DNA of 63,772 nt, the filler included, from Aduncisulcus paluster (Eukaryota), in NCBI GenBank assembly GCA_024181965.1. It is 11 parts of 11 records of this genome, joined end to end, with 100 filler letters (N's around TTAATTAATTAA, not from the genome) between each part and the next. Parts side by side here need not be neighbours in the genome. Positions count along the whole stretch, not along the records: positions 45,575 to 47,843 come from BQXS01000060.1; positions 47,944 to 50,274 come from BQXS01000061.1; 9 more parts are not named here. The stretch is one strand, 5' to 3'. The notes under the pieces were generated by a model. It was given only the letters and a program-made list of their open reading frames with translations. It was not told where the DNA came from and searched no databases. The position numbers and the translations under genes are program-made. Below, in pieces: positions 1 through 63,772 of the stretch (its first letter is position 1; every line of letters starts with the position of its first letter).

Positions 1-1
1 T

Positions 2-982
2 GAAGAAGAAAGGAATAGTCACAATAGACGCAGTAAGAGTAGAAGCAAGAGCAGAAGCAAGAGCAGAAGCAAGAGCAGAAGCAAGAGCAGAGATAAGAGG
101 GGAGAGAAAGGGAGAGATAAGAGTCACGATAGAGTGAAGCATGAGTCTAAACGTGAAGATAGGTCTTCCAGCAAGAGATTGTCAAAAAGAAGGGCCTCTT
201 CTTCTCATCATAAGGAACCAGAAGGACATACCATCAGCATAGGTGTGAAGCGTCGTCACTCTAGTACTGCCACTGTTGGAAGTGATAGACACAGAAACCC
301 ATATGCAAGAGACTCCCACGGTGTGAATAACTTGGGCGATACAGCCTCTTTGGCTCCCCTCACTGAGGTTCAGGAGAAATCAGGTGTTGTTGATGTTTGT
401 TCCTTTGATAAGAGTGACATGTCATACCATCCTGGACAATCTATTGGCACAAAAAGGCGTGCAATGGCCATGGGTTCTGAGGTTCCTTCCTCTTCTGCCT
501 TTGTCAATAACGAGTATCCGAGATCGATTGGACACACTCAACCTATGATGCCTGCTCTGACCCCAAGCCAGGGACAACCAGGAGGTATTGTACCCATTGT
601 TCCACAGCATCCAGTGGTTTCATCCTCTTCCACTTCAGCCTTGGCACACGATTCCACCCTTTATGGCACCATGGGGGTTGGAATGTCCCCACATCCAAGT
701 GCTCCTCATTTCTTACCACACCCACAACAACTCACTGGCGGGGATTCCACTGCCTTGCCCTTTGCGGCAGCTTCCCACTTGGGTCCAATGCCTTATCAAT
801 TCCAATATCCGTCTCCTTATTCGCCATACCAACAACAAGGATCAATGCTCGGGGGTAATCCATTCGTCGCAGAACATGCTCACCTTTCTGCATTTTTATA
901 TAGATTTGCAGCACTTGGAAGAGTTCAAGAAGCCAAAGAATACGTATATCGTATGCTTAGTGAGAAGATGAGAAAAGAGTGA
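2..982 (+). CDS. 3' part of an RS/low-complexity protein (5' end outside window)
   Basis: Frame open from position 2 (EEERNSHNRRSKSRSKSRSK...) into the 134..982 ORF; RS-rich then Pro/Gln-rich; TGA at 980-982. Confidence 0.7.
   Translation, partial: EEERNSHNRRSKSRSKSRSKSRSKSRSKSRDKRGEKGRDKSHDRVKHESKREDRSSSKRLSKRRASSSHHKEPEGHTISIGVKRRHSSTATVGSDRHRNPYARDSHGVNNLGDTASLAPLTEVQEKSGVVDVCSFDKSDMSYHPGQSIGTKRRAMAMGSEVPSSSAFVNNEYPRSIGHTQPMMPALTPSQGQPGGIVPIVPQHPVVSSSSTSALAHDSTLYGTMGVGMSPHPSAPHFLPHPQQLTGGDSTALPFAAASHLGPMPYQFQYPSPYSPYQQQGSMLGGNPFVAEHAHLSAFLYRFAALGRVQEAKEYVYRMLSEKMRKE
41..91 (+). repeat. Coding 12-bp tandem repeat AGAAGCAAGAGC x4 (RSKS)
   Basis: Four perfect units at 41-88 plus AGA. Confidence 0.9.
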
Positions 983-1170
983 TCTTCCTCAAATTTTTAA
1001 TGAAAACCAAACATTAAAATAAAAAATGTTTTATTTTATATCTCTTATATTTATATTTTCAGCCAAAATTAGTCTTAATTCAATGGATGACCATTATTTT
1101 TAAAAACTATATTTTCTGCTCATTAACAAAATTTTATAAAGTAATATCTTTGATATTATTATTTTAGTGA

Positions 1171-3062
1171 ATGTTTTATATGCGAATTAAAGGTTATATT
1201 CAATTATTATTTGTATTTGTTCTTTCTTTAATATTTTCTTCATTTTGTGACTCTATCCATGATTATTATAAACCTACATTTCATATTTATCAACAATCTG
1301 GCGGATGGTTAAATGATCCGACCGGATTAATGTATGAAAATGGTTATCATCATTTGTTTTATCAAGTCAATCCTTCTGGGGCCTGTATATGGGAAAACAG
1401 TATTTCATGGGCTCATATTACGACACAAGATTTTATTTCGTACTTAATTCATCCAAATGCTCTTGAGCCAACTTCAGGTTGGATGGATTCTCATGGTGAC
1501 TGGTCTGGTGGCACTTTCTATGATTCTGACAGAAAACCGTGGTTACCATTTACTTGTGTTGGCGATGATGATATTCAACGTCAATGCCTTGCAGAAGCAG
1601 TCGATGATTCATACATTTCATGGGATAAACTACTTGCTGAAAATCCTGTTCTTGTACCCCCTGACGATTCTCTTGATTCCTTGTATCGAGACCCAGGAAC
1701 CGTATATCTTCTCTCCTATACTGATCTTCCAGATGACGATTCTCCAACTGAACATATGATATTGGGTAGTGGAGATGGAATTAATGGGACGATTCGTCTG
1801 GTTGACACTTCTGATATGTATCAGTGGAAAGATATCGGAGTTCTTCTTGATGGTACAATGTTTTCTGGCTACGACGAGGAGTTAGGATTCAATTGGGAGT
1901 GTCCCGATTTATTTGCCTTCGATTACACTGTTGACACTCCACTTTTCTATGCTCTATTTGGTATTGACAAAATATACACGATGTATTATGCAACGGGATC
2001 AATAGAACTAACTGGAGATGATGCCAATCCGTATACATTCAATCAACAGTTCCTATCAAGACTCGACTATGGGTCACCATACGCATCTAGAACATATCAG
2101 CACACAGACACAGATGCTGAAGGAATAGTAACCAATAGTAGAAGACTCATGTGGACATGGATTAAAGAGGAAAGAGACAACGAGGACATTGACATGGCTG
2201 ACCCTTGCTTCGCTGGAGTCATGGGATTCCCTCGGGAAGTGTTTCCATGTGATATCAACACAGCCGATGATCTTGGACTCACTAATGGAACAGTTGTTGG
2301 ACTCTGTTCATACCCAATAGATGAGATGAANNNNNNNNNNNNNNNNNNNNAGGAATAGTAACCAATAGTAGAAGACTCATGTGGACATGGATTAAAGAGG
2401 AAAGAGACAACGAGGACATTGACATGGCTGACCCTTGCTTCGCTGGAGTCATGGGATTCCCTCGGGAAGTGTTTCCATGTGATATCAACACAGCCGATGA
2501 TCTTGGACTCACTAATGGAACAGTTGTTGGACTCTGTTCATACCCAATAGATGAGATGAATATGTTACGACTTGGTGATCCGGCTACTGCCGAAATATCT
2601 CCGGCTACTGTCGATGAGTTAGCCACTGTCGAATTTGACGCTGATCAAACCAACAATGGGGCATGCGACATTGTTGTTACAACTTCAACTCCAATCGATC
2701 AGTGTACAACTAGTGTTATCCTTGGATTCCTCTCTGGTAATCGTGTTGTTGTCAAAATTATACCCTCAGATGAATCATATTCTGGCGTATCTAAGCTTAT
2801 TGTCGATAAACGGTACTCATCATCAAGTAATTTGATTCAGAAACAAAATGTTTATGCTGACATACCTCCTTCTCCTTTCTCCACAGATGAATTGAGAATT
2901 GTGTGGGATCATAGTGTTGTCGAACTATATCTTGCTGGTGGTGTTGTCACTGTGAGCACTCGATTCTATCCAGATACTAATATGTTATCATACGTCGAGG
3001 TTTCTAGTGATTGTGAATGCTCTGTAAATGTTTGGAAAATGGATAATATTATACTCGAATGA
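1171..3062 (+). CDS. Secreted glycoside hydrolase family 32 (beta-fructofuranosidase/invertase-like)
   Basis: Signal-like N-terminus; GH32 motifs WLNDPTG, WAH, WSG, RDP, WECPD; C-terminal LRIVWDHSVVELY. ORFs 1171..2358 and 2379..3062 are one gene split by the gap duplication. Confidence 0.9.
2121..2560. repeat. Gap-flanking duplication (2121-2330 = 2351-2560), assembly artefact
   Basis: Same sequence on both sides of the 20-N gap at 2331-2350. Confidence 0.9.
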
Positions 3063-3317
3063 GTAAGTTTGATTTCTATTATCAGCTAAAAAGAAAAATA
3101 TAACAAATTAAGGGGGAAAAGTCGAGACAAGTTGGTTTAAATTCTCTTCCTTTTTTCTTCATATTTGAATAAAATTGATGAAGTAATAATGTTATCAATC
3201 AAAATTAAACTCTATTTTGAATTGTTTTCAGTTGATATAAATCTGAAAATAAATCTATTAGAGACTTTGTCATTTCATTTTCATTTTTTCTGCGATAGAC
3301 TTCATAAAATTACTAAT

Positions 3318-3651
3318 ATGGACCCTGAGATTAAGCATTCAATTGGGTTTTCTGATGAACGATTCGAAGAGTTCAAAAAAGAAGGTATGATAACTCTATG
3401 ACAAGATTCAGGATTTTATATCCAATTTTCAACATATTCAACTTATTTTTGCCGAATTTATTTGTTTGTTTTCTTTTTTACATTATTTGGGTGTATTAGA
3501 TTGGACTCCAGACACGATGAATGATGAAATTGAAAGACATTGGGAACAGAAATGGGATGACCTCCAAGCTGATGATTCAATTATAAAACATATAAGAGAT
3601 CAGTTAAAAGATTCAGGAAAGCTTGAGGAAGAACCTGGAAAGCCGGAGTAG
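3318..3651 (+). CDS. SEM1: DSS1/Sem1 proteasome/TREX-2 subunit, two exons (3318-3384, 3500-3651)
   Basis: Splicing GTATGA(3385)...TTAG(3499) gives MDPEIKHSIGFSDERFEEFKKEDWTPDTMNDEIERHWEQKWDDLQADDSIIKHIRDQLK, matching the Sem1 FEEFxxEDW...WExxWDD...LRxEL pattern. Confidence 0.85.
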
Positions 3652-4174
3652 TTGAATCAAATTATCATCAATGATGACGACTTTTTGATTATCAATCTAT
3701 GATTGATATAACCATAATCTAAAACCATTTTTATAATCAATATTTTAATTATTTATTCGATCGCATTGAATAAACACTCATACAAGTAGGATTGCTGGCA
3801 TACGATAATTTGATTGTTTCTGCAAATTAGAACAAAAATAATTTTCAAGATTGAAAAAAATATATACACAATGACTTAGAAAATCACAAATTAGAGTTTT
3901 TATGGTGAATTTGTCTCAAGATAACTCCCGGTTTTTTTTCAATTCCAAAATGGTCATGCTTTGTGTAGTCCACAAGATTCAACCACTGTGTGATCAGCCA
4001 AAATCATCAGTATCACTGATAATTAAACTCTGATTCATTTTCTTTGTTTTGTGTGAATCAATATCATGTATAGGATTTCTAAATTAGTCATCCTCCATTC
4101 GTCAACAATTTATCTGTCCCTTTTCGTTGCAAGGAAGCAAATTCATACTCTTACAGGGTAATATTTAATATCAT

Positions 4175-5614
4175 ATGCCAAAATTAACAATTGAAACCAT
4201 CAACCCTAAGGTTGTTGAAGCTAAATATGCTGTCAGAGGTGCCGTGCCCATCAGAGCCGGTGAAATTAAAAAGGATATGCAAATCCACCCCGAAAAATAT
4301 CCTTTCGATTCCCTCATTATGTCAAACATTGGAAACCCCCATGCTCTTATGCAAAAGCCTCTCTCTTTCCACCGTGAAGTTCTTTCTCTTGTATCCTCTC
4401 CCTTCCTTCTTGAAAAGGAGGAGATTCTCAAGGGTCACTTCTCCCCCGAGTCTATTAAACGCGCAAAGGATTTCATGGCTTCCATTCCCGTCGGAACTGG
4501 TGCCTACACCAACAGCAAAGGTTTTGAATTCGTTCGTAAGCATGTTGCCGAATATATCGAAGAGAGAGATGGATTCCCTGCCAACCCTGAAAACATTTAC
4601 CTTACTGATGGAGCTTCCGCCGGTGTTAAAAACATCCTTCAACTCATTGCCTCTCCCGGTGATGGAGTTATGATTCCCATCCCCCAATATCCCCTTTACA
4701 GTGCTACTCTTTCTCTCCTCGGAGCCAAGCAGATCGACTACTTCCTTGACGAGGACGATTGCTGGGGAATCAAGAAAGAAGAACTTCTTAGAAGTTACGC
4801 TGCCGCTGACACCACCATCCGTGCCTTGTGTGTCATCAACCCTGGAAACCCAGTTGGTGCTGTACTCGTCAAGAAAGATATTGAGGACATTATTTCTTTC
4901 TGTCACGAGAAAGGAATTCTCCTCATGGCTGATGAGGTTTACCAGATCAACTGTTACAAAGAAGAAAAACCTTTCATCTCCTTCAAGAAAACTCTATGTG
5001 AAATGGAGAGAGATGGACGTATTCCCAAAGGTGAGGTTGAGCTTGTCTCCTTCCACTCTGTCTCCAAGGGTATCATTGGAGAATGTGGTCTCAGAGGAGG
5101 TTACATGGAGGTTGTGAACATTGACGAAGAAGTCCTCGCTCAAGTCTACAAGATGGCCTCTGTTTCTCTGTGTCCCAATACAACTGGTCAGCTCGTTGTT
5201 GATCTTATGATCCACCCCCCAACTGAGCCTGAGACTCGCGCTATCTACGACAAGGAAGTCTCCGAGTTATTCATGTCTCTCAAGCGTCGTGCCAAGAAAG
5301 TCGGTGAATCCCTCACTGGAGTCGAGGGAATCCACCTGAACCCTGTCGAGGGAGCCATGTACGCTTTCCCCCGTATTGACATCCCTGAGAAAGCTGTTGC
5401 TGAGGCCAAGAAGAGAGGCGTTGCTCCCGATGTCATGTACTGTCTCGATATGCTCGAGGAAGTTGGTGTCTGCACCGTTCCTGGAAGTGGTTTCGGTCAG
5501 AGACCTGGAACTTTCCACGTTAGATTCTCCTTCTTACCTCTCGAAGAGGTCTTTGATTCATTTATGGATCGTGTTATTGGATTCCACAAGAAGTTCCTTG
5601 CTAAATGGAAGTAA
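4175..5614 (+). CDS. Alanine aminotransferase (PLP-dependent, class I/II)
   Basis: YAVRG, NIGNP, GAYTNSKG, PIPQYPLYSA, VINPGNPVG, ADEVYQ, FHSVSKG...GECGLRGGY, VPGSGFGQ motifs. Confidence 0.95.
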   Translation: MPKLTIETINPKVVEAKYAVRGAVPIRAGEIKKDMQIHPEKYPFDSLIMSNIGNPHALMQKPLSFHREVLSLVSSPFLLEKEEILKGHFSPESIKRAKDFMASIPVGTGAYTNSKGFEFVRKHVAEYIEERDGFPANPENIYLTDGASAGVKNILQLIASPGDGVMIPIPQYPLYSATLSLLGAKQIDYFLDEDDCWGIKKEELLRSYAAADTTIRALCVINPGNPVGAVLVKKDIEDIISFCHEKGILLMADEVYQINCYKEEKPFISFKKTLCEMERDGRIPKGEVELVSFHSVSKGIIGECGLRGGYMEVVNIDEEVLAQVYKMASVSLCPNTTGQLVVDLMIHPPTEPETRAIYDKEVSELFMSLKRRAKKVGESLTGVEGIHLNPVEGAMYAFPRIDIPEKAVAEAKKRGVAPDVMYCLDMLEEVGVCTVPGSGFGQRPGTFHVRFSFLPLEEVFDSFMDRVIGFHKKFLAKWK

Positions 5615-6083
5615 TTCTTTGAATTTTGATCGCGATTTGTAAATACTTTTGTTCGATTTTATTAGTTTTTTGATTTCACAAACACAATATTTGTTGCCCT
5701 TTCTTTCATTTACCAATATTTCCCCAATTTGAACTCAAAATTTCTCATTTACTCAGTGAATTCACCCTCTGAAATAAAGAATTTGTGCCTTAAAGGACTA
5801 TGTTTGACCTACAGTTTTGAACTCACACATCAATTTCGTCCACCAGAGATTCGAAAAATAACAACTAATAAATTTATTTTTTACCCATTAAATTGGGCTG
5901 AGAAAAATTCAATTAATTAATTTTTAAGAAGAAATATCACATATGGAATTATTTTGAATCTTCAAAATCATTTTAGAGGGATCATCGAGTGACTCGAATT
6001 CAATGGAACATTTTCGACACATACAACTCAATAATTTCAATCCAAACATTTAAAAAATATACATATACAACAATAATTTTCAT

Positions 6084-8674
6084 ATGATCTTAAAATCTAT
6101 TGATATTCCAGGTATTGAGATATCTTCACGAGTCTCTCCCTCAACCACTGTTCAACCTGGCGTGACGATTCGTGCAACATTTGAACTTATTTTTTCAAAG
6201 ACATTTCATATTAAATCAATATTTGCTCTGTTCAAGGGAATAGAAAGAGTCAATGTAAAAGGCCGTGTCAAAACCGAAAAAGAAGGTGAAGCCCTTGCTA
6301 GAATTGCAGGAAAAGAGCCAAAAATGACTAAAGCAGCTGATATATATGAGGAAATATCCCCTTCTATGACTGGTAGGTCGAAGAAAAGAGTCTTAACTTT
6401 AATACGTCAGGATTTATTGCCATCACTCCTTCGACGAGGTAAACATTCGAAAGATCCACCTAAAGAACTTATTATTAAAGCTGGTTCCAAGAAAACTCTA
6501 ACTATTTCCTTTGTAGTGCCCCATAAGCTCCCTCCAACTGCTTCATATGGAGATATAGCCGTCATTGAATATGCTTTAAAGCTTAAAATAGTTGCCCACT
6601 TGATTGATGACTCCTCTGATGAGGTTGTCGAATATTCTAGTCCCGTCGTTCCCCCACCTTCGTCAAAATTCAAATCTTCCTACACTCTCTTTCATCTTCA
6701 AGGAGGAGATGACATAGGTCGTTATATCGTTCCTATTACTATGTTATCTTCATCATATTTAACGGGATCCTTCCCTCGCATCGCCGAAAGCGGGCTTTAT
6801 GTTGCCAAAGAGTTTAAAACCCTCCTTGGTAGCAAGCATATTGGTGAAATCGTTATGACCACTGGCCTCCCGAATCGTATATTCCATCCTCTCTCGCGTA
6901 TTCCAATTAGATATGATATTACTAACACATCAGGCCGTCAGCTTGGCAAGATCACGGTCAAACTCAAACAGCGAGTATCCATGTGGACATCGCCTGTCCA
7001 TCGGTGGCAGGAAGTTACAAATATATCTAAAACAGTCGATGAGACATTAGCTGGGAAGTTTGAATGCAGCGGCACAATCGTTCTCGATATTCCGCCATTG
7101 TTCGAATCATATGATGCTGTTATAGTCTCAAATAGTTCAAAAACACAACTTCAAGAATTTAACAAAAGGAGAAAAGCCCGTGAATTGAGAAAGAATATGA
7201 TATGCCAATTTGCAGAACAAATGAAAAGGGTGATGGTTCAAGTCGAGCAGGGCAAGCTTCTCTTGGACACAACTGAAGGAGCTGATGTTGAGTCCAGTGG
7301 TNNNNNNNNNNNNNNNNNNNNGTTATAGTCTCAAATAGTTCAAAAACACAACTTCAAGAATTTAACAAAAGGAGAAAAGCCCGTGAATTGAGAAAGAATA
7401 TGATATGCCAATTTGCAGAACAAATGAAAAGGGTGATGGTTCAAGTCGAGCAGGGCAAGCTTCTCTTGGACACAACTGAAGGAGCTGATGTTGAGTCCAG
7501 TGGTCTCTCTGATATTGAAGAGGAACGATCTCTTGCTGGTGATAGCGATGCTGGTCTCAGTAGTGATCTTTCAAGCAAAATCAAGTCTGTCCAAGCCTTC
7601 GATGAGCTCATATGTGAAGATGATGATGACATTCAGGAATGTTCCGTTCCAACTCTTGCTTTTGCCGAAGAAATACAACCTTCTCAACCTTCACAGGTCT
7701 CTAAAGAAGACATTATAATCAAACAGTCCTCTGATGATCATCCAGTAGAAGTGATTAAGGAAGGAATCCTCAAAGAAAAGGATCCCCGTCAATCAGTGGA
7801 TGCTTCAACACTCAATCCAACAAAGACCAAACTATTCCCTCCTCTTCCCGATTTAGATCGAGGTGAGAAAGAAGATGAGCAAGAACCAGAAGGCAAAGAA
7901 GATAAAGATAAAGATATTATTGATGAAGAGAGTTCCGTCCAATCCTCGTTGTCGTTGACTTCTATCTCAACAATTCCGATATATGGTAAGTCTGCCGGGC
8001 ATGTTGAATCCTTTAAGACATTCATGCGTGGGAGGACTGGTTCATGTGAAGACAATCTGTGGAGTCTTGCCGAGCTCGGGGCATCATCACCGCCCACATC
8101 GACTTCTAGCTTCCGATTGAAAGGAAGAGGGCGTTCTCGTGGCTCCAGCATGCGATTGATGTGTGTTCCAAAGCAAGACTATGTCGATGAAGATGAGCTT
8201 GAGTCAGATGACAATGACATTACGAAACTCATTATCAAGAAGCTCTCCCTTGCACCCTCACTGGATGACACTCATGTTCTCTCGATGCTTGCAGATGCCA
8301 AGAGGGATGGAAAGGACGTATCAATGTCCGCTGTTACTCTGTGGCAGCAGAATTTGTGCCAACTGATGAAAGATGAGCCTGATCCATTTGCTCCTTCGAT
8401 AGCTGTGAAGAAAAAAGGGGATTTCTCAGGACTCAGTGTCTCGCTACCCTCACTGGAGATTGTCGGGGACTTTTATGGCGTACCCACACTTGAATATGAT
8501 CCTCTTTCTGACAGAACAACAGTCACAAAACAGAGCTGTTACAGTAAGGGAGCAGTAAGTGCGTGGTATCTTGTCGATCATGAAGTTCGTGTTTATTTAA
8601 CGATTAAGGGTGGTTTCCAGAAGTGTCTTCAGGTCGGTTTGCCCGTTCTTGTGACGCTTCGAAAGACTCCATGA
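6084..8674 (+). CDS. Arrestin-fold (alpha-arrestin-like) protein with a large acidic insertion
   Basis: Arrestin-N-like FVVPHKLPPT...IEYALKL; arrestin-C-like IPIRYDITNTSGRQLGKITVKLKQ and terminal VDHEVRVYL...GLPVLV; split by the gap duplication at 7302-7321. Confidence 0.7.
7119..7504. repeat. Gap-flanking duplication (7119-7301 = 7322-7504), assembly artefact
   Basis: Same sequence on both sides of a 20-N gap. Confidence 0.9.
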
Positions 8675-9638
8675 AATACTTTTCACATCATATTATACAT
8701 ATTTATAATTGTTCCACTTTTATTTTAATTTATACTTAATATTCCGTCTTCTCTCCCCAACTTTTCTTTCCTTCAACTCACTTTCTATTTTTATCTGATA
8801 TTTTTTTTCTCAGAATATCTATTTTCATCGTTCTGATATATATATTGTCGATGTTTACGACGAAACTGGAATAGGTATCCTTATTCTTAAGTTATTCCTT
8901 AGATTTTATATTTATATTTATCAACTCGCACCTTTTCAACGCTATATATACATATTTTTCTTTGTCGTCATTTGTAGAAATCATAATCAAAATAATGAAC
9001 TCTCTTGTCAGGGATGCTCCTTTAACACGAGAAATTCAACTCTTCAGTGAATATGGCTTCTGTAGACCTCATTATGTAGTAAAATCGAACATATAATTAA
9101 GATATAGTTCAGATTTTCACGAAATAAATGCTGATTATGGTTTTCTCGGTTCCCATGAAGTTATTCATGTAATAAAAATGCTAATTCGATCGAAAAAGTA
9201 TGTAAAACTCCGAATCTTTCCAATAGATACCGGAAAAAACATCTATACAAACCGACGAATTTGAAGCTCGTCATTTCATTGGTCAAGATGAATTTTAAGG
9301 GCTTTCTTTTACATCTCTAATCGTCAATTTAGAATAATGAGTTGAATTGGTTTTGGATTGTTGATATTCTCGTCTATTTTGCCTCCTGTAAATTATCCTC
9401 CAAAGTACTCACTTATCTCCTCTGTACCCTGTCAATAAGGTTCATCCAAAAACAAATGGCAAAAAAAAATATTTCTACTTATTATTGTTTTTCTTTTTAT
9501 TTTGTTTGTCTTCCCTCTAAGATTTTTTTTTCCACCTCGGGATTAATTGCTCATCGGAGTTCGGACAATTCCATTTTCTACTTTTCTCAGTGTATCATTT
9601 AACATCACTTATTTTTATACATATTTTTATAACAAAAC

Positions 9639-10508
9639 ATGACCCAGCTTGGAGAAATGTCAGACGCTAACTTCCCTAAAGATGAATTTGGGCATGTATA
9701 TCACCTTGGTATTGGTCCAGGTGATGTCGCAAATAGGATTATTATGGTTGGAGACACTCATCGTGCCAAACTTTTGGCAGATAGTATTGAAGGATATGAG
9801 ATATATTCCGACTACACTCCACCCCGTCTTTTTCGGATCATTACTGGAACATACAAAGGGATTAAGCTCTCTATTGTTGGTACTCTCATGGGAATTGCCA
9901 ATATGGACTTTTGTGTTCGTGAAATTCGTGCTGTGACGAAAGGTCCTCTTTATCTTATCCGTCTCGGCACTTGTGGAACTCCCAGTGATGAAGTTTCCTT
10001 GGGAGATGTTGTTCTCGCAGATAAATGCGTTGGAATCATCAGAAATCCCAATTTTTTCCATTCAACCGAAGAAGAAAAGGAAGGTATTGATCCTTACATT
10101 TTTACAAAACCTGTAGAAGCTTCCAAACCTCTATTTTCCGGTCTTAAATCTGAAGTTGAGCTGTGTCTGAAGTCATTTGAATCAATTTCCCATGTTGGTG
10201 TTGATGCTTCTGCTGATTCCTTCTATAGTTCTCAAGGTCGAATTGATAGTGCTTTTGATGATGAGAATGAGGCTGTTATTGGTGATCTCATGAAGAAATA
10301 TCCAGAAACTAAGTCCCTTGAAATGGAAAGCTTCACCTTGTTTGATTTGGCCACGTGTTGTCGAAAAAGTGAGATTCATGCTGCTTCTGTTGCTATTGTT
10401 ATCGCTCAACGGAAAAGTGGGGAGTTTTTGGAGACTTCAAAGAAAGTTCTTTTATCAAGAGTATTAGGCATAGCCATTGCTGATACTCTGGTCGGAATCG
10501 AGGCTTGA
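9639..10508 (+). CDS. Uridine phosphorylase / NP-I family nucleoside phosphorylase
   Basis: YHLG, GDTHRA, MGIAN, IRLGTCG, ADSFYSSQGR, LEMES motifs. Confidence 0.88.
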   Translation: MTQLGEMSDANFPKDEFGHVYHLGIGPGDVANRIIMVGDTHRAKLLADSIEGYEIYSDYTPPRLFRIITGTYKGIKLSIVGTLMGIANMDFCVREIRAVTKGPLYLIRLGTCGTPSDEVSLGDVVLADKCVGIIRNPNFFHSTEEEKEGIDPYIFTKPVEASKPLFSGLKSEVELCLKSFESISHVGVDASADSFYSSQGRIDSAFDDENEAVIGDLMKKYPETKSLEMESFTLFDLATCCRKSEIHAASVAIVIAQRKSGEFLETSKKVLLSRVLGIAIADTLVGIEA

Positions 10509-10959
10509 AACTTTTTATCTTTTGTTGCAATTCTCATAAAAAAAGAAAAAAAAAAACATGAATGACAGCTTATTTAAACAATTTTTACTGATTCTAATGT
10601 AATTTTTATCATTTTTCTTTGTTATTTTTTCACTTTACATTTTTGAAAACGGTGATCGTCATCTCGGGAATATCCAGGAATAATCCAGATATTTCAAACG
10701 TTTGTTTAGTATTGGCACGTTGCTTTAATTTTTAATTCCATAATAAATCCTTTCTTCTCATCGGTTTTTCTATGGATCAACAACTCCCAGCTACTGGGTT
10801 AGTTCAAAATAGATCAATGATATCCATGCAAAATTTAGAATATATTATATCAATTTGAGTTAATTTCTACAAAATAATGGTGACTATGACCTACAATCGT
10901 TCTTGTTCGAATGTTGCTCGATATGTTTTCTTGTTTGATTCCCATTCATATCCAAATAC

Positions 10960-11610
10960 ATGCTTGAATTTATTAGCTTTAGTTCTTTGTCCCTATCTTC
11001 TATGTATCCACTCAGTCTGGACGAGCTTTCAGCCAACAGTTCAACCGGATCACTAGGTAGTCTCATTGATTCCAATCAATCGTCATATTGGCAATCTAAT
11101 CTTAGTTGTCCCCACAAAATATTTATAAAATTTTCAAGGCCTATTTTTGTTAAGTCTTTCTACGTTCACACGTCAAATGGGGACGGAAATTACCAACCAG
11201 ATCGTCTTAAAATTACTTTTTCTGAAGAAGGTGGTGTGGAACATGCGACTACCCCAGATAGTACAGCAAGAAATGATGGGTGGTCTGTCATTCCCTGCCC
11301 ATCTCGGAGAAAGATAGAGAGAATTGAACTCTCTATCGAGTCAAACCATGATGGAGGATGTGATTGTCGAGTTCGTAATATCGCCGTTGAACAACTTAAG
11401 GGTGTGTTAGAAGAAGATAAAAAACAAATCCACTTGAAATCTCTCGCCAAAGACTTTCTCAAAATTATTCCTTCCGTCATTCTTGGAAAAGATGAAAAAG
11501 AGGAGAAACCACAGTTGATTGCTGAGGAAAAGGAAGGTATTCCTCCTGATTGTTCTGTAAAGTGTTCTTCAATCTCTCTCCCTGCTCACGAAATCATTCT
11601 CCGTTGCAGA
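10960..11610 (+). CDS. DOC/APC10-domain protein followed by a probable BTB start; truncated at contig end
   Basis: LIDSNQSSYWQSN..PHKIFIKF, NYQPDRLKI, GWSVIP, IELSIESNHDGGCDCRVRNI fit DOC; PPDCSVKC..SLPAHEIILRCR fits the BTB start. Confidence 0.7.
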
Positions 11611-11710
11611 NNNNNNNNNNNNNNNNNNNNNNNNNNNNNNNNNNNNNNNNNNNNTTAATTAATTAANNNNNNNNNNNNNNNNNNNNNNNNNNNNNNNNNN
11701 NNNNNNNNNN
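11611..11710. other. Artificial contig spacer 44N-TTAATTAATTAA-44N (also 22758-22857, 25547-25646, 35703-35802, 38339-38438, 41113-41212, 45475-45574, 47844-47943, 50275-50374, 62072-62171)
   Basis: Identical 100-nt construct ten times; core has stops in all six frames; genes are cut at both sides. Confidence 0.97.
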
Positions 11711-11712
11711 TG

Positions 11713-12096
11713 ATCACAACCACATCCATGCCAGCCCCATCTTCATCCACTTCAATACGTTCATCGTCGTCTGGACAGTCTGGAAGTACGACAGCCAAGG
11801 AAGAGAAGAAGCAACACGCTCTAATGGATAGCATTTCAATGCTCATCACAGATCTGAAGGCCAAGGCCATTTCCGTTGGTGAGGCCATGCAAAGCGAAGG
11901 TGATATTTTCAAGGGCATGGAGGACGCTATTGACGACAACAAGACGAATGTATCTCTCCAAAGCGAGAAACTCAAGGTTGCTGGTCGTGCTGTGCGTTCT
12001 GTCGGGTTTAGCAAATGTTTCATTTTTTTCTTTGTGTTTATTGTTGTTCTTCTTGTAAACTTTGTCATCCATGTTACCAGCAAGGTAACATTTTGA
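11713..12096 (+). CDS. C-terminal part of a Q-SNARE (Qc-like) with tail anchor
   Basis: SNARE heptads (KQHALMDSISMLITDLKAKAISVGEAMQSEGDIFKGMEDAIDD) then a C-terminal hydrophobic helix; starts at the contig edge. Confidence 0.75.
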   Translation: MTTTSMPAPSSSTSIRSSSSGQSGSTTAKEEKKQHALMDSISMLITDLKAKAISVGEAMQSEGDIFKGMEDAIDDNKTNVSLQSEKLKVAGRAVRSVGFSKCFIFFFVFIVVLLVNFVIHVTSKVTF

Positions 12097-13059
12097 TTGG
12101 TGGATGATTGATTGTTCTTGATTCTACATGCGTATTATTCATACATCCTCACATACATGTATATATTATATATATTTAATATATATTGTATATTCATCCA
12201 TGTTTGTTTCTTGTGAATGTGTTGTGTTATATTTTGGTTATATCTCTCATATTCGTATCATCTCAAACTCATATGGATTTGTCTCGTATTACATGCAAAT
12301 ATGATATGGACAATATAATAACTAGAGAGACACTCGGAAAAATCAGCCCTTGTTATTTCTTCAGACCTTCCATCCAAATTTAAAGTCATTTTCCATCCCA
12401 ATTGAATTCTATTCCTGTTCCTGTCCCAACAACAACAACTTTGGTATGATTCACCCGGAATATCTCCTCGTTAATTGTGCTTCATAGATAATTGATTCTC
12501 AAATGATGAATATTAGCCCGTATATATTCCACAATTGTATCAATCACATTTCAAATTTCCCTTTCCATCTCTGTTCTATGGAAATCAGCACCCTCCAACA
12601 TCTAAATATGTTAGAAATGGAATGTTGACTATTGGTTTTGAATTCATTTTAATGCCCATGTTTTCATGAATAGTGCCCAATATGATTGATTTGGACAAAT
12701 GTCTGGATTGGGCTGCTGTGGCCAATTTAATAGCAAAAGTAATATTTTGAAATTATAACAAGTTTTTCAAATAAAAATGGTATTCTTTTTGGCTTTTAAA
12801 TCATGTTTTTTTCTCCAATTCGCAGGAATTGGCTTCTTGATACAATGCCGGAAATTTGAACAATGTGTCTTTTTATATTTTGGCTTTTTTCTCCTTTGTG
12901 ATTTAATTTGCCTGATAAATTGTGAGCTTATATTTGCTTATCATATCATATTGTAAATTCTGTCCTGATCTTGTCATTATTCGTGATTTTTACATTCCTG
13001 GATCAAAAAATATCATTCCCTCTCTCAATTTAACTTTTTATTGATTATTGTTATCATTT

Positions 13060-16000
13060 ATGGTTCGTAGAAGCACAAGACTTGTACTAGAAGAATCGAA
13101 AAGATTATTCAATGAATCCAAGCGAGAAGCTGAAGAAGATTCATATGATTCCGAATATTCTGCAATTGAATATTCCAGTTCATCGGAGGAATCCGAAAAT
13201 ATCACCAAAACCCCACCTTCTGAAAGTTCAAGTACTGAATGTGGTGTCATTGAAGATGACGATGGAGAATTATCTGAATCATCAATAATTGATTCCAATG
13301 AGGCGAATCAACTCCTAGCTACCTTAGATCCGGGGATAACTTCAAAATTGTCCAGCACTGCTTCTGACACCCTTGCTATATCTCAAATTATAAATGAAGG
13401 AGCTCTCGTTAACCCCCCCAAACATTCTAAAGGCGATCCAAAAAAAGATGGTTCTGAACCTCATTCTAAAAAACCAACTGAGACTGGAGAATCTTCTGAT
13501 TCTAGTTCCTATGAGTATGAATCGTATGAAGAAGAGAGTGAGGAATCTTCCTCAAGTGATGCCGTTGAAGATGGAGATGATGATGACTTTGTTCCTTCCC
13601 ATGGTGAAGAAGAACAAACCGAGGAGGAAGAAAGAAAACGTCTTGAAGAAGCTGATCGTATGGCTCAGGAAGCCTTGAAAGCTGCAAGAGAAGAAAAAGA
13701 AAAACAACGGCAAGAAGAAGAAAAACTTGAGCGTGAACGAAAAGCTCAAGCGAAACGTCTGGCTAGTCAACAAAGAAGTCTTAGCGGACCCAGTAAGAAA
13801 ACTCAATCTCGTTCTAAAGTTAGTGATTCGTCTAGTTCTTCATATTTTTCTGCTTTCCATGACATTGATGTTCCCTCATGCCCTTTTGAATCCATACGGA
13901 GGATCCTCTGGCATATGACTATTGTTCATGATTTCTCTACCTCTTTATTTNNNNNNNNNNNNNNNNNNNNAGCTGCAAGAGAAGAAAAAGAAAAACAACG
14001 GCAAGAAGAAGAAAAACTTGAGCGTGAACGAAAATCTCAAGCGAAACGTCTGGCTAGTCAACAAAGAAGTCTTAGCGGACCCAGTAAGAAAACTCAATCT
14101 CGTTCTAAAGTTAGTGATTCGTCTAGTTCTTCATATTTTTCTGCTTTCCATGACATTGATGTTCCCTCATGCCCTTTTGAATCCATACGGAGGATCCTCT
14201 GGCATATGACTATTGTTCATGATTTCTCTACCTCTTTATTTGCTCACAAACTCTCATTTTCTCATGATATGTTCAAATCCCTTCCTCAGGTCGATAGTAC
14301 TCTGTCAACAAGCTCTTCTGTAATTTCCAATGTTGATTGTTCTTCTTCTTCAAGTTCTGTTGCTTCCTCCTCGACTTCTCTGACCTTATCCTTGAATCGC
14401 CCTCATTTGCGGTCAAACTTCGTGTTTAGATCATTTTCCCAGCCTGGATGTGCCTTTGTTAGTTCCCTTATGCACCTCCATAAGCGTCCGATGATTGAAA
14501 TGGTAGGTATTCAAGGTGAAGATGAACGCAACTTTGGGAACAAGGGCTGGCATCCTCGCTTTGTCGATCCAGTGTTCATTGGTGAAGGTTTGTTCATTGA
14601 TGGAGTTAAGGCTGACCATCCTTTGGTTGTACGTGAAGAAGTCTATTCCCAAGAACTCGGAGATCCTTCTCGAATGAGTTTCAATGAGTTCAATGATGCT
14701 TTGCGTCCAAGACAACATGGGAAGAAAGATAGTGGGGAAAAAGACCTCTCTAAGGAATCTTTAGGGAATCTATTTGTGAGTTTGTTCGATGTGGAAAGTG
14801 AAAAGAAAAATTCCAAGATAAATTCACTCATTTGTAAGAATTATGCCACTTTTCGGGAGAAAGAATGCCACCCTGAACTCTACAGACAGCTGAAAGAGAA
14901 GAACAAGCTTATCTATGCCATCAATCAGGAGATAAAGAACCGAAAGAATCTCTTTGCCTCGAGATCCATAATGGGATGGTCAGAGCTTGCCAAGAATGAA
15001 TGCTTATCTCTGATGTTCATTGACCTAAACTCTACTTCTTCGTCTAAAGGTAAGAAAGACCAGAGTAAGAGGGCTAAATCCATGGCCAACGCTCTCACGA
15101 ACGATGAAATGTTCAGTGTTCTGCATCAAGGTGCTCTCAGTAAGGAGTATTTATGGATTCTTAGTGGGATTTGTATTCTAAGTTTCGCTTTTCGCTCTTC
15201 CTCATCTTCTTTAGATCGTGAAGAAGGTGCGGAAGAAGATAGTTCATGCGATGATATTGCTGATTTCTCTGTGTTTTCTATACCCAGTGCACCAAAGAGT
15301 CTTCTAAATACAAACAAGAAGAGCAGATCAAGTCTTCCTATGACTATTACTCTTGATCTGAGTGTTGACAAGAGTATTAAACCCTTAGACTTTAAAGAAT
15401 CCTCCTCTTGTGTCGAGTGGTCTGAGATATGTGCCACTTCTTGTGATATTACTGATGGTAATGATTCTGATTACACCATTTCTGTTGTTCAGCGAAGGAA
15501 AGAGAGTAAGTTATCAATCTATTCTGTTAAATTTAAGTATAAATCTTCCTATGACGATGTTATCCCATGTGATTACACGACCTATTTACCCTCTGAGAGT
15601 GCTGAATGCTTTGGGGATCTTCTTTCTATGCAGCTTCCATACAGTTATTATGAACACTCGTTCTCCTCAGTATCAAAACCACCAGGATCTTTCACAAAGG
15701 TTGGGCAAGCTTACCCAATCTGTGCAATGGAAATGCTGATGCAAATTCCATTCATGTCCAAGTGGAATTCGAGTAGAATGCTATGTCATATTGCAGCTCA
15801 AACTCTTAATTCTGAAGAGTATGATGAAATTGTCGATATGGCTTCTTGTTACAAACATAAACAGAAAAGGACCCCAGTTCGTAGGCAACCAAAGAAGAGA
15901 ACACAACAGACAACAACTCGTAATACTCAAAAATCGTCTTCAAAATCCAAAGATTCTTCTTCATCTTCAGGCTCCACCAGTTCTCCTGAGGAGAAGAACA

Positions 16001-16503
16001 AGAAATTGCCAACCTCGAAGAAACATTCCCAATCTTTAGAGAAGGAAGCAAAGAAGCTCTTGAAAGCCAGGAAAGAAGAGTTGTATGAACTTATCCAGGA
16101 TTCTCTTCACTTGGACGGGCAGTGTAAGATGTGCGGAGAGAAAAGTTTATCTCCACCATCGGCCTCTTCAGAAAGACAAAAGAAAACATCAAAGAAACGC
16201 TCAGGTTCATATAATTATGCTTATAATAATGGATTTCTGGAGTGTTCCTGTGGTAATCGGGTGCATCTTTTGTGTCATTTGAAGAGAACTAAGCCTGGAG
16301 ATGCTTCTATCATGGATGTGATGCAAACAAGCGACATAAAAGAGGTTGATCTTATTATGGGGTTCTTCAAGAAACTTGGCTCATTCAAATGTCCCAACTG
16401 TGAGAGAAAGAAGAAGGAAGAGGAAGATGATGGCGATGAATATGAGAGCGAGTACGAAGAATATGAATATGAAACCTCGGAACAAGAAGAGGAAGAAAAG
16501 TAA
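13060..16503 (+). CDS. Large acidic/Ser-rich protein with C-terminal PHD-like zinc finger
   Basis: CKMC...LECSCGNRVHLLC...FKCPNC (C4HC3 order with long inserts); 97 aa in the middle come from the gap and its duplicate. Confidence 0.7.
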   Translation: MVRRSTRLVLEESKRLFNESKREAEEDSYDSEYSAIEYSSSSEESENITKTPPSESSSTECGVIEDDDGELSESSIIDSNEANQLLATLDPGITSKLSSTASDTLAISQIINEGALVNPPKHSKGDPKKDGSEPHSKKPTETGESSDSSSYEYESYEEESEESSSSDAVEDGDDDDFVPSHGEEEQTEEEERKRLEEADRMAQEALKAAREEKEKQRQEEEKLERERKAQAKRLASQQRSLSGPSKKTQSRSKVSDSSSSSYFSAFHDIDVPSCPFESIRRILWHMTIVHDFSTSLFXXXXXXXAAREEKEKQRQEEEKLERERKSQAKRLASQQRSLSGPSKKTQSRSKVSDSSSSSYFSAFHDIDVPSCPFESIRRILWHMTIVHDFSTSLFAHKLSFSHDMFKSLPQVDSTLSTSSSVISNVDCSSSSSSVASSSTSLTLSLNRPHLRSNFVFRSFSQPGCAFVSSLMHLHKRPMIEMVGIQGEDERNFGNKGWHPRFVDPVFIGEGLFIDGVKADHPLVVREEVYSQELGDPSRMSFNEFNDALRPRQHGKKDSGEKDLSKESLGNLFVSLFDVESEKKNSKINSLICKNYATFREKECHPELYRQLKEKNKLIYAINQEIKNRKNLFASRSIMGWSELAKNECLSLMFIDLNSTSSSKGKKDQSKRAKSMANALTNDEMFSVLHQGALSKEYLWILSGICILSFAFRSSSSSLDREEGAEEDSSCDDIADFSVFSIPSAPKSLLNTNKKSRSSLPMTITLDLSVDKSIKPLDFKESSSCVEWSEICATSCDITDGNDSDYTISVVQRRKESKLSIYSVKFKYKSSYDDVIPCDYTTYLPSESAECFGDLLSMQLPYSYYEHSFSSVSKPPGSFTKVGQAYPICAMEMLMQIPFMSKWNSSRMLCHIAAQTLNSEEYDEIVDMASCYKHKQKRTPVRRQPKKRTQQTTTRNTQKSSSKSKDSSSSSGSTSSPEEKNKKLPTSKKHSQSLEKEAKKLLKARKEELYELIQDSLHLDGQCKMCGEKSLSPPSASSERQKKTSKKRSGSYNYAYNNGFLECSCGNRVHLLCHLKRTKPGDASIMDVMQTSDIKEVDLIMGFFKKLGSFKCPNCERKKKEEEDDGDEYESEYEEYEYETSEQEEEEK
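13680..14241. repeat. Gap-flanking duplication (13680-13950 = 13971-14241)
   Basis: Same sequence around a 20-N gap; one mismatch seen (G13744/T14035). Confidence 0.9.
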
Positions 16504-17087
16504 TGAAGGGAAATTGTTATTATTATCTCTTGTGTATCTGACATGACTGATGATGAAGGAATTGTTAGGTTGGAAACTTCAAGTTGTGTTATTTGTCGCT
16601 GCAAAATGGGATAATATGCTTTTACATGGGATAATAAAAAATAATGGGAAGAAAAAATATGTTTATGTATAAATAAAAAGATTTAATCCCTGTCAATCGT
16701 TCGGTATTTTATGAGTTTTCTATGTCATGCCAATTTGCAATGTATAGAATTGAATTATNNNNNNNNNNNNNNNNNNNNGAGTACGAAGAATATGAATATG
16801 AAACCTCGGAACAAGAAGAGGAAGAAAAGTAATGAAGGGAAATTGTTATTATTATCTCTTGTGTATCTGACATGACTGATGATGAAGGAATTGTTAGGTT
16901 GGAAACTTCAAGTTGTGTTATTTGTCGCTGCAAAATGGGATAATATGCTTTTACATGGGATAATAAAAAATAATGGGAAGAAAAAATATGTTTATGTATA
17001 AATAAAAAGATTTAATCCCTGTCAATCGTTCGGTATTTTATGAGTTTTCTATGTCATGCCAATTTGCAATGTATAGAATTGAATTAT
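16450..17087. repeat. Gap-flanking duplication (16450-16758 = 16779-17087)
   Basis: Same sequence around a 20-N gap. Confidence 0.9.
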
Positions 17088-17253
17088 CCAAATATTATTT
17101 TTATTATCTATATTTTAAATAAATTTACACCCCATATCTGTTGCAATTCAACAATACAAGCAAAAGAAAAAGGTGGAAATTGAGGGTGGTATTTGTTCAA
17201 GTCATATTTTCAGTTTGATATTAATATTTTAATAATCATTGTTTAATTCAATA

Positions 17254-20200
17254 ATGAGAACTAAAAAAGGTGAGTCGATGAGTTCTGAACAAATGACTCC
17301 AACTCGTTCTCCCGCTGTTATTTCGGACGATTTAGAAAATGATAAACCTGTTATTAACGCTTCCAATGAAAATCAAGATTCTTTACGGAAACTTGAAACA
17401 AATTCAAACTTCTTTGGCCGGTACTCCTTCTCTTTTCTCACTCCTCTTCTTAAAAAGGCCAAAAAAGACGATTTTATTTCTTTAGATGATCTTCCAGACG
17501 TGTGCAATTATTATGAAGCTGGGTATAATGGTGAAAAAGCTGATAATATTGTTCTTCAAGAAAAGCAAAAGATGATAGAAAAAGATGATGGTCGTGAGAT
17601 TCCATCCCTCTTCAAATGCATGCTTAAATTATCCAAAGGTCGAATTATTGGATCCCTTATCTTTTTTATCTTTTTTGTTGTTCTTTCCTTTGTTCCCGCA
17701 ATCCTTCTCCAATATATTCTTGCCTTCATCGATGATATCGCTTCTGATAGTCCCCAAAAGCCCTTATGGCATGGATTTATTTATGCTGGTATCTACTTCC
17801 TTAATTCTATCCTGTTTACTTTCTGCCAAGGTGCCATGGGCTATCTTCTCGCTGGATTTAGTCAACAAGTATCTGCCGGACTTTCTGAAATGATATATAG
17901 AAAACTACTCCGGATTAATGAATCCTCAAAATCGTTGGTCTCAGCTGGTAAAACTATTCAAATCCTTGTCGGTGATACTAACAACGTATCCACTATTCTT
18001 CGTGGTCTTAACGCAACACTTGGAGTTATTCCTATTCTTGTTGTGGGTTTAACTCTACTTGTTATTGAGGTTGGTTGGCCCAGTTTGGTTGGTGTTGGTG
18101 TTTTCCTGTTTGTTATTCCTTTCCAGGGTATTGCAAGTGGTAAGTATCGCAATGCTATGTTTGGTGCATTGAAAGCGAGTGATTCTCGTGTCAGACAGAC
18201 GAATGAAATTATAACAGGAATGAAGACTGTAAAAATGAATGCCTATGAGGGTGTTATGTGGCGTCGTATTGCCAAGTCCCGTCAAAAAGAGATCTCTAAT
18301 CTTCGAACATTGGCTTATATTCGTGCCTTCTTGACCTTTTTCTTCAACGGTACCCAGCTCATCATGCTCTTCTTCACATTGCTCATGATCAATCTTATCG
18401 GGGAAGAATTGACTCCAACTCTTGCTTATCAGACTATTGCCTTCTTTGGCGCAATTAGAGATCCTCTTATTCAGCTTCCATGGCTCACCGTTAACTACCA
18501 GACCTTCAAAGTAAGTGCAAGCAGGATTATGGCATTCCTCATGCTTCCTGAAAGGGAAAAGAGGGCCCATGTTCCTCAAACTGACGCTGTCGAGACTGTT
18601 GCTGACAAACCTCATAGAGAGTGGGCACTGAAAGTTGATGGTCCCGTTAGTTTCCATCGTAGTGTCACACTCTCACACGAGTTGGCTGTGTTATTGTACT
18701 CACAACAGAGCAAGCTAAATCGCAAGCAGAAGAGAGAGATGAAGAAGAAATTCAAGGCACAGTGGACTACCGCTATGGAGGGAAAGTCGAAGGCCGAGGT
18801 TGTTCCTTTCGCTCTGTGGTACAAATCCACTCTCGAGAATGCAACCATCGATAAGAGTCCCTATGGAAAGATGAAGAGAGAGGAAGAGAAACGTCTCAGT
18901 GACAGAAAAGCTGCTGTTTCTGATGCTGGTGATGAGCCTGTTCCTGATGTGAGAAGCGATCTTTTCGGGTGTGTTCTACATGATATTGATTTGACACTAT
19001 ACCGTGGATCGTTGACTGGAATTGTTGGAAAAGTTGGATGTGGAAAGAGTAGTATCCTGCTTGCCTTGATGGGAGAATTAAACGCTGTCCATCATCACCA
19101 AGAAACCCATGTATCTCCTGTCCTTGTGTCTGGCTCTGTGTGTTACTGTGCCCAGACTCCATTTATTCTGAATGCCACTTTGAGAGATAATATTCTCTTC
19201 GGGAAAGAGTATGACAAGAAACGGTACAATCAAGTTATCAAGAAGTGTTGTTTATTGCCTGATATCAAGCAACTTAAGCATGGTGACATGACAGAGATTG
19301 GAGAAAGGGGATTCACATTGAGCGGTGGTCAGAAAGCTCGTGTGTCTCTTGCGAGAGCTGTATATAGCGACTCTGAGATATATCTTCTTGATGACCCGCT
19401 GAGTGCTGTGGATGCATATGTAGGAAAGAAGTTAGTGAGGGATGTGATATGTGGTTTGTTGAAGGATAAGACTGTTATTCTTGTAACTCATCAGGTGCAA
19501 TTTATCTCCAAATGTGATCATATCCTTGCTATGAAAGATGGTAGAATAGTTGCTAATGGGACACTATCCGAGATATCTGCACAAGGAATTGACCTCGAAG
19601 GAGCTATTGATGTCTTGAGTGAGGAAGACGGATTGAGAGGAGAAGAGGAGGAAGAAGAAGAGGAAGAGGAAAAAGACGATGAAAAGGAAAGAGGGGCTGA
19701 TAAGTCAAGAGGAGAAGAGGAAGAAGAGGAGATTATTGCAACTAAACAGGGTCCAGATGCATCCAGTACTCAAAAGAGGAAGGAGAAGAAGAAGCCAGTT
19801 CCAAGCAGTAATCTTATTAAAGCTGAAATACACAAGAAAGGAGCTGTTAAGTTTGCTGTATTTAAGTTTTTCTTCCAGTCTGTTGGTTCTGGGACTTTAT
19901 TCTTCATGGGTCTTTTCTTTGTCATTCAGACGGTGCTTGAACGTCTTGTGGATGTCTGGATTGCACAGTGGAGTGCTGGTAAGCTCACTGTCTTTGGAAT
20001 TACTTTCAATCCTTTGCTTGTCTATGGTGTATTGGCTGCTTTGGCCATGGGTTCCAGCTACGGGGCTTCCATTCTACTCCAGTTGATGTGTAACAAGGCC
20101 TCTGAGATCATCCTTATGCGTATGACAAGCAATGTTCTTAAAGCACCAATGCACTTCTTTGAGACGACCACTGTGGGACAAATCACAAATAGGTTTACAA

Positions 20201-22002
20201 AGGATATTGGCGGAATGGATATGTTGATGCCAAGTGCTCTAGGAGCTCTTGTGCTGTGTGCTTCTGGAATCATTGGTATTGTTATCTTGCAGTGCATTGC
20301 TGTACCTCCCCTTGTTCTCGTCTACGTATGCATATTCATCTTCTATTTTGTCCTCCTCAATCTCTACAGACCTGGAGTCAGAGAGATGAAGCGTTGTGAG
20401 GCCATAAGCAAGAGTCCAATGCTCTCCAAACTCACAGAAAGTATTGATGGATTGCTGACTATCAGAGCCTATGGTCATGGGAATAGGTTTGAAAAAGAGA
20501 ATGTAAAGTTAATCAATGCCAATACAAGAGCAGCATGGCCTAATCGGATTGCTGCAAATTGGGTGAGTTTTAGACTTGGAATCATTGCGTCCTTCTTGCA
20601 ACTCTTCCTTGTGGCATTTGTTGTTATTCTGTCATATTACAATATTATGGTCACATTTGTGGGAATGGCACTTTCATATTCATTTAATTTTGTTGGGTTG
20701 ATGGCTTATTTCCTGCAGAATGTTGCCAAATTGGAGGCCGAAGGAGCTGGGTTGGAGAGAATAAGAGAATATGTGATGGAATGTGATAGAGAAAGTGTTA
20801 TGGTGTATCGTGAAAGCACTCATGGAAGAGATGACCTCATACAAGACCATTCTACGAAGAATGTTGTGAAAGATGTGTCTTTACATGTCAAAGAGGATGC
20901 TCAACGAGAGATTGAATTGACTGGATCCTCTGACTCCGAGGGAGTTTTTGGAGAAGGTAAGGATGGAAAGAAAGGCGTTATTTCCACCGAGATGGTTGTT
21001 CCTGATCTGGAAGAAGTCGGGCATTATGGTGAGTCCACTGAGAAAAGAGGCAGAGATATCGTGTCTGTCATCCGTGAGGAAACATTCATTCAGAGGTACA
21101 CTTCATGCATTCCATCTCCTTCTTCTCACTGGCCTATTTCTGGAGAGATGGTTGTGTCTAACCTTCACATGAGATATCGTCCCAAACTACCTTTGGTTCT
21201 CAATGGAGTCTCTTTCCACCTTAAACCTGGTGAGAAACTTGGTATCTGTGGTCGGACAGGAAGTGGGAAAAGTTCTTTGATTTCTTGTCTGCTTCGGATT
21301 GTTGAGCCCGAGGTGGGTTCAGTGACCATTGATGGGATCGATTTGAGTAGACTATCCCTTCATGATGCCCGTTCATCAATGTCTGTTATTCCTCAGGAAG
21401 GATTTCTATTTTCGGGTACATTGCGCGAAAACCTCCATCCCATCTCTCCTGGTGCCAGTGATGATGGGGGTCATAAAATATCCGTGGATCCTTCCCTCTA
21501 TTGTAAGAGAGTCATGGATAAACCCACACCATCCGATGCCCAATTATGGTCTGTTCTTGAGAAAGTTTGTCTTAAAGACTTTGTTGAAGCCGATGAAGAC
21601 AAGTTGGACATGAAGATTGCTGATAATGGGTCTAATTTGAGTCAAGGACAGCGCCAACTTGTGTGTTTGGCCCGTTCTTTGCTTGCCAATGCCAAAGTCC
21701 TGTTACTTGATGAAGCCACTGCTTCCCTCGACAATGAGAGTGATACTGCCATCCAGAAGGTACTGAGAGAAGAGTTTGCACACTGTACTTTGCTCACGGT
21801 TGCTCATCGTTTGCATACTGTCATTGACTACGATAGAGTGATGGTGCTTGGTGATGGCAGAGTGCTTGAAATAGGAATTCCTCATGAGTTGCTGGAGAGT
21901 GATGAAAGTGAGTTTGCTTTCCTGGTGAAAGAAACTGGGAAAGAGAATGAAGAGTTCTTGAGAAAGAAAGCAAAAGAAGTGTTTGATGCATCTTCAAAAT
22001 GA
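17254..22002 (+). CDS. ABC transporter subfamily C (MRP-like, TMD-NBD-TMD-NBD)
   Basis: Walker A GKVGCGKS and GRTGSGKS; signatures LSGGQ and LSQGQRQL; Walker B LLDDPLSAVD and LLDEATASLD; two TM domains. Confidence 0.95.
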   Translation: MRTKKGESMSSEQMTPTRSPAVISDDLENDKPVINASNENQDSLRKLETNSNFFGRYSFSFLTPLLKKAKKDDFISLDDLPDVCNYYEAGYNGEKADNIVLQEKQKMIEKDDGREIPSLFKCMLKLSKGRIIGSLIFFIFFVVLSFVPAILLQYILAFIDDIASDSPQKPLWHGFIYAGIYFLNSILFTFCQGAMGYLLAGFSQQVSAGLSEMIYRKLLRINESSKSLVSAGKTIQILVGDTNNVSTILRGLNATLGVIPILVVGLTLLVIEVGWPSLVGVGVFLFVIPFQGIASGKYRNAMFGALKASDSRVRQTNEIITGMKTVKMNAYEGVMWRRIAKSRQKEISNLRTLAYIRAFLTFFFNGTQLIMLFFTLLMINLIGEELTPTLAYQTIAFFGAIRDPLIQLPWLTVNYQTFKVSASRIMAFLMLPEREKRAHVPQTDAVETVADKPHREWALKVDGPVSFHRSVTLSHELAVLLYSQQSKLNRKQKREMKKKFKAQWTTAMEGKSKAEVVPFALWYKSTLENATIDKSPYGKMKREEEKRLSDRKAAVSDAGDEPVPDVRSDLFGCVLHDIDLTLYRGSLTGIVGKVGCGKSSILLALMGELNAVHHHQETHVSPVLVSGSVCYCAQTPFILNATLRDNILFGKEYDKKRYNQVIKKCCLLPDIKQLKHGDMTEIGERGFTLSGGQKARVSLARAVYSDSEIYLLDDPLSAVDAYVGKKLVRDVICGLLKDKTVILVTHQVQFISKCDHILAMKDGRIVANGTLSEISAQGIDLEGAIDVLSEEDGLRGEEEEEEEEEEKDDEKERGADKSRGEEEEEEIIATKQGPDASSTQKRKEKKKPVPSSNLIKAEIHKKGAVKFAVFKFFFQSVGSGTLFFMGLFFVIQTVLERLVDVWIAQWSAGKLTVFGITFNPLLVYGVLAALAMGSSYGASILLQLMCNKASEIILMRMTSNVLKAPMHFFETTTVGQITNRFTKDIGGMDMLMPSALGALVLCASGIIGIVILQCIAVPPLVLVYVCIFIFYFVLLNLYRPGVREMKRCEAISKSPMLSKLTESIDGLLTIRAYGHGNRFEKENVKLINANTRAAWPNRIAANWVSFRLGIIASFLQLFLVAFVVILSYYNIMVTFVGMALSYSFNFVGLMAYFLQNVAKLEAEGAGLERIREYVMECDRESVMVYRESTHGRDDLIQDHSTKNVVKDVSLHVKEDAQREIELTGSSDSEGVFGEGKDGKKGVISTEMVVPDLEEVGHYGESTEKRGRDIVSVIREETFIQRYTSCIPSPSSHWPISGEMVVSNLHMRYRPKLPLVLNGVSFHLKPGEKLGICGRTGSGKSSLISCLLRIVEPEVGSVTIDGIDLSRLSLHDARSSMSVIPQEGFLFSGTLRENLHPISPGASDDGGHKISVDPSLYCKRVMDKPTPSDAQLWSVLEKVCLKDFVEADEDKLDMKIADNGSNLSQGQRQLVCLARSLLANAKVLLLDEATASLDNESDTAIQKVLREEFAHCTLLTVAHRLHTVIDYDRVMVLGDGRVLEIGIPHELLESDESEFAFLVKETGKENEEFLRKKAKEVFDASSK

Positions 22003-22464
22003 TTATTTTTCTCATACGCTGGAAATTTCAGCCTCAGGCTGAACTGGAATGATATCACTTATTTTCTTTCGAAATTCATACATGTTATAATATCTTTGTA
22101 TTATTTTTGTTAAAAGATGGATTTTTGTATTCGTAATTATTGCCATCCTTATATTTATTGTTTTTTTTCGTTTCCGTCTTTCTTGGGTTCTTTGAGATAT
22201 CTAGTATGTTTATAATAAGAATGAATAAATGCATATTTGTTGTAGTTTAGGCATTTTTGTTTATGAATTTCTACTAATCGTACAGGAAACTTGGAGACGT
22301 TTATTTCTCTGAGACTATACGTTTTCCAGCAACTATTTTGGCCTAAAATTCAAATATTTTTGGTTTTAATTTAGTTCCTAATTTCAAATAGTTAATATTT
22401 TAATTTTTTATCCACTTAGAAAGCTTTTGAATATTTCTGAAGGAAATTTTAAGACAAAATATAT

Positions 22465-22757
22465 ATGGACAAAGAAGTAATATGTCCAATTTGTAAAATT
22501 GGCTGTTCTGATCGAGTTTTACCTTGTGGGGACTGCATTTGTCTCAATTGTTTAAAATCTTTAGTAACTGGGTCATCCCTTCCTACATATGGATGTCCTA
22601 TATGTTCTCTACGTTTCAAAGTTCCTATTGATGGAATTGCTCAATTTCCATGTGTTGTAGCGATAAGAAAAGTGTATAATGCTCTTCAAGAACAAATACG
22701 TCAATCTGAACTGAAAGCCTTCTCAACCAGTACTCAAAAGAGGAAGGAGAAGAAGAA
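22465..22757 (+). CDS. N-terminal RING-finger protein (TRIM-like start), truncated
   Basis: CPIC..LPCGDCICLNC...CPIC; the last 31 nt appear chimeric. Confidence 0.7.
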
Positions 22758-22857
22758 NNNNNNNNNNNNNNNNNNNNNNNNNNNNNNNNNNNNNNNNNNN
22801 NTTAATTAATTAANNNNNNNNNNNNNNNNNNNNNNNNNNNNNNNNNNNNNNNNNNNN

Positions 22858-24352
22858 CTTTATCTCTATCTGTATCTTGTCCTGGTATCACGGGAACTCC
22901 ATGATCATACCTAGCAGCCCCAACAGGACTATGATGCACATGCCCATGTGCACTTGTGGGAATGGCTGTCCTACTACTGCGGGAAGAAGAGATTGAATTG
23001 TCAGGAGTATATCTTTTCGGAGGGGAGGGAGATTCGAGGGTATCAGGGGGTGGTCGTGAAACTCTAGATTGTTGTTTTAGCTGATGACTAGTAGAACCGT
23101 CACTGACAACAGGCTTGCAGAACACAGATATTCCGTTTTCGGAGAACGGATCCAAGTGCATTTCAAGAGAAGAACATTGCTCAGGGGATAACATCGGATC
23201 TTGACTTATATCGAACTGTTTAGTCACTTTTCTTTTCACAATAATATCTTTACAACGTAATAGTTGACCATAGGGGATGGGATTGTGAGTCGCTTTGACT
23301 TGAGTGAGGTTATGGGTGGATGAGAGATAATGGATAAGAGAATTGGCATTTGGACCCGAAATAAAGGTTCCAGATATATCTAGATACTTCAATTTGTCCG
23401 TTCTTTCACAGACACTGAGGATATTGGCAAGACCCTCATCGCCGAGGTTGTTATGGGAAATGTTGAGTCTAGATAGCGGAATATGTGTGAGTGATAACAA
23501 CTCACTCAATCCAACCACCGTTGTCGGACCTAAACCACAAGATGAGAGAACCAAAGAAGAAAGAGCAAAATATTTTCGGCGTGCTTTCAGAGAGCATGCT
23601 GTAGATGCTAACGTATGGAAAAATTTGTTTGTTCCATTTGATTTGGAGCCAAATTGAGGTGACGATGACGTTGACGTTGAGGAAGAACCAATAGGGTTTC
23701 CAGCCAGAGAAAGAGATTTCAATTGAGACAAAGCATGACAAATATCGCTCAAATAGTGGCATCCTTGGCTAGATATATTATTCTGTGATAAGTCTAAGAC
23801 TTTTAAATTGCGACCACCGGTCTTAAAGGCCTTACAAAGAGCTGACATGTGAACGTCGCAAAAGGCACAATCTCGTGCAAGAAAAGAAGATAAAGATGAA
23901 GAATTCGCAATAGATGGAATAAATATTTCAATAATTTTGTCCGGAGACATTGCAGCCCCGCTTATATTAATGTTTGTTATGTGAACTTGTCGATTTTTAA
24001 GTAATTTTGAGAAAACTGGAATATGTCGATCATTTACATTATTCCTAGAATAAAAAATAGCAAAATATATATTGGAAATAGATCAGAATGATGGGTAAAA
24101 TTATGAAGTGGAAAATATGAAAAAAAGTACAAAAATTTCAAAAATTATAACATACTTGGTTATATCAATATCAATAAATACATGTTTTTTAGGTTCTCTT
24201 AAATATTTTGTTGGATTTGAAGGAGATGAGTGAATTTTATCTCCAGATCGAAATACAAGCTGATTTATGAAACCTGCTATGCTTGATATGTCAATAGTTG
24301 GATCATTTAATGCAATTGATATACGACTAATATCACCAGATGATAGCTTCAT
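22858..24352 (-). CDS. RNI-like leucine-rich repeat protein, two exons, 3'-truncated
   Basis: LKVLDLSQNNIS, LKSLSLAGNPIG, LSRLNISHNNLGDEG repeats; intron 24045-24155 (GTATGT...CTAG) joins MKLSSG..IDITK to NNVNDRH..MSPDK in frame. Confidence 0.8.
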
Positions 24353-24762
24353 CCAAAAAGTGAAAAATGTAAAAATTGATCGATATCTTGTCCCTTCGTT
24401 ATTAATTTTGTACAAAAGTTTCGTAAACCGTTTAGTAAGTTCCTAAAACTAATTTTACCGCCAATATCTTAATTTCAAATTAAACATTTCCAGTTTTTTC
24501 CATATTTTCTTCGAAACACAAAGAAAATGACGACTATTTCTCCGATGGACCAAAATTAAACCGAGTATGGCATATCAAAATTAATATTATTTCTTTGGTG
24601 TTTCATATTTTTTATTGTTTATGTTTATGAACACTTGTCTCCCACTGGCTAAATTGTTCTCTAAGATGATCGAAATCGATAAATTTCTTATTTCTGAGCA
24701 CTGAAAACTGTGATAAAAAAGACATTTTTCATACCTCCTAGTGGTATTTGAGAGCTAGATTA

Positions 24763-25234
24763 CAAGGTTTGTAAGAATTACCACTTGGCCATTTTAGTGG
24801 TAATTTTGGGAAAATTTTGGCTTTTAGTGGTAAAAATCACGATTTTGAGAGGCCTAAAACATCATTTTTTTGAAATATAAATTTGGGGAAAAATCGCCTT
24901 AAAATATGTTTAAAATATAGTAAGAATCACATTTATGTGAAAATTCCAACATCATCTTGTATCATGTTAGCAAAACGCTGCTGTCAACCGGAATGATCTT
25001 GTTACACCATTATAACGGATATTAATATTTACAAAACCCATGAAATTATATTCATAGATATATATATAACCTTTATTTGCATTAATTCCTTTATAATACA
25101 CCTTAATTCACCTTGCAGAGCCATTATATGCTTAGTGGTAAAAATATTTGAATTTCAGTGGTAAAAATATTTTACTCAAGTGGTAACCCTAGTGGTAAAA
25201 ATCAAAATCTTGGTGGTAATTCTTACAAAGCCTG
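24763..25234. mobile_element. 472-bp non-autonomous hAT-type DNA transposon (MITE)
   Basis: TIRs CAAGGTTTGTAAGAATTACCAC and (reverse complement) CAGGCTTTGTAAGAATTACCAC, 20/22 match; perfect 8-bp TSD CTAGATTA at 24755-24762 and 25235-25242; six internal AGTGGTAA motifs near the ends; no ORF. Confidence 0.88.
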
Positions 25235-25451
25235 CTAGATTAGAACCCTTTAACACTCAAATAGAGAAATTATATCTTGAAAAATAAATTATAATCATAA
25301 TTAACTCAATGAAATATCTGTGTATTCTGAGATAAACCGAAATTTTGAAGATAAATGTGAATTCTTTTCTTTGATGTTCAACATCAACTTGATGATGTTC
25401 TCTTTTTCTCTTTGTTTTTGACAGATAGATTTCTCATAAACTTAAAAAATA

Positions 25452-25546
25452 ATGTCACATGAAGCTTATGCCGATTCTATGCTATTTTCAAGCCATTCTG
25501 ATGAAGTTGACAAAGAACTTTCAAAGAAAATTGGTTTGATGTCTTC
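25452..25546 (+). CDS. Possible 5' end of a gene cut by the contig end
   Basis: ATG after an A-rich leader, open to the contig end (MSHEAYADSMLFSSHSDEVDKELSKKIGLMS). Confidence 0.4.
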
Positions 25547-25646
25547 NNNNNNNNNNNNNNNNNNNNNNNNNNNNNNNNNNNNNNNNNNNNTTAATTAATT
25601 AANNNNNNNNNNNNNNNNNNNNNNNNNNNNNNNNNNNNNNNNNNNN

Positions 25647-26886
25647 TATGCTCTGGAAGTTGGAGGAAAACAGGCCTCTGCATGGGACATGAACCGGTAG
25701 AGCATGTTTGAGATTCCATATACTCTTGTACACTGGAAGAATCAACAGTTATGGCCCCATACTGTTTAATCTTACTATCTAACGCAGAGTGCGGCTTATC
25801 TGTTCCCTCCTTCTCTTTTCCTTCTTTCTCTCCCTCTTCTTCTTCTGAAGTTTCATCTGAAGTTTCTTCTTCTTCTTCATCCTTCTCTTCCTCCTTCTCT
25901 TCTTTCCCCTCTTCTTCCTTCCTTTCCTTTTCCTTTTCCTCTTCTTCTTCCTTTTCTTCTTCTTCTTCCTTTTCTTCTTCCTTCTTTCTCTCGGGCGTTG
26001 GGACAATCCTCCACTTCTCATCTTCCTCTTTCACCTCTTCTTTTCTTCCCCAATTAGCAGAGCAAACAGAAATAATGACAATAACGATAATACACTGGAG
26101 GAACGATAAGGTGAGATTATGAGAGTGCTGGAGGAATAATAAAACGTATGAAAACATCAGACGCATCATGCGAGAGGGAGCCTCGATGAAAACAGAGTTG
26201 GCAGCGATGATTAATAAGAACCAGGGGAGAATATATAGGATTCCACGACAACATTCCATATAGTGAGACTGTTTGAATTCTCGAAGGAGAGAAATCAATA
26301 CTGGATGATTTCTAGCAAGCTGAATCATATGAATAAAACCAATATCGCGAGATTTCACTTTATCAAGCCCAATTCTAAAGAAAATTTCATATCCAATGAA
26401 AAATGCATAAAATGAGACAATACACAACATAGAGAATAAAAGCGGATCGATTAAAGTCCGTTTTATGCGGGTAAAGCTCTTTTTACAGAACTCAGTAAAG
26501 GGAGTAACCACTTTGGGTTTCAGAGGCCTAATGGAGAGTTTAGGCCTTTTCCACTGTCTGTTAACTCCATTTCCTTTATAAATAAGCATAACTATTTCGG
26601 ATTGAGAAAAACAAATCTGTGTTTTCACCTTATCAATGACATTCTTCCAACCAAAGTCTATCACTATTTTCCTGTATTGTTCACGATTAGCTCGGGACAT
26701 AGTACCTTCAACAATACAATAAAGTTCAATTTTGTGTTTAAAAATTACACTACGACACAAGGTTGGAGTTGTATAGAATGGCAACATTATGGACGCTTCA
26801 AATACACTGGTTCCACTATCAGGAGTACAATCAATGAATGAAAATAACTCTTCCTTAAAATTTACAATGGTATCATCATCACTCAT
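25647..26886 (-). CDS. Hypothetical membrane protein with E/K-rich tract, 3'-truncated
   Basis: Long ORF with several hydrophobic segments then a poly-E/K stretch; start may be ATG 26886 or 26961. Confidence 0.6.
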
Positions 26887-27208
26887 TTTGAAATATGACA
26901 GAAGAAAACATTTTTGGACACAAGGGCGTTGGTTCGAAATTGATGATAAACTTGGGTGCATAACACTTTTATTTTTCCTGAAAATCAATCAACAAAAATA
27001 AAATAATTGAAGATGGAATCATCCAATTATGCATCCATGACAAACAAGGAAATTTACTCAGTGATATAATTAATTATAAAGATAAATAACTTGAATATCA
27101 AAACGTTATCTATGTAAAAATATCATATTGAGCTACTTTCAACCTTTTTCTTTCGATTATTATATGAAAATGGTTTTTTGAAAATATAATTAAATGCAAG
27201 AGTATGAA

Positions 27209-27538
27209 TTACCCACCACCCATACCTTTCCGTGAGTTTGGTTTTTTCCCCAGTCCGGTATCTATTTTAATTCCTGATGCTTCCCTTTCCATCTCAACTG
27301 TCCACCCACCTTCTTTGAGTAATTTGATTTGTCTTTTATGTGGTTTTCCTTTTATATGTGATCTTAATGCCTTTTCACCAATAAAATGCCTATGACAAGC
27401 AATACAATAGAACTTACCTTCACCAGCGAGTTCTGGGTCTTCACCAAGTTGAACTATTTTCTCAATGCCTTTCTTTTTCAAATCATCAAGTGTTCTATCA
27501 ACATCTTTCTTATCTCTTTGCGAACTTTTTCTTCCCAT
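27209..27538 (-). CDS. BUD20: Bud20/ZNF593 C2H2 zinc-finger 60S biogenesis factor
   Basis: DPELAGEGKFYCIACHRHF...LRSHIKGKPHKRQIKLLKE...EREASG pattern. Confidence 0.85.
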   Translation of the reverse strand: MGRKSSQRDKKDVDRTLDDLKKKGIEKIVQLGEDPELAGEGKFYCIACHRHFIGEKALRSHIKGKPHKRQIKLLKEGGWTVEMEREASGIKIDTGLGKKPNSRKGMGGG

Positions 27539-27580
27539 TGATTCACAAACAATGATTTTTTTTGTATTTCGATTTATCGG

Positions 27581-28428
27581 CCTGACCGATGCATATTTTC
27601 CAACAATATATTGATCAATTAAATAGACTCTGAAATTTTAACAATAATTACCATTTTATTTTAAAGGTAGTGAATCAACACAGACAAAGTTCTTGTGGTC
27701 ATGATCTCAGGTAGGAAATACAATGTCAAGTGGAACAACAGGTATTTGAGGTTACTCATGAGTGTGTTGATATGGTTGAGGATACACTGGGAAGATAATG
27801 TCTTATTTCAAGAAATAGCAGATATTTACAATCTTTCAGAAAGGTTCCAAACAAAATCATCTCGCATCACTAACATAGAAAGGTTGAGGATGTGTCGAGT
27901 AGAATATAACAACGGTAACACAATTTGAAGCAATTCAACAACCATGAAACTCCAAGAAATCAAAATATTTCAAACGCTAACTTTTCCTTTAGTANNNNNN
28001 NNNNNNNNNNNNNNCCTGACCGATGCATATTTTCCAACAATATATTGATCAATTAAATAGACTCTGAAATTTTAACAATAATTACCATTTTATTTTAAAG
28101 GTAGTGAATCAACACAGACAAAGTTCTTGTGGTCATGATCTCAGGTAGGAAATACAATGTCAAGTGGAACAACAGGTATTTGAGGTTACTCATGAGTGTG
28201 TTGATATGGTTGAGGATACACTGGGAAGATAATGTCTTATTTCAAGAAATAGCAGATATTTACAATCTTTCAGAAAGGTTCCAAACAAAATCATCTCGCA
28301 TCACTAACATAGAAAGGTTGAGGATGTGTCGAGTAGAATATAACAACGGTAACACAATTTGAAGCAATTCAACAACCATGAAACTCCAAGAAATCAAAAT
28401 ATTTCAAACGCTAACTTTTCCTTTAGTA
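27581..28428. repeat. Gap-flanking duplication (27581-27994 = 28015-28428)
   Basis: Same sequence around a 20-N gap. Confidence 0.9.
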
Positions 28429-28523
28429 TCGTTCTATTCGCAGCAACATATTTCCAATGGGGCTGTACATTTTATATGGATGACTCACACAGCTCACAGA
28501 CCAGGGAAGAATCATTCATCAAT

Positions 28524-30146
28524 CTACTCAATTAAGCAAGGAAAAGCTTTCCATTTTTTCTTATTATATTCTGTTCTTTTAACACATTGTTCTTTAAATC
28601 TTTCATCAAGAACATATTTACAAGCTCCAGAATAACACAAATGCTCAGGATTATCCACTTTTACAACTCTTGTACAACTCATTAACACGTTAATTTGCAT
28701 AGCTTTTAGCATTGTTTTCACCTCTGTCTCTATTCTTTCGGCAAAACCAGGGACTAGAGCAGGACCACCACAGATTACTATGTTTGACGCCAATCCTTTG
28801 CGTAAATCAATCTCGGATGCCATTAGCGATGCACAAATCAGACCTGGAAGCGACTCTTTCTCACATGACATGGAGGCCAAGACATTCCGAACGAGGGCAG
28901 GGATACGGGGACCATCTCTATCATCGAGATCTGGGGAGGATCCTGCAGGGGACGAGGGGATGAGACATGGTTCAATGAATGTTGTATCCTTCTGAACCAT
29001 GTCGTTGGCAGCAGAAATACAAGAATCTACCATTGAATGCTTGAATAAGGATCGATAGAGTTTATGTTTGAATGAGGAAGGGTTACGAAGCTCTTTGGGA
29101 TAAAAGAAGAGATCGTGGCATAAAAGCATTTCCATTCCAATGTTACACGTGACAGACGAGCATTCAGCACGTGTTCCGGACAAGGTCTCACTGTATTTAG
29201 AGAATATTGAATGTGCACTGGGACAAACAGCAGAGAAGTTTTCTTTCAATACTCGTGCTATTTCTGAGAGGGGAAGCGAAGAAAATGGTTCAATTGGCAC
29301 AATAATAGACTTCTTACTCGGACCTGGTGTCGAGGGAGCAAGAGTAAGATGTTTAGCTCTACCTTTAGTAACTTTTCTGATCTTAAGAGCCTCAAGGACA
29401 ATTGATGTACAATCATTTCCACCAATATCTAACCGTTTGATCGCATTTTCAATCACATATCCAGCGTATATTGGGATAATATCCACACAAGAGTCACCGA
29501 TATTTACGACAATCCCAGTAAGTGATTGTGTTAGAAAAGATAACGATGGGGAATGAGAAACAGTAGTATCACTGGGTGCTTTAGACGATGAGGGTTGGAA
29601 GAGTGAGTACAAAGCAAGAACATCAGCAGGAAGAACGGATATCGAATGACACCCGCATTGATCAAACAAAACTTCGATCAATGTTTTAAGAGATGTCATG
29701 GGGAAAGAATGACGTTTTATAATACATACACTAACACTTTCGCAATCTATCCGAAGAAGAGAATAAAAAATATGTTGAATTAAACGCTCCACAAAATCTT
29801 CAAATGAGATCGGAGGTGTTGCTGTCAAAAAATCACGCGCCCTAATGGTCTTATGGGAAGCATAGCAGCTTATTGCATCATCTCCAATCCACCATGTTAG
29901 GTCTCCTCCGAGACCCAATAAATTCGAGCCTTTATGTATTTTTGAGTCTGTTATTCTGAGTAAAGAATCATCTGTATAGATTGTTTTAATGTTAAATATT
30001 GGTTTTTCGGAGTTTCCTCCCGGAATTCCGACTTTGATTGAACTAAAATAGAAAAATAAGTGAAATGGAAATTCAAATATATATATATATATATTCAATA
30101 CGTACTATTGGCCAGGATCAAGAAGAACGAGGACTTTTTTCTTCAT
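28524..30146 (-). CDS. Divergent actin-related protein, two exons
   Basis: Intron 30043-30105 (GTACGT...TTAG) restores MKKKVLVLLDPGQYSIKVG (phosphate-1 motif); TGIVVNIGDS..IIPIYAGY, IDLRKGLASNIVICGG..VPGFAERI. Confidence 0.85.
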
Positions 30147-30287
30147 TAATAGCAAAAAACAATACAAAAGTCATTTTTTGTTTTTCTGCAACTTGCCGAA
30201 TAAATTTTGAAATTTGCGATTGATTTCCAAGATTAATTTTCACAAATTATTTTTGTGATTGAGATTTTCACACCTTTATTTATCGTT

Positions 30288-31976
30288 TTACAAGAATCCT
30301 GAATTGGCGAAAGGATCAATCGTAAATGAAACACCTTCAGCACCTCGAACGATTTCTCCTGCCAATCCCTCTGATGTAACGATTGAACACATCTCACACA
30401 AGTCCAATTTATACAACTCAGATGTTTCTCCTGGCCCAAGATGAGTCTCAGAGATCTCAGGACACTCAATAGTTCCCAGAGAACTGTGTGGAATCACACC
30501 AGAATGATCAGCAATGCCTGTTTCAATGTCAAAGAAGGAATCAGTCATTTGTGATTGTGAGAGAACTGGAGCTGCCGAGAAAGATATGTCAGATAAGCCA
30601 TTAATCGATGTTTGAGGCACATATTGAGCAGGGACAGTGTTCGTCTGAGAAAAGGAAGTACTCAGGTCATAACAAAGACTATACGAGGATCTACGTCCTT
30701 TCTTTATCCCAGAGACCTTCTCCTGGAGTCTGACATCGGCGAGTCTCCGTTCATCGGCAGCAAGATCAGCTCCTTCCTCAGCAGAGAGAATAGGGGGCAA
30801 TTTAGCAGTGAGGGAGAGGAAAGAAGGAAGGAAATGATCGCCTTGAGTCGAAACAAAGGGACGAGCTGGAGAGATAGCATCCAAGGACTGTTCGCAAGCA
30901 CTAGATGTCTTGGAGGCAGATCCAATTGAACAAGCTTCAACCTCATCAATAGATGAACTGGACGAGGGGTTATGTTGACTTGATGAGATGGGTTTAAATC
31001 CACAGCCAAATGTCAAAGAGGGTGTATTAGGATTTGGCTGGGAAGCTGAATGTTGAGATGCTTTAAATGATTTTTCAAACGTTTGCCTTCCACTTCGACT
31101 CTTCTTAGTTCCACAAGTTGATTTACGAATAGAAGAGGGCTTGTCTGAATTGAGTAAAATTGAATTGGAACGTTTCTCCGTGGAAATGAGGAGTGGATGG
31201 GATTCATGTTGAACAATGGCACTTACACAACTCCTTTGAATCATGGGTTGTTCTGAACTTCGCCGTTTTCTGCGACTTGATGACCGAACAACCTTTTTCC
31301 AGCGTTGAAACCTGTTGTAACGTTCTGTAACTTCATCATCTTGCATCAAAAAGGGTGATACCGAAGCAACTGGAGGGGCACTGATCCGTCCCTTCGCCAT
31401 ACTATCATCTTTATATTGATAATGGGCAAAAGAAGTTTCTCCTCCAAACCCAGAATTGAAATGATCAGAAAACCCAGGTTGACTCGAAACATCATGAAAT
31501 GATTGAGAACAACATTCAAATAAACTTGATTTAAGACTCTCTTGCGAATATGAATGCCCTCCATCAATTGGAAAGAATGAATCATGAATATGTTGACTAT
31601 GATAACCTTGTGAACGCATTCCACTCTGGGATGGCTTTGGATCATACAATGTTGGAGTTAAGGAATCATCTGTTGAAGACTTTTCGGATTCACAAGGTGA
31701 ATGGAAGGAATCTTCCTGTGTAAAAAAAATAATTGAAGGATCATGTTTCGACTGTAAAACAGTTGAACTAGGATGTGGAGGTACTTTATGTTTGTTTGGA
31801 AATAATTTTTTATCATCTATCAAGAGGGGAGTATGACCCAGTTTCGGTGGACATGACTCCAATACTCGTGAAGTCTTCGATAATTCTTGAAATTGGATTG
31901 TAGCGTGAGATAGATGCGGGGTTTCATAATCTTTAATAAAACAAAATTGTTCTTCCTTCTTTGGTTTCTTTCTCAT
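30288..31976 (-). CDS. Hypothetical Ser-rich low-complexity protein
   Basis: 562-aa ORF, no recognised domain. Confidence 0.6.
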   Translation of the reverse strand: MRKKPKKEEQFCFIKDYETPHLSHATIQFQELSKTSRVLESCPPKLGHTPLLIDDKKLFPNKHKVPPHPSSTVLQSKHDPSIIFFTQEDSFHSPCESEKSSTDDSLTPTLYDPKPSQSGMRSQGYHSQHIHDSFFPIDGGHSYSQESLKSSLFECCSQSFHDVSSQPGFSDHFNSGFGGETSFAHYQYKDDSMAKGRISAPPVASVSPFLMQDDEVTERYNRFQRWKKVVRSSSRRKRRSSEQPMIQRSCVSAIVQHESHPLLISTEKRSNSILLNSDKPSSIRKSTCGTKKSRSGRQTFEKSFKASQHSASQPNPNTPSLTFGCGFKPISSSQHNPSSSSSIDEVEACSIGSASKTSSACEQSLDAISPARPFVSTQGDHFLPSFLSLTAKLPPILSAEEGADLAADERRLADVRLQEKVSGIKKGRRSSYSLCYDLSTSFSQTNTVPAQYVPQTSINGLSDISFSAAPVLSQSQMTDSFFDIETGIADHSGVIPHSSLGTIECPEISETHLGPGETSELYKLDLCEMCSIVTSEGLAGEIVRGAEGVSFTIDPFANSGFL

Positions 31977-32538
31977 GCACTCAAATCCGGCATTCTACCT
32001 CGACTTGTGTGGAAGAGCGTGGATTATGCATGAAATCTAATTTACTCGTGATATTGTCGTTTAAATTATGTTGTATAATTTATCTATAAGTATCAATAAA
32101 GTTTTATTGGATATTTTCTCGGTTTACCATTCGTTTTGTATTTGTCGTTGATTTTCCATGGTTTAAAGATGATAAGTACTAAAATATGATTTAAGAATAG
32201 CTAATATTAGTAATTATAAGGAAGTCTAAACTTTAATAAAACAAAATTGTTCTTCCTTCTTTGGTTTCTTTCTCATGCACTCAAATCCGGCATTCTACCT
32301 CGACTTGTGTGGAAGAGCGTGGATTATGCATGAAATCTAATTTACTCGTGATATTGTCGTTTAAATTATGTTGTATAATTTATCTATAAGTATCAATAAA
32401 GTTTTATTGGATATTTTCTCGGTTTACCATTCGTTTTGTATTTGTCGTTGATTTTCCATGGTTTAAAGATGATAAGTACTAAAATATGATTTAAGAATAG
32501 CTAATATTAGTAATTATAAGGAAGTCTAAACTTTAATA
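31931..32538. repeat. 300-bp tandem duplication (31931-32230 = 32231-32530) with 8-bp microhomology CTTTAATA
   Basis: Copies identical by eye, no gap between them. Confidence 0.9.
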
Positions 32539-32654
32539 TTGTTGAAAGAGGAGGGAGAACAATATGTCACTTTCAATTTATTTCCACACAATATTTAGTG
32601 ACAGATATATAAAAAACAGAGAACACTCAAACTTTTGGAAGAAAATCACTGTGT

Positions 32655-33206
32655 CTATGATCTTGCATACCGTACTCTGGGTTTTTCACGCTCTTGTTTG
32701 TAATCCTTTCCTTGTTGCATCAATCTTCTCTCTTTTCTATTTTGGGGACCATCATGGTTATTTTCCTCTCCTTCCTTTTTAGTGAATATCCAAGGTTTCA
32801 AAACCTTCTGCCACAATTTGAAGAATCCATATCCTGGAATGAGAGCCAAAAGCCACCATCCCTTTCGCCAGAAGACCACTAAAAGTTGAGCAAATCCGGC
32901 AATAAAAAACATATCAACAAAATACGAATTCCAGGTATTGGTGATCTTAAGAGCATCGCAATGGAGCTTTTTACCACCCTCAACGAGATGAGGTCTGGCA
33001 AGATTTTTCAACATCGAAAATACACCTACTTCAATTAATATGGTTAATCCCAAGAGGACAATGTCTGAATTTGTGTGTTCAAGTACGAACAAACGGAAGA
33101 TACCACACAGGGCTGCACAAACAATAGCGAAGCTTGCAAACGCAATTAATTTAACCCTATTTTCTTTAATATGTCTTTCAGTATATTTTGGAATTTTGAC
33201 TGCCAT
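32655..33206 (-). CDS. TMEM208: TMEM208/Snd2 (DUF788) ER-targeting membrane protein
   Basis: Basic N-terminus, TM helices, YFVD..., WWLLALIPGYGFFKLW...PW and a basic tail. Confidence 0.75.
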   Translation of the reverse strand: MAVKIPKYTERHIKENRVKLIAFASFAIVCAALCGIFRLFVLEHTNSDIVLLGLTILIEVGVFSMLKNLARPHLVEGGKKLHCDALKITNTWNSYFVDMFFIAGFAQLLVVFWRKGWWLLALIPGYGFFKLWQKVLKPWIFTKKEGEENNHDGPQNRKERRLMQQGKDYKQEREKPRVRYARS

Positions 33207-33899
33207 CTCTTTCACAGGAAAATGGGATTCCAAAATCAAATCATGAAGTGGAAATAAGAAAATTATGTGGGGAATTGGAATGACAAAAAAAAATTTAAAC
33301 GGTAGATTTCCATTTCATCAACCAGAAAATCACCATCAAAATTGACTGTTAACAGCTAGTCTTTTTCCTTGGTTATCACAAGGAGGAAACACCCATACCA
33401 TCAGAACTTGATTTTATTATGCCAAAGTCAGCTTCTAGATCAAGTATGGATGCTGATAATGCCCATCGTCTTGTTGTATTTCAAAATGAATTATTTGGAG
33501 ACTGTGAATCAGAGTTAGAAGGATCTATCAATCTNNNNNNNNNNNNNNNNNNNNGAATTTTGACTGCCATCTCTTTCACAGGAAAATGGGATTCCAAAAT
33601 CAAATCATGAAGTGGAAATAAGAAAATTATGTGGGGAATTGGAATGACAAAAAAAAAATTTAAACGGTAGATTTCCATTTCATCAACCAGAAAATCACCA
33701 TCAAAATTGACTGTTAACAGCTAGTCTTTTTCCTTGGTTATCACAAGGAGGAAACACCCATACCATCAGAACTTGATTTTATTATGCCAAAGTCAGCTTC
33801 TAGATCAAGTATGGATGCTGATAATGCCCATCGTCTTGTTGTATTTCAAAATGAATTATTTGGAGACTGTGAATCAGAGTTAGAAGGATCTATCAATCT
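33191..33899. repeat. Gap-flanking duplication (33191-33534 = 33555-33899)
   Basis: Same sequence around a 20-N gap; A9 versus A10 homopolymer difference. Confidence 0.9.
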
Positions 33900-35702
33900 C
33901 TATACTCTCTCTGAACATTCATTTCATGGTATTCCCGATGAAAAAGGTATTCGAATATTATGTTGGTCTCTACTTCTCGGATATCTCCCCGAAGATAGAT
34001 CTCAATGGTTCCCCTTCTTAACTTCGAGACGAAAATTGTATCACAGTTATGTACATGAAGTATTTCACTCATTTTTTGAGGAAAGAAAAAGAAATGATGA
34101 GCATAGAACGGTTGTAAAGATTTCAGGAGATGATACCAGTAGTGATGTTTGTTCAAGGATATCGGCACAAATTGAAAAGGATTTACGGAGAACAAAACTT
34201 GCTTTGAATTTATTTGTCGATCGAAAGCCTTCTGATATCAAGCATATTTCTGAAAAACATCGTAAAGCATATATGGCCGATTTTGAGGATAGTTCTGAAT
34301 ATTCGGATAAAACCGCATCTAAAGAATCTGTACCGTCGACAAAAACTGATAAAACTGTTCCAAACCCTGATGATCTTTCTGATGGTGAGACTCCAACATT
34401 GGAACTGGAAGGCGATGTTTTGGAGGCTGTAAAACCACCAACAGTGACACATGATGAAACTTCAAGTCCTGACATAGCCTGTGATCCCATTGATTCAACA
34501 ATACCACCTCCTGACTCTCCATCGGCATTCTCTTCTCTCTCTCTTCCCGAACTTTCTCATCTTTTTGGAGGTATATTCCCCTCTTCTTTCCCCTCTACTG
34601 CCCATGATGTGCTCTTTCGAGTTCTCTTTACGTTTGCTCGTCTCAATCGAAGTGTGGAATATGTGCAGGGCATGAACGAGATCTCCGCCGTCATGTTATA
34701 CGTGCTCATCACATCATCTCCTTTAGCTTTCTCCCAGGTACTCGGGAGAAAAGACGTGGAAAAGGTATTATTATCACCTGTTCCTTCTTCTCCCTTCCAT
34801 CGAGAGACATCCACTTCTAAAACATCTGAATCCAAACCTCATCCTCTGTCTCATGTGTCTGAGGCACACTCTCCTACAACCTCCTCTTCCTCCTCTTCCT
34901 CTATCACTTCTTCCTCTTCCTCTTCCTCCTCTATCACTTCCCCATCTCTCGAAGAAGTCTATGAGCATGAAACCTGTGATGATCCAGATGCCTGTGACAA
35001 GGGAGTGTCCTCGCCCTTCAGACAATACTCAACTCGGTCAGAACCCTTCAAAGATATGAACCCTTTCTATCACTCCTCGCTGGATGATGTAGAGGCTGAT
35101 CTCTTCTTCCTCTTCTCTCAATTGATGGAACGATTCAGGGATTTCTATATACGATCCCTCGACTCTGCTTCAAGTGGAGCCATTGGATGCAGTTTATTGG
35201 CAGAGACCGTCCTTAAAACTCTCCAACCCAAGGTCTTCAAGGCCATGCGTACTCGTGGAATTATCCTTGCGATGTTCTCTGTTCGGTGGAGCTCTCTTCT
35301 CTTCATGCACGTTATTCCTTTCCTGCCCGATGTTTTAGTCGTCTGGGACTGTATTTTCGCTGACGATGCACATCGGCAACAGGTTCTACGAATGTGTGTT
35401 GACAATGAACGAAGATCCCTTCAAAGTCCATCGATATCTATGGGAGGGAAGAAAGATGGGTCTTTCGGTGCTCCTTCGAGGGAATCACTGACATCGTCAA
35501 GTCCTTCTATCCTGACGGGAATGCCATCTTCTGTCGGCTCATCTCCCGGCTCTGGCCGGCTCTCTCAGACTCTTCTTGAGGGTTTAATCTGCAATCCTCA
35601 TGCCATTTCCCCCACATTATCACACTCCTCTCTGAAGATGCTCCCTTCCTTTGTTGTGTTCCTGTGTGCTGGCCTAGTGGTGATGCGAGGAACAATCATG
35701 TG
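33784..35702 (+). CDS. TBC-domain Rab GAP (TBC1D13-like), 3'-truncated
   Basis: GIPDEKGIRILCWSLLLGYLP, IEKDLRRT (Arg finger), YVQGMNEI (Gln finger), EADLFFLF, RWSSLLF, VVWD. Confidence 0.9.
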
Positions 35703-35802
35703 NNNNNNNNNNNNNNNNNNNNNNNNNNNNNNNNNNNNNNNNNNNNTTAATTAATTAANNNNNNNNNNNNNNNNNNNNNNNNNNNNNNNNNNNNNNNNNN
35801 NN

Positions 35803-37858
35803 ATTCCTCAAATACTGATGCAACCTTATCGAATTGGACAAGACATTCGGACAAAGGTTTGGATAGATGTTCACTCGATGTTATCAAAGATGATCGTGTG
35901 CAGACACTGTGGCCAGAAGAACCATGGGGCTGATCAAGACCACTGAGATATTGTGAGAGGAATTGTAACAGGAATGAACACACAGATTCGTTGGCTTTGA
36001 TCACATGTTCCATCCTTGATGAAGTGATACGAGAGCAGACACGAGAACACTCCGAACAGATGGCATTGATCTTGGATTCTAATAGTTCAGAAGAAATTGG
36101 TTCGGCAGGAAGTGAAGAGAGACATAACTCACGTAAATTGTGCAAGTCACGATATCCAGAAACATCGGGCATATGAATGGCATCCATGGCATTGTGAACA
36201 TCTTCGTTCGCAAGCTGATCATTCGTGTACACAAGCATCGAGAGGAATCTCCACCGAGGAAGAGATGTCTGGTATAGATCCTCGGCAGCAAGGGAAGAGA
36301 CGATCTGGCATGGAGAGTGGGAATCAACAGAGTCTTCATCATACAGAGGGATTAATGCATCAAGATCGGGCATGAAGGATCGACGATGTTCTATCACTTG
36401 GCCATGTTCATCCTGCACTCGTTGAGCAACAGACACAGATTGTCCAGCAACTCGGACAGACAAAGCACTGAGTTCACTCTGGAGGGATATGCAAGTACGT
36501 TCCAACATCGATCCTTGCTGATCAGAATGTTGACGATGTTGACCAATGAGGGAAATGGTATCTTCAAGCTGTTTGGAATGACCATCAAGATCTGATCGAT
36601 GTTCAGAGATTGTTGTTTGCAGCTGAGATGTGGCACTAAGAAGGGTTGTGATCTGTTCTGATTGTGATTTAATCTGTTCTGATTGTCTTTGGATTGTTTC
36701 TTCTTGCTTCCGAATAACATCGCCTTGAGTGGTAATTGTTGTCTGAAGGGAGTCAATTTGCTTCTTGTTGTCTGAAAGTTGACTAACAAGAGAATCAATC
36801 TGTTTGCCAACTTGATATCTCCATCTACGTGCAATTTCATCTTCTGGGTTATCAATGAATCGGATTCCTCCTAAAAGGTTATTATAATAACCTCCACCCC
36901 AATTTTCTTGAATCAGAATTTCACAAGATACAACGTTGGAAAGATCCACAGGAAACGAAATCCAAAACCATGAGAGTTCTCTTCCTTTAGCAATTTCATA
37001 TTTCTTAACGATCCTCTTTCCAGAAGAATCTGTGAATGTAGCATCAAATCGCTTGACTCCATTCGTATAATTGTGAGTTAAAAGACAAAACTCCCCAATA
37101 TAATGAGGAGATGTGAAAGGAATATATAGGGAAGGGAAGAAATAGAGGCATCCCTTCCCAGCTAAAAATTTTTTCAAATGAGATTGTCCATATCCATTAG
37201 TAAACCGACAAGATGCCTTTGGAACATCAACCTTAACAACTTGGGGGTGATCAACAGGATATAGACCATGACGTGCCTTAGAATCCAATCCATCTGGGTA
37301 AATTTCCATGCATTCTCCTGGAATACATGGTTGGTCGATGAATTCAAAGTCTTTTGTGAGGAATCGGATGGAATATAAACGGCTTGATTCAACAACACTC
37401 CCATCCCAACATTTGAGGGTTTCAAGGTCACATTGCACAATATCATCCAGATCAACAGGGAAAAGTTGCCAAGAGAATTTCTCTAAGTTCCTCTCATATT
37501 CATATTCCTTGACAACCTTTTCTCCAGAAGAAGTGGTGAAGATAGCATTGAATTCTTTAACACTTTTGGAACCTTCATGGTAATAACTCACACAAAAATA
37601 TTGAACATTATGTGGACTAACAAAAGGAAAGTGAATTTGCTTCTGGAATTCGATGTAACCTTCAGTATTTGATAAAAACTGTTTCATATTAGCTCCACCA
37701 AGATGATAATCAACCGAAGCATACCCTTCATAAATTTTAACAAGTTCAGAAGGATGGATGGGGAATGGGTCGGTGTAAAGGTGGGGAGAATCAGCATATT
37801 TAGATCCGTCTTTCTCCTTCTGATTATATCGAAGTAATTTCCCGGTTATTTTTACCAT
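35803..37858 (-). CDS. Two copies of the lineage-specific DOC-like domain plus coiled coil, 3'-truncated
   Basis: Repeats IHFPFVSPH...FTTSSGEKVVKEYE...WQLFPVDLDDIVQCDL and YIPFTSPH...FTDSSGKRIVKKYE...WISFPVDLSNVVSCEI, then heptad-rich region. Confidence 0.8.
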
Positions 37859-38438
37859 TTCAGGTTAAATATAAGAATATATCAACAAGTACGATAGTAG
37901 GATGTTGTCAAAACCGAGTCTGAGAAATATTTTTTCATGAGGAGCCGTATAAGAATATATTTAAAATTTCTGAATATTGGACAAAATTAACGTTGCCAAA
38001 AGGGAGCTAGCAGAATAAATAGTTTGGGGAGCCGGTGAATCGCCGGCTGCTACCGAGATCACAAATCCTTCTCTTCACAGGCCTTTGTTAACCATCACAA
38101 TTTCAATCTAGCAAGAAAAATTTATTATCATGAAATTATATTTCTCAAATCCAGGTTATTTTCCAATATTATCGAATTGTTGCATGATATCGGATAGAAT
38201 CGTCTCACCTCTAGTTATTCGATTTTATATTCCTTTATCGGAGGATATTTGTATTTAAATTAGACTATCATTTATCAGACCTGAAGGTGACGTAGCTGTC
38301 TTCGCTGGCTATCGAAATACTGCTTAAATACTCAGTACNNNNNNNNNNNNNNNNNNNNNNNNNNNNNNNNNNNNNNNNNNNNTTAATTAATTAANNNNNN
38401 NNNNNNNNNNNNNNNNNNNNNNNNNNNNNNNNNNNNNN

Positions 38439-38898
38439 CTGAACGCTTCACAATGAGATCGTCCTCATCGATCAATTGCAATGCAACGTGACAACCACAC
38501 ATCATAATAGAATCCGAACTCAGCATCGCATGCAACATCCTCAAGATTAGCGTCATCTTCTCCCTTGGTGTTTGCAGATACAGGGACGTCACAAGAGTCG
38601 CAAGGGAACTTGGGAGATCTTCACTCACGACAACTCTATTCAGGCGGTGCGAAGGAGAGTTACTGCTAATTTGAGCGATAGAAAGGGTAGATCCACTGGT
38701 GGACAGGTTGAGAGAAGTGGAACCTGACCGAGCTGACGAAATACTACCTTTTCGAGTGAATGACAAGGGATTGGCCTTCATCATGGGATGTGAAAGAGGA
38801 TGAGAAGAGGCAAACCCGGGAGAAAGGGGGAATTTAGTCGATCTCTTTGAAGTGGAATCTGAAGCTATTTTCATTGGAGTGAGCCTTGATACGGACAA
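38439..38898 (-). CDS. Hypothetical Ser-rich protein, 3'-truncated, start uncertain
   Basis: Open frame to the contig end with higher GC than intergenic DNA. Confidence 0.45.
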
Positions 38899-38979
38899 TC
38901 TTCCGACTTGCTTGTTTTTCCAAGTATTACGTTGCTCATTTTGAATATATTTGTGAATATTGTAATAACTGAATGAAAA

Positions 38980-40143
38980 TTATGGATTCATGACAAAATA
39001 TTGTCTTGATTCCTCTCCCTTTCTCCCACTTCTTTTTTGTTTCCAATCTTTTTCCAATCTCATTCCATCGAATGCACAATCCACAACACATTCTTCCTTA
39101 ATAAATGAAAGAACTTCATCTTTTAAACGCATAACGGGACTGATGTCAACGATTGATGCATCTTGAATAGATTTTGAATCATCTTTCACACATTCGCTTG
39201 AACCTTGATCACTCTTCCTCTCCAATTCATCCTGAATTCTTTCATATCGCTTGACTATATTCGGTTTGATACTAAAATTAGAACGAGGTGTTTCAGAATC
39301 AGTGTATATATGAGAGAAATGTGTGAGAATAACATGCTTTAATTTGCAAAACGTAATGATTTTGGAAACATCAAACGATGAAAGATGATTAAATTTTGGA
39401 GCAAAATCCTTATCTTTCGCACCAAAAGTGCATTCCATAACAGCCAAGTCACAATCCTTAAGGGATTCTAAAATATGAGATGAAGGAAATTTGGTATCAC
39501 CCAATATAGCTATTTTTTCAGTATTAAGTTCAACAAATTCATCGACTTTATGAACTGTCTCCTTACCTTGTGAATCGATTGAACGGATTTCAGCAAAACT
39601 CCCAGAAAGAATATCTTTGAAATTTTTGTGAGATATTCCAGCCTCAACAGCTTTTTCATATTTTAATTTTCGACAGGTTGAAGATATAACAAAACCATGA
39701 GATGCAGGATTGTGATCCAATGGAACAGCTTTTACAGTGAAATGCCCCTTGGAAGTTTTCTCCTCTAAAACAATCATCTCAGATCCATCCGGAACCTCAA
39801 TATATTTCAATTTAAATCTAGGTTTTGGCATAAAACACATTGATATCGTACGGTCAATAAATTCTTTCATTTCTGGAGGTCCAATAATGGTGATGGCAGG
39901 AGATGTATGCCATTTCAAAGTTAATAATGGCAAGATCCCGTACATATGATCTAAATGCATATGGGAAATAAATATATGTGTTATTTTTGCAGGATTAATT
40001 CCACATGACTCTATTCTTGTTTCACAGGCTGGGCTGCAATCAAACAAAAATGATCGGGAATCCATTTCTAACAAAACCGAAGTACAAATCCGATCTGCGG
40101 AATGAGTGCCACCTGAAGTCCCAATAAATGTTAAATCAAACAT
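38980..40143 (-). CDS. Short-form RNase Z (ELAC1/Rnz-like metallo-beta-lactamase)
   Basis: LTFIGTSGG, FLFDC, HIFISHMHLDH, IIGP, LDH..SHGF, ILGDT, MECTF, HLS, LTHFS motifs. Confidence 0.88.
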   Translation of the reverse strand: MFDLTFIGTSGGTHSADRICTSVLLEMDSRSFLFDCSPACETRIESCGINPAKITHIFISHMHLDHMYGILPLLTLKWHTSPAITIIGPPEMKEFIDRTISMCFMPKPRFKLKYIEVPDGSEMIVLEEKTSKGHFTVKAVPLDHNPASHGFVISSTCRKLKYEKAVEAGISHKNFKDILSGSFAEIRSIDSQGKETVHKVDEFVELNTEKIAILGDTKFPSSHILESLKDCDLAVMECTFGAKDKDFAPKFNHLSSFDVSKIITFCKLKHVILTHFSHIYTDSETPRSNFSIKPNIVKRYERIQDELERKSDQGSSECVKDDSKSIQDASIVDISPVMRLKDEVLSFIKEECVVDCAFDGMRLEKDWKQKRSGRKGEESRQYFVMNP

Positions 40144-40472
40144 AGCTCCTGTAGCCAACACCTCAGAATGGTGATAACTATTCAGAGAAATTTGAAATGA
40201 AATATTATGAGAAAAATAATTTCATTTTCGAGGTATAACTTGTTTATTTTTAAAAATTAAGCGAATGAAAATGGATAAAGATTCCAATTGCTTTCGGAGT
40301 GGAGAATTCTTTCCGTTACGTTAGATCTAGGGTCTAACTCAGACACATCTTTTTATTATGATGGCAAAAGTCTGCACTTGTGCGAAAAGAATAAACAACT
40401 TCCTTTTGATAAACATTTTTTGTTATATAAATAGAAAAGCCTCAGATTCTTGAGTTATAAGACGAAACTGAG

Positions 40473-40931
40473 TTATACCGAAGGGGATAGGGTTGAAGCA
40501 AAGGTGGCAGAATTTGGCTGAGACAACATTCCAGATATATCTTGGAAAAGTAGATTCTGATCCGCGTTTGGATCTTGTTTTATATTTTCTTCCTTTTTCT
40601 TCTGCTTCGTAAATATTATTCCCACAGCAATGATTCCTCCTACCACCATTAAACAAGGAATCAATATAACAACAACATGCCCACCATTCACTTTATCTTT
40701 ACACCCTTCTTTAAAAGCGTGCATCCATGAACATACACACGTGGCCTGATCGAACGCTTTCTCATATGTGCAAGAACCATGGGAAGAAGAACATGACGTT
40801 TCACAGAAATTCTGGCATGGAGCTTCACCAAAAAAAGTGGGAACTCCATCGCAGTATATATTCTTCGCAGAAATGTGAACCAATAATGTCAAAAAAACAC
40901 AGATCAACAACAAATTAGGACGGAATAACAT
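40473..40931 (-). CDS. Small type-I membrane protein with Cys-rich ectodomain
   Basis: Signal peptide, Cys-rich ectodomain, TM helix followed by KQKKK. Confidence 0.7.
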   Translation of the reverse strand: MLFRPNLLLICVFLTLLVHISAKNIYCDGVPTFFGEAPCQNFCETSCSSSHGSCTYEKAFDQATCVCSWMHAFKEGCKDKVNGGHVVVILIPCLMVVGGIIAVGIIFTKQKKKEENIKQDPNADQNLLFQDISGMLSQPNSATFASTLSPSV

Positions 40932-41212
40932 TAAATATATAAAAATAAGAGATAAATCAATATAGTTATTAGTGTAAATAGTTGTTTTTCGAGAAAAATA
41001 GGCAGATCTGAAGGTGAGAAGAAAGAGAAGATTTGGGGAGGGTTAATTTGGGGATGTTGGCGCATCACTACCAAATCACTCTACTGTACTATACTGTATA
41101 CTGTTCTATACTNNNNNNNNNNNNNNNNNNNNNNNNNNNNNNNNNNNNNNNNNNNNTTAATTAATTAANNNNNNNNNNNNNNNNNNNNNNNNNNNNNNNN
41201 NNNNNNNNNNNN

Positions 41213-42511
41213 CCTCTATACCATGATCCTTTGTTGCATAATCGCCAATATCACGAGTCTCTTCCCCATAATCACCGGTATCACGAACCTTTGTCTCATG
41301 ATCCTCCATATCATAAACCTGTTTCTCAAAGAGGACCCTACAGGAGACCCATTCAAAAATCTATTTACCATGAACCTCATACTCTTGGGGATTTACAAAC
41401 TCAAAAAGATCCTCACTATAGACTTCACTCTCAGCCTTCTCATGCCATTTATTCTCCAATTTCTGTCCACAAAAAGAGAAATATAGTTGTTCTTGGCCCT
41501 TCTGTTGAGAAACAGGAAATATCTTTATTTAGACCAGCGCTTTCTCAAACTATTCGAACCTTGAAGCCGAAGCCTATTCCTTCTCAACCTATGCAGTCTC
41601 AACCATCTCTCAAATCCAGCACAATTCAAACGGAAACATTTTTACTTACTTCAGAGGAGAAAGAAAAGCTTCAAGTCGAGGCTCAATTAGATTTGATTCA
41701 ACAACAGATTCAAGAGCTTGAATCACAATATCATGAACAAAGAAAAATCCGTAAAAAGGAAGAAAAACAGGCCAAAAAACTGATTCAAGAGCAAAAAGAA
41801 AAGGAAAAGAGGAGAAAAAAACGAGAAGAACGAAGACTACGTAGATTACAAGAGAGAGAATCACAATTGGAGAAAGATAGGGAAAAAGATCATTTAATTG
41901 CCCAAAATAGAGTATTTTTTAGGCCTAATATGCATAAATATGATTTTTCCACGGTTGATTCAAGAGTGCCTTCCCTTGATGAGTCTCCAAAGAAAGATAC
42001 AGAAATCCACACGAAAGAATCTTCTTTATTCCAGAAAAGTGAGATTGATCATGTATCTCTTCCTTCCTCTCCTCTTTCTCAACCTAAATATAGACCTTCT
42101 CAAACTGAATATAAGACATCTTCTTTGTGTCCTTCATCTCCATTTTCCCCCTCAAAACCATCAACTTCCTCCTCAAAACATCAGCATCCTGGTTCATCGC
42201 GTCTTAATACATCCAAATTAAGCACATCGATGTCCCTTCCAACTTCTTCCTCTTCTTCTTTTCATCCATGTTCTGCCGCTCACCCTCAATTTAGTCAAAC
42301 TTTGTCTTCGTTGCATAAAAAGGCCGAACATCTCCACCAAAAGGAACTTTATCTCACAAAGATTGGAGAGCAGGTGTGTTCAAGCTTCAGAAAGAGTCTT
42401 GATATCGCCTCTGATCGTGAAAGGCAGCGTATCCAGACGTTAGACCATGTTTTGAGTGAAATACAACGTTTTAGAAAGAATAGAAGGGAGAAAAGAGAAG
42501 CTAGAGAGTGA
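41213..42511 (+). CDS. Hypothetical coiled-coil protein with degenerate 10-aa YHEP repeats, 5'-truncated
   Basis: Frame open from the contig start; YHDP/YHES/YHEP/YHKP at 10-aa spacing; E/K/R coiled coil. Confidence 0.65.
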   Translation, partial: PLYHDPLLHNRQYHESLPHNHRYHEPLSHDPPYHKPVSQRGPYRRPIQKSIYHEPHTLGDLQTQKDPHYRLHSQPSHAIYSPISVHKKRNIVVLGPSVEKQEISLFRPALSQTIRTLKPKPIPSQPMQSQPSLKSSTIQTETFLLTSEEKEKLQVEAQLDLIQQQIQELESQYHEQRKIRKKEEKQAKKLIQEQKEKEKRRKKREERRLRRLQERESQLEKDREKDHLIAQNRVFFRPNMHKYDFSTVDSRVPSLDESPKKDTEIHTKESSLFQKSEIDHVSLPSSPLSQPKYRPSQTEYKTSSLCPSSPFSPSKPSTSSSKHQHPGSSRLNTSKLSTSMSLPTSSSSSFHPCSAAHPQFSQTLSSLHKKAEHLHQKELYLTKIGEQVCSSFRKSLDIASDRERQRIQTLDHVLSEIQRFRKNRREKREARE

Positions 42512-42690
42512 TATGTTTATTTTTAGACTGTTGATTAACGGATAATCAGATCATCATGTCAGTATCGTATCAATCTGTATATTGGACTCAAAATCAGTTT
42601 ATAACTTTATAATGAACCTGGTCAAAGTTAAAATCGGCTAATAAATGAGAATTATCATAATTTAAATTATAAATAATTATTTAATTATTG

Positions 42691-43875
42691 TTATTTAACT
42701 TGTCTGGCGACATTCTTGTATCCAATTCCCTGGCATACACATATAATTGACTCTTGCTCACCATGTTTCGACCTCTTCTCCCTCTTCGTTACCTCTTTCT
42801 TCTCACGGATACATTTTTGGACCCATCTCTCATCGGCCGTCTGGAGGTTGAATGAAACACCAAAGAACTCTTTTAATAGCCGCAAAACACGAATAGACCT
42901 CGGAGTTATGCGTCCAATCCGGATTCTACTCATTTTTTCAGGGGCTAGAGTCATGAGAACCATCATTATAACTTGATGAGAGCTATCAACAACTCCTCCT
43001 TCAGAAATCTCTCTAAATAATCGCTCTGCGCACTTCTTTCCTAGTGATTCGGGTGTATAATGTGTGATATGACGTCCTTCAATGCTGCATGCACACGCAG
43101 AAGAAGATAACATGGCCTGAGAAGTTGATGTGGCATGGAGTTCCATACTAAACCCGGGAGAATCCCCACTTTTGTCTTTTCCATAATGGCGAGTGGCAAT
43201 ATCAATGTCTGATAATAATTGTTGGAACAAACCTTTGGCCGAGAAGGCTGCAGATCGGCCGAATTGTGTTTGGCATCGCGCAGTGCACACAATGCCGCGA
43301 ATATCATGAATAAGGCCCGGATCCGTGAAATCTACAACATTAAGTTGATTTACAGAGGGCACTCTGAGCACAGCCAATCCTTTCCCAAGGGGAGGCATCC
43401 CACGACGAGGAATTTGGAGGTCAAATGCTCCCCTAGAAGTTGAACTACGGCCTATGCCAAAATATTTTAATGATGGAATTGTAACATCCTTTATCACATC
43501 GAGAGATAATTCTTCGTCGGCATCAGTAACTCCAGAAAGACCAATGACGGTATTTTCTCTTGCAAAAGGTAATAAAAGAAGAAGATATTCAATATAATAA
43601 CTCAGAGAACGAGAATTTGAACATTCAAAAACATCCAAATCTCCACCTTCAATTGTTCCTGGTGTGAATATAACATTGTCCTCAGTTGTTGATATTTCAA
43701 TTTTAGTTCCAAGTGTTATGTGTTTTATGAGATTCAAAAATGACTTTTCATGCTCTTTAAGACCCATATCAGCTTCTAATACTCTGATATTATTAATCTC
43801 AATAGGTTTTGAAGATAGAAGAGATAAGGTTATTTTCATCGCAAAAGACGACTCGTCAAAAATTATTCGAGACAT
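42691..43875 (-). CDS. RCL1: RNA 3'-terminal phosphate cyclase-like protein Rcl1
   Basis: LSLLSSKPIEINNIR, GLKEHE, SRSLSYYIE, RRGMPPLGKG, SPGF, PESLG, GGVVDSSHQ, GIGYKNVARQV. Confidence 0.9.
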   Translation of the reverse strand: MSRIIFDESSFAMKITLSLLSSKPIEINNIRVLEADMGLKEHEKSFLNLIKHITLGTKIEISTTEDNVIFTPGTIEGGDLDVFECSNSRSLSYYIEYLLLLLPFARENTVIGLSGVTDADEELSLDVIKDVTIPSLKYFGIGRSSTSRGAFDLQIPRRGMPPLGKGLAVLRVPSVNQLNVVDFTDPGLIHDIRGIVCTARCQTQFGRSAAFSAKGLFQQLLSDIDIATRHYGKDKSGDSPGFSMELHATSTSQAMLSSSACACSIEGRHITHYTPESLGKKCAERLFREISEGGVVDSSHQVIMMVLMTLAPEKMSRIRIGRITPRSIRVLRLLKEFFGVSFNLQTADERWVQKCIREKKEVTKREKRSKHGEQESIICVCQGIGYKNVARQVK

Positions 43876-44284
43876 TAATAACCGATCTATATCTCTTGTA
43901 GGCTCTCAAAAATGTGAATTAAAAATCAAACAGCATAAATTAAGAATATTGTGATTACTAACCGGTAAATGTATTTGAATTCCTATTATAACTTAAATTA
44001 TAAGTAAATGAATATAGTAGGCTAATGAATACATCCAGGAGAACAAATCCTTGTATTAGAAACAAAAAAATCAATGTATATACTTAAAAGATTCCTTATA
44101 TCCTCCTATTATTGACATTGACAAGGAAGGACATCAATTTACATTGATTATTAAGAAGATACAGGAAAAAATGGTAATTCATCTTTGGAAGATAATTGAC
44201 ATGAAAAATTAATATGTACTTTCATATAAATGCGTAGACACCCAAATAAAAATCTTAAAAACCTTTCTAATTAATGCAAAAAAG

Positions 44285-45474
44285 TTGGCATATGAAATGA
44301 TGTCCATTTCGACACATTCAATGAACTGGGAATCTCCAGTTAGTGGAACTGGGATATTTGAAGGGTTCGGCTTGATTGATATCGAAACAATTTTTGAATG
44401 GGATGTATTTGGCGATTCTGCTTCCATCCTCCCAATCATTGACGATGACGAAGAATCTGATCAAATTCAAGATGAAGATAGTTATGAATCGCGGCAAGAA
44501 GCTCGTCGAAAGATAGATGAAAAACAAAATGCTGCTTTTCTTCGACGTGAGCGAACTTTAGATGAGAAGCGTGAACGAGCTAAAAGGGTGATTCAAGCCC
44601 GTAAAAATGTCGTCTTAAAGAAGAAAGAAATGACTGATGAACTTCAAAAGAAGGATGCTGAATGGAAAAAACGGGAGGAACGTGCCATTATCATGAAAGA
44701 ACAACTCATAAAGACAATTCGGGATAAAGCTGGTGAGGCCGTTAAATTCGTGATGGCTCGGCATGATCGACAGCGTGAAGAAGAGAAAGAAGAACGAGAA
44801 CGGCGAGAACGAGAAAATGAAAAGAAAAGGGAAGAGAGTGATAAAAGGCGTTCTGCGCGTGAGAAAAAGATGAAAGAGCGATTTAAAAGTGTTGTTGATA
44901 ATGCATTCCATGTGAAACAAAAGAAAGAGCAAGTTGATGAAGAACAGAAACAAAGACAGCTTGAGAGGATCACCGAAAAGCTTCAGCAAGCTGAATCTCG
45001 AAAAAAAACGCAACAACAAAACAAAATTAGATTTGCTAGCCTTGAAATTAAGAAAGTAGAATTAATTTCCTCCCCTAAACGTCAACAGGAATATAGAAAG
45101 AAATCTTCAAGGATTAGGCCTCCCCCCCCTTCTAAATCACGAAGTCATTATGATAACTCCTCATCTTCTCTTCCATCCCATTCACACGGCCATTCAACCC
45201 ATAAATCCTACCCTCAATACACCAAAACCCTTGTCACCTCATTCCAATATGCTTCAGCCTTATCTTATTCCATGGTTATGTCATATTTCACCACCGTCTT
45301 TGCCAATCAAGACCTCATGCAATCTCAAGGTGGTTCTATTCCTCTTATTTCAAAAGAAAGTACTCTAGACCCCTTATTTAACTCCATCACAGCCATTCCT
45401 TCGTTTTTATCTTCAAGATCTCTGACTTTATTAAGAATTCATTCGTATCTCCTTTCAAACCACCCTGATCTCTT
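44285..45474 (+). CDS. Charged coiled-coil protein (weakly SCAPER-like), 3'-truncated, 5' end uncertain
   Basis: Long E/K/R helix; SCAPER resemblance is by eye only. Confidence 0.6.
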
Positions 45475-46112
45475 NNNNNNNNNNNNNNNNNNNNNNNNNN
45501 NNNNNNNNNNNNNNNNNNTTAATTAATTAANNNNNNNNNNNNNNNNNNNNNNNNNNNNNNNNNNNNNNNNNNNNTGAAGCATCAGGGGATTAGATTCGTA
45601 GCAGTATACAGACACATATATACCATCATATTCCGAGTTCTTGATATTTTTGATTGTAAGCAAAGGCAAGTGAAAATGAAACAGAAAGGCAAGGATAAGG
45701 ATAGAAATGAAATGGAAATATATCCATGTTATTGAATAGCATTGAAATCGTTCATAAATGTTCTTAACACGTGAAATGGAACTATATCCAGTCCTGAGGG
45801 TTCTCCAAAAGCCTGAGATATCGAGAATAAACACCATGGCATGGAAATGGAAATAAAACATGTTTTTATCATTTGTCAGCATTTAACTCGTTTATATGTG
45901 TGTTTTATAAATTCCCAATCTTATCTATTGAAGAGTTGCTTGTTCAGTCTGTTGGCGGCTAAGCACCGATGTCCATTTTTTCTTGGCAAACAAGCAAATC
46001 GTATGTTTACTATATGCCATATCTTTTATTAAATGTATATTAAGAAATATTTTAACAGGATTCATTCATTATTCTGCTTGTTTTTATATTTTAGATACGA
46101 AATTCTATCTCT

Positions 46113-47249
46113 ATGAGTTCATCCACAGATTCTCTCATTCAAACTCTGGAACCTGAGTTTGTTCATGAAGGATATCGGTGGTTCTGTCCAGTTCCAGGAG
46201 ATGCCCCCAATATTAAGAGTGCAGAGTTTCCAACTATCAAAGCAATAGATGGAACCAAGGAAGAAAGTGAATGTGGGTACGATCAGAGTTCTGAAGCACA
46301 AAAGATGATGAAAGCAGAAGGTCAGTTTGGACAATTTACCCATATCTCTATTCCTTTCTCTTCGTCTTCCCCAATGAAAGGGGCTTATATCTGTCTACAT
46401 GGTAATTCTTATCCTCCATCACACCTTATCTTCACTCTCACATCTTCAAAGGGTGATAAAACATCCAAGAAATGCGAATTTCATGAATTTCTTGGTTTTC
46501 ATTGGTATTTCCTTCCTGTTGATCTCCCTGATGTTGTTCTGTGTGAGATTACAGGGAAAGGAAGAAAGAAAGAGTCTTTTGATATCAAAATCCTTGTTTT
46601 TATTAGTAGAGAAGAAACTCCTGAAGAAATCAAATCTCGTGAAGCTAAAGAGAAACTATGGTCTGAAGCTCCAGTCGTGAAAGCAGAGTTTGTTAAGGAA
46701 GGAGATAAAAAATTTCAAGCTAGAGATTACATGCCCGTTCCACGAGTTTCTCCTCCCATTCAACGAGATGATCCAAAGCTTGTTAATCCTTCATTCTCAA
46801 TGGTTAAGTGCCAGGATGATTCGAGGAGTGTGGAATCTAAGTATTATGATCGGAGTTCAGAAGCACAAAAAATGTTGAAAGGGGAACGTCCACTATACGC
46901 CGGTGGTGTATGGTTATCCCATCTTTCTATCCCTTTCCCATCACCTAGTCCTATGAAAGGTGCTTATATCTGTGTGGATCATGGTTATAGCTCACCCTGT
47001 CTTCTCTTCACTTTTACTGATTGTGATGGCAAGAAGACCCTCAAGAAGTATGAATTCAGAAGACCTAGACATGATTATGAATGGGACTTCCTTCCTATTG
47101 ATTTAGAAAATGTTGTTTTGTGTGAGATTGAAGGGAAAGGAATATGGTGGAAGGAGAATAGTCGAATTTTTGAAATCTTCTCCCTTATGTTTATTATGCC
47201 CGAGGAAATCATTGCAGCTGAACGAATATCTCTTCTTCCATGGAAATAA
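46113..47249 (+). CDS. Lineage-specific protein of two tandem DOC-like domains
   Basis: Internal repeat EFVxEG...HxSIPF.S.SPMKGAYIC...FT.T...G.KT.KK.EF...W.FLP.DL..VVLCEI.GKG; intact 378-aa ORF. Confidence 0.85.
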   Translation: MSSSTDSLIQTLEPEFVHEGYRWFCPVPGDAPNIKSAEFPTIKAIDGTKEESECGYDQSSEAQKMMKAEGQFGQFTHISIPFSSSSPMKGAYICLHGNSYPPSHLIFTLTSSKGDKTSKKCEFHEFLGFHWYFLPVDLPDVVLCEITGKGRKKESFDIKILVFISREETPEEIKSREAKEKLWSEAPVVKAEFVKEGDKKFQARDYMPVPRVSPPIQRDDPKLVNPSFSMVKCQDDSRSVESKYYDRSSEAQKMLKGERPLYAGGVWLSHLSIPFPSPSPMKGAYICVDHGYSSPCLLFTFTDCDGKKTLKKYEFRRPRHDYEWDFLPIDLENVVLCEIEGKGIWWKENSRIFEIFSLMFIMPEEIIAAERISLLPWK

Positions 47250-47535
47250 TGCAAGAAATGGTATGAAATGCTAATATTGTGTGAAGAACAATAAAAAAAA
47301 GCACCTGTTTTTTTTTTCCGGAAATTCCGGGGTCTTTATTCTAGATTGTTGGACAAAATCCCTATGTCACAGGGCCTATGAGTTGGAAACGGAAGTCTAA
47401 TGCAATGCATTCAATGTATTGTCCCGGAAAGAGATTCACAAACGGGTTTTGAGTCCGTTTGAGAACTTTGATTTCTAAGCAAGAGAAAATAAATCTAAAA
47501 ACCAATAAAATCAATTCGTTTGTTCTTTTCAGGCA

Positions 47536-47735
47536 TTATTTCTTGATTCCTAATAATTCAACATCAAATATGAGAGTAGAATCAGGTGGAATAGAATCGC
47601 CAGCTCCACGGGCACCATAACCATAATCAGGATCGATTTGATTACAATCGTGGCTCTTTCACCAACACTTAATGTAAGAAAGGCTTCATCACAAACACTG
47701 ATAACCATACCCATTCCAACTGCAAATTCAAAAAC
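47536..47735 (-). pseudogene. FKBP-type peptidyl-prolyl isomerase fragment, frameshifted
   Basis: [32 protein letters not shown], then a 5-nt insertion, then [32 protein letters not shown]; conserved Trp replaced by Cys; not in the ORF track. Confidence 0.85.
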
Positions 47736-48534
47736 CTACGATATCACTTTCCATGATTGTCACATTGTCAATCTGGGGTGAAATAGCACAAAGCTCAGTA
47801 TTAAATGTATCAGATGATCAGGATCTGGCATTGAAGTTGGAGTNNNNNNNNNNNNNNNNNNNNNNNNNNNNNNNNNNNNNNNNNNNNTTAATTAATTAAN
47901 NNNNNNNNNNNNNNNNNNNNNNNNNNNNNNNNNNNNNNNNNNNCTTCATTTTCTCCAGGCGGACTCCGCCCAAACCGGGAGTTTGGAACTTCCAAACAGA
48001 AAACAGGCTTGAAGCCTTCCATATCTGAGATAGATAGACACATAGGCGACGTAAGAAGAGGGCTCATAACCTTGGGATTTTGTCACTTTAGAATCCAATA
48101 TATAAATAAAACAGGGACTTATGAAACGATTTTGTATCAGGAGTGGAGTCACAAGGATGGCATGCAACATATGATAGAAAGAAAATGTTCATATATTTTT
48201 ATGTATATATTATGCGATATCAATTTCCAAGGTTGTCAATCGAGGGTTGTAAGTTTGGTGGCCATCTTTTCCCGCTTTTAGAGCAAATTGTATGTTTAAT
48301 ATATGTCACATCTTTTATTAAATGTATATTAAGAAATATTTTAACCGGATTCATTCAATTATACTCACTATATTATGCTGTGTGGTCGTTTCTTGTTCGT
48401 TTTGTTCGTTTTGTCTTTGTTTCTCGGACTGTTTTCCTTGAAATTCGCATTTATTCTGTTTGTTCACAAATACTAATATTATTATTATTCTGCTTGTTTT
48501 TATTCTTTAGATAAGAAGTTCTATCTCTATTCAA

Positions 48535-50274
48535 ATGAGTTCATCCACAGATGCTGTTATTCAAACTGTGGAACCTGAGTTTGTTCATGGGGGAGATTAT
48601 TATTGCTGTCCAATTCCTCGAGATGCCCCCAATGTTAAGAGTGCAGCATTTCCAACTATCAAAGCAATAGATGGGACCAAGAAAGAAGGTGGTTATCACT
48701 ATGATCAGAGTTCTAATGCACAACAGATGATGCAAGGAGAGTTTAATTTAGGAAATATAACCCATATTTACATTCCTTTTTCCTCATCTTCCCCAATGAA
48801 AGGGGCTTATATATGTCTTGATGGTGATTCTTCTTATTGGACGTCACCTCCATCGCACCTTATCTTCACTCTCACATCTTCAAAGGGTGAGAAAACATCC
48901 AAGAAATACGATTTTCCTGAATTTGAAGATGAACATTGGTATTTCCTTCCTGTTGATCTCCCTGATGTTGTTCTGTGTGAGATTACAGGGAAAGGAAGAG
49001 AGAAAGAGTTTTTTGGAATCGAATCCCTTGTTTTCATTAGTAGAGAAGAAACTCCTGAAGAACTCAAATCTCGTGAAGCCAGAGAGAAACTATGGTCTGA
49101 AGCTCAAGTTGTGAAACCAGAGTTTGTTAAAGGAGGATATATCGATCTGTTTGGTAAAGGTAGAGATTCTATTCCCATTCCACGAGATGATCCAAAGCTG
49201 GTAGATCCTTCGTTCTCAATGGTTAAGTGCAAGAATGATGCGTTTTGTAAGGAATCTAAGGGGTATGATCAGAGTTTAAGAGCACAAAAAATGTTAAAAG
49301 GGGAAGATTCTATTAGCTTATCCCATCTTTCCATCCCTTTCCCATCACCTAGTCCAATGAAAGGTGCTTATATCTGTGTGGATCAGAGTCGGAGTTCTCC
49401 CTCTCTTCACTTTCACTGATTGTGATGGTAAGAAGACATTCAAGAAGTATGAATTCACAGAACCTGAACATATATTTGAGTGGAACTTCCTTCCTATTGA
49501 TTTGGATAATGTTGTATTGTGTGAGCTTGAAGGGAAAGGAAAGTGGTGTAATAAGAATAGTCGAAATTTCAGGATCAACTCCCTTGTTTTCCTTCGAGGT
49601 GATGATATTCCCACCTCTCCTCATCCTCTTCTTCCTCCTGTTCCTGTTCCTTCCAGTTCCTCCAAGACACCCACATCAACTTTGTCTTTGCCATCAAAAC
49701 CTATGAAAGAAGAAGCTGTGAAAGAAGAAAAAGAGATATAGACAGAATCTCTGCCATCAAAACGTGTTAAGGAACCTCTGAAAGAAGCTTTGCCTGTGAA
49801 AGAAGAAGAAGAAGAAATTGTTATTAAAGGAAATGATAAGGATCCAAGACCAAAAGACACCAAACCGAAGAAACATACGGATAAAAAGAAACATAACCCC
49901 AAGGATGGCAAGCCCAAGTATAACCCCAAGCACGACTCGCTAACACTGACATCTGCATCCACGCTGACTTCACAGTGCATCATTGGCAGTGGTGGGTTCG
50001 GAGAGGTTCTTCTTGTTCTTATTGATGGCATTCCTTTCCCATGTGTTCTGAAGAAGATGCTTCGGATTGCGGACAAAACTGTTGTGAAAGGGTGTCGGAA
50101 GGAGTTTAAAGTGCAACTCAAGTTGTTTAACAATCCCAAATGTTTCAACCATATCCCACGTCCTCTGTATATCCTTGACCTGCTTGATTGCGATATGAAA
50201 GGTGTGTATGGCTTCCTGATGGAGTTCTGTGTTGGAGGCAGTGTGAGTGCGTTTGCCAAGCGTTGGTGTGCTGA
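48535..50274 (+). pseudogene. Two DOC-like domains, Pro/charged linker and protein kinase N-lobe; disrupted and truncated
   Basis: Close paralog of 46113..47249; 5-nt deletion near 49405 and in-frame TAG at 49739-49741; kinase IGSGGFGEV, VLKK, LMEFC. Confidence 0.8.
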
Positions 50275-50374
50275 NNNNNNNNNNNNNNNNNNNNNNNNNN
50301 NNNNNNNNNNNNNNNNNNTTAATTAATTAANNNNNNNNNNNNNNNNNNNNNNNNNNNNNNNNNNNNNNNNNNNN

Positions 50375-51572
50375 CTGGACTCGCTCTCGGGCCTTATGAA
50401 CACTCATACGTTTACCAATATCAACCTTTGTTAAACCCTCAAACACATCATTCAGACACTCAAAAACAGGTGTATATTTCCCACCTTCAATGGTCTGAAG
50501 AGATCTGAAAAGACAAGAATTGGAGAGTTTAGGTCCAAGTCCTTCCAAAATACTGTTCCTTAACTTTGTGGCGAATTCTACTCTGTTTTTCAATCCTTGT
50601 AAAACAGGAGAATGGAAGAAAGGATCACAACCTTCGAAAACGGCAAGGATAGTCATTCCAAGAGAGTATGCATCACTTTCCTGGCTATGCATCCCTTGAA
50701 GGGCTTCACAAGAATTGTACACAAGTGTCCCACAAATTGAAGGGTCTTCTTTGTGAGGTTGAGAAGAAGAGGATGATAGCAAAGTTGAAGAGGCAAAACT
50801 TTTGACAACGGAGGAAGAAGATATTGAATTCTGAATCTGAGCAATACCAAGATCAGAGAGAACAATTGTACATTTTTTGGATTCGGGGTCAGCACGGACA
50901 AGAAAGTTATCAGGTTTTATGTCACGATGGATCAATCTTGGTTTAGCCGTGAATACATCGTCAAGACATTCAATCATCCCTACACAAAGAGCACTTACCT
51001 TAACAGGGTTAAGTAACATCGAATCAAAGTGGATATGAATTGAAGACGCGTCGGAACTTGAATCAGAGCTTGAATCATCAGAATCTTCCCTCTCTTCAAC
51101 TCTAATATATCTGTTATCAGCACACCAACCCTTGGCAAATGCACGTACACTACCACCAAGACAAAATTCCATCAAAAATCCATAAACACCTTTGAAATCG
51201 CTATCGAGAAGATCAAGAATATACAGAGGGCGCGGTATTCGGTTGAAACATTTTGGATTATTAAACAACTTTCGTTGCATTTTAAACTCCTTTCGACAAC
51301 CTTTTATAACTCTATGATCAGCAACACGCAACATCTTCTTCAGAACGCACAGAAAAGGAATATCATCAATTTTAACAAGAAGAACCTCTGCAAAACCACC
51401 GCTGCCAATGATGCACTGAGGTAAAATAGTTGCCAGTGAAGTTAGAGTAAATGAGTCACGCTTAGGTACATGTTGTCTAGCCCCCTGAAAAAAAAAAAAA
51501 AAAGCTATTAGCCTGATAATAAGAACAAAAGAATCAACAAAACCAAAAACAAAGCCATACTTCTAGACTCAT
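50375..51572 (-). CDS. Lineage-expanded protein kinase, 3'-truncated
   Basis: GSGGFAEV, VLKK, IHRDIKPDN, DLG, GTLVYNSCE, SDAYSLG; predicted intron 51485-51560 (GTATGG...TCAG) links MSLE to GARQHVPKRDS. Confidence 0.85.
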
Positions 51573-51919
51573 GATATCCTGAGAATTGACACATGTTAAG
51601 TTTAGAAGCAGATAATAGCACAATTCTATACAGTGAGAATTTTGGACACAATAATATTCATGAAATAAACCATTGATCGTCGAAAAAAAACAAAACAAAC
51701 ATACAATTTAAATAATAGAATTCCTTTCAGAGAAAATGCAACATTTGTTCTAACTGGGTTGGAGGATCGTAAAAAACAACAAAACAACATAAAATAGATA
51801 ACTAATCAAGAAATAATTTCTTTGACAACGAGAAATAACTAGAATAGAACTTACAATTGATTTTTGTCTTAAGACAATGTCTTTTTGGTTGGTTTGACCT
51901 AGTCAACATATATTTGTGA

Positions 51920-54900
51920 ATGTATTTTGGACAATCTAGAATATTTATTTTATTTTTATTTTTTATATTTTTACTTTTTTGTTTTATTCACTGTGAAGGT
52001 AATACATCTCTGAAAAACGAGTTTGTTTCAAAATACATTGATCCTAATGTTTCAATAAGTGAAGAATATGCGACAGTTCCAGATAATGCTCTTCTTCAAG
52101 CACTGTGTAACTATGCTGGTCTCATAACTCCTTGTTCAAACATCACTGTCGCTGAGATTAATAGTATCTCTTCAAATCCACTTGACCTCGCAAATCTTTC
52201 AATATCTAATATTTCTGGCTTGGAACACCTTTCAACTTCTATCAATGAAATTTTGTTGCAGGAAAATTTTTATCTTGTTGACCTTGCTCCCATTTCTTCT
52301 CTTTCCGGCCTTTCTTCATTGAATTTATCCAATACTTCCGTGTATAATTTGAGCCCTATTTCTAATTTGAATTCGTTAACTTCATTATTTCTCGTCTCAT
52401 GCCCAATTGATTACACTACCTTTAATTTTTCGTATTCTCTTGAAGTTTTGGATATTTCTGATACTGGAACCATTGATCTTTCTGTTTTAGAAACATTTAC
52501 TGATCTATCGGTTTTAATTCTTGATAATTGTGACATTTTGAATGAAGATCTGAATGATTTCTTCAATTCTTTCCCTTTTCCAGTTCTGGATATTCTATCA
52601 CTCTCTGGTCTTAATCTTGAATACATACCCGAATTTCATGAGGATACTTCCAATATTACCAGTGTTGACCTCTCTGACAACTCAATTGTGGATCTTCTCC
52701 CATTGATTGATCATGATAGTTTGGTGGAATTATCTGTGAGTAATAACCTTATTATAGATCCCACTCCATTGTTTCTTGAGCCCTATTTCTAATTTGAATT
52801 CGTTAACTTCATTATTTCTCGTCTCATGCCCAATTGATTACACTACCTTTAATTTTTCGTATTCTCTTGAAGTTTTGGATATTTCTGATACTGGAACCAT
52901 TGATCTTTCTGTTTTAGAAACATTTACTGATCTATCGGTTTTAATTCTTGATAATTGTGACATTTTGAATGAAGATCTGAATGATTTCTTCAATTCTTTC
53001 CCTTTTCCAGTTCTGGATATTCTATCACTCTCTGGTCTTAATCTTGAATACATACCCGAATTTCATGAGGATACTTCCAATATTACCAGTGTTGACCTCT
53101 CTGACAACTCAATTGTGGATCTTCTCCCATTGATTGATCATGATAGTTTGGTGGAATTATCTGTGAGTAATAACCTTATTATAGATCCCACTCCATTGTT
53201 TCTTTTGGGTTCACAGTTTGAAAACCTCTCTATCAGTTATAACCATATATGTGGAATGGATGCAGCTTGGTTGACTTCCTATATGAAATCTGGTTCTTCT
53301 CTTGTTATTCAGGATGACATATTGGAGCAAACGTGTGATTGTGCCACCAAATATCCATGTTATGAATCATTTGCGACCGACTTTGTCGTGTGTAAGACTA
53401 TCCAGAATGAGTTCTGGGCAGCATGTGCTTCAGTGGCTTATTACAACGCTCCACCGACAACTTCTTATTACAATGAACCACTTTCTTTCACTGACATATT
53501 ATTCACATGTAATTACAATGAACAATTTGCGATAAATGTTGTTGATCGATCATATGATAGAGAATGCTCAAGTGCTTCATGTTCCTCCCTCTCTTGTATC
53601 TTTGGATGGTATGGAGATGAATGTGACGATCCATGTCCCATCACTTCAGCCATTTTTGCTGCTGGACATTCGCATTGTGTTGATGATATTGATGAACTTG
53701 GTACTATTTGCCATGATACCGAACATTATTGTGAATGCGGTGATGGATTAATCGGTAACTCATGCAATATTCTTCAAATTTCGGACCAACATCTTCAAAA
53801 TGGCCTTTCCAATAATCTTTATTCTTCTTCTTGGTCATCGATCTATGTTTATGATCTTTACGATTTCTCTGACCATCTTGACCTTAATAATCTGTTCATC
53901 ACCGATATTCAGGGGCTTAGATTTGCTTCTAATGTCCCATCAATCGATTTGGGAAGTAATTCTGATCTTTCCGATATTTCCGAGCTCAATCTCATCCCCC
54001 ATCCAAAGCTTGAGGCATTGAATCTTCGTGATGTGATGATTATGGACTTGAATATAGCTCTGTCAAACTTATATGAACAAATAATTGAATTACATTTGAC
54101 TATGTCTTTTACTGATGATGAGGATGATGAATGGAACGTTATCGAACAGATCGAACCTTTTGTTAACCTTCAAAGCCTTGGTTTGTATGATGGAGACTCT
54201 TACCTTGAATCTGAAAGCCCCGTATTTATTCAAGATTATGTTGAAACGCTGACATCTGTAACCTTTGATAATGTGCCATATTATGATTTGTCTCCTTTTT
54301 ATCTCCTCCGTGACTCGCTTCAGTTCTTAGATATTTCAAATACCCGAATCAATTTTGATTATGATGATTATCCAAATGAAATTGAAGCATTCCGTTCCCA
54401 CTTTGCAACTCAGGACACTCTTGAGNNNNNNNNNNNNNNNNNNNNTAATTGAATTACATTTGACTATGTCTTTTACTGATGATGAGGATGATGAATGGAA
54501 CGTTATCGAACAGATCGAACCTTTTGTTAACCTTCAAAGCCTTGGTTTGTATGATGGAGACTCTTACCTTGAATCTGAAAGCCCCGTATTTATTCAAGAT
54601 TATGTTGAAACGCTGACATCTGTAACCTTTGATAATGTGCCATATTATGATTTGTCTCCTTTTTATCTCCTCCGTGACTCGCTTCAGTTCTTAGATATTT
54701 CAAATACCCGAATCAATTTTGATTATGATAATTATCCAAATGAAATTGAAGCATTCCGTTCCCACTTTGCAACTCAGGACACTCTTGAGATCATTGCCAG
54801 TGGAAATCGTGCTTCTACAAGCAACAATACGTTTCCTTTATTGTCCTTGAACGAGCGACTATATTGGATACCTTCCGAATACCGTGTTTGTTGCACTGAA

Positions 54901-57684
54901 ACATCTTATCTCGATGCTCGGACCATGAATCCTCTTGCGCTGTCTGGAGATATTTCGTGTATATTCATTGATCCATTTGAAAACTTAGAGCTCCATGATC
55001 AGTGTTTTGGATTATCGCTTGAGAACAAAATGTGTGTTGGTGTTACTGATGATGGCACTGTTGATGATGTGTTCATCGAGTGTATCTCGAGGCATTATGG
55101 GGAGAATTGTGATTCATGTGTGTTGGATGAGGTTGGGAATATATGTCCAAATATCGGCGAATGTAATATTAATAATTATAAAATTAGTGATTTTAAATGT
55201 GGTTGTCAGCCTGAAGATGAGGCGGGAATTCGGTGTAACCCAGACTATCGATATTCAGTGTTCTCTTTAACAAATGATTATGACCTTGCTGTAGCATTAT
55301 GTGTTGGTATGGGATATTATTTCTGTAGCTATCGGTACACAGATCAAGAAACAATTGAATCACTGGTGTTGTATTCAGATTTTCCCATCGTTGAAAAGCT
55401 GGAATACCCTTCATCGTCAGATCCCTCACATTTATTTGTTGCAAACCAACTCAAAGTCCTGAGTTTTGAAGAAGGAACTCATCTAGAAGATCTTTCATTT
55501 ATTGCTCGAATGTGGCACTTGCGATCCCTTGATCTTGGTAATGTTCAGGGCATAAATAAGTCAATGTTTGAAGGGCTTGTGCAAGCTGTTTTGGATCGTT
55601 CCCTTGAAATGGAATTGGATGATAACTACAGTGCCTCTGAGACATATTGTTTTGGGTCCTGTCACCTGAGGTATCTAAACTTATCAGGACAGAGCCTCGG
55701 CCTTGACATCAACGATTCCTCAAACTCCTTCTCATCCACCTTATCCCTTGTCAATGGATTCGCCATTTGTTCTGGGGATTGTTCAAATAAGGAAGATATC
55801 TATCCTCTCGGTAAGCTCTTGACTCACGTTGACCTGTCGAGTAACTCCATCTATGATCCCTCCATCATTGGAATTCAACCATCATTCCGTCGTTTGACTC
55901 ACATTGACCTGAGTGAAAATAACATTAGTGACATTAGTCTCGTCGGAGCTCTCATTAAGAGTCTTGATTACATCCATAATCTCGATCTCTCTGGCAATAT
56001 GTTGCCCTGTGCTTCTGACAACGAATGCAATACTCTTCTCCAAGAAACAATGCCTTCAATCGATATTAGTGGTGTTACATTGACATTTGAACCTCAATAT
56101 GAGCTTGTCTGTGGAAGTGAGAGCTGTGGAGGTGATAATATGACGTGTATTGTTCAAGCTGGATCACCAACATGTGCCTGTCTGACTGGATATTATCTAT
56201 TGGGTGAGTCTTGTATTGAGGATGTTGATGGCTATTGTTCCTCTTCATGTACTGGTGAAAGAGGAATTTGTAAAGTTATTCAAGATGACACCGATTCCTC
56301 TGATTCCCCTAATCCTGTTTGTGTCTGTTCTGATGAATGGTATGGAGATGACTGTGACTTTGCATGTCCGATTGATAACGATGGCTATCTATGTGGAAAT
56401 GACCATGGATCATGTGATATTATGAGTCATTCATGCTCATGTGATGGTTATACAGGTTCTTCATGTGAGATTGAATGTGATGCTGATGTTCAGTGTAGTT
56501 CCAATGGATTATGTTCCTATTTCTCAGACGTTGAGAATGGAGAACAATTCGAAGTTTTGATATGTGAATGTGAATCTGGGTATTACGGTTCTATGTGTCA
56601 ATCCTCGGTACCCGTGGAGATATTTATAGAAAATGGATCAGTCACTGATTATATTTGTGGAAGAGATTATTCCTCTCCTTCTTCACAAGGTGATTATTCT
56701 TCCCTTGTCAATGAAATCAGTCATTCTTGCGATTGTTCAGACAATGGTTTTGCTGTGTCTGCAGAGGGATTCTGCATCGATCCTTCAACCCACCCTGATT
56801 ATAAGGATATTGATGGAAATGACACCGCCTGTGTCAGGTGTGGGATCTCAGAATTGAGTCATGGATCATGTGTTATTCATTCGAGTGGATCTGCTTTCTG
56901 TTCATGTGATTATGGGTATGGAGAAGAAGCCATAGACGATGATTCTGAATCATTTGCATCCGATACCGTCCTTTGCTCGACATTTATCTGTGGAGTATCT
57001 TCATCTCTTGACCTCGGAGCTTGCAATGGCCATGGAAGTTGTCTGTTGAACTCTCGAATGTCGTACGAATGCCAATGTGACGGTGTTTGGTCAGGAATAA
57101 GTTGTTCTTTGACATCAAATGAAACTTCACTCCTTCAATGGTTTTTGATTGTTTCAATATTTGTTCTGTGTGCTTTGATAATATCTTTGCTTGTATTTGC
57201 AGTCATACGCCGAGAAAATAAGAAATATTATCTCAAAACAACACTTCTTGACTCTGAGAATCTTGTTCAGAAAACCGATACTGAGAAAGAACGTCCTCTA
57301 AAAATAGGAGAGATGGTATTAAATCCTTCCCATTTGTCCAGGGAGAGTATCTCTGATGAGCATCTTAAAGATGATAGAATGGAAACTTTGGTTGTCGTGA
57401 CACCCCACTCAGAAAATCCTGCTTCAATGCATCCCCGTGGAATTCATACAACCCTCAGCGAGAAAGAAGATTGTGCAAGCATTGAACATGGAAAGATCGA
57501 TCCAGAGCTAAAACTTACAGAGAAAGAGGGAGAGAAAGGAAAGATAGTTATAACAAAACGAAGGAAGAAAAAGAAAGTTCAAAAGAAAAAGACCAAATCT
57601 GTAGAAATGTCTGAAATTAGAGCAGAAGATGTCATAGAGGATTCTGAGGTGTCAAAGAAGAAGAGGAGGAAGAAAAGAAAATAG
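51920..57684 (+). CDS. Large type-I membrane protein with alternating LRR and EGF-like/Cys-rich blocks
   Basis: Signal peptide, internalin-like LRRs, GWYGDECD and CNGHGSC..CQCDGVWSGISC motifs, TM helix and basic tail; three ORFs join once the duplications at 52349-53202 and 54082-54789 are removed. Confidence 0.85.
52349..53204. repeat. 427-bp tandem duplication inside the LRR gene causing a frameshift
   Basis: 52349-52775 = 52776-53202 with TT microhomology; no gap. Confidence 0.9.
54082..54789. repeat. Gap-flanking duplication (54082-54425 = 54446-54789)
   Basis: Same sequence around a 20-N gap; one mismatch seen (G54366/A54730). Confidence 0.9.
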
Positions 57685-57941
57685 TCATACCTTTTTGGGT
57701 GATTTTTTTGTCGCAAATGGATTTTTTTCTGAAGCTTCTGCGAGAATACCCTGATTTTAGGAGAGATCTTGTAAAAGATCATAAATCCTTAAATAAATGC
57801 TTTTCTAAAAGAAAACTAATCATTTCAATTAAAAGAAACAAAATTAAAACCATGACATTGGATTATATACTTGTTAGCATCTTCAATTGTGCATATTCCA
57901 GATTGACGTCTCTTTCTTGTCGATTACATTGCAGAAAATTT

Positions 57942-58883
57942 ATGTCTTATCATTTGTATTCATTTACTATTGAAGAATCTATTATTTTTGCCATTGGAAT
58001 TATCCAATGTATCTTGGTCAGCCATTTCATATCTGCGATGAGCCATAGATCTATTTCTGGTTCTTTCTTCTCTTTTCTATTTTTCTTGTTATGTGGATTG
58101 CCAACGGTTTTATTTTACGTTATTTACCCCTATATAAGGTATTTTTCAATTGAATATTCTGTGGATGACACAGCTCTCTGTCCCTTCCCAATGGTTTTAC
58201 TTTTTTTACTTCCAGATTCTTTAATATTTCTAATCGCTGCAACAACATTTTTTAGTGCCACTCTTATTATGAAAACTCAAGTTATTCCGTTGGCTACTGC
58301 TGCAATTCTTCATGATCACGATTTCCATCTTGACTCTAAAAAGCATTTCAAGGTATTTTCGGTGATTATTGGCGTATTCTATGCTTTTATATTTCTAATG
58401 GATCTTATAATGATTGGGTATGATGGTACTTGTTTTATGCTCTATCGAGATGGAGTTTTCAACACAACAGCATTTTCACTGATTGTTCCACTTTGTTTTT
58501 TGTTTTACTGGTCTAGTCAATGGACCAAACTTAATCCTAATTCATCAGGTTCTGACAGTTATAGAAATTCTATTGATGTACCTCTCTCTGTTTCTGGTTT
58601 CTTGAAAAGAGTTGAAAATCGTCCATTTTCCACATTTAAACATGGATTTAGACTTATATTTTGTGGAGTTTTGATGACTCAAATCGGGATATTTTCAAAT
58701 ACGATAGCTCTTCTTTGTGAACCTTCAACAAAAGTCAAGAATTGGTTTTACATTGGAATTGGAATTTTTGAACTTTTTTGGAGCTCTGGAATGAGCTTAT
58801 TGACTTCAACCATCAGGAAAGCACATATTGAACAAAAAAATAACGTTTTTGCAACATTTAATTTCTCGGACAAGACCAGCTAA
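57942..58883 (+). CDS. Seven-transmembrane protein (GPR137/TOM1-like)
   Basis: Seven hydrophobic segments by eye; LLFLLPDSLIF in TM3 and FELFWSS...IRK in TM7; start assumed at MSYHLY. Confidence 0.6.
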   Translation: MSYHLYSFTIEESIIFAIGIIQCILVSHFISAMSHRSISGSFFSFLFFLLCGLPTVLFYVIYPYIRYFSIEYSVDDTALCPFPMVLLFLLPDSLIFLIAATTFFSATLIMKTQVIPLATAAILHDHDFHLDSKKHFKVFSVIIGVFYAFIFLMDLIMIGYDGTCFMLYRDGVFNTTAFSLIVPLCFLFYWSSQWTKLNPNSSGSDSYRNSIDVPLSVSGFLKRVENRPFSTFKHGFRLIFCGVLMTQIGIFSNTIALLCEPSTKVKNWFYIGIGIFELFWSSGMSLLTSTIRKAHIEQKNNVFATFNFSDKTS

Positions 58884-59541
58884 TCACTTCTACTCTCTCA
58901 CTACTCTACTATACTATACTATACTATCATAGCCATCTTTCAATTGTATTAATAAGTTTATTCACTGCTATACTGTTCAAAACAAAGATACACATGTATT
59001 CGGTATCATTGAGATAACACAAATGGTTTATTGAATGGTGGAATTAGTACAGATGGTTTAAATCACGCTTTATTTTTCTCCTAGGGGAGTTTGGAAGATA
59101 GTTGGACACATAGGTGTAGGCAACGTAAGAAGAAGGCTCATAATCTCAGAGAATGGTATGGAAAGAGCAAGAGTCCGCCCATGACGAATCTGGAAGTTAG
59201 TCCAACATTGATATTCGGGAGATGAGACTTCGAGTCCACTACCAGATGAAACAAGAATGTCACCAGCTTGGAGAGTATAGTACAGATGGTCTAAATACAG
59301 CATTGACAATTCATTGAAGATCGTTCTCCCACTTCTGAACAGAAATTCGGCACTATACAATAGCATTATGTCATCAATTTAGCTTTCATGGCTCTATTTT
59401 CTTTATCCTGCAAAAAATACTATTATTTTATCTCAGATTTGAAGTAATGTGAATTCTTCAACTTCATTGAAGTCACCCTCTTCATTGAATCCATCTAATA
59501 TCAAGAGGAGAATTAGAAACACCATACAAGAACGATAACCT

Positions 59542-59625
59542 CATTATATTAGCACGTTGAGAACATTATATTAGCACGTTGAGAACATTATATTAGCACG
59601 TTGAGAACATTATATTAGCACGTTG
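59542..59625. repeat. 22-bp tandem repeat CATTATATTAGCACGTTGAGAA x3.8
   Basis: Three perfect units plus 18 nt, no spacers. Confidence 0.92.
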
Positions 59626-59693
59626 TAGTATAGTACAGTATAGAATATTCAGAAAATAAATTAGAATAATACATAAACAATTCATTGTTGGAT

Positions 59694-61630
59694 CTAACAA
59701 ACCATATCTGATGGCCAAATAGATTGAATAGTAATAGAAGTACTATCTGAAAATATGGTTATTGTCTCTTCTTCTTCATCATCACAGGAAATCAATGATT
59801 CTTTTGTGAACAAAATCGACATAATGGCGGCATTATTAGCATGTTTCCAATACCATTTCCCTTTGACTCTGATCTCACACAAGGTAACATTTTCACATTT
59901 TACAGGGAAATACCACCATTCAACATCATTTGTTGGGCGTATTAATTTGTATTTCCTTGTTGTTTTAACATTTGAAGAATTTGTTAAAATAAATAACATA
60001 TTTCTTGGGCCTTTTTCACTACTTAAGCGAAGAAAAACTCCACCAATCGATGATGGAAACTCGAATGGAATTGAAAGATGCGTAAAATAAATTTCATCTT
60101 CCTCTTCGAATTGAAACAAACGTCGTGCACGGATAGATTTGTCTTTAAATCTTCCATCATGATAAAAGGAAACATCAGTGGCTGTTATTTTTTTCAGATC
60201 TGGAAAAAGCGAGTCTTTTTTCGGAACAGGTGGAATAAGATCCGGAGCACAATCAGATTTATGCGAAGTCATTAGTTTCTAATAAATGACATTCAAAATA
60301 AATAATCGAGATCAAATAATAATAATATTTCATATATTATTCTCTATATACGAAATTAATAAATTTTTCAAAAGTTTTGACTAAACATACAGCTTCTTTC
60401 CATAATTTTTCATCGGCTTCTTCATCATCTCTTCGAGTTTTATATTCTTTATCAGTTTCTTCTCTGGTAAAAAAAAGGGATACAATCCGCGAATGTTTCG
60501 AATACCTCTGATTCCACTTTCCCTTTCCTTCAATTTCACATAAAATCACGTTATCTTTATCTATTGGGAGGTAGAACCACTCCATATAATTTGCAACCTC
60601 CTTAAAATGACAGATCATCAGTGATTCTGACTCATCGTTGTGGGTGAATTTCAGAAGAAGGATCGGAGGACCATCATCAATATCAATACAGATATAGATT
60701 CCTTTAATTGCCATTCCTGTCCTATCAAACTTAAAGGACATATGGGAAAACCAAAAATACGATTGAATTCCTTCCCACATTTCAAAGGTATCAGCAGACT
60801 TATCACTTTTTTCAGGAACCTCAGTTATATCCTTTCCACATATATCTGAAGGCCTTAAAGATATAATTATTGGATTGTCTCTTTTGATTGGACATGAATC
60901 TCGACCACCTTCATGTATGAATTCAGGTTCAATTGATTGGTATTTTTCAATGAGAATTCGTTTCTCTTCTTCTTTTCTCTTTCTCTGTTTAATTTCTTCC
61001 TCTCTTTCTTCCCGAACAAAGATCATCGAAACAACATTAGTAGTGAGACGCTTGGGATCTTCCCAGGCTCCAAGAGCATCAATATCACAATGATCGACTT
61101 CTTTGACTCCCAAATGCAGAAAAAACCATGATTCTTCTATTATTTCAGAAGAAAAATTGAATTTTATAATTCTTAAGTTGGATTCATCTTCTCCCTTATA
61201 GAGTCTAAATGTAAAAATCGGAGGACCTTTTTCAACACAAATATATACACCGTAGATATCAAATAATTCGCTAAAATCGATTGATAGTGTTGTAAAATCG
61301 AGTCCATTGTGCCCAGCAAACATATCACGACCCATTTGAGATGGTTTTTTGTGATCACCGGCACCAACCGGCATTATCGCTTTCATCATCATCATCTGAC
61401 TTATCCCCTAAGTCAAAAGAAGTAATACTTTTAATATGTCTGTTAATAACAATAGGTTCATCACGAACAATTGGAAGGCATCTTCGGCCACCTTCATGAA
61501 GAAAAGAAGGAATTTTGAAGTCATCTTTGAAAAACTAAATAAAACATAAATATCAAAGAGTTTCAATAAACTAGATCAAAAATATCAACAAATAACATAC
61601 GATATCATGTTCATAACTTATACATTCCAT
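59694..61630 (-). pseudogene. Three DOC-like domains, three exons, one frameshift
   Basis: Introns 61535-61600 and 60279-60390 (both GTATGT...TTAG, phase 0); domain 1 starts IPSFLHEGGRRCLPIVRDEP but a 10-nt insertion at 61357-61373 shifts the frame. Confidence 0.7.
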
Positions 61631-61786
61631 AAAAAAATGATGAATAAAATGACAAAATGAAAACAAGCTCACCATACAAATTTTAGTTTCCTTTTTGATA
61701 CTGATTTTGTATTGCTTTTTAGCTCTAGTTACCTAATTACATAATATTTTTATTTGTTTCTAGGTTTCAGCACACCTTTTTTCTAA

Positions 61787-62071
61787 ATGACTGAGGAAGC
61801 GCAGAGCTCCATTGAAACGGGCGAAATTAGTCGCCTTTTTGAGTCACTTTCTGCTAGCAATATCCCCAACCTCCTAACTGATCTTGGGATCTTGGTTTCT
61901 CTTGGTTCCCAAAGGAAGTTCCAAGTTGGAGATATTAACTACAATATTCCGACCAAGGATGTTGCTTTAAAAGTCCTTGTTCATATTTATGAGAAGAACC
62001 CTCTTGTTAGAGAACTCTTTGATGGTCGTATCTCGAACCTACAAGGGATCTCCAATGGTACCTCCACCACT
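61787..62071 (+). CDS. Hypothetical protein, 3'-truncated
   Basis: ATG after an AT-rich leader, open to the contig end. Confidence 0.5.
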
Positions 62072-62172
62072 NNNNNNNNNNNNNNNNNNNNNNNNNNNNN
62101 NNNNNNNNNNNNNNNTTAATTAATTAANNNNNNNNNNNNNNNNNNNNNNNNNNNNNNNNNNNNNNNNNNNNT

Positions 62173-63772
62173 GTGACATATGCACCCATTGATTCTGGTC
62201 TGAGGATATTATCTGTGAGTGGATGCGGATTGAGTGCTATCAGTGATGTGCTTGACTTGACTCCCATTGCTTCTGGAGACCCAACCACAGACCAATTCAA
62301 ACTGACATCCCTAGATCTCTCAAACAACTCCATCTCTGATGTTTCTGTTCTCATCACATCATCTATCTTCCCTGGCGATTCTTTGACTTCTCTGAATATC
62401 AGTGGCAACTCCATCTGTGACATTAATTCCGTCGTGATGTCATTCCAATCGTATTTCACAAATCTTACCGCCCTCACTGCATCTAACCAATCCACTTGCC
62501 CATGTTCCGAGTCTGGGACTGATGTGTCCTTTTTTGCTCACAAGACGTGTCGCCAACGCTCTGATGGCGATTACCAAGTTGAGTGCTGGCATGGGTATTA
62601 CTTGGATAAAAACACGAATACATGTATAAAAGCGTGTACCAGTGGTTATTCGGTTAACCCATCCGATATCACTGGCGAGACATGTGCAGAGGATCTTGGT
62701 GTTGAAGATGACAATGTTATCCGTTGTCAAGTGTGTGAGAGGAAAGAAGATGTCGTCGCCATTTATGATTCCGTCAGTTCGTCTGTCTTGTGTGCTTCTC
62801 CCTGTCTATCTGGATGGTATGGGGAAGACTGCTCGAGTGAGTGTCCAATTGTTGGAGGTGAAGTATGTTCTGGTCATGGAAGTTGTAACATCACCGATCA
62901 TGTGTGTGAGTGTGACACTTGGTATGATGATGCTTCATGCTCAACTCTTGTTCCTGTATACTCCCCTGAATGTGATCGTACATTCACCATTGACGACCAT
63001 TTGGAGTGCAATGAGGTATATCCTGGTCGTTATGCAGCCGAGTGTGAGGATGGGTATTATTATGACCAAGGAGAGTATTCTTGTGTTTATGATACCAATA
63101 CTGACTGTTCCAGTGATATGGATGATAATCAAATGTGTGTCAAAACAGCAGATGGTGACGTTATTACATCTGATTGTCGATCTGCCTGGTATGGTGATGA
63201 TTGTGACCAGTTATATTCCGTACATATCCCTGATAAGTTGTTCAGAGGTAAAGTATGTGATGCTATAAGCAATAGTGATCCTCTTTGTGATGTCACAGAG
63301 TTTGAAATTGCTGGAATAAGTGGAACTTTTTATTCATATGGTTCCCATTTTACATCCTTTGAAGGTGCTCAGTATTTGATAAACATTTTTCGTTTCTATG
63401 GACCAAATACAGATGTAACATCAGTTTATCCTATTTCTTTTCTTGAACAACTTCCAATCTTAGATTTTTATCAGAATTCAACTACCTATAATGGCAATAT
63501 TTATGATTTCAATTATTTGTTCACATTGAATAGATTGTTTGTATTGTCTATTTTTGGGAATGACCAAATCTATGATATATCTGTCTCATTTAGGAATGTT
63601 GGATTGTGTTATATGTATATTGCGAATACAGATCCTCCTAATTCTATATTCATACCTCTCTGTAGATCAGAAGATGATACCGATTATTGGACATTTATAG
63701 TAACTGTCTTTCCAATTCATAACTCAGCCTCAAACAATAAGGACACATACTTTATCCCCAATAGTTGTATTT
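62173..63772 (+). CDS. Internal part of a second LRR + EGF/Cys-rich surface protein
   Basis: Frame from 62173 shows no stop to the window end: LTSLDLSNNSISDV, LTSLNISGNSIC, ECWHGYY, GWYGEDC, CSGHGSC, AWYGDDC, FEGAQYL; absent from the ORF track. Confidence 0.85.
   Translation, partial: MTYAPIDSGLRILSVSGCGLSAISDVLDLTPIASGDPTTDQFKLTSLDLSNNSISDVSVLITSSIFPGDSLTSLNISGNSICDINSVVMSFQSYFTNLTALTASNQSTCPCSESGTDVSFFAHKTCRQRSDGDYQVECWHGYYLDKNTNTCIKACTSGYSVNPSDITGETCAEDLGVEDDNVIRCQVCERKEDVVAIYDSVSSSVLCASPCLSGWYGEDCSSECPIVGGEVCSGHGSCNITDHVCECDTWYDDASCSTLVPVYSPECDRTFTIDDHLECNEVYPGRYAAECEDGYYYDQGEYSCVYDTNTDCSSDMDDNQMCVKTADGDVITSDCRSAWYGDDCDQLYSVHIPDKLFRGKVCDAISNSDPLCDVTEFEIAGISGTFYSYGSHFTSFEGAQYLINIFRFYGPNTDVTSVYPISFLEQLPILDFYQNSTTYNGNIYDFNYLFTLNRLFVLSIFGNDQIYDISVSFRNVGLCYMYIANTDPPNSIFIPLCRSEDDTDYWTFIVTVFPIHNSASNNKDTYFIPNSCI

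Follow-up and report, generated by a model that had tools for sequence, protein, structure and literature searches.

[quoted passage not shown] It carries members of a large paralog family whose conserved scaffold varies only at discrete sites, and which we read, at a probability of about 60%, as a diversified module that binds targets in the cytosol and feeds into kinase signalling. A fixed scaffold with diversified patches had been proposed in an initial annotation of two genes, here called A and B (Table 1), and per-site entropy over 463 aligned domain copies now extends this pattern to the family as a whole.

Gene A is the canonical stand-alone form of the family, and its product is 100% identical to database protein P0001. 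Over the 378 sites, entropy exceeds 2.5 bits at 36 and is below 0.5 bits at 154. The hypervariable patches lie at residues 21-23, 54-55, 61/64, 70-74, 96-99, 127-129, 152 and 157/159 of domain 1 and at residues 244, 250, 265/267, 289-292, 321, 332, 346-347 and 352/354/356 of domain 2, and each patch occurs in 44-58 distinct variants among 59 paralogs. As had been suggested from A and B, the patches occupy equivalent positions of both tandem domains: the per-site entropies of domains 1 and 2 correlate with a Spearman coefficient of 0.64 over 155 aligned positions, and of 0.75 over 166 profile columns when the 463 domain copies are placed on one HMM. The proposed involvement of alternating strand positions is borne out by the F-x-I-x-(S)LVF motif, whose x sites (157 and 159; 352, 354 and 356) rank with the most variable of all and are separated by nearly invariant residues. 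Loops alternate as well, with variable (97-101, 123-128, 151-159) and conserved ones (111-115, 138-141) in domain 1, mirrored in domain 2. This alternation of the loops, and that of variable with buried strand positions, points to one end of the sandwich; from the loop parity and the binding sites of discoidin, CBM32 and APC10 domains we infer a single face for the variable loops. The hypervariable sites are enriched in Tyr (3.1-fold), Trp (2.95-fold), Asn (2.9-fold) and Asp (2.0-fold) and depleted in Pro, Thr, Met, Val, Ile and Leu. A protein-level recombination test on the paralogs was not significant (p = 0.089). Upstream of A, the non-coding stretch common to B has a pyrimidine-rich 3' end (...tttag) directly before the ATG; bins upstream of B are likewise covered by many paralogous contigs, and some annotated paralogs read through the leader upstream of the ATG. 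We infer a shared 5' leader for A and B, possibly with a 5'-UTR intron.

Table 1 Features of the jelly-roll family and its kinase in the window.
Feature	Position	Strand	Basis or remark
Very divergent member, two jelly-roll domains (about 36899-37681)	35803..37858	-	27% identity to A; tblastn, ORF
Non-coding stretch upstream of A, common to B	45970..46112	+	9 mismatches/100 aligned bases
Gene A, intact 378-aa two-domain member, MSSSTD... to ...LLPWK, TAA stop	46113..47249	+	ORF; 59 paralogs with the same two termini
A domain 1, residues 9-168, N-terminal hairpin and jelly roll	46137..46616	+	AF2 models, fold matches, entropy
Inter-domain helix of A, residues 170-185, REETPEEI...EKLWSE	46620..46667	+	DSSP on model; low entropy (conserved)
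A domain 2, residues 188-365	46674..47207	+	Model, fold matches, entropy
Artificial linker, N run + TTAATTAATTAA + N run	47844..47943	.	Non-genomic; separates contig of A from contig of B
Gene B frame 1, domain 1 and first part of domain 2, end ...SSPSLHFH*	48535..49419	+	ORF reading
Gene B frame 2, remainder of domain 2 (to about 49610) and Pro-rich linker	49403..49738	+	ORF, tblastn
Gene B continuation, same frame, Lys/Glu-rich linker and protein-kinase N-lobe (GSGGFGEV...VLKK...)	49742..50274	+	Ends at contig end
Kinase paralog P0268, next contig	50375..51460	-	Pfam PF00069 E 5.6e-13; HRD, catalytic Lys, DLG motif
Divergent three-domain member, annotated P0190	59694..61395	-	About 30-35% identity to A; tblastn, ORFs

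The comparison of A with B from which the pattern was first described has to be read with some care. All ten patch pairs then quoted are present in translations of 46113-47249 and of 48535-49419 and 49364-49741, and the two paralogs were called nearly identical. This is true of framework stretches, the longest identical runs being 22, 22, 16, 14, 14 and 12 residues, but not of the whole length: the codon alignment has 95 differences in 351 aligned residues (73% identity), and the tblastn segments of 301 and 69 residues are 69% and 68% identical. The differences do cluster in patches (index of dispersion 1.33 vs. 0.71 permuted, p = 0.0002; 8-residue bins, 5000 permutations), and they fall on sites that are hypervariable elsewhere in the family, for with entropy classes taken from 58 other paralogs, A and B both excluded, the two genes differ at 33 of 36 sites above 2.5 bits vs. 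13 of 139 below 0.5 bits. A and B had been placed in one span; they are located on two separate contigs (45575-47843 and 47944-50274), and because these are artificially linked, the adjacency of the genes is not genomic. B is also not an intact ORF. Compared with A and the paralogs it is 5 nt short at about 49397-49401, which is why frame 1 stops early, and an in-frame TAG at 49739-49741 closes frame 2; contigs paralogous to B carry an extra TCTCT, TCT or T at 49400-49401. The public annotation of B, P0096, places introns across both lesions, one of which deletes the near-invariant MKGAYICV motif. Gene B may be a pseudogene. Its end had been put at 49610, but the same frame continues up to 50274: downstream of the jelly rolls a Pro/Lys-rich linker is followed by a kinase N-lobe with 83% identity over 72 aa (tblastn) to the kinase at 50375-51334, and P0096 appears among the relatives of that kinase, P0268. 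The kinase fusion of the module, the lesions of B and the contig separation had all been overlooked.

The two lesions in B raise the question of whether the family might be an assembly or annotation artefact, i.e. chimeric consensus contigs and pseudogene debris from a collapsed repeat in a short-read assembly. The assembly, built from Illumina reads only, has 25,863 contigs and an N50 of 4.6 kb (genome announcement), the contigs of A and B are 2.3 kb each, and many family models are labelled 'partial'. Even so we regard an artefact as most improbable, given that the start and the ...LLPWK end are conserved in A and 58 aligned paralogs, all of them intact, that the framework omega of the A-B pair is 0.24 and therefore points to purifying selection, that contigs with members reach 47 kb, several members seemingly sharing one, and that there is an independent transcriptome-derived copy of one member (P0266). 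Records from a second run (X2), which we guess to be RNA, also map to the contig of B, 2,630 contigs in number, and likewise argue against an artefact.

Within the A-B pair, the variable loops change 3-4.6 times faster than synonymous sites, an excess that is marginal with the local yardstick. With the 36 hypervariable codons taken from 58 other paralogs, dN at these codons is 1.23 compared with a local dS of 0.41 (omega 3.0, Fisher p = 0.067, 17.8 synonymous sites) and a gene-wide dS of 0.27 (omega 4.6, bootstrap 2.8-8.7, Fisher p = 9e-10); these values come from this one pair, whose member B has both a frameshift and a stop, and site selection on amino-acid variability favours high dN. Had gene conversion homogenised the framework, its dS would make the patches look younger than they are. 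The marginal local test would suit neutral drift in tolerant loops of a family that expanded for other reasons, e.g. as scaffolding or structural proteins, or as domains that target kinases and share one partner; loops that tolerate any residue would mean that the patches carry no specificity. The position of 26 of the 36 hypervariable sites in coil, the varying length of two patches, as in relaxed loops, and the saturated and uncorrelated inter-paralog patch distances are also in line with drift. However, neutral sites should not reach a dN that tops gene-wide dS, four-fold-site divergence (17 of 109) and that of the upstream non-coding stretch (9 of 100). Drift is equally at odds with variation in alternate loops only, the intervening ones being nearly invariant, with patches rich in Tyr, Trp, Asn and Asp and poor in Pro, and with fixed-register strand sites (F-x-I-x-SLVF) that vary without indels, making it, in our view, an unlikely account.

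Each unit of ~165 aa is predicted with high confidence to form the galactose-binding-domain-like jelly roll that the initial annotation had proposed (AF2; pLDDT 88.5 and 89.3, pTM 0.84 and 0.85), and the predicted beta-sandwich is superposable on CBM32, discoidin or DOC domains for most of its length. The more specific assignment to DOC/APC10 stands only in part. APC10 comes first by Foldseek, APC10/Doc1 making up 8 of the 12 single-domain matches with E ≤ 1e-3 (best match 1gqp_B, E 1.9e-4, TM 0.45/0.41), but DOC lies within 1-1.5 Z units of CBM32, IFT25, muskelin and PITH, a structural tie, so that the nearest folds are APC10/DOC, CBM32/discoidin, IFT25 and PITH alike; the domain pair retrieves tandem CBM32, neuropilin b1b2 and factor VIII C1C2. 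DOC membership is unproven because no sequence model matches. PF03256 is unmatched in A, B, 145 representatives and 5 further members, and in the scan of those 5 it does find the window's true ANAPC10-domain gene at 10960 with E 1.2e-11. Aligning the family profile (A1) with that gene by hhalign pairs equivalent strands, as would be expected of true, highly diverged DOC/APC10 domains serving as substrate-recognition adaptors of ubiquitin ligases, but at a probability of 0.2% (E 0.27; single-sequence template). The domain partners, which are kinase, thioredoxin, PARP, LRR and ankyrin, also argue against such adaptors, with no cullin, HECT, RING or other ligase domain in the 145 representatives and 5 further members, and we consider this origin quite improbable. 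Other sequence models fare no better: no Pfam family matches A or B at E ≤ 1, PF00754 (F5/8 type C/CBM32) has no match in A, B or the representatives and further members scanned, the family profile has none among PDB sequences at E ≤ 10, and there is no Pfam match to PITH (PF06201), whose thioredoxin-PITH order is absent, thioredoxin coming last in P0055 and P0091.

How large and how widespread is this family? A search at E ≤ 1e-3 yielded 169 family proteins of 207-662 aa, and all 119 named proteins among 120 listed matches are from A. paluster. The family profile had 165 matches among 1.84 billion cluster representatives, and those looked up by name, including the 7 weakest listed, were again from A. 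paluster (17 of 17). Judged by sequence similarity, the family is several hundred paralogs strong and is found only in A. paluster among the proteins searched. The 265 proteins fetched hold 635 domain copies, most commonly arranged as D1-D2 (134 proteins), with a largest array of 14, and make up no less than about 1.7% of the 15,316 proteins predicted for A. paluster (genome announcement). In line with such a size, 14,626 contig records of a DNA run (X1) map to the contig of B at ≥ 80% likeness. We found no account of this family in the literature searched, and no profile library names it. Pfam scans detect Pkinase in 36 of 145 cluster representatives (19 of 34 and 17 of 111) and none in the other 109, frequencies that are rough because many models are cut by contig ends; conversely, 20 of 61 relatives of the window kinase P0268 are also jelly-roll family members. 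P0268 itself is preceded by a polypyrimidine-AG acceptor and has no jelly-roll domain upstream on its contig. Against PDB sequences, the best that the kinase matches are generic kinases (CDPK, PAK4 and Aurora, E about 1e-5 to 1e-6). Other Pfam partners in the 34, 111 and 5 proteins scanned are PARP, LRR, ankyrin, thioredoxin and importin, the thioredoxin domain occurring in 2 of 120 listed members, C-terminal of the jelly rolls (P0055, residues 385-472; P0091, residues 384-469). The window holds two more members besides A and B: the P0190 locus, read as two ORFs (60337-61395 and 59694-60272), and the very divergent member, in which a coiled-coil-like tail follows the jelly rolls and leaves the contig. 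Family N-termini read MSSSTD..., and a crude hydropathy scan finds any 19-mer above 1.8 in 18 of 265 proteins, most of those shown falling in kinase or jelly-roll strands. Together with inspection of the N-termini, this agrees with the earlier statement that there is no signal peptide, reveals no consistent membrane segment and does not match the secreted context of F5/8 type C domains. The family proteins are thus predicted to be cytosolic.

In the reading we favour, that of a diversified binding module wired to kinases, the predicted ~165-residue discoidin/CBM32/DOC-like beta-sandwich is the building block, which as a rule occurs as an unvarying D1-helix-D2 pair and in some members in arrays. 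Core strands and every second loop, almost invariant, would provide the scaffold and the interface to a common downstream partner, and the variable end of each domain, with its hypervariable alternate loops and outward last-strand residues, would be a candidate diversified binding site for proteins, peptides or glycans. In many members, B included, a disordered linker joins the module to a C-terminal Ser/Thr-type kinase from a family no less restricted to this species, so that binding could be coupled to phosphorylation, either for target recruitment or for ligand sensing; stand-alone forms of ~365 aa such as A may act as adaptors or decoys. An immune-like role of the diversified surface is possible, and to our knowledge nothing links the family to pathogens. 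A stronger version, which we think unlikely, is a germline-encoded intracellular repertoire of hypervariable receptors: hundreds of tandem jelly-roll sensors with differently shaped loops, many wired to kinases and a few to PARP, thioredoxin or LRR domains, that would sense invaders, prey bacteria or viruses by their proteins or glycans and signal by phosphorylation. If true, this would amount to innate immunity or prey sensing in a protist, assembled from parts that animals, plants and fungi are not known to use in this way. Hypervariable loops like those of immune and substrate-recognition families, a discoidin/DOC-like cytosolic scaffold and direct kinase fusion are each known individually but not together. 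Should the loops be under diversifying selection, the family would offer a tractable example of a free-living protist building a large intracellular recognition repertoire, as well as a natural library of hundreds of loop variants on one stable scaffold; if they are not, it would still be a striking lineage-specific expansion that fragments the genome assembly.

Several known systems share parts of this design. APC10/DOC domains (PF03256; Apc10/Doc1, HERC2, CUL7, HECTD3) are likewise cytosolic galactose-binding-like jelly rolls of ~150 aa, and in Apc10 loops at one end help bind degron peptides, the kind of protein recognition proposed here. They differ in having no sequence match and no clear profile similarity to the family, and are single-copy ubiquitin-ligase parts, whereas the A. 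paluster proteins are hundreds of paralogs, tandem or in arrays, kinase-fused and without a ligase domain in those scanned. Domains of the CBM32/discoidin type (PF00754; ZmpB CBM32-1/-2, neuropilin b1b2, factor VIII C1C2) are also used in tandem and bind ligands through apical loops ('spikes') that correspond in topology to the hypervariable loops; these are lectin- or lipid-binding modules, extracellular or secreted, in contrast to a family with neither signal peptide nor consistent membrane segment nor PF00754 match in the members scanned. PITH, the thioredoxin-linked jelly roll of TXNL1 and PITHD1, is cytosolic and recalls P0055 and P0091, but the order is reversed (jelly rolls first and thioredoxin last in A. 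paluster), there is no sequence match, and PITH is single-copy and not diversified. Fixed beta-sandwiches whose loops are under positive selection also mark the paralogs of two cytosolic groups, the TRIM5/finTRIM B30.2-SPRY proteins and the MATH-BTB adaptors. They have in common with the A. paluster family a large lineage-specific expansion, an invariant sandwich core and variation centred on the loops, with dN above dS in the loops of the known families, and they differ in fold family and in carrying RING or BTB ubiquitin-ligase parts instead of a kinase. Bivalve C1q-domain proteins reportedly follow a similar logic (PMC6835236), in another fold family and with a secreted collagen stalk. A last parallel lies closer in phylogeny. 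Giardia NEK kinases with ankyrin repeats are an expanded fornicate kinase family and, as in A. paluster, combine a lineage-specific kinase expansion with a protein-binding module that may be a targeting device, but the A. paluster kinase is not recognisably a NEK, and its partner is a hypervariable jelly roll rather than ankyrin.

The family of proteins A and B is probably (about 60%, in our estimate) a diversified, cytosolic binding module that is specific to its lineage and built on a discoidin/DOC-like scaffold, arranged in rigid tandem pairs and arrays and often coupled to a kinase. Over 351 aligned residues A and B are 73% identical (95 differences), with runs of identity of up to 22 residues, and every pair of divergent patches quoted for them in the initial annotation is present in their translations. 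The residues that differ occur in clusters (index of dispersion 1.33 vs. 0.71 in 5000 permutations, p = 0.0002). In an alignment of 59 two-domain paralogs, taken from the 72 listed proteins of 340–400 aa (13 with non-canonical C-termini were excluded), per-site entropy is sharply bimodal, with 36 of 378 positions above 2.5 bits and 154 below 0.5 bits. With the hypervariable sites set from the remaining 58 paralogs once A is left out, B being absent from the alignment, differences between the two proteins fall on 33 of 36 hypervariable sites vs. 13 of 139 conserved sites, which bears out the earlier description of clustered differences on a conserved framework. The patches were also said to be equivalent in both tandem domains, and per-site variability does correlate between domains 1 and 2 (Spearman 0.64 over 155 aligned positions, and 0.75 over 166 profile columns for 463 domain copies on one HMM); the reported alternation of variable strand positions is real in the last strand, F-x-I-x-SLVF. 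The patches include residues 21–23, 54–55, 70–74, 96–99, 127–129, 152–159, 265–267, 289–292, 321 and 346–356 of protein A. Each patch has 44–58 distinct variants among the 59 paralogs. At the variable sites Tyr is over-represented 3.1x, Trp 2.95x, Asn 2.9x and Asp 2.0x, and Pro, Thr, Met and the aliphatics are under-represented, a composition typical of binding interfaces, not floppy linkers. By structure, the 36 hypervariable sites divide into 26 coil, 7 strand and 3 helix positions, and variable and conserved jelly-roll loops take turns along the chain (see table). Every other loop of an up-and-down sandwich sits at one and the same end, the end that carries the ligand sites of discoidin and CBM32 domains and the degron-binding loops of Apc10. 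Taken together with these known sites, the alternation suggests that the variable loops lie at one end of the sandwich.

Neutral drift in tolerant loops, the family having expanded otherwise, would be another account of this variability, and one we regard as unlikely. A Nei-Gojobori analysis of one close coding pair, A vs. B, bears on it. In the framework (entropy <= 1 bit, 228 codons), dN is 0.060 and dS 0.248 (omega 0.24). For the 36 hypervariable codons, dN is 1.23, giving an omega of 3.0 with the local dS of 0.41, estimated from only 17.8 synonymous sites (Fisher p = 0.067), and of 4.6 with the gene-wide dS of 0.27 (bootstrap 95% interval 2.8–8.7, Fisher p = 9e-10); these are values for sites picked for their variability, in a single pair of which one partner (B) is possibly a pseudogene, and gene conversion homogenising the framework could skew the comparison. 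Read in this way, the coding sequences favour diversifying selection at the hypervariable sites. The two genes differ at 17 of 109 four-fold degenerate sites, and at 9 of 100 aligned bases in the DNA that they share upstream of the ATG. A protein-level PHI-like test for recombination gave p = 0.089 over 260 informative columns, and the longest identical nucleotide tract between A and B, 66 nt, falls within the most constrained strand pair.

The predicted structure is that of a pair of jelly rolls, as had been anticipated. AlphaFold2, run on the 59-paralog alignment (pLDDT 88.5, pTM 0.84), places beta-sandwich domains at residues 9–168 and 188–365, a linking helix at 170–185 and a C-terminal helix at 364–373; domain 1 alone reaches a pLDDT of 89.3. 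Foldseek matches to the domain pair are the tandem CBM32 of ZmpB (E 5.6e-9) together with neuropilin b1b2, factor VIII C1C2 and allantoicase. Domain 1 by itself gives 12 matches at E <= 1e-3: eight APC10/Doc1 chains, the best at E 1.9e-4 with a TM of 0.45/0.41, and four that are CBM32 or a Bacteroides protein. Fold-comparison scores, in Z units, are 11.0–13.7 for CBM32, 10.9–11.2 for HECTD3 DOC, 10.9–11.1 for APC10/Doc1, 10.5–11.2 for IFT25, 10.0–10.6 for Muskelin and 9.1–10.5 for PITH. Judged from these models, the galactose-binding-like superfamily is the right level at which to name the fold, and DOC is a reasonable nearest neighbour. That the proteins are genuine, very diverged DOC-type ligase adaptors is very unlikely. 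One defining feature of DOC, a profile match, was looked for and not found. The repeated domain has no Pfam family match in any protein tested, and no PDB sequence matches the family profile at E <= 10. Domain 2 found no usable match among named clusters of the ESM Atlas, and a viral structure library returned generic F5/8C, CBM and tail-fibre jelly rolls only, none of them specific. The genuine ANAPC10/DOC-domain gene of the window appears to have no sequence relation to the family (hhalign probability 0.2%, though equivalent strands were paired). The fold class and the diversification proposed in the initial annotation stand, while DOC membership is unproven. The UniRef name 'NudC domain-containing', carried by three database proteins (P0005, P0009, P0102; further P numbers likewise denote database proteins), was rejected, there being no CS/NudC Pfam match at E <= 0.01.

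Features of the window (nucleotide positions) and loops of the jelly-roll domains (residue positions)
Feature	Position	Strand	Remarks
ANAPC10/DOC-domain gene, genuine	10960-11610	+	PF03256 E 1.2e-11; runs past contig end
Divergent two-domain member	35803-37858	-	coiled-coil-like tail
Contig of gene A	45575-47843		2,269 bp
Shared upstream non-coding DNA, A / B	45970-46075 / 48259-48365	+	~100 nt, 91% identical
Gene A	46113-47249	+	intact 378-aa ORF; MSSSTD... start, ...LLPWK end, TAA stop
Contig of gene B	47944-50274		2,331 bp
Kinase paralog without jelly-roll domains	50375-51460	-	
Likely 3' splice site	51460-51500	-	long polypyrimidine run and AG directly ahead of kinase exon 50375-51460
Divergent three-domain member	59694-61395	-	
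Linkers, first five	11611-11710, 22758-22857, 25547-25646, 35703-35802, 38339-38438		N-run / TTAATTAATTAA / N-run
Linkers, other five	41113-41212, 45475-45574, 47844-47943, 50275-50374, 62072-62171		N-run / TTAATTAATTAA / N-run
Loop	residues 97-101		variable, mean entropy 2.5 bits
Loop	residues 111-115		conserved, mean entropy 0.6 bits
Loop	residues 123-128		variable
Turn	residues 138-141		conserved
Loop	residues 151-159		variable
Loop, domain 2	residues 290-295		variable
Loop, domain 2	residues 304-307		conserved
Loop, domain 2	residues 315-321		variable
Loop, domain 2	residues 342-356		variable

The window (63,772 bases) is not a single locus: it consists of 11 contigs of 1.6–11.7 kb, and because the N...TTAATTAATTAA...N linkers between them are artificial, neighbourhood arguments across the joins are invalid. 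A and B lie on separate contigs and are adjacent only because these were concatenated. Protein A matches a database entry with 100% identity, and its canonical start, end and TAA are common to most of the 59 aligned paralogs. Gene B is damaged at two sites. It has 5 nt fewer than A in a CT-rich stretch at ~49397–49401, which shifts the frame within domain 2, and a subsequent in-frame TAG (49739–49741) closes the frame, which then reopens in the same frame. Among the differences listed, paralog contigs aligned to B carry an extra TCTCT, TCT or T at exactly 49400–49401. The introns of P0096, the public gene model of B, span both lesions, and we take this model to be a work-around because one intron deletes the near-invariant MKGAYICV motif. 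B is either a pseudogene or a mis-assembled copy. Splicing at the listed joints 49712>49795 and 49728>49779 near the TAG was rejected, as both are also present in the DNA run and are therefore paralog length variants. Reassignment of TAG was likewise set aside, the conserved TAA after ...LLPWK in A and many paralogs giving no hint of stop-codon reassignment, though it is no test of TAG itself. B also extends beyond its first proposed end at 49610, its frame continuing through a Pro-/Lys-rich linker into a protein-kinase N-lobe that is truncated by the contig end at 50274. Many paralogous contigs cover the upstream bins of B as well; given this shared DNA in A, B and paralog contigs, the duplications took the promoter/leader along with the gene. 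Downstream of A, ~47540–47740 (-) resembles by eye what we take to be the C-terminal part of an FKBP-type peptidyl-prolyl isomerase. A large gene at 51920–57684 (+) has a signal-peptide-like start, leucine-rich repeats, many Cys-rich EGF-like stretches, a single hydrophobic segment near the end of its product and a Lys-rich tail; a block of its sequence is duplicated on either side of an N gap near 54400, probably through assembly.

According to the accessible text of the A. paluster genome announcement (PMC9933649), the assembly was made with MaSuRCA from Illumina data only and comprises 29.4 Mb in 25,863 contigs (N50 4.6 kb) with 15,316 predicted proteins; the jelly-roll family is not mentioned there. 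In the accessible text of PMC11437800, the A. paluster proteins counted are cysteine-rich surface proteins only, and no description of the family was found in the literature searched. The family is large. Within the 207–662 aa range alone, 169 proteins at E <= 1e-3 came from a word-seeded search, and comparison of the family profile with 1.84 billion cluster representatives gave 165 matches, 109 of them at E <= 1e-30. Names were checked for 17 of the 150 listed profile matches, the 7 weakest included, and all 17 are from A. paluster, as are the four matches to a divergent in-window member; one matched cluster also contains a transcriptome-derived copy. HMMs for domains 1 and 2 find 635 domain copies in 265 fetched proteins, in which D1-D2 is the commonest architecture (134 proteins) and arrays reach 14 copies. 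At 80% likeness, 14,626 contig records of the DNA run X1 and 2,630 of X2, which we guess to be RNA, align to the contig of B (the runs are coded 'DNA?' and 'RNA?', and no listed run containing this contig is recorded as RNA), with up to 124 contigs at single positions. Several listed members have identical longest-contig figures (e.g. 41,827, 32,491, 47,250, 33,052 and 21,040), which suggests real clusters elsewhere in the genome. That the family is an artefact of assembly is, in our judgement, exceedingly improbable.

Coupling to kinases is frequent within the diversified family. A Pfam scan detects a protein-kinase domain in 36 of 145 representatives (19 of 34 at E <= 1e-3 plus 17 of 111 at E <= 1e-5, five of the matches being below the Pfam gathering score), and where models are whole the jelly rolls precede the kinase. 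Rarer partners are PARP (P0122), LRR (P0141), thioredoxin (P0055, P0091) and an importin-like protein (P0233), together with a weak ankyrin match, below the Pfam cutoff, in P0142. The kinase of the window retains the HRD motif, the catalytic Lys and the Asp of a DLG motif, and among PDB sequences it comes closest to generic Ser/Thr kinases (E ~1e-5 to 1e-6). All 61 of its relatives are from A. paluster; 20 of them also belong to the jelly-roll family, and two (P0304, P0305) are fused to small GTPases (Ras/Roc/Arf-type Pfam matches), a further lineage-specific kinase architecture in this species. Complex prediction for protein A and this kinase gave no answer (score 0.00) and is neutral on binding. 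In some members (the set P0055, P0091, P0085, P0089, P0093) an ...LLPWE tail runs on into a thioredoxin domain, and three models of ~354–382 aa end a few residues into this extension, so an ancestor fused to thioredoxin may be the source of the common ...LLPWK end. In a crude hydropathy scan, which flagged 18 of 265 proteins, most of the segments shown lie inside domains and no membrane segment is consistent across the family. The N-termini are hydrophilic, and to the extent that such evidence allows, the family would be cytosolic, in line with the initial suggestion of a cytosolic protein lacking a signal peptide.

As a binding module, the jelly-roll unit would target or regulate its coupled kinase, and stand-alone forms such as A would serve as adaptors or decoys. 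An immune-like role, raised in the initial annotation, or a prey-sensing one would be compatible with all observations, and we consider either quite doubtful. The systems with which we compare the family are TRIM-SPRY, MATH-BTB and the Giardia NEK kinases, and it would belong among the diversified beta-sandwich recognition families.
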